Below are positions 1 through 34,928 of a stretch of 34,928 nucleotides of DNA, one piece after another (within the stretch, counting starts at the first letter, position 1; the number at the start of each line of letters is the position of its first letter). A program made the position numbers and the translations under genes. A model generated the notes under the pieces. The model worked only from the letters and a program-made list of their open reading frames with translations. It searched no databases and was not told the DNA's origin. Where the stretch lies: positions 1-34,928 of IMG/VR virus record IMGVR_UViG_3300020045_002525. One strand, written 5' to 3'. The DNA comes from a virus. Taxonomy: Duplodnaviria > Caudoviricetes.

Positions 1-2
1 CA

Positions 3-497
3 TCCAACTAGGGGGTGAACGGCATTTGCACCTACATCCAGGGCAATTCCAATATGTTGCACCTTACCTGCGGGTCTTTTGGGGTCTGTGCTGTAGTCTG
101 GAAAGGTGAGCTTGGCTCCTAACACTCCTACGGATTTATCCTCCATAGTTCCAATCAGAACCTCGAAGAACTTTCCAGTAATTTCCACATCATCATTCAT
201 GAAGAGAATGAGAGGAGCACTTCCCATTCTAGCCCCCTCGTTGTTTGACTTTGAAAATCCTTCTCGAGTTTCGTGTCTCTTGGTGTAGAAGTTTACGATG
301 TTTGGATTTCTGCCTTCTCCACTAAATAGGTGCTGATTATTCTTTCGCTTCTCTTTATCTGTCCCATCGTCAATTACGGTAACTGTAATGGGTAAACTAG
401 CATAGGCATTCAGGGAGTTTAGGCACTTCTCCAGCCTGTCGAGTCTGCCACCAGTGGTCACTACTACGTCAACCTGTGGCTTATTTTGTGAGTTCAT
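3..497 (-). CDS. Glycosyltransferase family 2 (GT-A fold), 3'-truncated by the window edge; missing from the ORF track
   Basis: Manual translation from ATG at 497: MNSQNKPQVDVVVTTGGRLDRLEKCLNSL...VTVIDDGT...EGFSKSNNEGARMGSAPLILFMNDDVE...VGVLGAKLTFP...KVQHIG. Open to the edge. The VIDDG, GF..xNxG and LFxNDD motifs are typical of GT2. Overlaps the GT4 stop codon. Confidence 0.9.
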   Translation of the reverse strand, partial: MNSQNKPQVDVVVTTGGRLDRLEKCLNSLNAYASLPITVTVIDDGTDKEKRKNNQHLFSGEGRNPNIVNFYTKRHETREGFSKSNNEGARMGSAPLILFMNDDVEITGKFFEVLIGTMEDKSVGVLGAKLTFPDYSTDPKRPAGKVQHIGIALDVGANAVHPLVG

Positions 498-1479
498 CAA
501 TCTTCTCCTTTACCTTAGTTACTGTATCCTCTAACTTGATTTCATCTAACCACAGTGACGCGTGAGTTGTACAAGTTAGGACTTTTCCCACAACCGCTCT
601 GATTACAGCGACTGCATGCTCAATATTGGCAAAGCTCCTCCACGAGTTGCCCCACACATCGGTTAGTCCATAAGCCTCTGGAACTAGAAGTCCCCTACCA
701 TCTTCCAATAGTTCATGGATTGCCCCAGTGTCTGTACCCATCACCGGGGCTCCGCATGCCATGGCCTCAAGGATTGGGATGCCTAACCCTTCTGCTTTTG
801 AGAGGAGAAGGAACAGGTCGGATGCCACATAAAGTTTGCGTAATTCTTCCCGACTAATGCCGCGCTCAATTACCAGAAACTCCTTATTGATGTCAGCAGT
901 AATCGCCAAGTCTCTGAGGATGTGTCCGACTGGGGTATTCTCTCGAGTAACTAGAACATATTTGAATTTACCAACCTTCTCAAAATCTGATACCTTTTTG
1001 TCGGACTTAGCGCTAAGTATTCTGTCATACTCATCTGAGGTCAGAGATGGGTGTAGAAGTAAAGAGACTACCTTGATGGAGGCGGAGAGGTTTTTGCGTT
1101 CCTGATTATCCGCCACCGTTAGAATTACAAACTCATCCTTATAGCCAAGCCCTTCACGCAGCAGCTCACGCTCACCTTCTGCTGCAGGATAAAATGACTC
1201 TCGGTCAACTCCAATACGAAGGTAATCAGCATTCTGCAATCCTGCTTTCTTAGCGGCATTAGCCCCAGTCTCGGAGATAAAGAATACAAATCCCATCTGC
1301 ATAAGTGAGGCTGCCCATGATTGGGTGAGGGGAGGATTCTCCAGCGGAGTAATAGCCATGTATGGAACTTTGTGCTTTTCCAACTCCTTCTGTAGTGCAA
1401 TCTGCATTGGAATGTCAAATCCACTTTCAATAAAAGTCTTTTTTTTGGTTTCTAAAAACTCTTTATATTCATTACTCAT
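481..1479 (-). CDS. Glycosyltransferase family 4 (GT-B) C-terminal part, fused in frame to an unrelated ~23-aa phage N-terminus (chimeric ORF)
   Basis: VADNQERKN, LYVASDLFLLLSKAEGLGIPILEAMACGAPVMGTDTGAIHELL (EX7E motif). Base composition switches near 1410. Confidence 0.85.
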   Translation of the reverse strand: MSNEYKEFLETKKKTFIESGFDIPMQIALQKELEKHKVPYMAITPLENPPLTQSWAASLMQMGFVFFISETGANAAKKAGLQNADYLRIGVDRESFYPAAEGERELLREGLGYKDEFVILTVADNQERKNLSASIKVVSLLLHPSLTSDEYDRILSAKSDKKVSDFEKVGKFKYVLVTRENTPVGHILRDLAITADINKEFLVIERGISREELRKLYVASDLFLLLSKAEGLGIPILEAMACGAPVMGTDTGAIHELLEDGRGLLVPEAYGLTDVWGNSWRSFANIEHAVAVIRAVVGKVLTCTTHASLWLDEIKLEDTVTKVKEKIDELTK

Positions 1480-2221
1480 CTTTAATCAATTTATTTAACA
1501 ACTTATCCCCATTGATAACTTGTTTAGTTAGAAATATTTTATCTTCAATTGGAACTTCAAATCTGAATTTAACCATACTTGGAAAATCTGAATGTTTTGG
1601 AATAAACGCTAAATCATATAAATCTTTTTCGTAAACAAATCTATATTTCCAAGCATCATCTTTTAAATGCTTTTCTACATAATCTGTATTTTCCAACAAA
1701 TCACGCATTTCAAGTAGATTTTCTTCAGTTGGCATAAAGGCAATAGCTTCTCCGTACTTTGTATTGTGTATGCAACTATTTGAAACAATTTGCCAATATT
1801 CCTCTTTAAATTCATTTCTAAATAGTGCTACGTCTTTTTTAAGCAAACATTTTGCATAATCGTAGTGCTTACTCATTTGGTAACATTTTAACTCTGAAAC
1901 GCAACCTCCTGGAGTTTCTACTTGAAAATCTTCAGAACCGCTCCAAAAATCATATTTCGGATGCAAAGTTGTTTTATCAATTATCAATTTGTATTCCAGT
2001 CCTAATTGCCAATGCACCCAAACCTCCCACAATTTTCCCCAAATCATATCTTGTTTGTAAATAGGTAGGGTTAATCCCCTACCTAAATTTAACTCTTTAA
2101 TTTTGTCTTTGATGTAAGTTATTGCACCAGCACCAAATCCAAACTCACCTTTTCCTAAAATAGTTAAAACTGAAATTTTACTACTTGTAAATCTTGCGAC
2201 TCTATTAGCCTTGTTGTTCAT
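1472..2221 (-). CDS. YqaJ/lambda-exonuclease-like recombination nuclease
   Basis: RFTSSKIS, WGK..E, HPKYDFWSGSED, ELKC (PD-(D/E)xK-like), YWQ motif; directly downstream of the RecT-like gene. Confidence 0.75.
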   Translation of the reverse strand: MNNKANRVARFTSSKISVLTILGKGEFGFGAGAITYIKDKIKELNLGRGLTLPIYKQDMIWGKLWEVWVHWQLGLEYKLIIDKTTLHPKYDFWSGSEDFQVETPGGCVSELKCYQMSKHYDYAKCLLKKDVALFRNEFKEEYWQIVSNSCIHNTKYGEAIAFMPTEENLLEMRDLLENTDYVEKHLKDDAWKYRFVYEKDLYDLAFIPKHSDFPSMVKFRFEVPIEDKIFLTKQVINGDKLLNKLIKDE

Positions 2222-2948
2222 TTTTAATTTTGTTTAGTTGGTAAATTACTTTATCGTAATTTTTAGAATCACTTTCAGAAATTACTTTTTCGATAAATTC
2301 AACATCTTCTTTTAAAACTAATTCTTTTTTAGATGCGTACAATTCAATTAGATTTTCAAGTTTAGAAACATCTTCAAAATCCGTATCAATTGTAGAATGA
2401 ACATCTTTAATTTCTTCAACTGATTGCATTCCTTTTAGAATGTCTGGAGCGTATAATCTACCAAAGAAACTTGCAGCACGATATTGAAACATTAATTCGG
2501 GCATTGTTTGCCATTTTGAGCCAGCCTTAGCAAGCCATCCCTCAGCTTTTACCATTAACCAAGTTACAGTAGGACCAATTAATTTATTCCCCTCCATATC
2601 TTCGGTATAAGCTCGGCATCCGTATTCGTCTGTTTTTGGTGTTCCAACAAATTCAAATCTTAAAGGCTTGAAACGTCCACATGAATTAATTGAAGCAATA
2701 ATAAACGTAGAACTCCAGCTCGGTTTACCTTTGATGATATCCAAATTTTGCATTACTTCAAAAGGTGAAATATTTAAACGATTTGACATTTCCAATGCAA
2801 TCATAGTATTTGGAATATTATTTTTATATGATGCTGGAACAAGGTCCGATTTTGACAACATATTTGCCATTCTTTGTGCATCTTCGAAATTTGAAATTGT
2901 AGAGAATGCACCTCCCTTTTGTGTAGTTGTTGTTAATTCTTTTGACAT
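2205..2948 (-). CDS. recT: RecT/Red-beta-family single-strand annealing protein
   Basis: SDLVPASYKNN..NTMIALEM..RL.ISPFEVMQNL.IIKGKPSW and GSKWQTMPELMFQYRAASFFGRLYAPDIL.GM, typical of phage RecT-like proteins. Confidence 0.85.
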   Translation of the reverse strand: MSKELTTTTQKGGAFSTISNFEDAQRMANMLSKSDLVPASYKNNIPNTMIALEMSNRLNISPFEVMQNLDIIKGKPSWSSTFIIASINSCGRFKPLRFEFVGTPKTDEYGCRAYTEDMEGNKLIGPTVTWLMVKAEGWLAKAGSKWQTMPELMFQYRAASFFGRLYAPDILKGMQSVEEIKDVHSTIDTDFEDVSKLENLIELYASKKELVLKEDVEFIEKVISESDSKNYDKVIYQLNKIKNEQQG

Positions 2949-2951
2949 AAT

Positions 2952-4133
2952 TTATAGATTTTCTAATTCAGTTAATAATTCGTTGTAAAGGTCTGCTACT
3001 CGGTTTGATACTTCAATTGAAAAGGCTTTTACCTCAATTTGGTTAGCATCAAAAAACAAAGGAAAACGTCCTAATGTTTCAGATAAAGTTTGTTTGTAAA
3101 TTGCTTTATCTTGAGATAAACGTTTAATTCTCGCTTTGTTTTCCTTGTCCGATTTGGCTTTGTTTTCCTTTTCTAATTTGTCAGCATCTTCTTTTTCTTT
3201 TTGTTGCTTTGCTTGTCTTACAATAGCTTCTTTTATTGAATTTTTAGCATCATTTAAATAATTTTCAAATTCAATAGCATCACAATTAAAAATAGTTTCC
3301 TTTTCATAATTAGTGAAATTTTTTAAAGGAAGTTCGTTATCAGGATAAACAAAAACATCAAACAAACTTAAAACTATACCGATTTCAGCAAGTCTATTTT
3401 TACGGATTTCAAATACTTGGTTTTTTTGTTCTAACTCTTTTTCTTCACGTTCCGATTTTTCTTTTGCTTGTTGGTCCTCAATTGCTTTTAATCTTGCATC
3501 AGCTTCTTCTTTTTCTTTCAATAATTTTTCATTTGCAATACGTTGGTTTTCCTTTTCTGTAAGGTCATCAATTTTATTATTCAAAGCATTTTGAACTCTA
3601 TCTTCAACTTGTTCAAATAAAATATCGTATTCCTCAAAATCAAAATCAACTCCGTAAATTTTGGCAACCTTATCACAATCAATAACAATATTTTGAAAAG
3701 TCATTTTTTGAATAACCTCATAACATTCTGTTTCAATCGATTCAATTTTGTCTTTAATGGTTTTAATTCTTAAATTCTCTAAACGTTCCTTTTCCAAACG
3801 CTCATTTTCTTTGATTTCCTCAAACCTTTTTACTTCTGCTTGTTGTTTCTCCTCATGTGGTAAAGTAATCGCTACAAGTCCATCAATAATGGTTTTTACA
3901 TCTTTTCTAAAGTTAGAAAGTTTTGAAGCAATCAATTTATCTTGTGATTCTAAAGAAGTTCGCCCTTTCAATAATGTAGTACGGTGCTTTTTTGCAATTT
4001 CATAACTCGCATTATCAGTAATCTCAATAAATGGATATTGTTTTACTAATGATTCTTGAGTTTCTTTAAAGCCTTGTAATTCTGGTAAATTAGTTGCTTT
4101 TAAATCGTCTAATGTTAGGATTTCTGTTTTCAT
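2952..4133 (-). CDS. Coiled-coil phage protein (DUF1351-like position upstream of RecT)
   Basis: 393 aa, E/K-rich helical; N-terminal ITD...YE.AK..R..L.K.R..LE pattern; precedes the annealase. Confidence 0.55.
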   Translation of the reverse strand: MKTEILTLDDLKATNLPELQGFKETQESLVKQYPFIEITDNASYEIAKKHRTTLLKGRTSLESQDKLIASKLSNFRKDVKTIIDGLVAITLPHEEKQQAEVKRFEEIKENERLEKERLENLRIKTIKDKIESIETECYEVIQKMTFQNIVIDCDKVAKIYGVDFDFEEYDILFEQVEDRVQNALNNKIDDLTEKENQRIANEKLLKEKEEADARLKAIEDQQAKEKSEREEKELEQKNQVFEIRKNRLAEIGIVLSLFDVFVYPDNELPLKNFTNYEKETIFNCDAIEFENYLNDAKNSIKEAIVRQAKQQKEKEDADKLEKENKAKSDKENKARIKRLSQDKAIYKQTLSETLGRFPLFFDANQIEVKAFSIEVSNRVADLYNELLTELENL

Positions 4134-4138
4134 TTTGT

Positions 4139-4498
4139 TTAGTGTTTGAATTGTTTTGAATTAATTAATTTTTGGTTTTGAGCCATTTCGTTTGCTATTT
4201 TATGAAACATTAAATTTAGCTTTGATGATTGTTCAGAATTTTGCATTTCTAAAGATTTTAGAACTAATCCTAATTGCATTGAAGTAAAATCAACAATTCT
4301 ATCATCATCAGTAATATCCATTCCGTTAATAGGAGATCTTCTTATATGATAACCATGTAGAAATCCACCAATTTCTGCACATCTTCTAATATTAAAATCA
4401 TAATGATTTGCAAAAACATTTTTTAAAAAATAAAAGTCATTATCGTCTAAAAAAACATTAGCAGTTAATGTGGCATAAAAAGAATATTTTGATTCCAT
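4139..4498 (-). CDS. Hypothetical protein
   Basis: 119-aa ORF tightly packed in the operon; no recognised motif. Confidence 0.6.
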   Translation of the reverse strand: MESKYSFYATLTANVFLDDNDFYFLKNVFANHYDFNIRRCAEIGGFLHGYHIRRSPINGMDITDDDRIVDFTSMQLGLVLKSLEMQNSEQSSKLNLMFHKIANEMAQNQKLINSKQFKH

Positions 4499-4516
4499 AA
4501 GTACTATTTGTTTAAA

Positions 4517-5407
4517 TTATTCGTTAATGTTAATTTCATCATCATAATTATTGAAAATTCTATCAATCATTTCATTGATATATGCAGATGTCATTTTTTC
4601 TTTTGGAACTCCTTTTAAAGCATCAATTAATAATGAGAAATAAGCAACATCAACTCCGATTAGTTGTTCCTCTAAAACTTCAATATCAGTTAAATCTAAC
4701 TCTGATATTTGAAACATAACTTTTAGCATTTCGCCAGCTCCAATATTCCAACCTCTTAGTAAGAATTTTTTCATTCTAACTATTGAAGTAACTGGATAAA
4801 AACTACCTTGATACTTTAAAGTTTTTGTTAAAATAGATTCTAACGCATCAATATTTGTAACTAATCCATCTTTAAAAGTAAAGTAATTTGTTGCGTGAAT
4901 AAAATCAAAAGTTTTATGAATTTGTTCTGAATTTCCATTAAATCTTAATACGATTTGTAAATCATCAGTTAGTGAAATAGCATTTTGAGATAAAAAAGCA
5001 ACTCTGTATTTTTCTTCACTTTCTCCTAAAACCATTTTAATACCATCACTTGGAATATTCAACTTTACTTGGTTACTTTTTAAAGTTCTTAATCTTACGG
5101 CATTTTGAGAATTTTCATTAAATTCATTTCCTAAATCATCCACATCTTTTTGAATATATTCATCTTTTTTTCTTCCATCCAAAACATCACCACCACAATA
5201 GTATTCAGCCAATCTAACCAATACATCCATATCTTGAATATAAACATCGTAATCGTTTACTGGTTGATTTAAAAATAGACTTGTAATTGATCCGCCAGAA
5301 ACTAAAATGTTTTGTTTTACTTCGCTTCTTAATTTCTCATCTGTAATTGTTTCTAACCATTCATTTAGTTTGTTAGAAATTACTTTTTTTATTGTTTTAG
5401 TTTGCAT
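4517..5407 (-). CDS. Pol-beta-superfamily nucleotidyltransferase (CCA-adding/poly(A) polymerase-like head)
   Basis: hhxGGSITSL...VNDYDVY (GG + DxD), later IQIV-like strand, TFDFIH and RMKKFLLRGW motifs. Confidence 0.75.
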   Translation of the reverse strand: MQTKTIKKVISNKLNEWLETITDEKLRSEVKQNILVSGGSITSLFLNQPVNDYDVYIQDMDVLVRLAEYYCGGDVLDGRKKDEYIQKDVDDLGNEFNENSQNAVRLRTLKSNQVKLNIPSDGIKMVLGESEEKYRVAFLSQNAISLTDDLQIVLRFNGNSEQIHKTFDFIHATNYFTFKDGLVTNIDALESILTKTLKYQGSFYPVTSIVRMKKFLLRGWNIGAGEMLKVMFQISELDLTDIEVLEEQLIGVDVAYFSLLIDALKGVPKEKMTSAYINEMIDRIFNNYDDEININE

Positions 5408-5411
5408 ATAA

Positions 5412-5588
5412 TTATTTGTTTAATAAATCAATCCATTTTTTGTTCCCAATTTCAATTTGTAATTGAGCGTAATTTTCAGCAGTTACTTCATCCTCGAAAT
5501 CATACATTTTTGATGCCATAATCTCAACCCACAATTCAGCGTGCCAAATACCGTTTTTCTTTTCAGTTCTGATTTGATACTTGTCCAT
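5412..5588 (-). CDS. Small hypothetical protein (58 aa), below the ORF-track cutoff
   Basis: MDKYQIRTEKKNGIWHAELWVEIMASKMYDFEDEVTAENYAQLQIEIGNKKWIDLLNK; fills the gap between neighbours (1 and 4 nt spacers). Confidence 0.7.
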   Translation of the reverse strand: MDKYQIRTEKKNGIWHAELWVEIMASKMYDFEDEVTAENYAQLQIEIGNKKWIDLLNK

Positions 5589-5589
5589 A

Positions 5590-5895
5590 CTACTCAGGTT
5601 TAATAATTACACTTTCTAAATCAATTGAAGTCTGAAAATTGAAATACTTCAACAATTTAATACTTGCAAAAGCATCGCTCGAACTTTTAACCATATCCGT
5701 AAAATTCATATCAAAATCCTTTGATAATAAATAAAGTAACTCAATTACATCTGGAGCTTCTTTTTCCCAACTGGCAATAGTATTGTTGCTAACTCCAGTA
5801 ACTTTTTCTAAATCCTTTTTTTTGAATTCTGGATTTGACTTTTTTAAGTGATGAACAATTTCTGTAACATCGATTTTAAAACTTGATTTTGACAT
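5590..5895 (-). CDS. XRE/Cro-like helix-turn-helix regulator
   Basis: FKKKDLEKVTGVSNNTIASWEKEAP matches the HTH_XRE helix2-turn-helix3 pattern. Confidence 0.65.
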   Translation of the reverse strand: MSKSSFKIDVTEIVHHLKKSNPEFKKKDLEKVTGVSNNTIASWEKEAPDVIELLYLLSKDFDMNFTDMVKSSSDAFASIKLLKYFNFQTSIDLESVIIKPE

Positions 5896-5907
5896 ATTTA
5901 ATTGTTT

Positions 5908-6180
5908 TTAATTATACTCTTTATTAATATTTGATAATGGATTTTGAAAATTAATATCATCCATTTCAACATGACTTGGTTTGTAAACATTTCCATCTGA
6001 AACTCCATTTATAAACCTTTGATATGATATTGGAATTATTGCATTTGTTTTAAACTTATCCGCTTTTATTAATTTAAATGCTTCATGAACATTTAACGCT
6101 TCAATTGAATAATGTTCGAAGTCTTTTTCTTGGTCCCCATTAACCATAAAGCGGAACCAAATTCGTAACTCGTAAATCAT
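5908..6180 (-). CDS. Hypothetical protein
   Basis: 90-aa ORF in the early operon. Confidence 0.6.
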   Translation of the reverse strand: MIYELRIWFRFMVNGDQEKDFEHYSIEALNVHEAFKLIKADKFKTNAIIPISYQRFINGVSDGNVYKPSHVEMDDINFQNPLSNINKEYN

Positions 6181-6182
6181 GA

Positions 6183-6353
6183 TTAAGAATTTAAATAAAC
6201 TTTACCTAAATTAATTGCATCGTATTGTCTACAAAAATTAATATTATTTAACCTTAAACCATTTTCAGTTGTTGGATAAAAGAAAACTCTTTTTGTTCCG
6301 GCTTTTACAATTCTTACAATTATTACAGTTTTATTATTTTTAGATATTTTCAT
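6183..6353 (-). CDS. Small basic hypothetical protein (56 aa), first gene after the early promoter
   Basis: MKISKNNKTVIIVRIVKAGTKRVFFYPTTENGLRLNNINFCRQYDAINLGKVYLNS; stop lies 2 nt before the next ATG. Confidence 0.65.
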   Translation of the reverse strand: MKISKNNKTVIIVRIVKAGTKRVFFYPTTENGLRLNNINFCRQYDAINLGKVYLNS

Positions 6354-6381
6354 GATATATAGTATTTGTTATTTGTTTTGT

Positions 6382-6412
6382 CAAAGATATAAATTTATTT
6401 AAACTTTGCAAA
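6382..6412 (-). promoter_or_regulatory. Bacteroidota sigma70-type promoter for the early operon
   Basis: Minus strand TTTG (6412-6409), 19-nt spacer, TATCTTTG (6389-6382); matches the -33/-7 consensus TTTG-N19-21-TAnnTTTG. Confidence 0.75.
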
Positions 6413-6417
6413 ATAAA

Positions 6418-6447
6418 TTGAAACTATTTTAAATTAATTTATATTTG
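6418..6447 (+). promoter_or_regulatory. Possible divergent promoter pointing antisense into the end of the tail operon
   Basis: TTG (6418-6420), 19-nt spacer, TATATTTG (6440-6447). Confidence 0.4.
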
Positions 6448-6467
6448 TATAAATAAATTCAATCCAC

Positions 6468-6503
6468 AAAAAAAGCCCTAACATTATAAAACATTAGGAC
6501 TTT
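6468..6503 (-). terminator. Intrinsic terminator ending the late/tail operon
   Basis: Minus RNA AAAGUCCUAAUGUU-UUAU-AAUGUUAGGGCUUU followed by a U tract; G.U pairs form only on the minus strand. Confidence 0.8.
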
Positions 6504-6521
6504 CAAACAAAAAACAAAAAA

Positions 6522-7010
6522 CTAACCTATTTTATTTTTATCAAATTTTGCTGCATCAATATCATGATTAATATTTAATCTCGAATAAGTGCCTCCTAAA
6601 CTTGTAATTGCAGATTGTATTTTACCAAGTTCAATATTGACTAAGTTGTCATAATTTTGCAATCCAGTTTTTAAAGGTTCAAACCTAACCATACTATAAG
6701 TATTTCCGTTAAATTCAATCGTACCATCTTTTTTAAGCCATACAACAGATTTAACGACTTTATTTGAGTCCATAGAATAAAACCTTAACTCACCATTATC
6801 TGCTTCTTGCGACTCATTTATGACCCCTAAAACTATACTTTCAGAATCGTTTGAAGTATCGGCATAAATGGTAGTCATATCTTTTAAAGGATTTGCATCT
6901 ATTCCAAAAGGCAAACATTCATCAGCAGACTTTGCGCCAAACTGTAATACCTTTAAAATCCTTTTTCCTAATTCAATTGAACTATCTGAAAATTTACTAA
7001 ATGTTATCAT
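6522..7010 (-). CDS. Baseplate central spike (Mu gp45-like)
   Basis: PFGIDANP, GELRFYS, VWLKKDGTIEFNG beta-repeat pattern; follows the hub gene. Confidence 0.65.
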   Translation of the reverse strand: MITFSKFSDSSIELGKRILKVLQFGAKSADECLPFGIDANPLKDMTTIYADTSNDSESIVLGVINESQEADNGELRFYSMDSNKVVKSVVWLKKDGTIEFNGNTYSMVRFEPLKTGLQNYDNLVNIELGKIQSAITSLGGTYSRLNINHDIDAAKFDKNKIG

Positions 7011-8143
7011 TATGTATGTCTTTTATGTGATTCGTAATAAAATAAGATAGGCTTAGGAACTTGACCATTATATGTTTCTGGTAATACCAAATCTAAACTA
7101 CTTGTAGTACTTGCTTCATCAATATTTAATGTAATACTTGAAACTATCCATCTTGAATAAGCAAAACTATAAATTTCGTGATTATGAATGTTGATTAAAT
7201 CCCCAGGAATAATATCATCAAATAATCCTTGTAATTCTACCTTAACTGTAATGTTTTTTAGTTCTGCTGCAAGTTCATTATCAGCAGCCTTTTTAGTATC
7301 TGTATCTTCTCCAGAACTAAGTACCTTTGTAGTTGGGCGAAAAACTCCGATTAAAGGATTTTTAGCAACGTCAACAGTAGAAACTCCAGCATTATCTTTT
7401 GATGGTTGGCGAACTACATTTATAATTGAGTGCATTCCTTGTCCATTCCATTGGCTCGACATTTTCAAAGTGTTATCTTTATTGAAATAATACTTAGGTT
7501 TAGCATTTACATCTGGTTTAAACATTACAACTTGACCTTTTGCATTGTGGCTCAATAAAATATTTCTTTGAGAGGTCAATTTAGAAATATAACTTTTAAC
7601 TGTTTCAGTACTATCAGCAGTTGTTTTTTTGAATACTCTATCCGCTTCTTTTGATTTTGAAAGTTTCTTTTTACGTGGTTTAAAAGATTTTACATTTTTA
7701 GTATTTACATCCTTTGTAAAATTACTATCAATATCAGCATCACCATCCAATAAATAAACAACTTCAATTCCATAAGCATTGCAAAGTTTGTTCGCAATTT
7801 CACGCAAAGAACGTCCACTACTTTCTAAAGGATACATACTTGGAGGAATAGTAACATCTTCTAAAATTCCACTCAAAGAATAACCACTAATTGCAAGTAG
7901 ATTAAATATTGAATCACTTTCAAAAGCATGTCCCAAAATAACACCAGTAAAAAGTAAAGTCCCATCAATTTTGAATATTTCTACCTTATGAAATTGCAAA
8001 GGTTTAAATAACTCTTTGTGATCATCGTTTTCTGGATTGAAACGAACTTTAAAAGTAAACGTAGAACCAATACTATCTAAATTACGGGTAATAGATATTG
8101 CCGTGAAATTCTCGCAATTGCGACCATTAATTAATATTTTCAT
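7010..8143 (-). CDS. Baseplate hub (Mu gp44/gpP-like)
   Basis: MKILING...FTAISITRNLDSIGSTFTF, LLFTG.I, ETV..YI..L...R.ILL...KGQVV, C-terminal IVSSITL; 377 aa. Confidence 0.8.
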   Translation of the reverse strand: MKILINGRNCENFTAISITRNLDSIGSTFTFKVRFNPENDDHKELFKPLQFHKVEIFKIDGTLLFTGVILGHAFESDSIFNLLAISGYSLSGILEDVTIPPSMYPLESSGRSLREIANKLCNAYGIEVVYLLDGDADIDSNFTKDVNTKNVKSFKPRKKKLSKSKEADRVFKKTTADSTETVKSYISKLTSQRNILLSHNAKGQVVMFKPDVNAKPKYYFNKDNTLKMSSQWNGQGMHSIINVVRQPSKDNAGVSTVDVAKNPLIGVFRPTTKVLSSGEDTDTKKAADNELAAELKNITVKVELQGLFDDIIPGDLINIHNHEIYSFAYSRWIVSSITLNIDEASTTSSLDLVLPETYNGQVPKPILFYYESHKRHT

Positions 8144-8145
8144 AT

Positions 8146-9363
8146 CTATACATAGTATTTAATTTTTCGTCCCTTTTTGATACGAAATAACTCTTTTAAT
8201 TTTATTCCGTTAATTTCTCTAAATCTCTGAATATTTTCATCACTTGCCAATCCCATATATTTATGAGTAAGTAAAATTAAATTACTATCCTTTGGCAAAT
8301 AAACTATTCTTTCTTGTTGAGCATCAAAAGCTAAATCAAATAAATTAGCAATTGTAAACATTACTAAATCATGTAATTCAGATTGAACAACCGCATTAGG
8401 TTGGTAATTATCTGCAATTTCATAATTAGAAGTACTTGCTTCATCTACTAAATTTTGATAATTAGAAAACAAATCTAAAATAGTATTACTTACATAATCT
8501 ACATCTGAAACAATTAAATAATCAGTTTCAAAATTAAAGTTAACTGCGGCATTACACAAATTAGCTAAACAAGTTGCGCCTTGACTTTCAAAAAACAATT
8601 TATCAGAAACTGAATTAAAACCTCTAAATAAAGTATTGTAAGCAGTTTTATAAGCATTTATTCTTGGCAAAACATCGGTATCATAAAAACTTGGACCACT
8701 CAATAAAGCTTGTGCATCTAAAATAGCTTGGTTTGGATTTTTAAGTAAGTTATCAGCCGACTTTTGAGCCTTTGCAAGTGCATTTTGATAATCTACATTT
8801 GTTTCATCTGATTGAATTGTTTCAAATGATTTTGACACCAAAGCATTGCTTTCTTTATTCTTTTGGATGTCCTCGCTTTTCTGAACATTTTTACTTGAGT
8901 AAGCCAATGCAGAATTTTCCATAACACTATCTCTTTTTACAAGTGTGTTATCTTGAATTGATAAATTACTCTTTGGATAATCAAAAACAATAGACTCCCA
9001 AAAATCTACTGAAATTTCTGTAACATTATAATTGGCATCATTTCTACTTAATGATAATGGTTGCCCTTTTATAACTCCATAAAAAGGATGCGTAACGGTC
9101 CAATAACGATTATCTTTTGCACTATCCTCAAACTCTTGAGCTTGTTCAATATTATCATCACCTTGAAACCAAAATGTTAAAGGAAATTTTCCGCTCTTTG
9201 GCTTTTTACGTTCAACTAAAGACTTTTCAACATCTATAAAATCAAAAGTAGATGCGTTATAATCTATTGATTTTTCTCCTGGCTTCCATAATGGGAAAAA
9301 CTCTTTTCCATCACCAGTTTTAATTGAGAATTTAATATTCTCTATTCGGTTTATCCAGCTCAT
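8146..9363 (-). CDS. Mu gp43-like ('DNA circularisation') baseplate/tube-initiator protein
   Basis: MSWINRI, TVTHPFYG, EISVDFWES; C-terminal LysM/tail-X-like LILLTHKYMG....F.EINGI. Confidence 0.7.
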   Translation of the reverse strand: MSWINRIENIKFSIKTGDGKEFFPLWKPGEKSIDYNASTFDFIDVEKSLVERKKPKSGKFPLTFWFQGDDNIEQAQEFEDSAKDNRYWTVTHPFYGVIKGQPLSLSRNDANYNVTEISVDFWESIVFDYPKSNLSIQDNTLVKRDSVMENSALAYSSKNVQKSEDIQKNKESNALVSKSFETIQSDETNVDYQNALAKAQKSADNLLKNPNQAILDAQALLSGPSFYDTDVLPRINAYKTAYNTLFRGFNSVSDKLFFESQGATCLANLCNAAVNFNFETDYLIVSDVDYVSNTILDLFSNYQNLVDEASTSNYEIADNYQPNAVVQSELHDLVMFTIANLFDLAFDAQQERIVYLPKDSNLILLTHKYMGLASDENIQRFREINGIKLKELFRIKKGRKIKYYV

Positions 9364-10013
9364 CTTAGGTGTTTTTTAAATTGAAATTGAGCATTTTTAT
9401 AATACAACCTATCCATTTGTTTCGACGCTTGCACCGCACTTGGATGAATAAAAGGTTGTGCTTTTACTCGACTTATTTTTGTTTGTCTTACGTTATAAAT
9501 TGGTACTATTTTTGTTTTTGAAACTCGCTCGAAAACAGTTTCTTTTGATCCGTTTTTAATTCTGAAATATTTAGAACCTTGAACTCTTTTTTTAGCAGTA
9601 CCGATTTTATCTAAATTTTTAAATTGATTTTTGGATTTTACTTTTTTACCATAACTTCCAGAAATACGGCCCATATTATGAGGTGTTAATTTTCTACCAT
9701 CAATATTACCTCCTTTTTCTTGAACCGCTAAACCACTTACCAATTTAGGTTGTGATGTTGCATCTAAACCAATTGCGGAACTCATACTACTAACATCCCA
9801 TCCTTTAGCCTTTTCTACTTTTGAAAATCTACTAAACAAGTTTTTTTGTCTAATTGTAAAATTTTCATTTGCCTTTTTTGGAATTAATTTTTTAGACTCA
9901 AAAGCAACATCATTTAAAGTGAAACGAACTGCATTAGGAAAAGCTGAACGATGCAGCTTTTCCAATTTTGCAGTTAGTATAATTGTTGCATCTGTATTAA
10001 CATCTAAACGCAT
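9360..10013 (-). CDS. Neck/tail-completion protein (lambda gpZ / HK97 gp10-like)
   Basis: Basic protein with AVRFTLNDVAFE and KAQPFIHPSA motifs. Start moved to ATG 10013 (MRLDVN) to avoid overlapping the upstream gene. Confidence 0.55.
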   Translation of the reverse strand: MRLDVNTDATIILTAKLEKLHRSAFPNAVRFTLNDVAFESKKLIPKKANENFTIRQKNLFSRFSKVEKAKGWDVSSMSSAIGLDATSQPKLVSGLAVQEKGGNIDGRKLTPHNMGRISGSYGKKVKSKNQFKNLDKIGTAKKRVQGSKYFRIKNGSKETVFERVSKTKIVPIYNVRQTKISRVKAQPFIHPSAVQASKQMDRLYYKNAQFQFKKHLR

Positions 10014-10023
10014 ATTTTTTATT

Positions 10024-11187
10024 TTATGATAATATCCATTTTTTGGCAACCTCACCAGTAGTGAAATAAACCTCACCATTAAATCGGAATAGTTGACCGT
10101 TAACACTTGGTAAAAACATTATTTCAGTTTTAACTCCAGTTGTTAGATTAAATTTATTTAATTGACCGGCAACAAACGTATATAAAAATCCATTTTCAAT
10201 TACGGCATTTGTTGTTTTTACAAATGTAGCATCTATTGGAGTCATTGAAACATCAATAAAAGTTCCTGAAATATTTCTTTCAAATTTAGTAATTAAAAAA
10301 TCATCAGAATTAAATCCAGAATCATTTGTAAGATAAGTATTTCCATCTATGTCCATATAACAATAAGGACTATAAGCATCTGTAATCGGACTCACAAAGC
10401 CTCTATCATAAATATTATCAAAATCATTGATATCAATATCATAAAAAGCACCAAATGACTCTGTTGGAGAAAGGTAAAAAGTAGCAAAACAAACTAAAAA
10501 CCCATTATGAACAAATATATCATGAAGTATTAAAGTTGCATCAGATTGCCACACTCTTAATCTTTGTTGAATTTCATCAGCACTTGGTAAATCCGACATA
10601 AAATATCCATTCTCCTTATAATACATAATATTTGTATCATTAAAAGCAATTGGACTTCCTAATGGAGTGAATACCGTATCTGAAACTTCAATTAATTTAT
10701 TTAAAGAATAAGCTTTTACACCATCTGTATCGATAATAATAATAACCTCCTCGCCAGAATTAAAACCTAATGAATTAAAAGGCAATTCTAACTCTCCAAT
10801 ACCTTTAAAAGTATAAGTTTCTGTACTTACATAAGTATCTGTTACTTGACCAAAACAAACAAATTTATTAGGTAAATATGTTAAATCCAAAGGCAAACTC
10901 CAAACCGTGCCACTTAACTCTAAAACATGATTTATATCGTTTATTTCATTTGGTAACTTTTTTAATGCTTCAACTATTTGATATTGAGTTTCATCATTAT
11001 CCTCTGTTCCAGTTGGAGCAACACCAGTAACCTCTAACAATTTATAACTATTCATTAATTGATCCGAATATAATTCACGAACAACTGGAGTTCCATCAAT
11101 TATATCTGTTTCATTTTGAATATTCGCACCAAAAGGATACTTAACATTAGTATCCTTTGCAATTGGTAAACTTCCTAATACTTTCAT
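10024..11187 (-). CDS. Tail fibre/receptor-binding protein 2
   Basis: N-terminus paralogous to 11200-12243 (YP...I......DGTPV....Y.D....KL....G......DN....YQ..EALK); acidic beta-rich C-terminus. Confidence 0.6.
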   Translation of the reverse strand: MKVLGSLPIAKDTNVKYPFGANIQNETDIIDGTPVVRELYSDQLMNSYKLLEVTGVAPTGTEDNDETQYQIVEALKKLPNEINDINHVLELSGTVWSLPLDLTYLPNKFVCFGQVTDTYVSTETYTFKGIGELELPFNSLGFNSGEEVIIIIDTDGVKAYSLNKLIEVSDTVFTPLGSPIAFNDTNIMYYKENGYFMSDLPSADEIQQRLRVWQSDATLILHDIFVHNGFLVCFATFYLSPTESFGAFYDIDINDFDNIYDRGFVSPITDAYSPYCYMDIDGNTYLTNDSGFNSDDFLITKFERNISGTFIDVSMTPIDATFVKTTNAVIENGFLYTFVAGQLNKFNLTTGVKTEIMFLPSVNGQLFRFNGEVYFTTGEVAKKWILS

Positions 11188-11199
11188 ATATCTTAAATT

Positions 11200-12243
11200 T
11201 TATAATTGTTCTACTTCAAAATGAATTTTTATATTTTGATTTTCTGTTGCAGTTTGTGCTATACACATTTCAAATTGAGTTGTGCTAACTGGCTTAAATA
11301 TCGGAACACTAACATGAACATCCGAAATAATATTAGAACTATTTGATTGAACATACATTTTAACAATGTAATTTGTGTTTGACATAGCATTAGCCATATT
11401 AACAACTACTTTTGATGCATTACCAGCAACATTTGAAGCCGTTGCTGAAGAAATATCCCCACTAACAACTAAAGCACCTATCGTATCATTTACATCTAAT
11501 CCACTAATAAAACCTTTATTTATAATGGTGTTTGTAATTCCATCAATAATAACCTTATCCGCAGCACTTAATAAACCATTTTGACTTATACTCGCTAAAT
11601 AAGAACCAGAATCAACCCCGTTTACTCTACGTGCAAAAACAGTTTTATTTGTTAATGGTGTTGTAGCAAATAAATCAGACGTTCCAGTATTTTCAGTTGC
11701 TTGGCTTGTTTTCTTCAAATACAATAATTCACTAATTGCTAAATCTAAATTAACAGAATCAACTAAACGTACTAATAAAATAGTTGAGCCCGTTTTAATT
11801 AATCTAACGTACTCATTTGTTTTAAACGCTCCAATGTTAGCAAAAACAATAATCGCATTATCTGAGCCTTTAATTTGAGTTTCTGCTCCTAAATCTACTG
11901 AACTCTTACAAATCAAACTTTCATTATTTTGCATCAATCCGATTTTAGCAGAAACAGTTAAAACTCCAGAAACAGAACTTAAATTTTGAATGTAATTATT
12001 TTTACTCGCAAATTCTTTTAACGCCTCAATAGTTTGATATTGGTTTGTTTCATTATCTGGTAAATTATTCTCGGTCAATCCAGCCAACCTTTTTAACTTT
12101 AAAAAGAATTGAACAACATCACCATAAACTCGCTCGTTTACTGGAGTACCATCACCAGTTCCAGAATTATCTTTTATTCTTGCATCTGGATAATTTACTA
12201 AATCTGAATTATCCACATTTGGATTATCACTAAATTTTCTCAT
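11200..12243 (-). CDS. Tail fibre protein 1
   Basis: Directly after the gp48-like gene; DGTPV-type baseplate-anchor N-terminus; C-terminal AMSNTNYIV...STTQF small beta domain typical of fibre tips. Confidence 0.7.
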   Translation of the reverse strand: MRKFSDNPNVDNSDLVNYPDARIKDNSGTGDGTPVNERVYGDVVQFFLKLKRLAGLTENNLPDNETNQYQTIEALKEFASKNNYIQNLSSVSGVLTVSAKIGLMQNNESLICKSSVDLGAETQIKGSDNAIIVFANIGAFKTNEYVRLIKTGSTILLVRLVDSVNLDLAISELLYLKKTSQATENTGTSDLFATTPLTNKTVFARRVNGVDSGSYLASISQNGLLSAADKVIIDGITNTIINKGFISGLDVNDTIGALVVSGDISSATASNVAGNASKVVVNMANAMSNTNYIVKMYVQSNSSNIISDVHVSVPIFKPVSTTQFEMCIAQTATENQNIKIHFEVEQL

Positions 12244-12261
12244 TTTTATTTTTTTTCAAAG

Positions 12262-13047
12262 TTAAACATAATTCACGAATGTAAAAGCAACTGTGTGAGC
12301 TGGCTTTAATTTTAATACTAATTCCTTAAATTCTAATATTCTACTCGATGGAATATTTGCAACCTCACCAAGTACCTCACCACCAATAAAAAAAGTAGCC
12401 CACAAATTACCAGAACCTACCGAAAAACTTTCACTAATAACATTCTCATTAGCTATAACATCGTAACTACTAAATCCGTGTTGAGTTCCTAATCCATGTT
12501 GAGTATCACCACCGTGTTGAACCAAATCCAAACTAATAGCAATTACATCGTCTGGAGTTTTATATGGAAATAAATTCTCATGAACCCAAACATTAAATCC
12601 AGCTAATTGCAATTGACTTTCAATAAAAATTCTACTTTGTCTGGCTTTTATATTACTTGGAAAAGACATTTTTCTTAATATCGTTTGTCGTCTAAACTCT
12701 AAACTTAAACTCGGATTTGTAACCAACCCCAAACGATACTCCCATAACTCACAATCATTAATATCAAAATTTACAGTATCTGGAAAAACTGAATTTATAG
12801 TAGCTTCACAATCTTCTACAATTCTTATAAAACTCCGATTTATAGCATTATGTAAATTATCAAAAACACCATTTTTTTGCATCCACCACGCTCTACCAGT
12901 TGGATATAATTGACGTGATAAACCACTAATTATATCAATTAAACTTTCACCAGGAGCAGTAGGCATACGATGTGGCGTATTAACTCCGTGAGGTGTGTTT
13001 AATCCGTGTTTTGTACTATTATTTGTTACCTCATACATACTATGCAA
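12262..13047 (-). CDS. Baseplate wedge protein (Mu gp48/DUF2313-like); true start possibly 13038
   Basis: QLYPTGRAW, WEYRLGL....LE.RR..IL.K and C-terminal KLKPAHT motifs. Confidence 0.8.
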   Translation of the reverse strand: MHSMYEVTNNSTKHGLNTPHGVNTPHRMPTAPGESLIDIISGLSRQLYPTGRAWWMQKNGVFDNLHNAINRSFIRIVEDCEATINSVFPDTVNFDINDCELWEYRLGLVTNPSLSLEFRRQTILRKMSFPSNIKARQSRIFIESQLQLAGFNVWVHENLFPYKTPDDVIAISLDLVQHGGDTQHGLGTQHGFSSYDVIANENVISESFSVGSGNLWATFFIGGEVLGEVANIPSSRILEFKELVLKLKPAHTVAFTFVNYV

Positions 13048-14215
13048 ATGTTAAGTTTCTTAAATATGGAATAAATCCTAAATTAAACTCAGAACTCAAA
13101 ACCTCAACACCATTAACTTCCATAATCAATGTGTTGAAAAAATTAGAACTATCTAAAACATCAGTAACAACACTCTGCAATCTGGCTTGGTATAAAATAT
13201 CGTTTTTATCTCTTGGTAAATCAGCACCAGAAACATAAGGCCTTACATCGTACAAAAATGTTTTTATATTTTCTTCAATAGCACTTTGAACAGATGCACC
13301 AGAATCAATCAATCCATTAATTGTAACATCAACTGGAACAATCTCAATTTGAAAAGTTTCTACATTTGCCTGAATAGGACGTCGACCTCTTTCATTTAAT
13401 GGTTTAGTATCGTCTGGATCAAAATTAATAACTTCTAAAACATTATCTAATAAAGTTATATCTGGAGTTCCATTTCCATCAGTACTATCTGCAATTGTAG
13501 CCTCTACATAAACATCAACAAATCCAGCATCGTCATTTCTAACATAAGGATAAACTTTTCTTACTCCTTGAGCATCTGCACTCCATAAACGATAATCTGT
13601 TTTACTTCCACCTTGAGGCTCTAACTGAATCGCATCTAAAATAGATTGTCTATAAACTTCAATATCCTCACTTGATCTTGGTTGTTCAATTATTTCATCA
13701 ACAATAACTAAATTATTAACTCCTAAAACTGGCTCAGTAATTGTTAATTCATCATTTACATTTAAATCAAAATTAGTTCCACCACCCAAAGAACGCACTT
13801 CAATAATATCATCAGTTCCGGTTAAAGTGTATTCATTATCTAAAACATATAATTGACTTGGATTTAAAGAGTTTTCATTTGATTTAAAAGTTAATCCACT
13901 ACGTAAAACAGCACTTGCAGTTCCAGTTACTTCTAAATTGAAAATACCAGCAGTTGCTGGTCTTGGATTTCTGTTCAAATAAATACGGCCTAAACGCTCC
14001 AAAGTACCGCCGTTTTCTTCAATTGTTGCCGTATCTGGAAATATTTCATTTTGAATATCTGATAAATACAAATACACTAATTTGAATTGAGCGGCCAAAA
14101 CACTATCAAAAGCATCTAAAACATATTTCAATTCCGTAGGAGCTAAATTTAATTTTGATTTAAAATCGTTTTCTAACGCATCTTTTAAATCGTTAATACT
14201 TGGTATCTCTCTCAT
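13040..14215 (-). CDS. Baseplate J-like protein (Mu gp47-like)
   Basis: IFPDTA....LERLG....R.PAT, E..E.YR..I......PQGGS..DY..W...GV..VY motifs. Confidence 0.9.
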   Translation of the reverse strand: MREIPSINDLKDALENDFKSKLNLAPTELKYVLDAFDSVLAAQFKLVYLYLSDIQNEIFPDTATIEENGGTLERLGRIYLNRNPRPATAGIFNLEVTGTASAVLRSGLTFKSNENSLNPSQLYVLDNEYTLTGTDDIIEVRSLGGGTNFDLNVNDELTITEPVLGVNNLVIVDEIIEQPRSSEDIEVYRQSILDAIQLEPQGGSKTDYRLWSADAQGVRKVYPYVRNDDAGFVDVYVEATIADSTDGNGTPDITLLDNVLEVINFDPDDTKPLNERGRRPIQANVETFQIEIVPVDVTINGLIDSGASVQSAIEENIKTFLYDVRPYVSGADLPRDKNDILYQARLQSVVTDVLDSSNFFNTLIMEVNGVEVLSSEFNLGFIPYLRNLTFA

Positions 14216-14220
14216 TTTTT

Positions 14221-14700
14221 CTAAATTGTTTTTTCAATTATTAATTCGCCTTTGGCATTGTCATAAACTAATTGCAATACTCTATTTTCTTGACTTCCTT
14301 TTTGTGTAAAGTTAACAATTATTCTAATATGATTTGTCCCAACAAATTCAACATCAACTTTATAATTCAATAAAATAGTTAAATAACTTAAATCCTCATT
14401 TACTGATTGAATTATTCTCAAACGCCCAGAAGTATTTAAAACAACACTTTGCAATTCGCGTTCAGTATTAGAATTAAATTGTTTTATCTGAGTTTGAGCA
14501 AAAAACAAAGGATTTGCCCAATAATCAAACCGTTCCTCACTAACTAATTCATTACCTATAGTATTCGCCTCAATATTGCCACCAAACAAAGCTAAATACA
14601 CTTGTTGAAATAATACCTCGCCCATTAATAAATCATTTGAAACGATGGCCATTTCGCCACCGCTTCCTGATTCATGTAAATTTATATCTTTTGTGTTCAT
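14221..14700 (-). CDS. Baseplate wedge/sheath initiator (Mu gp46-like)
   Basis: DLLMGE.LFQQVYLALFGG, DYWAN, EDLSYL; position before the J-like gene. Confidence 0.7.
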   Translation of the reverse strand: MNTKDINLHESGSGGEMAIVSNDLLMGEVLFQQVYLALFGGNIEANTIGNELVSEERFDYWANPLFFAQTQIKQFNSNTERELQSVVLNTSGRLRIIQSVNEDLSYLTILLNYKVDVEFVGTNHIRIIVNFTQKGSQENRVLQLVYDNAKGELIIEKTI

Positions 14701-14715
14701 AAATTTAAAATTTAA

Positions 14716-16590
14716 TTATTTACCAAATGCCCCTTGAGTTGGAGAAACTACAACTGGAATACCACCGCTATAAGTACTTGAAGTTTTGGCCTGAGCGCCA
14801 CCTTTAGCACTTACATCAATATTAACTTTACCATTAACACTCGCATTTGCAGTAGCCTTAGCTTGTTTACTCTCTGGAGCTTCTAAAGTTCCCATACTCT
14901 CACGCATAGCCTTTATTTTTTCAGCACCTCCACCGGCTAAATCGCCCATACCTGGTATTTTAGCTAATAACTCTAACAACTGCTGAACTGGCATCAAAAT
15001 AGCATCTAATAAAACCTTTCCAATTGCTTTAATTCCTCCTAAAACACCACCAGTAGTAAATGCTTGAGTTACCATTTCCCAATTACGTCTAAAACTTTGA
15101 ATTAATGAAATAACTAATCCTAACGGACCCATAAATATTGCAACTGCAGCACCCCAATCATTCCATTTAGTAATTATTAAAGCAATAAATCCAATTAAAG
15201 CAACAACACCAGCAATTATTAATCCGATTGGATTTGCCCACATAGCCGCATTCCATAACCATTGTGCAACAGTAACCGCCTTTGCGGCATTCGAATAAAG
15301 AAACATAACTCCTTGAAATATACTTGTAACAATTGTAACTCCTTTAATTATTCCAGACATAACCAATAACGCAATACCAACATTTGCAATAGTCGTTATT
15401 AATCCAGGATTATCATTTGCCCATTTTCCAAACTTTTCAATAATAGGAACTACCTTATCAATTAACTTGCTTAAAATTGGTGCTAATTGTGTACCTACAG
15501 TAATTGAAAGAGCCTCCATGTTGTTTTTAGCCATTTCAATTTTACCAGCCATGGTATCATTCTTTTTAGCAGCTTCAGCATTTATAGAAGTTCCATCCGC
15601 AAATGCTTTATTTGAAATACCTTGAACCTTTGCAAGTTTTTCATAACCACTACCCAAAGCACCAACAACCTTAATAGTTTCTTGAGATCCTATTTTTAAA
15701 TTATCTAAAGTCATTGCCAATTCACGTGGCTTTAATTTATTTAATGATTTTGCAAAAGTTGTAGCAAATTTTGTAGGATCAGTAGAATATAATTTATTTG
15801 CACTTTCAACAGTCATTCCCATTTGTTGAGCAAAACCAGTCATATTTTTACCCGCAACTAAAATCAAATTAGAAAAACCACCAGCCGCTATTTCAGCACT
15901 TAATCCAGCATCTTCTAAAAATCCACCTAATGCAGCAGATGATTGTATACTTGGTTTCATGGCATCTGGCAAAGCACCAATACGTAACATAAAATCATTA
16001 ATGTTTTTAGCACTACCAGCACTATTTGAAACCTCATTAATTGCACTACCAGCCTTAGTCATAGAAGTAGCAATATCAATGCCTCTTGTTTCTTTAAAAA
16101 GGTTTTTCAATTTTGCCACTTGCTCAACTGCAAACTCAGTACTACCAAAATCAGAACCTAAAGCGATTGCAAATTGATTTCCAGCCTTTGTAAATGCTAT
16201 TAATTCATCTTTTGCGACTCCAATTGTTCCAGCAACTACTCCAATATCTTGCAATTGGCTTATACTTGTACGGGTCTTTTTAGACATATCTAAAATAGCT
16301 TTACCATAAGCCTCGCTCTCAGCAGTATTTAATCCAGTTGTTTTAGCAACGTCAGACATCTTATCCTCAAACTTAATAGCCGAGTTAACCGCAACACCCA
16401 TAGGCGCTAAAATAGCCGTTCCAGCCATTGCCATATTACCAGCAACAACATTAGCCTTTGCATTAAATCTATCAATTGCAGCAGTAGCAGTATTACCGAA
16501 GTTTTTAGTTCCAGCAGTCATTTTTTGTACAACACTACTAAACTTATCTATTGCGACAAACTCGGTAGGTATTCTCATTGTAGATGCCAT
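14716..16590 (-). CDS. Tape measure protein (TP901-family core), 624 aa
   Basis: AIKFEDKMSDVAKTT, Ala/Gly-rich, WNAAMWANPIGLII motif; follows the chaperones. Confidence 0.9.
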   Translation of the reverse strand: MASTMRIPTEFVAIDKFSSVVQKMTAGTKNFGNTATAAIDRFNAKANVVAGNMAMAGTAILAPMGVAVNSAIKFEDKMSDVAKTTGLNTAESEAYGKAILDMSKKTRTSISQLQDIGVVAGTIGVAKDELIAFTKAGNQFAIALGSDFGSTEFAVEQVAKLKNLFKETRGIDIATSMTKAGSAINEVSNSAGSAKNINDFMLRIGALPDAMKPSIQSSAALGGFLEDAGLSAEIAAGGFSNLILVAGKNMTGFAQQMGMTVESANKLYSTDPTKFATTFAKSLNKLKPRELAMTLDNLKIGSQETIKVVGALGSGYEKLAKVQGISNKAFADGTSINAEAAKKNDTMAGKIEMAKNNMEALSITVGTQLAPILSKLIDKVVPIIEKFGKWANDNPGLITTIANVGIALLVMSGIIKGVTIVTSIFQGVMFLYSNAAKAVTVAQWLWNAAMWANPIGLIIAGVVALIGFIALIITKWNDWGAAVAIFMGPLGLVISLIQSFRRNWEMVTQAFTTGGVLGGIKAIGKVLLDAILMPVQQLLELLAKIPGMGDLAGGGAEKIKAMRESMGTLEAPESKQAKATANASVNGKVNIDVSAKGGAQAKTSSTYSGGIPVVVSPTQGAFGK

Positions 16591-16610
16591 ACGTTTTACT
16601 TTTTTTAATT

Positions 16611-16658
16611 AAAAAGAAAAGCCCTTAATAACTATTTTATAACTATTAAAGGCTTTTT
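16611..16658 (-). terminator. Intrinsic terminator/attenuator before the tape measure gene
   Basis: Minus RNA AAAAGCCUUUAAUAGUUA...UAGUUAUUAAGGGCUUUU-CUUUUU. Confidence 0.7.
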
Positions 16659-16673
16659 CTCACATCTTATTTT

Positions 16674-16850
16674 TTAAATATTATCCATACTCTTTGAAAC
16701 TTCTATTGCTACATCATACCAGTAAACAATACCTTTAAAATCGAAATCATCGCAGTATAAATCATCAATTACTTGAGGTGTCCATTTGAAGTATTTTACT
16801 AATGCTTTCATAGCATTTTGTAAACTTTCTCCCAAAGTCCACCTTACATA
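16674..16850 (-). CDS. Tail assembly chaperone, frameshift extension (gpGT / P2 E+E'-like)
   Basis: Open -1 frame overlapping the chaperone end; YFKWTPQVIDDL resembles P2 E'-type extensions. Confidence 0.65.
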   Translation of the reverse strand, partial: YVRWTLGESLQNAMKALVKYFKWTPQVIDDLYCDDFDFKGIVYWYDVAIEVSKSMDNI

Positions 16851-17263
16851 AAAACTGGAGTTAATTCTTGAATTAATGCCCAATCCTTTTTGCTTAAATT
16901 GTCTAACTCATTAATTGAAGCAACCCCAATAATATGAGCAATTAAAACTAAAGAATATTTAACGGCATCTGTTTTTAAATCGATTCCCTTTGCTAAGGTA
17001 GCAGTTGAAGTTGGTTTAACTCTTGTTTTAAATCTCAACTCATTTTGTTTAAATTCAATTGACTCCGCATTTAAAGGTTCAATCAAAGTATAAACTGGAG
17101 TTAAATCCTTTTCAAAAGATAAACGACCACACATAACCGCATCTAAAGTTTTTGGATAATTCTCTTTTACATTAATTTCTCCATCCACAAAATTTAATAA
17201 ATATTCGTGAATTTCATTTGAGGCTAATTCCTCACTAATAACTGGTTTAGTTTTTGTTGACAT
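16844..17263 (-). CDS. Tail assembly chaperone (gpG-like)
   Basis: Between tube and tape measure genes; C-terminal LDNLSKKDW..IQEL..VF. Confidence 0.75.
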   Translation of the reverse strand: MSTKTKPVISEELASNEIHEYLLNFVDGEINVKENYPKTLDAVMCGRLSFEKDLTPVYTLIEPLNAESIEFKQNELRFKTRVKPTSTATLAKGIDLKTDAVKYSLVLIAHIIGVASINELDNLSKKDWALIQELTPVFM

Positions 17264-17294
17264 AATAATCTGTTTTTTTTGTTTTTGTTTGTAG

Positions 17295-17325
17295 AAAAAC
17301 CAACCCTTGTAATTAAGGGTTGGTT
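17295..17325 (-). terminator. Intrinsic terminator after the tail tube gene (possibly bidirectional)
   Basis: Perfect 11-bp stem AACCAACCCTT/AAGGGTTGGTT, 6-nt loop, T tracts on both sides. Confidence 0.8.
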
Positions 17326-17332
17326 ATTTTTT

Positions 17333-17740
17333 TTATAATCTTTCTAATTTACCACCACCACTAACTTTTAAAGTCATTTGAGCAGTATTTGTACTCGGTT
17401 GTAAATCACCTACTGGCTTTCCTTTTCCTTTCCAAATTGTTCCAGAAATATGCGAAATAGTCCAAGTACCCTCGTCTGGATGTTCCGCCAATCTGTTTAA
17501 TGCATTCTGTTCAGTACCAGCCTTAAAATCAATTGCAATTGGTCCCTCCAACATCCAACGAACTCTATTTTTTTGATAGATTGCTTGTCCGTTTCCAGTG
17601 ATTTGATTAGCATCATCATTTATTCTGATACCTCCCTCGTCAATATTGAAATCCTCATTTGATTTTGTCGCAAATCTGAACTCTCCTAATGTATGTTGGC
17701 ATACTAACTCTGTAATATCGCCTCCTAAAAATCTTGCCAT
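17333..17740 (-). CDS. Tail tube protein
   Basis: 135-aa beta-rich protein directly after the sheath gene. Confidence 0.75.
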   Translation of the reverse strand: MARFLGGDITELVCQHTLGEFRFATKSNEDFNIDEGGIRINDDANQITGNGQAIYQKNRVRWMLEGPIAIDFKAGTEQNALNRLAEHPDEGTWTISHISGTIWKGKGKPVGDLQPSTNTAQMTLKVSGGGKLERL

Positions 17741-17758
17741 TTTCTTACTTTTTAAAAA

Positions 17759-19279
17759 TTAAAATCCAGCCTCAACATCAGTACTCTCAATTCTCGCAAT
17801 TCCAGTGCGCTTGTATCTGAAAAATGTTTCAAATCTATCTGGATTTGTAGTTGAAATCTCAACATCTAAACTATCCTTTGAAAATTGAGGATTATTTATT
17901 AAAGCTCTTTCAGCTAAATCCTCAAATAAATCAAAACAAACCGCTTTCCATTCTTTTGGCTTAATCGCCCCAGTAACAGTAGTTACTTGTTCATCAGAAA
18001 TCAACACTTTATCTTTCAATCGTAAAGTTTCTAAAGTACGATAAGCATCGCATACATTCCAATCTAAATTAAGATTACGTGCATAAGCGTATTGTAATGG
18101 AATTTCTCCATCTGGATGGTATGTTGTTACCAAATCCATAATTTTGTACGCTCCGTTCTCTAAAATAACAGTAGAACAACCTTTTTTTACAAGGAAATCT
18201 CTGTTATTATAGTCCGACATATCACCAATCAATCCATCACTCGGAATAGGCATATCTGGATAAGCCTTATTATTCACATCTAAATGCGGTGTATCTTGCA
18301 TAATTCGACCAAATAAAGCAACTACGTTAGCAGCAGCCTCATAAGTAAACCCTAATGAGTTAGGAGCTGGACATAATACATTTGTAACTTGTTCAACTCT
18401 ATCAGAATCGTTTGTAATTTCAGAAAAATCATTAATATTATTAAGAACACTTCCAAAAAACGCCATAAAAGGTTTGAAAATTAAACCATTATAACGTCCA
18501 GTTGGTGCATCAGCATCTGGAATACCATTAAATTGTTCAAATTCAGCTAATTTAGATACTCCATAAGTATTAATTACAGAAGTATACCATACATCACCAA
18601 TATTATCAAATGAAGCCGCTAAACTTACAGTTCCCGCACCACTTGTAGCAGATGTTTGAGAATAAGAAATTCCAGCCGCATTTGAACCAAAATCAATTGA
18701 GATATTTAATTCATCAGAAGTAGCTCCATCCCATTTAGTTGTAAAAGTAGCAACTCCTAATGTATTTGCCCCAGTACAAGGTGCGCCTAAAACACTATTT
18801 ACTGCATCTTTCATTTTTCCAGCAATAATTGTAGGAGTATCACCTACAACAACACTATAAGAATAAGGTTGGAAATCAACACCATCTCTACCATTAACAA
18901 TAATAGTATGTGTTGCATTACTTGTTGCAGTTCCAGTTACAGTCCAAACTCTTGTACTTGCAGTTGCAGCACCATCAGAAATTTGAGGAAATACAATTGT
19001 TGGAATTCCTCCAACTCCATCAGAATTAATTGGTCTTAAAACTCTAATTACTGAATGAATTGGCGAACCATATCCGAATAACTCCCCAGCTTGTTTTGCG
19101 CTTGTTACTTCTACTGGTGTAGTAGTAAGCCCAACTTGATTTGCAGTATTGGCCTCACCAAAAACTGCAATAATTTGCGGTAAATTTTGAGTATCATTAT
19201 TAAAAAACCCTTTTTTGATTTTATATCCTGATACTCTTGAACGTCTTTCAGTTCCTACCGCAGTTGAAATTGTACCCAT
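17759..19279 (-). CDS. Contractile tail sheath protein (Mu gpL-like)
   Basis: AGELFGYGSPIH, LVKKGCST, DLVTTY and NPDR motifs; 506 aa. Confidence 0.9.
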   Translation of the reverse strand: MGTISTAVGTERRSRVSGYKIKKGFFNNDTQNLPQIIAVFGEANTANQVGLTTTPVEVTSAKQAGELFGYGSPIHSVIRVLRPINSDGVGGIPTIVFPQISDGAATASTRVWTVTGTATSNATHTIIVNGRDGVDFQPYSYSVVVGDTPTIIAGKMKDAVNSVLGAPCTGANTLGVATFTTKWDGATSDELNISIDFGSNAAGISYSQTSATSGAGTVSLAASFDNIGDVWYTSVINTYGVSKLAEFEQFNGIPDADAPTGRYNGLIFKPFMAFFGSVLNNINDFSEITNDSDRVEQVTNVLCPAPNSLGFTYEAAANVVALFGRIMQDTPHLDVNNKAYPDMPIPSDGLIGDMSDYNNRDFLVKKGCSTVILENGAYKIMDLVTTYHPDGEIPLQYAYARNLNLDWNVCDAYRTLETLRLKDKVLISDEQVTTVTGAIKPKEWKAVCFDLFEDLAERALINNPQFSKDSLDVEISTTNPDRFETFFRYKRTGIARIESTDVEAGF

Positions 19280-19286
19280 AATTTTT

Positions 19287-19889
19287 TTATGTGTTAAAAA
19301 TTAGTTTATATCCTTTTTCTGTTAAATCTAATTTGATAATTGTATCGTTTCTATTAAATGCCTTTGAATCATCTGAATTTTGAAACTCATTTGCACGAAC
19401 TGAAAATACTAATCTTGCCATTCTACTCATTGATCCATCTTCTTTTCCAAAAGTATCATCAAAATTAATACTTTGTACATAAGTACCAGCAACTAATCCT
19501 GGAGCAAAGCCTAAAGTTTTATATTTAGTAGAACTCAAAATATAACGAATCCATCCAATTACTTTTTGAAGTTTAAGACTTACGTCTTTATCAGCAGTTT
19601 GAGTAGAAGTTTCTAAACCATAAGTATAAACATCGATGTTAAAAGTATTATTTCCTTGAACTTCAAACTCATTATGATTATCATAAGAAACATTATTTAA
19701 AGAAACATTAACCACTACATCCTCGCTCTTATCTATCGGCTCAATTCTTTCAACAAAAGCCTCTAAATCAAAATCAATACAATGCAACTCTTTTTGGTTA
19801 GTCAATTCTAAAAGCAGAATAGCTCCGATGGTTTCTGTTAAAACCTCGAAGCTCTGTTCTACTATTATTTCTGTTATTTTGGCACTCAT
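19287..19889 (-). CDS. Tail terminator/neck protein
   Basis: Immediately upstream of the sheath gene; alpha/beta pattern; call based on synteny. Confidence 0.55.
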   Translation of the reverse strand: MSAKITEIIVEQSFEVLTETIGAILLLELTNQKELHCIDFDLEAFVERIEPIDKSEDVVVNVSLNNVSYDNHNEFEVQGNNTFNIDVYTYGLETSTQTADKDVSLKLQKVIGWIRYILSSTKYKTLGFAPGLVAGTYVQSINFDDTFGKEDGSMSRMARLVFSVRANEFQNSDDSKAFNRNDTIIKLDLTEKGYKLIFNT

Positions 19890-19891
19890 TT

Positions 19892-20275
19892 TTAGTCTTT
19901 GTAATCATTTAAAATACAAACAATTAATCCTAATGTTTCATCTGGAAAATTCTCTCTAACAACATATTTCTTAATAACTCCAGTACTATCCGGATAATCA
20001 ATAATATGTTTTAATAAATTAACTTCTCCTTTTGCATTTCGTACTGGATAACCTAAAGAAACTAAATCATTTTCATTTATACAAATGTGAGCATTTTTAG
20101 AATTAATAGGCAAACCATCACTATCAAAATTAATAAAGTGTTTGGTGGCAAATCCAGTTAACGAAACTGCTTTATCTCTACTTGGTGTTGTAATCGTAAT
20201 TGATTCCTCAAATCCACCTTTAGTTATAAAAAACTTTGAATCTCGCCTCGCTAACTGCATTAATTTACCACTCAT
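19892..20275 (-). CDS. Head-closure/head-tail adaptor protein
   Basis: Position after the capsid genes; C-terminal PDETLGLIVCIL; call based on synteny. Confidence 0.5.
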   Translation of the reverse strand: MSGKLMQLARRDSKFFITKGGFEESITITTPSRDKAVSLTGFATKHFINFDSDGLPINSKNAHICINENDLVSLGYPVRNAKGEVNLLKHIIDYPDSTGVIKKYVVRENFPDETLGLIVCILNDYKD

Positions 20276-20278
20276 AAC

Positions 20279-20509
20279 CTATTTATCTTTTTTATCAGAT
20301 TTAACTTCTACAACATCATTTACTTTGATGTCATCTATTGCTTTTTCAGTTTTATCTTTTTTATCAGATTTAACTTCTACAATAAAACCAGCCTCAACCA
20401 GTTTATCAGCATTACCCATCAATTGACTTTCATCAACCTCAGTACCAAATGGAGCAACAACTTTTCCTTTAAGCTGATGTCCAATTACATTTACACTAAA
20501 CTTTCTCAT
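20279..20509 (-). CDS. Small capsid-adjacent protein with a duplicated C-terminal peptide
   Basis: ADKLVEAGFI motif common in genes that follow capsid genes; VEVKSDKKDK occurs twice. Confidence 0.6.
   Translation of the reverse strand: MRKFSVNVIGHQLKGKVVAPFGTEVDESQLMGNADKLVEAGFIVEVKSDKKDKTEKAIDDIKVNDVVEVKSDKKDK
20282..20382. repeat. 32-bp perfect direct repeat
   Basis: TTTATCTTTTTTATCAGATTTAACTTCTACAA at 20282-20313 and 20351-20382. Confidence 0.9.
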
Positions 20510-21582
20510 TACGATGTAGTTTGAAGTGTGTAAATTCTATCAATTGAAACTGGTACTGCTAATGGTGCAGAATGCATCATAAATTCCCAACTCATACGAA
20601 CCTGGTCAATAACATCAAAAATGTTAAATTCAGCTTCTAAAACACCAATATACTGACTTCCAGAAATAGCATCACCCATAACCGCTGGCAATCCAGCAAA
20701 TCCAGTAAATCCTTTAAAATCTTCTGGTAATAAAACTACATTGTTTGTAGCTAAATATCTTTGCTCTGTTCCACTTGCATCCTCATAAGTTTCGTTATAA
20801 GTCCAAATATTAACAATGAAATCCCCAGCACCAACTTGCCCCTGATAAGCTAATCCAGAAACATTATCAAACATAGGCATACCTAAGTCGATTCTGTTAA
20901 TATTTCTAATATCCGCCTCAGCTTGTACTTTAGTAGATGTTTTAAAATTAGTATAAGCAGCAGAACCCATAATTGCATTTACAGTAGTTGAACCAGAACG
21001 TCCAGTAGAACGTAAGAAATCACAACCAGCTTGCAAATCTTTAACCGGGTCTGAAGTAGTTGGAGCAGTCCATTTTTCTCCAGCAACAGATTTAACAACA
21101 ATTGAACCAGCTTTACGCTTAAAATCAATGTTATCTCCATTGTTTAAAATTACAATTCCAGTTTGTAAAACCTGAGCTCTTTGTAATTCAATAGCTCTTT
21201 TGATTTTATCCTTTAAAGCAGCTAATTTAGAACTTGCGCTTTCAAATAAACGTCCAGCAGTCATTCCCTCTGGAGCATTACCAGCACCAAAAGTAACATC
21301 GTAAGCATCACAAGAAGTGAAATCAAACATCTCTTTGAAGTAAGGCGGAACGAAAATCTTTTCAGTTGAACGGTCAAACGTATTTCTTACTGGATCAGTA
21401 CAACGTAAAACATCTACTGCAATTGGCTTACCATTTCTTTGAACTTCAATAGATAATTCTTTTGCACTTGTAGTTTTACTTGGAAAAAAAGCAGCAAAGC
21501 CATCTTTGACTTCAACTGCATCAGAAAAAGTTTCTAATAACGCTTGAGTTATTCCTTTTCTATGTTGATTTAATGTTATCAT
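20509..21582 (-). CDS. Major capsid protein (lambda gpE family)
   Basis: FF P, F.PPYFKE, KI.RAIE.Q..QVL.TG, IDF.R, KW.....DP..DL, SAPLAVP motifs. Start moved to ATG 21582, just after the upstream stop. Confidence 0.9.
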   Translation of the reverse strand: MITLNQHRKGITQALLETFSDAVEVKDGFAAFFPSKTTSAKELSIEVQRNGKPIAVDVLRCTDPVRNTFDRSTEKIFVPPYFKEMFDFTSCDAYDVTFGAGNAPEGMTAGRLFESASSKLAALKDKIKRAIELQRAQVLQTGIVILNNGDNIDFKRKAGSIVVKSVAGEKWTAPTTSDPVKDLQAGCDFLRSTGRSGSTTVNAIMGSAAYTNFKTSTKVQAEADIRNINRIDLGMPMFDNVSGLAYQGQVGAGDFIVNIWTYNETYEDASGTEQRYLATNNVVLLPEDFKGFTGFAGLPAVMGDAISGSQYIGVLEAEFNIFDVIDQVRMSWEFMMHSAPLAVPVSIDRIYTLQTTS

Positions 21583-21583
21583 A

Positions 21584-22018
21584 TTAATTATCGAATTTTG
21601 TAAGTTCAACAGTTGAAGTATCTACGTGAAGTCCAATACTTTCTAAAGCATCTTTTTTAGCAACACCAGCCGCATTAGTTAAAACTAATTGACCACCAGC
21701 AATATCTAATAACTCCAAACCGTTAATAGTTCCTTTTGTTCCGTAGTTCACATTTAATGTAGCATTTGCAGCTAAATCAACAGTACCATCTAAAACCAAA
21801 ACACCTACTAAAGTGTTAGAAGTAGCCACTAAGCTTAAATTTGTACTTGCTGCAACTCTATAAACTAATTGACCAGTTTGCAAAGTCCAAGTTGCCTCTG
21901 GGTCTGAATCGTTTACCAACGTACCAGAATCATATCTATTATCAAATAGAAATACTTTCTTTTTTGAGTAATCCGCAGTCGATTGATTACGAGTTACATT
22001 TCTTTGATTTACATCCAT
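21584..22018 (-). CDS. Head decoration protein (lambda gpD-like)
   Basis: Between protease and capsid genes; LQTGQLV..., LVGVL pattern. Confidence 0.65.
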   Translation of the reverse strand: MDVNQRNVTRNQSTADYSKKKVFLFDNRYDSGTLVNDSDPEATWTLQTGQLVYRVAASTNLSLVATSNTLVGVLVLDGTVDLAANATLNVNYGTKGTINGLELLDIAGGQLVLTNAAGVAKKDALESIGLHVDTSTVELTKFDN

Positions 22019-22029
22019 TTCTGAAAAAA

Positions 22030-23328
22030 TTATTTATTAATCGTTTTTTTGTACATAGATGCAATTTCAGCAACTGCATCTGTTTTGTTTTCTTCTTCAG
22101 CAGCCTCAGCAATAACTACTGCGGTTTCTTCAACTACTACTTGTTTTTCAGAATCAGAATTTAAACTACCAAGCATATTAGCAGAATTCATTTTTACTAA
22201 AAACGCCTCTCTTTGTGATGGCGAAATTTCATCACCAGAATTAATACACTCAATAACGGTTTTTGAATCCGCATCGATGTAAGTCAATAACGATTTTACT
22301 CGCTCTCTTTCAGCACTTGCTCCCTCAGTTACAATCCCAGCATATACTTCTGGATGTGCTTGTTTAATTTCCTCTTTTGTCATTTTTTTTGTGGAATTAG
22401 TTAAACTTAAATTTGAATTAATATTATTTTTAGAATCATTTAAAACCATTTGGACCACTTCATCAAAACTCGCAATCCCATCAATAAAAGTTCCTACTGA
22501 ATCTTTAGCAAATTTTGTATGTCCATTATCAAAATCAGTTCCCTCTAATTGAGGTCTATTTTGAAGCGTTCTACCTATAAAAGCCTCGTTAATCGGGTCC
22601 AATAAATCATTAATAATTAACTCGTAATTATCATTATTAAAAGCCTCTTCAAATGCCTTATTTTTTTCAGTAGATTTTGATGCGTAAATAGTAATATGTT
22701 TTGTGCCATTTGGGTCTGTTGTGTTTGCTTTGTGGCCCTCCATACTAATCATAGTACCAACTGAACCTACAATACTCAATTTATCCTCAGCAAATATTTT
22801 AGTAGAATTTGATACAATTCCATAAGCAGCACTTCCGGCCATTCCTCCTTTTGTTACTAAAGAATAAACTGGCTTTGTTTTTTTTACTTCTTGAATAGCA
22901 TCTCCCATTATATCAACTGCACCACTTGAACCTCCTCCAGAATCAGTAAGCACTATAAATCCTTTTATTCTGGAATCTTTTGACATTGATAACATTTGAT
23001 TTGATAATTCTATCATACCACTTGAAGAAGCTCCTCCGCATTTTGTAATTGGACCATTCAAATTGATAACTCCAATTCCATCAAAATCATCATTATTATC
23101 TAATTGCCCAGGAGTCTGATCATCTCCAAAAGGTCTGCTAATAATTCTGGTTTCGTTAGAAACATTAATAACACTGATACTATTGTATTTCTGCTCTGGA
23201 ATATCTAAAGAAACTCCATTATGTATTATATTTTTCAATATAGCCGATAACGATTGAAAAGATACCGCATCTACACACCATGGAGTTAAGCCGTATATTT
23301 CTTTTGCAAGTCCGTAATTCATATACAA
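22030..23328 (-). CDS. S49-family head maturation protease (lambda gpC-like) with C-terminal scaffold region
   Basis: LNGPITK, DSGGG, AGSAAY (catalytic Ser), VGSVG, IDGI.SFDE. Confidence 0.9.
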   Translation of the reverse strand: MYMNYGLAKEIYGLTPWCVDAVSFQSLSAILKNIIHNGVSLDIPEQKYNSISVINVSNETRIISRPFGDDQTPGQLDNNDDFDGIGVINLNGPITKCGGASSSGMIELSNQMLSMSKDSRIKGFIVLTDSGGGSSGAVDIMGDAIQEVKKTKPVYSLVTKGGMAGSAAYGIVSNSTKIFAEDKLSIVGSVGTMISMEGHKANTTDPNGTKHITIYASKSTEKNKAFEEAFNNDNYELIINDLLDPINEAFIGRTLQNRPQLEGTDFDNGHTKFAKDSVGTFIDGIASFDEVVQMVLNDSKNNINSNLSLTNSTKKMTKEEIKQAHPEVYAGIVTEGASAERERVKSLLTYIDADSKTVIECINSGDEISPSQREAFLVKMNSANMLGSLNSDSEKQVVVEETAVVIAEAAEEENKTDAVAEIASMYKKTINK

Positions 23329-23345
23329 ATATTTTATTTTCTTTA

Positions 23346-23378
23346 CAAATATAAAACATTTTTTTTTAAATAATCAAA
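23346..23378 (-). promoter_or_regulatory. Bacteroidota-type promoter for the protease-capsid-tail operon
   Basis: TTTG (23378-23375), 21-nt spacer, TATATTTG (23353-23346). Confidence 0.65.
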
Positions 23379-23380
23379 AT

Positions 23381-23416
23381 AAAAAAAACCACATCAAATT
23401 AATGATGCAGTTTTTT
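23381..23416 (-). terminator. Intrinsic terminator after the lysis block
   Basis: Minus RNA AAAAAACUGCAUCA-UUAAUU-UGAUGUGGUUUUUUUU. Confidence 0.75.
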
Positions 23417-23439
23417 CCTCCTAACTAAACAAAACTATA

Positions 23440-24042
23440 TTATTTTACTATTTTAAAAATTGATTGTTTGTAACCTATGTTTATGCGTTTTTCGGTATCA
23501 TATCCGATTTCAAGTATATTTCCTTTTCTGTTTTGAAACCCAGCATTTAAATTAACGGCATCTAAATTGATACCAGCACCAAGTAAGAGCCTAAATTTAA
23601 CCTCTTTAATTGGCATCTTTTTAATTTCGTAGTCTAATTGTAAACTTTTTAATTCGCCTTGAACTATTCCGCTTGCAGTTGCCTTGAAATTATCATTTTC
23701 AAAAGGTTGGTTAAATGATTTTAAAGAAATTGCACTCTTATATAGTTTTTCTTTTTCGAGGCTATCTTTAGCATTTATGTAGGCTATTTGTAAATTATAG
23801 TTTTCTAAAGCTAATTCTTTGTTTATTTCGTTGTTTTTGTAAACGATTACATCTTTGCCTTTTACTTTTATTGTTTTTCCTGGTAATTGTTCGTGCTGAA
23901 TAATTGTGTCAGTTTTAAATGTTCCTTTAGATGGTATTGGCTTAACCGATTCTGAATTACAACCTTTAAACCATAAAATAATAAATAAAACTATAATTAA
24001 AATAGTCTTAATGTTTTCTAAATTGAATTTATTTTTAATCAT
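23440..24042 (-). CDS. Membrane-anchored/lipoprotein, candidate spanin-like lysis protein
   Basis: N-terminal hydrophobic helix ending WFKGC; C-terminal amphipathic beta strands with a near-terminal Phe; downstream of the endolysin. Confidence 0.45.
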   Translation of the reverse strand: MIKNKFNLENIKTILIIVLFIILWFKGCNSESVKPIPSKGTFKTDTIIQHEQLPGKTIKVKGKDVIVYKNNEINKELALENYNLQIAYINAKDSLEKEKLYKSAISLKSFNQPFENDNFKATASGIVQGELKSLQLDYEIKKMPIKEVKFRLLLGAGINLDAVNLNAGFQNRKGNILEIGYDTEKRINIGYKQSIFKIVK

Positions 24043-24176
24043 CTGTGAAATTTAGAGGTTGGAGTTAATAGTAGTTTTTCATATTCTGGTGTATAAGTAA
24101 AAAATTTAAAATAGGTTGGTAAACCAATAACATTTACACCATACTGGCAATAAAGAATTATAATGTACTTTTTCAT
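24039..24176 (-). CDS. Small hypothetical protein (45 aa), below the ORF-track cutoff
   Basis: MKKYIIILYCQYGVNVIGLPTYFKFFTYTPEYEKLLLTPTSKFHR; ATGA overlaps with both neighbours. Confidence 0.6.
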   Translation of the reverse strand: MKKYIIILYCQYGVNVIGLPTYFKFFTYTPEYEKLLLTPTSKFHR

Positions 24177-24376
24177 AATATTTTAGTTTTTTTAATTACT
24201 TCTATTTCTAATTCTTTTGTTAAAGATTTAATACTGCTAAACGGATAAACAGTATCTGAGCCAAAGTAAGTTATGTAAGGTTTTAAAATTTCTTTTCCAA
24301 AAAATGTTTTTTTAACAACATAGTAACATTCAAATTTACCATTTTCGTTTTTTTTTATTCTAAATTGAGGTTCCAT
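24173..24376 (-). CDS. Hypothetical protein
   Basis: 67-aa basic ORF with its own upstream -7 promoter element. Confidence 0.6.
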   Translation of the reverse strand: MEPQFRIKKNENGKFECYYVVKKTFFGKEILKPYITYFGSDTVYPFSSIKSLTKELEIEVIKKTKIL

Positions 24377-24398
24377 GTCTTTTAGTTTTTTGTTGAAA

Positions 24399-24406
24399 CA
24401 AAGTTA
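24399..24406 (-). promoter_or_regulatory. -7 element TAACTTTG
   Basis: Matches TAnnTTTG, 22 nt upstream of the ATG at 24376; no canonical -33 element. Confidence 0.5.
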
Positions 24407-24407
24407 T

Positions 24408-24443
24408 AAAAAAAATCCCTAACTTTTACATTAAGGATTTTTT
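24408..24443 (-). terminator. Intrinsic terminator after the endolysin gene
   Basis: Minus RNA AAAAAAUCCUUAAU-GUAAAA-GUUAGGGAUUUUUUUU. Confidence 0.75.
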
Positions 24444-24462
24444 CATTTAATCGGGGGACTTT

Positions 24463-24975
24463 TTATAACTTAGGATAAACTATTCCGTTATGAGTAATTG
24501 TTTGTCCTTTATCAATTTTTAATTTTAATTCTTGCCACTTAAAACTCGTGCCGTCTTTTTTCTTTGCTTGAAAATGAGGCGGGTCTTTAAATGTTTTCCA
24601 ATCACCTCCACATTCCCATCCTTTTGACTTAAAATAATTAGTTATCTCTTTCCAATCAGCAATAGTATCTTTATCAAAATCTCTAATTTGAGAGTAACTT
24701 GCCTCTTCAAATTTACCATCTCCATTGTTATCATAAAGCAAAACAATATCAAAAGCCATTCCGTAATTATGAATTGATTGACCTCCTTTTGCGTTGGTAA
24801 CTTTTGGTTTTTGATTGTATAATTTATCTTGTAAGGCATTTGAACGATAAACATAAGCAAATCTTAATCTCGCTCCTTTTCCTAATAAGTTATTAGCCTC
24901 CAAATATTGTTCTGTAAGCAAATCTATATAATCAGGATGTGCTTCTTTTATTCTTTCAAGTGTTATCTGGTCCAT
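24463..24975 (-). CDS. Endolysin, M15 family (L-Ala-D-Glu peptidase-like)
   Basis: YRS...QD.LY, VTNAKGGQSIHNYGMAFD, W.CGGDWKTFKDPPHFQ (Zn ligands H, D, H). Confidence 0.92.
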   Translation of the reverse strand: MDQITLERIKEAHPDYIDLLTEQYLEANNLLGKGARLRFAYVYRSNALQDKLYNQKPKVTNAKGGQSIHNYGMAFDIVLLYDNNGDGKFEEASYSQIRDFDKDTIADWKEITNYFKSKGWECGGDWKTFKDPPHFQAKKKDGTSFKWQELKLKIDKGQTITHNGIVYPKL

Positions 24976-24977
24976 AA

Positions 24978-25241
24978 TTACTTATTATTTTCGCGTTCTA
25001 ATTTTTCTAATTCTTCTTTTCTAATCAATCTATCAATTACGCTTTTATGATAGAAATGATGCATTCTAATAATTGTATAAACCAAACCTACTAAAGCAAA
25101 CAAAACTTTTATAATATTATCTATTGTTGTAAAAACAAAACTTCCAGTAGTTAATGAACCTACTAAATCTATTATAGTAAAACCCCAAAAAGTAGCTATT
25201 GTAAGGTCTAAAAAGTTTAAAATTTCTTTAATAGTTTGCAT
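24978..25241 (-). CDS. Putative holin
   Basis: 87 aa, two hydrophobic segments and a charged C-terminal tail; directly upstream of the endolysin. Confidence 0.55.
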   Translation of the reverse strand: MQTIKEILNFLDLTIATFWGFTIIDLVGSLTTGSFVFTTIDNIIKVLFALVGLVYTIIRMHHFYHKSVIDRLIRKEELEKLERENNK

Positions 25242-25561
25242 ATAATATAAGCTATAAATAGTTTAACAATAACAAAATACTGCATATCCATTAACGATAA
25301 GTGAATCAAATCTAAACAATTTAAAACAAATAAAAATAATGCAGTATTTCTAATCTTTGTATCAATCCTTACAAATGTAAGAAAATAAAACACAACTCCA
25401 AATATTAAAATATTAGAATAATCTTCTAACACATTACAAAGAAATTTTTCGTTATCATTAAATAAAAACCAATCTACTTTTTTATCTGAATTGTAAAAAA
25501 TAGCTTTAATTTCCCCTAATGGAATTAATAACCAAAGTATGTAATGTTTATTATTTTTCAT
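25217..25561 (-). CDS. Multi-pass membrane protein (holin/antiholin candidate)
   Basis: Three or four hydrophobic segments; in the lysis block. Confidence 0.45.
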   Translation of the reverse strand: MKNNKHYILWLLIPLGEIKAIFYNSDKKVDWFLFNDNEKFLCNVLEDYSNILIFGVVFYFLTFVRIDTKIRNTALFLFVLNCLDLIHLSLMDMQYFVIVKLFIAYIICKLLKKF

Positions 25562-25799
25562 CTTTATTTGGTGGTGGATTTGAACCTCCTACTCCAGTTT
25601 GTTGATTAGCGTTTGGTGATGCTGAATAATAAAGCCTAAAAGCTCCAAACGAAATTACTGCTATTCTTAATAATGTAGCCACCCAACTCGGTGCGTTTAA
25701 TTCTGAAATCAACTGAACTAACAAGTCAGTTGTTTGGTCAATAATACCTCCAATAACAATAAGTATTGGAAATAAATTTTTCTTTAAAAAATCAATCAT
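25551..25799 (-). CDS. Small membrane protein (holin/antiholin candidate)
   Basis: Two hydrophobic segments; polar, Pro-rich tail. Confidence 0.45.
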   Translation of the reverse strand: MIDFLKKNLFPILIVIGGIIDQTTDLLVQLISELNAPSWVATLLRIAVISFGAFRLYYSASPNANQQTGVGGSNPPPNKDEK

Positions 25800-25904
25800 A
25801 TTTATAAAAATTAAAAGTTACAATTTATTATATTTTTCTCTAAATAAAGCGCAATAAGGAACGAAAACAATTCCGATTATACACAAACTAGCAAATCTTA
25901 AAAA

Positions 25905-26282
25905 CTAATTTCCTTTGCCGTTTTTACGCATATTCTCGTAATAGTTCCAAACCGCTTTATACCAACGGTTATAATTTCTGTTTACTCCAATTAAACATTC
26001 GTAATCGTGAAGCATTGCATCTAAATCTAAATTCGGAATGTCTTTTAAATCCTTTACGAATGTTGCGCCATCAAATTTAAAATGATTAACACAAAAAAAA
26101 TCGTAAGCTGCACAATAATTACTTATTTCAATAACTGTTCTGTTTTTTATTTGTAACAAAGTAACCATTTTTTCACGAAACATTTCAAGCGCATACTGGT
26201 CCTGATAAAAGAATTTTGATTTACTTTTAATCTTGAAATAGATTAAAGCTAAAACTGTAAGTATTATAATTGAGTACCACAT
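25905..26282 (-). CDS. Membrane protein with DGAT...LHDY motif (DUF1353-like), probably truncated by a premature TAG
   Basis: N-terminal TM segment; FDGATFVKD...AMLHDY; the frame stays open for 28 codons after the TAG, to TAA at 25818. Confidence 0.55.
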   Translation of the reverse strand: MWYSIIILTVLALIYFKIKSKSKFFYQDQYALEMFREKMVTLLQIKNRTVIEISNYCAAYDFFCVNHFKFDGATFVKDLKDIPNLDLDAMLHDYECLIGVNRNYNRWYKAVWNYYENMRKNGKGN

Positions 26283-26284
26283 AA

Positions 26285-26656
26285 TTAAATAATTTCCCAG
26301 TTTTCAGCAACTCCATAAACTGGATCTTGCTGAGTAATATATAACAAGGCCATTGCAATTAAATTATCCATTTCATCGCTATAAATTTCAGTTAATTCAA
26401 TAGGATTTTGCAATAAATAAAACAATCCATCAATTTGTGCTTTTGAATAAAATGCTTGTCGTGTATAAATTAGTTTTTTAGCTGAAGTAAGAACTCCATC
26501 TACATCAATTTCTGTTAAAACGTAATCATTTACTTTAGCGCAATATCTTTCATTATTTGGTTCGTATGACCAGTTAGAAATTTCAATCTGAATAAAACCA
26601 GATTTCTTATTTCTTGCATCGTAGACTAATTCTACATTTGATTTAATTTTTGCCAT
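26285..26656 (-). CDS. Hypothetical protein (possible fibre-associated chaperone)
   Basis: 123 aa; follows the LamG gene. Confidence 0.5.
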   Translation of the reverse strand: MAKIKSNVELVYDARNKKSGFIQIEISNWSYEPNNERYCAKVNDYVLTEIDVDGVLTSAKKLIYTRQAFYSKAQIDGLFYLLQNPIELTEIYSDEMDNLIAMALLYITQQDPVYGVAENWEII

Positions 26657-26661
26657 TGTAT

Positions 26662-27393
26662 TTAAATTAAAGATTGACCAGTTAGTATTTTATTGTAAGC
26701 GTCTAACGCTTTTGGCTGCGTGTATGCTTCACCTTTTGCAAACATTATTTCATCAAGTTTCCCATCAAAACCAAGTAGATAAGATCCCGTAAAGTTTTCC
26801 GCTCCAATTACTACTGGTTGTCCTAATGGAGCAATAGGCATTTTTGTATAAGTTCCTACAGTAGCGGTGGATGTACCACTACCAACTAAACCATTTGTGT
26901 AAATAACTATACCTCCTAAACCATCATAAACAAGAGTATAATAATTCCATACTCCATTTACAAGTAAATCGTTAGTTCTGGCAAATAAATAATTAGAAGT
27001 ATTTGTAAATAATCTAAAATCAATATAACCACCATTTGTAACTATTTGCCATTGTGCCGTTGTGCCATCTCTTTTTGACATTACCCAAGATAACGCCATT
27101 GCGTTATTTGGTTTTAATCCAAAACCAATAGTAAGAGGGATATCTGCACTCAAATCGCTGAAATCAAAATCAGTACTTGGCGGTATAATGATTCTTGAAC
27201 TACCTCCAAATGAAGCGCAATTATTTACAATTCCAGAACTCGCATAAATAATACTTGCATCAGTTCCATTATGCATATTAACAGTGCTATCGTTGCTATT
27301 AGCATTTAAGTTATAATAAGCAACCATATTCGCTAAAAAAGGATTTATATCACCGCCATTTTTTCCAAATATGTATCTATTAGCATTTATCAT
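26662..27393 (-). CDS. LamG/concanavalin A-like lectin domain virion protein
   Basis: VAYYNLNANSND, WNYYTLVYDG...IYTNG, IGA......FDGKLDEI. Confidence 0.85.
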   Translation of the reverse strand: MINANRYIFGKNGGDINPFLANMVAYYNLNANSNDSTVNMHNGTDASIIYASSGIVNNCASFGGSSRIIIPPSTDFDFSDLSADIPLTIGFGLKPNNAMALSWVMSKRDGTTAQWQIVTNGGYIDFRLFTNTSNYLFARTNDLLVNGVWNYYTLVYDGLGGIVIYTNGLVGSGTSTATVGTYTKMPIAPLGQPVVIGAENFTGSYLLGFDGKLDEIMFAKGEAYTQPKALDAYNKILTGQSLI

Positions 27394-28139
27394 TACACAC
27401 CGAAACTTTGATAATTATTTGTACCATCTACAAAAGTTGTAATCATATTTTCCCCCAATACACTTATTATTGATGGAACTTGCGTAACACCTGAGCCAGC
27501 AACTTGATTATATGTAACTCCATCATAAATTGCAACTACAAAATTGAAATCAGGAGGCATACCAGCTTCTATTGTTACCGTTGCATCTGATTTTATTCTT
27601 AAAATAGAGTTGTTGTGAATTGCTGATAAAGTAGTATTTGAAACTATATTAAAATACTGTTGTTCAAAAGTTCTATTTAAAGTTAAATCTTGAGTAACAC
27701 CACCAATAGTTAATGTTCTTGTTTGGGGTACGAATAAACCAACCGCCCAATCATAAACCGCTTTTACTGTAGCAAAAAAAACATTTGAAGTTTCATTTCC
27801 TACTATTGAAGTTACTTTGTTTACTGAATTTTCTTTTAAATCTAATGCCGTTTGTTGTGCAGTAGAGACTGGCTTATTTAAGTCTGAAGTATTATCTACA
27901 TTTCCTAATCCTACATCTAATTTTGTAGTTCCATGAGGATTTGTTCCATCATCTAAATTTAATTCAGAATGATTTTCAACACCACCAGACTCAGGAACAA
28001 ACACTTTTCCATCAGTTCCTAAAACCGCAGTATTTCCAACATCTTCACTCAAAATATTAGATACAGAAAAATCATTGATTATAATTTCAATGATTTCATT
28101 TGTTTCTTCTATCGTTATTACTATGTTTTCGCAAGGCAT
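27393..28139 (-). CDS. Fibre-like structural protein
   Basis: NPHGTTKLDVGLGNVDNTSDLNKPVSTAQQTALDLK phage fibre repeat; VPQTRTLTIGG...DL...R. Confidence 0.75.
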   Translation of the reverse strand: MPCENIVITIEETNEIIEIIINDFSVSNILSEDVGNTAVLGTDGKVFVPESGGVENHSELNLDDGTNPHGTTKLDVGLGNVDNTSDLNKPVSTAQQTALDLKENSVNKVTSIVGNETSNVFFATVKAVYDWAVGLFVPQTRTLTIGGVTQDLTLNRTFEQQYFNIVSNTTLSAIHNNSILRIKSDATVTIEAGMPPDFNFVVAIYDGVTYNQVAGSGVTQVPSIISVLGENMITTFVDGTNNYQSFGV

Positions 28140-28142
28140 AAT

Positions 28143-28487
28143 CTATGTGTTTTGAGTTACATCTTGAAGAACTTTTAAAGTACCTCCAAAATAAGTTTGA
28201 ACTTTACCATCTAAAAAAGTAAATTGACAATCGTAGTAATAAATGTCCGGCACGAAATTTACAACAAAACTTTCTATTCTAAAAAGTCCATTTACTGCAT
28301 CGTAAATATTAATACCATCAGATTGAGTTAATGTCTTTGCAACAACTCCGGTCTTAATAGATTTTCTAAACTGAATTCTAATTAAAACACCCGTTAAATC
28401 AATCGGCAAATCATTATTTTTAATAGTTAAGTTTTTTTCACCAAAACTATCATTTGCCAAAACGTCTTTAAAATTATACTGTTTCAT
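28143..28487 (-). CDS. BppU-N-like beta-sandwich adaptor protein
   Basis: PIDLTG..I..Q.R, Y.YD.Q.T..DG.V.TY..G...V..DVT. Start moved to ATG 28487. Confidence 0.6.
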   Translation of the reverse strand: MKQYNFKDVLANDSFGEKNLTIKNNDLPIDLTGVLIRIQFRKSIKTGVVAKTLTQSDGINIYDAVNGLFRIESFVVNFVPDIYYYDCQFTFLDGKVQTYFGGTLKVLQDVTQNT

Positions 28488-28492
28488 AATTC

Positions 28493-29188
28493 TTAATTTG
28501 CTGGATGCATTAAACAAAATCTAAACTGCTTATCATAAATAGATAAATTTCCAGAATTTGCAACTATTTTAACAGTACCTCCATTTGTTTTAAATGGACC
28601 AGATACATAATGATTTATAGTAATATTAAAAGGATGCTCAATATTAGCTCCTTTTGGAAATCTATGTACAGAATGAAATCTTTCTCCTATTGATGGTATG
28701 TCTATAAAAATAGTAAAATGCCCATCAACATTATTGTTTTTAGCCTTAAACATAAAAGAACTTGACATGAAATCATTTTCAGAAACTGGCAAAACATTTG
28801 AAGTTGCCGTATCAAAAAAAGTAGCGTGTCCACTTGGTAAATTACTGTTTTTAATAGCGCCTTTATTATTAGATAAATTCGCAGTAACTCCCTCTAAAAT
28901 TGATTGAGGACTTCCAACTGTATGCAATGTATCGTCAATAGATTCCCATCCAGTTGATGTTTTGCTTCTTTTCAAAGCCAATAAATCATCAACCTCAGAC
29001 TGAGTATAAACTGGATCAACTGGTTGTCTTGTAGTTACCCAATCTAATAAAGAAACTGGATCACTATTCTTACCAGTTGTATTTTGATATTCAATTCCAT
29101 CTTTTGTAACAACAGAATTTACCATATACCTTTTGTTTGAGTCCCAAACATTATTAGTATTTTGAGTTTGTGCTTTAAACTGTGCCAT
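28493..29188 (-). CDS. Virion protein with N-terminal CBM5/12-like module
   Basis: W.SNKRY..NSVV..DG..Y......N..P....W; YTQSEVDDLL linker; beta-rich C-terminal domain. Confidence 0.55.
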   Translation of the reverse strand: MAQFKAQTQNTNNVWDSNKRYMVNSVVTKDGIEYQNTTGKNSDPVSLLDWVTTRQPVDPVYTQSEVDDLLALKRSKTSTGWESIDDTLHTVGSPQSILEGVTANLSNNKGAIKNSNLPSGHATFFDTATSNVLPVSENDFMSSSFMFKAKNNNVDGHFTIFIDIPSIGERFHSVHRFPKGANIEHPFNITINHYVSGPFKTNGGTVKIVANSGNLSIYDKQFRFCLMHPAN

Positions 29189-30749
29189 TTTGTTCCTCTA
29201 TTTCTGGTTTAACAATAATTGTATCTTCTTTTAATATTTTTTTATAATTAACATCCCAAACTCCTTTTCCTAAATCCTCAGTAGCTTGCTCTCTTGAAAT
29301 AAGGTTTAAATCAATCATTTCTTTAACTGCTTTTACTTCTTTTAAAGGGTCAATATGTGGCATATTTTTACCCATGAAACGACATTGTGAATATGCCTCA
29401 ATAACCATAACATCATCCGATTGTAATGCTGAAATAAAACCTTTTGCCTCTACCTTATTTCGTAAAACTTCAACCTCTAAAAACAATTTGTAAATAGGTT
29501 TGTAAAAATCTTCACTGAATTTATCTCTTGCCAAATCAACAACATATCCAAATGAATTTATGGCCGCTCTACTTGCTGAATAATTAGAATTATACATTTG
29601 CATTGCAACCTCACTTGGAACTCCAACACTCGCACATAAACTATTTAAAACCGCTTTGTAAAATTGCTCGAAATTTGTTTCAATTTCAGTACCAAACGCT
29701 TTCATTTTTGCACCTACTGGCATATTAAATGTTTGGTTTGATGTAGTTTCTGAAATTATATTTGCAAGTCCATCAGCCAAAGCATAACCATTTTGAACAG
29801 TTCCAGTAACTTTCATTTTTTGTTGAAGTGTTTTTTCAACTATACCCTCACCAGTAGAATAATTATCATGCTCAATTGTGTAAGCTATATTTGCGGCTTG
29901 TTCCGCTTTTCCAACTGAAGCCTCAGTGTATCTATCTAACTTATTTAGTTTTTCTAAAACTTGACTCAATTGAGAAATTCCTCTAATGTGGTCAACTCTT
30001 TTTCTTTCACCATAAATTAACCAAGCTAATTTACGTTTAGACTTTTCGCCATAAACGGCAACTCGCTCATATTTTAAATCCTTTTGTTTGATATAAAAAG
30101 CAACGTGCTCACCTCTTTTATCAATTTCAATACCATGATTTATATAATTTCCACGAGCCTCAGCTTCTTTTAAATAATTCGAATTATACGGAGTTTGGAT
30201 ATGACATCCATCAATTAACTGAACATTTAAAATAAGATTTTCAATTCTACAAATAACCAAACAATCACCACCAATAAAAGCTGTTTTATAAGCCTCTAAT
30301 GCTTTTTGATGTAAGTTTTGCATCTTTGAATAATCAGAATATTTAGATTTTGAATACACATTAAATCTCGCTTCAATTGAATTTTTGAAAGTCTCAAAAT
30401 CCTCTTCAATATTTTCTAATGCTAATAAATCCGTATTTGGTTCAGATTGTAATTTTAATCCAGAACATAAAACCCATTGAAAAAAACGCTCAGTAAGAAT
30501 TTTCACAATATCGCTTCTCATTTCAGCATCGTAAGCTCGAATTCTTAACCTCTGATAATCTGGAATTGAATTTGAAATAACACCTAATTCGCCTGGAGTT
30601 TTTTCCCCATCAAATGAACGTGTAATAATTGGATAGTTTTGACCGTAAATTTTTGAACCTCCTAAATCATAAGGAATTTCACTCTTTACTTCTAAATCTT
30701 TTTCTTTTGAAATCGATTTTATTTCTATGTTAGTAAATGGTATTTTCAT
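29175..30749 (-). CDS. Portal protein (lambda gpB family)
   Basis: LR.RA.D, HGIEIDKRGE.VAF, RGIS.L, NYSASRAA, HIDPLKE. Confidence 0.93.
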   Translation of the reverse strand: MKIPFTNIEIKSISKEKDLEVKSEIPYDLGGSKIYGQNYPIITRSFDGEKTPGELGVISNSIPDYQRLRIRAYDAEMRSDIVKILTERFFQWVLCSGLKLQSEPNTDLLALENIEEDFETFKNSIEARFNVYSKSKYSDYSKMQNLHQKALEAYKTAFIGGDCLVICRIENLILNVQLIDGCHIQTPYNSNYLKEAEARGNYINHGIEIDKRGEHVAFYIKQKDLKYERVAVYGEKSKRKLAWLIYGERKRVDHIRGISQLSQVLEKLNKLDRYTEASVGKAEQAANIAYTIEHDNYSTGEGIVEKTLQQKMKVTGTVQNGYALADGLANIISETTSNQTFNMPVGAKMKAFGTEIETNFEQFYKAVLNSLCASVGVPSEVAMQMYNSNYSASRAAINSFGYVVDLARDKFSEDFYKPIYKLFLEVEVLRNKVEAKGFISALQSDDVMVIEAYSQCRFMGKNMPHIDPLKEVKAVKEMIDLNLISREQATEDLGKGVWDVNYKKILKEDTIIVKPEIEEQNGTV

Positions 30750-30752
30750 AAA

Positions 30753-31046
30753 TTAAATATTTCCACCTCTTAAAGTTGTACAACGTCCATTGTATCGGTT
30801 AACATATCGTTGTTTTAATTGCTCTAATGCTAATATTCCATTTTGTAAGTCTTGCATTGAACGATATACGGCTTTTGTTTTCATTTGTCCATCATCCATA
30901 CTCATTTCTATATATCCAGATTGAGATACAGATTCTAATAATGTAAGTTCCATTGCATCAATCAATGCATTTATAGCTATTATTTTGTCGTATAACGTTT
31001 TTCTACAGTCAATGTATTCCGACATTGTATAAATTCCATCATTCAT
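30753..31046 (-). CDS. Head-to-tail joining protein (lambda gpW-like)
   Basis: Helix-beta hairpin-helix pattern (DDGQ......YRS..DL...I..LE); directly upstream of the portal gene. Confidence 0.6.
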   Translation of the reverse strand: MNDGIYTMSEYIDCRKTLYDKIIAINALIDAMELTLLESVSQSGYIEMSMDDGQMKTKAVYRSMQDLQNGILALEQLKQRYVNRYNGRCTTLRGGNI

Positions 31047-31070
31047 AATTAATTGGTTTATTTGTCTTTA

Positions 31071-31078
31071 CAAACTTA
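31071..31078 (-). promoter_or_regulatory. -7 element TAAGTTTG
   Basis: Matches TAnnTTTG, 24 nt upstream of the ATG at 31046, just after a terminator U tract. Confidence 0.5.
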
Positions 31079-31079
31079 C

Positions 31080-31116
31080 AAAAAAAATCCATTCAAAATA
31101 AATTGAATGGATTTTT
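31080..31116 (-). terminator. Intrinsic terminator (possibly bidirectional)
   Basis: Perfect stem AAAAATCCATTCAA/TTGAATGGATTTTT with A/T tracts. Confidence 0.8.
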
Positions 31117-31262
31117 ACGCATTTCTCTTTAAAATTAACCAAAATATAAAGAAAACAAATAACATAACTATGAGCAGTTACATAAATTTTAAATTACTTT
31201 TTTCATAAGTTTTTGTTTTTAGGTTACACATTTTTTTTAATCAGTGTTTTTATATAAGAATT

Positions 31263-31292
31263 CAAATGTATAAATTATTTTTTAATTACAAA
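31263..31292 (-). promoter_or_regulatory. Possible promoter
   Basis: TTTG (31292-31289), 18-nt spacer, TACATTTG (31270-31263). Confidence 0.45.
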
Positions 31293-31612
31293 ATAATATT
31301 GAAATCTTTTTTTATTTTTCGTATTGCATTTTCCTTATTTAATGCTGAAATATAAATACAATTTTCTTTTTTTATTACTATCTTATTCTTTTTTTTAAAA
31401 TTTTTATTAATAGCTTCATTCCAATGAATGTCTTTTATTTCAGGTTCAAAAACTGCCAGTCTTAATTGTTTATTTCTTAAATCAAATTCAAATAAAATAT
31501 GATTTTCATGAGGCATAATTCTTGAATGAAAAATTTTCTGAATTTCAGCTTCTTGTCTTTTTACTTCTTCTATTTTATCCTTAATCTGTAAATCCGAATC
31601 TCCAAATCTCAT
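31286..31612 (-). CDS. Hypothetical protein
   Basis: 108 aa, basic, C-terminal CIYISALNKENA; between terminase and gpW-like genes. Confidence 0.65.
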   Translation of the reverse strand: MRFGDSDLQIKDKIEEVKRQEAEIQKIFHSRIMPHENHILFEFDLRNKQLRLAVFEPEIKDIHWNEAINKNFKKKNKIVIKKENCIYISALNKENAIRKIKKDFNIIL

Positions 31613-31635
31613 AAATTTAATTTTTAAATTATTAA

Positions 31636-33672
31636 TTACTCAATCATTTGAGCGAACTCCTCAAACGTTAATCTACTGTACTTACTATCCGAACGTCTTA
31701 AAATATCAATGTAGATTTCTTTGGCCGCCAAATTATAAACACAAACATCGAAAAAGTGATTCTCAATACTTGTGCTTTTCTTTTTCCAAACAAAACCAAC
31801 CTCAACTCCATCTTTCTCCAATGGAACTCTTTTCTCAGCTTCTAAATGGTTAAAATAACCTCGCATCGTATATTTACCTTGTTCTGGTTGTGGAAAATTC
31901 ATAAATCCACTCGGTTGATAACCATCCATTCCCATCCTTGACTTAATATTTGAAGCCAAAATATCCTTTAATTGGTTGACTTGAAGTATAAACAATTTAC
32001 CATAATTCTCTCTTGAACGGCTAATAATAGGAGTGTCTTTTGAAACTTTTCTATATTCATCCTCAGCATAACCTTTTATACCAACAATAAAAGGATTATT
32101 CTCATTTTGAATAAATTCATAAGCTAATCTTGTAAAATGCCCCGTATCAATAACAGTAATATCAATTCCATACAAATCACCACTTTGAGAATTTAAACCA
32201 GCATTAATAATTCTTTGAAGTTCGCCCCAAACACTAAATTTTTGACCGTGAGAATAAGTCCATTTATCTCTATCAGTATCATCAATTTGCTCCGATTTGC
32301 TTTTTTTCCTACCTCTTTTGAATGTTCCTATTGAACCATGATTAATATGATAAGTTACACCAGTACTAGAATGCGCTATTATTTCCCAATCCAATCTAAC
32401 ATCCTCAATTTCATCATTCATAATACCACCTAAATCGCAAGCCATAGTAATCAATACTATTTTTCCATTTCCATCATCTTGACAAGTATTATCTGGAACA
32501 ACACCAATACCATAGCTTCGAGTATTATTCATTAAATCGCTAACTTTTACAGTTGTGCCTTTATCCTCCCAAGTTTGTCCTAATTGAGTATTTACAAACG
32601 CTTTCAATTTCCCATCATCTATAAATCCACCAGGAGGACAAGCATCCAACCATTTATAAACTAAATCTATCCATGAAGTAAATCCAGGAGGAATAACAAT
32701 TGCATTTAATTGGTAACTTCTAAATTGTGGACGTTTAGGAATTGCGGTCCCAATCCATTTGCCTTTTAAATTATGAAGTTGTTTATCTTTTTCTAAAATC
32801 TTACCTCCGCAATTTTGACATTCATAATGAACACTCTCTGGAATTAATTCAGATTTGTCATTTAGTTCCCATTTAATACCGGCATAAGTTCCATCCTCTT
32901 TTTTAATTTGCCACTCAATAGGAATATATTCTTTACAACTCGGACAATTCCAATGCCATTTACGCTGGTCCCCTAAATTATAAACCTCCTCAATATTTGA
33001 GGTCTGTTTAATCGCTGGAGTTGAAATATAAAATAACTTTTTCATAGATCCAAAAGATGTAGCTCTGTTTTCCATCAAAGAACGAACTGAACCCTCCTTT
33101 TTGTCATTACGCGGTGCAGATTCCCAATCATCAGCAAATATGTTTTTAACAGAATATTGCCTCCATTTGTTTGGATTATTAACACCTAATGCAGTTAATG
33201 AACCTCCAGCAAACTCCTTACTGAAATCAGTATCTCCAGTTCTTTGGTTTTTCTTTTTTACAACATTTGGACGTATTAAATGTGATAATCCCGAATTATT
33301 TAAAACGGGATCCAATCTTGTACGAATAGAAAGTTTTACAAGTTCAACATCTGCAGCAGTATATAATATTGGAGCTGGAATTTCTGAAATAATATAAGCT
33401 ATTCCTGGAATAATTACACCTTGAGTAAATCCACTCTGAGCACATTTCATAACCGCTACCATTTCTACTGGGCTTGTAGTACTCAAACAATCTACAACCT
33501 CACGAGTATAAGGCGAAATATCATATTTAAAATAACCAGTATATCTCGAAATATCAGAGGTTAAATAAATGTTTTTCTCTATCCACACACTTGGTAAATC
33601 TTTTATAATTTTAAAGTTATAAATTGATTCATGTATTTTGTTGTAAGATTTTTTAAAGAATTCTTTTAACAT
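31636..33672 (-). CDS. terL: Terminase large subunit (lambda gpA family)
   Basis: SPY.RE, KCAQSGFT (Walker A variant), ISTP, GDQR.W..CPSC, YECQNC, FVNTQLGQTW, IDTG, NHFFD...Y. Confidence 0.95.
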   Translation of the reverse strand: MLKEFFKKSYNKIHESIYNFKIIKDLPSVWIEKNIYLTSDISRYTGYFKYDISPYTREVVDCLSTTSPVEMVAVMKCAQSGFTQGVIIPGIAYIISEIPAPILYTAADVELVKLSIRTRLDPVLNNSGLSHLIRPNVVKKKNQRTGDTDFSKEFAGGSLTALGVNNPNKWRQYSVKNIFADDWESAPRNDKKEGSVRSLMENRATSFGSMKKLFYISTPAIKQTSNIEEVYNLGDQRKWHWNCPSCKEYIPIEWQIKKEDGTYAGIKWELNDKSELIPESVHYECQNCGGKILEKDKQLHNLKGKWIGTAIPKRPQFRSYQLNAIVIPPGFTSWIDLVYKWLDACPPGGFIDDGKLKAFVNTQLGQTWEDKGTTVKVSDLMNNTRSYGIGVVPDNTCQDDGNGKIVLITMACDLGGIMNDEIEDVRLDWEIIAHSSTGVTYHINHGSIGTFKRGRKKSKSEQIDDTDRDKWTYSHGQKFSVWGELQRIINAGLNSQSGDLYGIDITVIDTGHFTRLAYEFIQNENNPFIVGIKGYAEDEYRKVSKDTPIISRSRENYGKLFILQVNQLKDILASNIKSRMGMDGYQPSGFMNFPQPEQGKYTMRGYFNHLEAEKRVPLEKDGVEVGFVWKKKSTSIENHFFDVCVYNLAAKEIYIDILRRSDSKYSRLTFEEFAQMIE

Positions 33673-33677
33673 AGTTT

Positions 33678-33944
33678 TTAATTAATATTTTTTATCTTCC
33701 AGAAACCAACTTCTTTGAAACTATATGCTATTACGCCATTAACTCCATCTATTGTTTTTTCTGGCTTTTCATCCATCAAAATATTTTCAACATAATCAAC
33801 ATACTCACTTTCATTATAACTATTATAAACTAAAATGAATTTAGGCACAACAGGTTTCATTTCTTCTTTACAACGTTCAATATCCACAGCCCATTCATGT
33901 TCTAATCCAGTAACTTCTATACAAGTAAATGTTTGAATTTTCAT
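33678..33944 (-). CDS. Hypothetical protein
   Basis: Acidic 88-aa ORF. Start moved to ATG 33944 to avoid overlap. Confidence 0.55.
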   Translation of the reverse strand: MKIQTFTCIEVTGLEHEWAVDIERCKEEMKPVVPKFILVYNSYNESEYVDYVENILMDEKPEKTIDGVNGVIAYSFKEVGFWKIKNIN

Positions 33945-33954
33945 AATTATATTT

Positions 33955-34167
33955 TTAAATTTCAATTGTTCCATTACTAAACGGACAATAATTCTTTTTA
34001 GGTTTAGGTATTAAATCCGAATATTCTCTTTTAATTTTTTCACTAATTGCATCACGAATAAATTTTGCTACATTTATTTGATAACTATCCAATTTTTGTA
34101 AAGTATTATGTTGCAATTCCGTAATTTTTACAACTTTTACCTTAGTGTATTTTAAAGGCTTTCCCAT
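33955..34167 (-). CDS. Ribbon-helix-helix-like DNA-binding protein
   Basis: Alternating strand KVKVVKIT, helix ELQHNTLQKL, second helix VAKFIRDAISEKI. Confidence 0.6.
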   Translation of the reverse strand: MGKPLKYTKVKVVKITELQHNTLQKLDSYQINVAKFIRDAISEKIKREYSDLIPKPKKNYCPFSNGTIEI

Positions 34168-34202
34168 AAATAAGTAATACTTTTATTTCGTATATAAAGA
34201 AG

Positions 34203-34589
34203 TTATGCGCAACTCAAATCGACTACGCTAATAATATCCTGCTTGACATATTGGTCTGTAATTATATTTGGCATACTGTGGAAATTTTCAAAGCGAATAT
34301 GAACTTCATCTTGTGCTATCAAAATCGGGTATCTAATACTTCCAGCAACCTTTGCAAATTTCCCTTTTATAATATTTCCGCTTTTATGAATATACAATCC
34401 ATCAAATTTGCTATTCTTTGCAATTAAGCAAGTCTTTCCGCTATAAATTGACCTCATATCATCAAGCGTGCAATTTTCTCTTTTATAACGCTTCACTACT
34501 AATGTAAATGAGCAGCGCATAACAGCACCTACCAAAAAGGCTGGGCTTTCGGCTTCGTTAGAAGCATTTGTGGTTAAATTATCATTCAT
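34203..34589 (-). CDS. Cassette-borne hypothetical protein
   Basis: 128 aa; the first ~25 codons derive from the attC; the TAA stop is the complement of the TTA in the core site. Confidence 0.65.
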   Translation of the reverse strand: MNDNLTTNASNEAESPAFLVGAVMRCSFTLVVKRYKRENCTLDDMRSIYSGKTCLIAKNSKFDGLYIHKSGNIIKGKFAKVAGSIRYPILIAQDEVHIRFENFHSMPNIITDQYVKQDIISVVDLSCA

Positions 34590-34643
34590 TTTTCTAAATT
34601 TATTTTATGGTTAAAATCCCGCCCTTCTGGTAGCTGCCAATCG
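34203..34643 (+). mobile_element. Integron-type gene cassette (441 bp)
   Basis: Begins G|TTATGCGC (34202-34210). Its R'' GCGCATAAC (34515-34523) is the exact reverse complement and is followed by an attC-like hairpin ending at G|TTATCAC (34643). Confidence 0.7.
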
Positions 34644-34650
34644 TTATCAC
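34515..34650 (+). repeat. attC-like recombination site
   Basis: AAC...GTT ends; arms GCACCTACCAAAAAGGCTGGGCTTT (34525-34549) and AAATCCCGCCCTTCTGGTAGCTGC (34614-34637) pair at 20/24 positions with one bulged base. Confidence 0.75.
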
Positions 34651-34844
34651 TCAGCTTTTAGAAAATCGTTACAATTCCGAAAATAACCACCACAATCGAA
34701 ATGATTATTTGTTTTTGGAGTTTGAAACAATACTCTTTTACCTAATTTACATTTTGCGTTTACCAATACTTTTGAAAATAAATTGTCTTTTTCTTTTTGT
34801 ATTGGATTAATAAAGTTTTTGCATTCATTGCATTCTACTCTCAT
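34647..34844 (-). CDS. Small Cys-rich protein (possible Zn binding)
   Basis: CNECKNF...C...C..F; ends TGA TAA C at the attC core. Confidence 0.65.
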   Translation of the reverse strand: MRVECNECKNFINPIQKEKDNLFSKVLVNAKCKLGKRVLFQTPKTNNHFDCGGYFRNCNDFLKAE

Positions 34845-34927
34845 TATTTAGCTATGTTTGTTAAATTGGTTTCAGCTTCTTTTTTTACTTGTTCCGTTCT
34901 TAATTGAACCCAAACACATTGCATAAT
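34844..34927 (-). CDS. 3' end of an upstream gene, truncated by the window edge
   Basis: Open frame ...IMQCVWVQLRTEQVKKEAETNLTNIAK*, with a TAATG overlap into the next gene. Confidence 0.5.
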   Translation of the reverse strand: MMQCVWVQLRTEQVKKEAETNLTNIAK

Positions 34928-34928
34928 T

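Follow-up and report, generated by a model that had tools for sequence, protein, structure and literature searches.

An integron-like gene cassette upstream of terL in a Caudoviricetes phage, probably inserted by a Xer-like recombinase

A probable phage cassette at an attI-like site

A 441-bp unit upstream of the terminase large subunit gene (terL) of a Caudoviricetes phage is likely a gene cassette seated at an attI-like site, where it would have been inserted by a borrowed Xer-like tyrosine recombinase of Bacteroidota and not by the integron integrase IntI. The window, i.e., the whole stretch of 34,928 nt analysed here (IMG/VR record IMGVR_UViG_3300020045_002525), is an entire linear viral contig of 34.9 kb that is about 70% complete. 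Its minus strand carries nearly all long ORFs, and terminase and portal are of the lambda type. The cassette locus lies 530 nt upstream of terL (Table 1), and the right contig end is reached 280 nt beyond the hairpin that closes the unit. Because the gene downstream of the locus matches Flavobacterium phage 6H and nine kin records, and the hairpin family described below occurs mostly in Bacteroidota genomes, a Bacteroidota host appears probable. At the left end of the contig (1-1420), two glycosyltransferase ORFs (PF00535, PF00534) have a GC content of 43-47%, compared with about 30% elsewhere, and a 332-aa ORF is different in character beyond its first 23 residues or so, near 1410; this region is possibly an assembly chimera or a host junction.

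Table 1. Positions of the features of the cassette locus and its surroundings in the window.
Feature	Position	Strand	Basis
Terminase large subunit gene (terL), context	31636..33672	-	PF05876, PF20454
Gene for a 70-aa ribbon-helix-helix-like (RHH) protein, phrog_25647	33958..34167	-	Atlas RHH_1 cluster 0.91, lead only
attI-like docking arm: GTAATAC motif, L-box-like CGTATATA (34189-34196), 5-nt spacer	34174..34201	+	Profile rank; 10-mer shared with L120
Leading core GTTATGCGC; on the minus strand, last residues and stop codon of the cargo gene	34202..34210	+	Sequence match
Cassette, 441 bp: inverted gene and hairpin between two G|TT crossover points	34203..34643	.	Recurrence in L075, L076, X1, X4
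Cargo gene, 128 aa: 23 hairpin-coded residues and a 105-aa, mostly beta domain	34203..34589	-	Homologues, alignment, model
Inner core GCGCATAAC, R''-like, complementary to the leading core; on the minus strand, cargo Met24	34515..34523	+	
attC-like hairpin TAAC...GTTA; core-stem spacers of 5 nt and 1 nt	34520..34646	-	Fold z, R1 score
GTTATCACTCAGCTT, probable end core of the previous cassette	34643..34657	+	Same 15 nt end a 520-bp cassette in L074
65-aa upstream gene	34647..34844	-	No hairpin in homologue loci

Recurrence and boundaries of the unit

A preliminary description of this DNA had placed the leading core at 34202-34210, its exact reverse complement at 34515-34523 and a further GTT at 34643, and all three were found; the leading core is complementary to the cassette's own inner core at 9/9 positions. 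As stand-alone evidence this inverted match was rejected, since the window holds 17 GTT-initiated 9-bp inverted pairs spaced 100-1500 bp apart and the match is not beyond chance. The case therefore rests on the hairpin and on relatives of the unit.

A search with the cargo protein led to 15 viral loci. Two of these phage loci, L075 and L076, contain hairpin and gene together, with 93.5% identity over window positions 34648-34202 and 91.3% identity over 34646-34202, respectively, and are flanked on both sides by hairpins or genes unlike those of the window. In 12 of the 15 (some of them duplicates) the hairpin occurs alone, 89-95% identical and heading other genes, with identity ending at 34516-34520, and in one, L077, the cargo gene occurs without the hairpin. 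The unit also recurs in sequencing runs, where a contig of run X1 spans 34191-34647 of the window and a 427-nt contig of run X4 (covering 34202-34627) ends at 34202. This recurrence in viral loci and runs indicates that the hairpin travels with the gene it heads and that crossover is fixed at the cores, in the leading core most plausibly at G|TT. A mobile cassette with G|TT crossover had been proposed from the sequence of the window, and the exact ends in L075 and L076 bear this out; the suggested comparison with related phages likewise placed breakpoints at the cores, in these ends and in the divergence of the two terL relatives discussed below. In L078-L089, near-identical copies of the hairpin stand before unrelated genes and cease to match at the inner core; they could be a trace of cassette creation or re-heading.

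The same description had called for a search for further attC sites, which was answered in part: GTTATCACTCAGCTT, judged by its counterpart in L074, is probably the end core of a previous cassette, and the window itself holds one hairpin only. The 65-aa upstream gene was considered as a cassette gene and rejected, a hairpin being present in 0/16 homologue loci; its identity to locus L333 stops at 34663. A repeat search within the window gave no second cassette copy. No joint removing 34203-34643 was seen in four sequencing runs searched as contigs, and a joint in X4 from 34623 to 34202, considered as a circle, has an arm of another hairpin between its ends and was read as a different neighbour. 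None of the listed sequencing runs held more than 7% of the window's words, and no RNA run was listed. Neither the runs nor an exact search for the window docking site in metagenome contigs (0 found) yielded a circle or empty site of the window phage.

The cargo gene

The cargo is the sole long ORF between the cores. It starts at 34589 inside the hairpin, with a possible alternative start at 34520, and stops on the TAA of the far TAAC core. Its position on the minus strand, a point absent from the preliminary description, is the reverse of a classical cassette. Among 91 matches to the protein, 40 homologues had E<=4e-29; many start at a Met within the core, and several have different hairpin-coded leaders. 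The structure model is mostly beta (pLDDT 93). Searches assigned the protein to no Pfam, PHROG or convincing PADLOC family, and Foldseek gave nothing at E<=0.001. A bactofilin identity (best Atlas score 0.85, at low recognition) was not accepted, nor was a fold proposed by VIA (best Z 3.9). From its position and the methyltransferase genes in similar arrays, one might guess at an accessory gene for host interaction. A scan for sigma-70 promoters gave results at or below chance.

An attC-like hairpin and its family

Folding of 34520-34646 on the minus strand gave -20.1 kcal/mol (z -3.52) with 0/200 shuffles as good, compared with -13.4 (z -0.96) and 34/200 shuffles on the plus strand, in agreement with the better bottom-strand folding claimed earlier. 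The two A.C mismatches said to turn into G.T pairs on that strand do so. The palindrome with one bulged base, T34542, was recovered as described, but a recount from the sequence gave 21/24 paired stem positions instead of 20/24. In L075, L076 and contigs of runs X1, X2 and X4, position 34542 is a paired G, so the bulge is private and not a conserved extrahelical base. With a model built from 74 relative hairpins, window excluded (R1), the minus strand of the hairpin scored 74.9 bits, compared with 12.1 for the plus strand; the next site reached 14.2, making the hairpin the sole strong match in 34.9 kb.

Hairpins of this kind form a large family. A motif scan gave 61 viral loci, and a pairing detector picked out 203 hairpins (one of them in the window) from 395 kb of partly motif-chosen DNA and 0 from one block shuffle. 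Stem cells were paired in 93.4% of cases, compared with 65.3% after shuffling and 35-48% after sliding, and 15/16 stem pairs change on both sides in the hairpin alignment, which was chosen by pairing score and hence leans towards structure. The three inner core pairs are invariant in 74/74 relatives. In 88/106 relative cassettes, the leading core and the far-end core agree at 4 or 5 of the 5 variable bases (8/106 for a control core). The longer core-side spacer sits on the 5' arm of the folded strand, and in 131/151 relative hairpins the better-folding strand is the one in which the long spacer comes first. The two spacers differ by 3 or 4 nt in 139/176 hairpins from protein-picked loci, and by 4 nt in the window; for attCaadA7, the oligonucleotide given in PMC9892861 has a near-symmetric central spacer of 6 and 5 nt. 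Within the family the 16-pair stem is gapless on the R''-L'' arm and has no conserved extrahelical base. The site had been described as a complete canonical attC with an extrahelical base, a claim that found no support, given the spacer offset and the missing conserved bulge.

Among cultured phages, Polaribacter phage P12002L (L329, 29150-39250) has six R1 matches at E<0.003, several of its hairpins heading DNA methyltransferase genes, and Flavobacterium phage 6H (L090, 2934-7000) has seven hairpins upstream of the same RHH-like gene as in the window. Several annotated genes near the 6H hairpins look mis-called, two of them on the opposite strand. Host genomes contain at least 121 loci with such hairpins (about 270 stretches estimated). 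Genes are inverted in 75/85 viral cassettes and in classical orientation in 59/75 host cassettes.

A start codon lies within the hairpin in 59/179 viral cassettes. This, together with a folding strand that is the mRNA-like one and near-identical hairpins before unrelated genes in 12 loci, would suit a hairpin that acts chiefly in RNA, as a terminator or translation leader, and whose copies spread it by homologous recombination with one another. We regard such an element as very improbable, as it leaves unexplained why cores hundreds of bases apart are complementary in a cassette-specific way, why genes in hosts point the other way and why a recombinase and docking site lie alongside; an Rfam search of the window sequence also gave no match at E<=1.

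The docking site upstream of terL

A phage-side docking site upstream of terL, as previously proposed, was supported by a profile of 27 distinct terminal sites beside phage recombinases (leave-one-out range -8.7 to 14.4), on which the window site ranks first of 665 YAAC sites at 7.7 bits. The array thus ends at a TAAC-N5-TATA(T/C)A docking site. At the host site in L120 the 10-mer of the window recurs, likewise 5 nt from GTT. For seven distinct host recombinase genes (eleven recombinase ORFs in all at host loci, one from a duplicate locus and one incomplete), a docking GTT lies 48-122 nt after the stop and matches the far core of the first cassette. Inverted repeats overlap or adjoin the L-box-like motif before the host docking sites of L099, L112, L117, L130 and L156.

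The two closest terL relatives, L001 and L002 (85-86% identical to the window's terL), have a docking TAAC about 395 nt before terL, with profile scores of 8.2 and 6.9. Between L001 and L002, 293/300 nt agree after this TAAC and only 12/40 before it, as expected if different cassettes occupy a site equivalent to that of the window. In the first 460 nt of L001 and L002, the docking site is followed by a different small gene, which implies that the gene in the recombinase position was replaced more than once.

In the window this position, where relatives have their recombinase, is taken by the 70-aa gene, which starts 35 nt from the docking core and whose product, judged from its sequence and, as a lead, from cluster assignment, looks like a ribbon-helix-helix regulator. 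Among relatives of this gene, 6/8 viral loci have arrays in which the last cassette core matches the docking core at 9 or 10 of 10 positions, the remaining two being too short for the comparison. The strict terminal motif is present in 14/20 metagenome loci (4 of 24 were left out as short, duplicate or weak), and the terminal core matches the last detected hairpin in 3/6 testable metagenome loci and mismatches it in the other 3/6. Against this, nine other phages have docking-like sites ahead of the same gene with profile scores of just -14.5 to 0.9, which points to possible decay of such sites. The shared GTAATAC motif could also serve as an operator for the small protein instead of as a recombinase site.

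The locus could accordingly be seen as a frozen relic, in which cassette end, cassette, docking site and RHH-like gene were acquired as one block from a phage with an array, through homologous or illegitimate recombination, and are no longer exchanged. Such a history bears on whether the site is active now and does not conflict with a cassette origin. It would fit the truncated core fused to a non-cassette gene on the right, the single cassette in a contig without recombinase, the private mismatch in the hairpin and the occurrence of the RHH-like gene with its site in unrelated gene contexts. We consider it unlikely, though worth keeping in view: in 6/6 viral loci of sufficient length, the last cassettes at RHH-linked sites differ from one another and have matching cores, this site fits the active-type profile better than any other in the window, and the terL relatives differ exactly at the core.

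Xer-like recombinases near the arrays

The contig was correctly described as having no recombinase, a search with PF00589 being empty. Being about 70% complete, it could have one in its missing part; the complete 38-kb phage G003 carries the same cassette without such a recombinase. The gene is present in 73/121 genomes of the family of Flavobacterium denitrificans, and the recombinase family in 36/81 genomes of the order of Petrimonas. Given its absence from contig and G003 and its presence in 73/121 candidate host genomes, supply in trans from a host or co-infecting phage is plausible.

A recombinase profile search gave 80 viral loci, 4 of them without a readable ORF. Inverted hairpin arrays lie upstream of the gene, mostly of about 266 aa, in 48 of the other 76, and end 32-53 nt before its start in most resolved cases; 26/76 loci, many of them incomplete, have no hairpin. 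Hairpins fell inside a 1.5-kb flank in only 8/29 and 4/28 recombinase loci. Three cultured phages, Polaribacter phages Freya_10 and Leef_1 and Cellulophaga phage Ingeline_1 (L330-L332), have an annotated 'integrase' of this family whose start is preceded at about 45-50 nt by a TAAC terminal-type site, and Freya_10 and Leef_1 also have hairpins upstream of it. These genes may encode cassette recombinases, not lysogeny integrases.

The recombinases near such arrays, in hosts and phages, are Xer-like and lack the IntI-specific insertion. Fifteen of them (nine from host loci, six from phages) scored 150-217 bits with TIGR02249, below the cutoff of 265. The L156 recombinase aligned to VchIntIA (2a3v) in two pieces, with a gap of 20 residues in the query and 62 in the structure, i.e., it lacks about 40 residues relative to VchIntIA, and aligned to archaeal XerA in one piece; a phage recombinase aligned to 2a3v in the same split form. 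In a tree whose rows were picked with the same profile, IntI left out, host and phage array recombinases cluster together, separate from two further Xer-like paralogues in one host (99/99), and 16/19 phage array recombinases fall in one branch (99/96).

These enzymes argue against host IntI, the enzyme favoured in the preliminary description, and likewise against a classical integron cassette with a canonical attC, inserted by host IntI at a secondary GTT or attG-type site. We judge the latter improbable. It would readily explain the TAAC/GTT cores, better bottom-strand folding and self-complementary ends; IntI1 integrates five phage-borne sites in the assays reported in PMC9892861, and recombination is possible at sites without extrahelical bases as described in PMC2727003. 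It does not account for the spacer offset in 139/176 hairpins, the missing conserved bulge, neighbouring recombinases without the IntI insertion, or a left site that is the docking site of the family. Qi et al. (2023) described attC-like sites in phages without integrase and, in the sections concerned, treated them as IntI substrates; of six phage sites assayed with IntI1, only attC1 of P12002L failed (PMC9892861). This site is a member of the hairpin family by R1 match (26.7 bits, E 0.0015) and has the spacer offset, whereas attC2 of P12002L, which was integrated by IntI1 according to the same account (PMC9892861), is by sequence the terminal docking-type site of the array. The failure of attC1 thus hints, as far as one short site can, away from IntI.

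Proposed mechanism and wider reading

In the mechanism we favour, a recombinase borrowed from the host or a co-infecting phage would act on the minus strand folded into the hairpin, by analogy with integrons, and cut it at AA|C (G|TT at 34643 on the plus strand). One strand would be exchanged with the double-stranded docking site at G|TT 34202, and replication would resolve the product. Excision would release a 441-bp circle whose two cores pair perfectly. The inverted gene is co-directional with all phage genes of the window, so that it would be read from an upstream phage promoter, with a leader and probably a start codon supplied by the hairpin. In contrast to an integron, incoming cassettes would be added at the transcript's downstream end.

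A broader proposal, about which we are evenly divided, is that this is a second, phylum-wide cassette system based on folded DNA and parallel to integrons. Its Xer-like enzyme would read the spacer bulge and not an extrahelical base, and phages would run their own pool of reversed polarity, making cassettes of ordinary phage genes by heading them with a start-codon hairpin; phages like that of the window would have swapped the recombinase for a small regulator, keeping a live docking site served in trans.

If the mechanism is true, Bacteroidota and their phages have an integron-like gene capture that falls outside integron definitions resting on the IntI insertion. Phages would then run it in reverse, exchanging accessory genes that include those for DNA methyltransferases (P12002L). 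The handling of a folded single strand by a tyrosine recombinase without that insertion would become testable, as would the origin of cassettes, since the same hairpin heads unrelated genes and the cargo occurs without it in L077. A literature search covering open-access papers gave no account of the inverted phage form or of the pairing of recombinase and hairpin.

Comparison with known systems

In XerC/D-dif and pdif systems, Xer enzymes act on the AT-rich core of a 28-bp double-stranded site. The arrays resemble these in having a Xer-like enzyme and an AT-rich core site, and differ from them in the hairpin with its long variable loop, compensatory changes and strand asymmetry; the array recombinases also group apart from the two other Xer-like paralogues of one host.

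Likeness to integrons, as defined in PMC4889954 and PMC2727003, extends to GTT/AAC cores, a folded bottom strand, self-complementary cassette ends and a single docking site at the array end. The phage recombinase gene, where carried, lies on the opposite strand and is oriented away from the docking site, like intI. In contrast to attC as outlined in PMC2727003, the family has no conserved extrahelical base; it has a spacer offset of 3-4 nt and a recombinase without the IntI-specific insertion. Phage genes are inverted and often start in the hairpin, whereas a classical gene points towards its own attC. The window contains no IntI with an insertion near patch III, which defines a complete integron, and with one hairpin, compared with the two or more attC sites required, it is not a CALIN. 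On the features compared, the unit thus falls outside canonical attC, integron and CALIN, and works like a cassette at attI. Phage CALINs are similar in having attC-like sites and no integrase, and the P12002L array of PMC9892861 belongs to the same hairpin family.

The nearest published host form, set beside our arrays by description, appears to be the rAID-1 cluster of Bacteroidales, in which a XerD-family recombinase precedes genes of the same direction, with repeats 'reminiscent of integrons' (Ross et al., bioRxiv 10.1101/471110). As defined in the preprint text, the 5' XerD-like recombinase is >44% identical to BF9343_RS08045. The described layout (bioRxiv 10.1101/471110) is that of the host arrays found here, whose gene direction also fits. 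As far as the preprint's description goes (bioRxiv 10.1101/471110), rAID-1 clusters differ in being chromosomal with immunity cargo, and no phage form or folded-site model is given. The phage locus of the window lacks the two or more co-directional low-GC genes that follow the rAID-1 recombinase; it is a minimal case, in which both sites are present with exact ends.

Follow-up and report, generated by a model that had tools for sequence, protein, structure and literature searches.

A putative integron-like cassette of a tailed phage with a reversed gene that appears to start within its attC-like hairpin

It is integron dogma that the gene of a cassette must read towards attC in order to be expressed. 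The system described here shares with classical integrons (class 1, Vibrio) an imperfect hairpin with AAC/GTT cores of which the bottom strand is the better folder, a purine-rich loop on that strand, complementary cassette ends, and tandem arrays beside an attI-like site and a tyrosine recombinase gene (PMC5027507). In integrons, the folded bottom strand is cut at AAC, and the orientation of insertion is thereby fixed (PMC5027507). Integron integrases are defined by an insertion in the catalytic domain, I2 (PMC4792948, PMC8138268), which is incompletely conserved within an integron-like subgroup (PMC8138268). Very few integrons are listed in Bacteroidetes (PMC9024848), integrons are rare in phages (21 of 10,705 genomes; PMC9892861), and no reliable model of cassette origin existed as of PMC4792948.

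Several described systems resemble the present one in part. Phage CALINs have attC-like sites between small genes and DNA methyltransferases and no integrase (PMC9892861). In the Polaribacter phage P12002L, genes lie on the strand given as bottom for attC1, a site without verified recombination with IntI1, and 'divergent' sites were ascribed to mosaicism (PMC9892861); reversed genes, loop starts, attI-like ends and a short recombinase are not described in the accessible text of that source. Gene gp35 of P12002L has complementary ends and a start some 38 bases past the inner core, and the attC2 published for this phage is the far junction of the gp35 cassette. The P12002L sites are about 50 bp long with the ATG downstream, as against 133 bp with an ATG in the loop here, and their kinship was judged by inspection since our site model does not detect them. 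In Riemerella, a Bacteroidota host, a gene that integrates independently of homology has a short invariant 5' region and, on its 3' side, a stem-loop of 140 bp that has been compared to attC; integration is in the standard orientation, unlike that of the phage cassette, and the likeness is one of description (PMC13148043). Recombination sites with translation signals and core-supplied stops are known from short ORFs in attC and from ORF-11 of attI1, which are top-strand helper peptides for the next cassette, whereas the site described here appears to encode the N-terminus of the cassette protein itself (PMC8876359). OTH-22-1, compared by description, is a novel attC-like DNA motif starting with RYYYAAC and found in several phyla, and the accessible text of its account mentions neither phages nor reversed genes (PMC8632094). 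The open-access literature, with subscription journals mostly outside it, yielded no account of reversed phage cassettes or hairpin-encoded leaders.

The DNA analysed here (the window, 34,928 nucleotides) is a tailed-phage contig with a terminase at 31636-33672, a lambda-type portal at 29175-30749 and a major capsid protein at 20509-21609; nearly all of its long ORFs lie on the minus strand. The contig stops 279 bases past the attC-like site and consequently lacks the phage part that lies upstream in the direction of transcription. From the genome records with the same site family, which are almost all Bacteroidota by title, we infer a Bacteroidota host. An endolysin candidate of the Peptidase M15 family is present at 24463-24975. 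At the opposite end of the window (region of interest 1-1479), G+C content is 43-50% over positions 1-1200 compared with about 30% beyond 1500, and a 332-aa ORF within 1-1479 fuses about 23 phage-type residues to a family-4 glycosyltransferase, with a family-2 glycosyltransferase next to it; the assembly may be chimeric, with a join near 1410, or foreign DNA may have been inserted there. The features treated below are collected in Table 1.

Table 1. Positions of the cassette, its attC-like site and the neighbouring features in the window.
Feature	Position	Strand	Remarks
70-aa gene (PHROG 25647)	33955..34167	-	occupies the recombinase slot of other phages
Palindrome AAGTA-N-TACTT	34172..34182	.	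between docking site and 70-aa gene
Putative attI-like docking site, set against phage transcription	34184..34205	-	matrix ranking
Putative gene cassette, 441 bp	34203..34643	+ (top strand)	crossover points between G and TT at 34202/34203 and 34643/34644
128-aa ORF	34203..34589	- (bottom strand)	23-residue hairpin-encoded leader and 105-residue beta-rich body
attC-like site	34517..34649	+	R'' GCATAAC 34517-34523, R' GTTATCA 34643-34649; minus strand folds
Second in-frame ATG (Met24), inside R'' core (GTT ATG)	34518..34520	-	aligns with the start of leaderless homologs
Arms of attC-like site	about 34525-34546 and about 34618-34639	+	loop between arms
Loop ATG and A-rich putative initiation region	34587..34604	-	ATG at 34589-34587; A at -1 to -4, -6, -10 to -12, -14 and -15
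65-aa resident phage gene	34647..34844	-	stop abuts R' core

The 441-bp unit consists of a 128-codon ORF and a 133-bp attC-like hairpin. Its left end, GTTATGCGC (34202-34210), is complementary to GCGCATAAC (34515-34523) at 9 of 9 positions, as expected of a cassette spanning 34203-34643; the cassette thus has the 5' end complementary to R'' that marks standard cassettes. The gene of a standard cassette lies on the top strand and reads towards attC, while this ORF occupies the bottom strand and leads away from its site. A preliminary description of the locus had put the ORF there, with its ATG in the hairpin loop behind an A-rich leader and its stop on the complement of the GTTA core, and the letters agree on both counts, as do the bottom-strand folds on the first: the ATG is preceded by AATAAATTTAGAAAA, the frame crosses the hairpin arm as ...NEAESPAFLVGAV MR, and it terminates as GCA TAA C, the complement of GTTATGC at 34202-34208. 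Sequence and structure say little about the product. The 128-aa protein had no match in Pfam, and its best PHROG match reached only E 0.049. Its predicted structure has a pLDDT of 91 and the 105-residue body folds confidently alone, and no fold clearly matched that body in structure searches, where the best Foldseek E was 0.12 and the best Z 4.2. The position of the gene directly upstream of the terminase suggests an accessory role.

As expected of an attC site, the bottom strand is the better folder and carries strand-marking unpaired features. Folded as DNA, the bottom (minus) strand of the site has a z-score of -2.91 with none of 200 shuffles as good, compared with -0.64 and 52 of 200 shuffles for the top (plus) strand. 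An alignment of 61 sequences (30 viral, 30 host and the window site) has the 22 hairpin pairs formed in 96.9% of cells, and 12 of the 22 have changed on both sides, a covariation count that kinship among the sequences inflates. One G-T pair, which pairs solely on the bottom strand, is fixed in 59 of the 61 sequences, and one unpaired column marks the strand. The more stable fold is that of the bottom strand in 96 of the 101 listed viral and 116 of the 122 listed host sites. R'' (GCATAAC) matches RYYYAAC at 6 of 7 positions. GTT is retained in R' (GTTATCA) as well as at the left end (GTTATGC), both of which, unlike classical cores, fit the remaining positions of GTTRRRY loosely. A further difference from classical attC is that the unpaired region by the core is lopsided, with 5 bases against 1. 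The site scores 112.8 bits with our site model, to whose training set it belongs, and site-model and pattern scans found it to be the single site of its kind within the window, in which a whole-window repeat search likewise detected no second copy. Rfam gave no match at gathering score over 33500-34928 (three chance matches, E 1 or worse), and none of 50,697 annotated phage records matched the site by blastn. A CALIN comprises at least two attC sites and no integrase (PMC9024848); the window holds one, and relatives at the same locus hold 2-4 attC-like sites.

The complementary cassette ends, the bottom-strand folding, the fixed G-T pairs and the host control described below fix the polarity of the site and, at the level of sequence, confirm the + strand as its top strand; a check by asymmetry, folding and host control did not assign the top strand to the minus strand, which leaves the polarity proposed in the preliminary description in place. 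The opposite assignment would make the hairpin part of an ordinary cassette of the 65-aa gene, and that gene does stop on the outer core, as many standard cassette genes stop at R''. We give this reading next to no credence, as it is already contradicted on four points: the TAACAGCACCTA arm of host sites comes directly after top-strand stop codons, both the wobble pairs and the predicted folds point to the minus strand as the one that folds, GCGCATAAC complements the far left end and differs from GTTATCACT, with which the outer core reads on and which does not pair there, and the displayed relatives of the 65-aa gene have no such site. The 65-aa ORF (34844 to 34647) ends TGA TAA C on the core at 34643-34649, as had been claimed, with TGA as the real stop, and is coupled to an upstream ORF. 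We rejected it as a cassette in its own right, since no matching R'' occurs in the remaining 84 bases upstream and none of the 11 displayed of 16 related loci (near-duplicates left out) has a hairpin leader. Its end would be either the docking site's former right half or the terminus of a cassette that is larger or has decayed.

Comparison with other loci supports the same boundaries. Locus L012 holds the same cassette, and its homology with the window spans 34197-34646 only (410 of 447 positions identical), both flanks being different; the counterpart of the window cassette lies in mid-array in L012 and L022. Among the 71 listed viral cassettes with a start in the site, the far end is visible in 54, and in 53 of these the far-end TAAC is complementary to the flank of R''; the site's own R' is complementary to that flank in only 6 of the 101 listed viral sites. 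In host cassettes, far-end complementarity was found within 150 nt of the ORF start in 34 of 60. Stop codons embedded in the core, which had been presented as part of the architecture, are common and not general: 24 of the 54 viral cassettes stop exactly on the far-end TAAC, compared with 100 of 739 ORFs of the same loci and 2 of 43 ORFs of the window, and many of the others stop 3-16 bases earlier. Among relatives of the terminase, whose upstream DNA is short, we found no site-model matches and no exact empty site. Taken on its sequence features, the stretch 34203-34643 reads as a reversed cassette of an integron-like system; by analogy with integrons, we infer that such units would recombine as mobile cassettes.

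The orientation of genes relative to the site was compared between bacteria and viruses with one DNA pattern built on both arms. Run on viral contigs it gave at least 121 loci of an estimated 230, and on species genomes at least 127 stretches of an estimated 1,900; 101 viral and 122 genome sites were kept for the counts after dropping duplicates and flanks of less than 200 bases (4 viral, 5 genome). The pattern fixes arms and length, so the counts cover the long subfamily only, and sites that are related cannot be counted as independent. At 98 of the 122 listed genome sites the ORF next to the TAAC arm is on the top strand (bottom strand at 8, absent at 16), in line with host cassettes of this site family being built in the standard way. 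At the 101 listed viral sites it is on the bottom strand in 91 cases, on the top strand in 4, of which 3 are near ties, and absent in 6. Flanking genes are mainly top-strand in 64 of 73 listed host loci; in listed viral loci they are mainly bottom-strand in 57 of 69 and mainly top-strand in 12. From this geometry it follows that phage cassettes would be antisense in a host integron, again as proposed. Unlike in classical cassettes, the phage gene lies on the bottom strand and starts in or just after the hairpin: the 91 listed bottom-strand ORFs comprise 64 with a loop start that shares the frame of the core GTT (Val), 7 that start at a core ATG, 19 that start downstream of the site and 1 in another frame. 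Outside the loop-start picture are 27 of the 101 listed viral sites (the 19 downstream starts, 6 sites without a 45-codon ORF, 1 other frame and 1 long top-strand ORF). Phage-type reversed loop-start cassettes also occur within bacterial genome bins at L175, L182 and L279, the latter two on short sequences. All three were considered as host captures of phage cassettes; L175 adjoins phage-like replication genes and is therefore probably a prophage or mis-binned phage DNA.

The preliminary description had predicted that unrelated phage ORFs would share the N-terminal leader. A protein search with the 128-aa ORF gave 91 matches, of which 40 share the body and 51 the leader only; all 51 carry the leader, 50 of them at the N-terminus, on 33 body families that are unrelated by BLASTP. 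Conversely, the same 105-residue body is found with several other leaders and without any. The leader starts in homologs are gene-caller predictions, so any test of the start has to be statistical. The loop holds an in-frame ATG at 68 of the 101 listed viral sites, as against 1 and 17 for the other two frames, and at 14 of the 122 listed host sites, as against 1 and 16. Within codons -6 to -17, stops in the leader frame were found in 18 of the 101 listed viral sites, compared with 54 and 82 in the other frames, and in 60 of the 122 listed host sites. Before the 68 listed viral loop ATGs, adenine occupies position -3 in 90%, -12 in 85%, -11 in 74%, -13 in 63% and -6 in 62%; in F. johnsoniae, adenines at -3, -6, -12 and -13 favour initiation (PMC6847099). 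The adenine fraction of the loop is 0.50 in phages versus 0.36 in hosts (listed sites), and the mean unpaired probability in the window is 0.61 around Met1 versus 0.22 around Met24. Promoter scans remained at or below chance. On these sequence statistics, the loop most likely supplies an initiation region together with a shared N-terminal leader, as had been suggested; with 19 of 101 listed viral cassettes starting downstream and 7 at the core ATG, it is not an obligatory one.

For the 128-aa gene itself, Met24 in the core is a real alternative start, and a more general reading would have cassettes that are real and reversed and yet translated from Met24 or later, the leader being an untranslated by-product added by gene callers. 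About 30 homologs without a leader, MKYSFTL for example, begin where Met24 lies, the body folds confidently without the leader, and downstream starts are found in the 19 listed viral cassettes and in phage P12002L. We nevertheless consider late translation unlikely. A GTT-ATG accompanies the loop ATG at only 12 of the 68 listed sites, 51 of 64 loop-start cassettes lack a Met in the first 10 codons behind the core GTT and 13 lack one altogether, Met24 lies within the stem with a G/T-rich context before it, and the depletion of stops is confined to the leader frame and to phages.

A tree built from 39 homolog bodies, with 2 fragments excluded, is mostly unresolved and therefore gives no direction to leader gain versus loss. 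Two leaderless homologs (L318 458-903 and L321 1501-1830) still end on the same cassette junction, followed in L318 by another site, and are candidates for cassette decay or for two-gene cassettes; those in L322 and L323 do not end on a cassette junction. A widespread cassette body (…MPSCLRLSLKTKW…) retains only the inner arm in L005, L007, L008, L010, L011, L013, L014, L019, L026 and L027. The outer arm is replaced in these loci and a new ATG lies closer to the core, possibly a cassette fixed as a resident gene.

At the far end of the cassette lies the putative attI-like docking site. Among the 665 YAAC sites of the window it ranked first with a matrix from host post-recombinase sites (13.5 bits, next 3.5), which rests on 8 sites picked with a TATA-like pattern, namely the 8 of 9 inspected host first junctions that share a TAAC-T..TATA..CG-like pattern. 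With a matrix from 10 phage recombinase-adjacent sites it ranked second of 665. Docking sites of the relatives of the 70-aa gene ranked within the top 2 of 665 in three cases and at 19-105 in five with the host matrix. An attI-like site, recognized by resemblance, thus heads the array. The claim that a cassette is automatically co-oriented with phage transcription has to be narrowed accordingly: co-orientation does not come from the cassette alone and requires a docking site set against transcription, such as the one at 34184-34205. In the window, 25 nt separate the GTATTA half of the palindrome next to the docking site from the TAAC, and 8 of 8 viral relatives have the same spacing; the palindrome is a possible operator. 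The 70-aa gene marks the array end in 8 of 8 relatives, with arrays of 2-4 reversed sites upstream in 5 of the 8 viral ones. In 4 of these 5 arrays an N6/N4 DNA methyltransferase is the cassette nearest or next to the array end (L280 1861-2670, L284 992-1765, L285 1875-2750, L287 1976-2692); the frame in which the long ORF comes in from the loop differs in L284 and L287 from that of the core Val, which may reflect a frameshift or a different start. The sequence of the 70-aa protein is possibly of the ribbon-helix-helix type; a cluster of that type, with a score of 0.91, 130 features in common and the family on 32% of its members, gives a weak lead in the same direction.

Recombinases in the pattern loci were counted by tblastn, as the motif search misses the phage enzymes. 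Of 79 listed long genome loci, 18 have a tyrosine recombinase gene; they represent 17 places, with the gene on the top strand in all and upstream of the site in 15. Of 80 listed long viral loci, 5 have one, always on the cassette-gene strand and downstream; tblastn detected none within 4 kb at the other 75. A search with the host enzymes gave 13 viral loci, in 10 of which an enzyme of 265-283 residues starts 36-56 nt after an attI-like AAC on the cassette-gene strand; the site model matches 7 of these 10. L317 is an unrelated phage integrase. Host and phage enzymes are 43% identical, and their best NCBIfam matches, NF040815 and TIGR02249, are below both cut-offs, with 102-207 bits for 5 host and 3 phage enzymes on TIGR02249 (cut-off 265). 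In the host enzyme of L216, the span 242-271 stands where VchIntIA spans 175-246, about 42 residues being missing in the region of the insertion by which integron integrases are defined. These enzymes hence differ from those of classical integrons, and the host ones also in being co-oriented with the cassettes. Judged by these sequence features, the linked recombinases are not IntI proper, and the system appears integron-like in its working while failing integron membership. On a viral contig, L305 5947-12036 has a host-type layout with a recombinase, a docking site, top-strand genes and weak minus-strand model matches. Its enzyme scores above the NF040815 cut-off, which suggests a related system outside Bacteroidota.

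In the window, whose contig is incomplete upstream, tblastn found no recombinase, and the 70-aa gene adjoins the docking site at the place where an integron would have its integrase gene. The enzyme would come in trans. We favour the host as its source, since host sites are those that the docking site is most like and the adjacent slot holds a different gene; an unsequenced part of the phage is a less probable source, and a frozen relic would be rather unlikely. One might instead regard the hairpin as mainly an RNA element (a stabiliser, or a signal for processing or translation control) and let the units move by homologous recombination between hairpins. The mRNA strand does fold strongly (RNA z -4.75), near-identical hairpins on 33 gene families provide homology, and 75 of the 80 listed long viral loci have no recombinase within 4 kb. 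In hosts, however, it is the non-coding strand on which this hairpin folds (116 of 122 listed), the boundaries lie exactly between G and TT with end-to-end complementarity, and arrays end in attI-like sites beside a recombinase gene, so that we regard an RNA element as very improbable.

Our preferred reading, which we hold with good confidence on sequence evidence, is that the 441-bp unit is a mobile cassette of an integron-like system of Bacteroidota and their phages, with a reversed gene to which the hairpin would supply the start and 23 residues. A short tyrosine recombinase lacking the IntI insertion, supplied in trans by the host or by the unsequenced phage part, would cut the folded bottom strand at AAC, and the circular cassette would be inserted at the attI-like site. 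With the docking site facing against phage transcription, a cassette would be expressed in the phage only if its gene lies on the bottom strand. The purine-rich loop may then have been adapted as an initiation region, A-rich, free of a Shine-Dalgarno sequence and unpaired within the mRNA hairpin.

One narrow pattern leads to an estimated 1,900 genome and 230 viral stretches, which points to a large gene-shuffling system that goes unnoticed, the probable reason being the absence of the IntI signature from its recombinase. Such a system offers a mechanism for phage mosaicism, and several relatives carry DNA methyltransferase cassettes. It would also explain a recurrent N-terminal peptide on unrelated phage proteins, by which homology searches are misled, and makes the origin of cassettes open to testing. 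More speculatively, and with considerable doubt on our part, there may be two cassette pools with one chemistry that are locked apart by orientation, cross-captures being silent, and the phage hairpin may turn captured frames into expressed, mobile genes. If so, host cassettes would be silent in the phage and phage cassettes in the host, and the hairpin, by providing start and leader while the far core often provides the stop, would make any captured frame mobile in one step, a direct route to cassette birth. Phage P12002L (L304, NC_028924), which is cultured and lytic, appears to have two runs of reversed cassettes with short sites, at 29200-32500 and 37300-41000, and is a ready experimental model.
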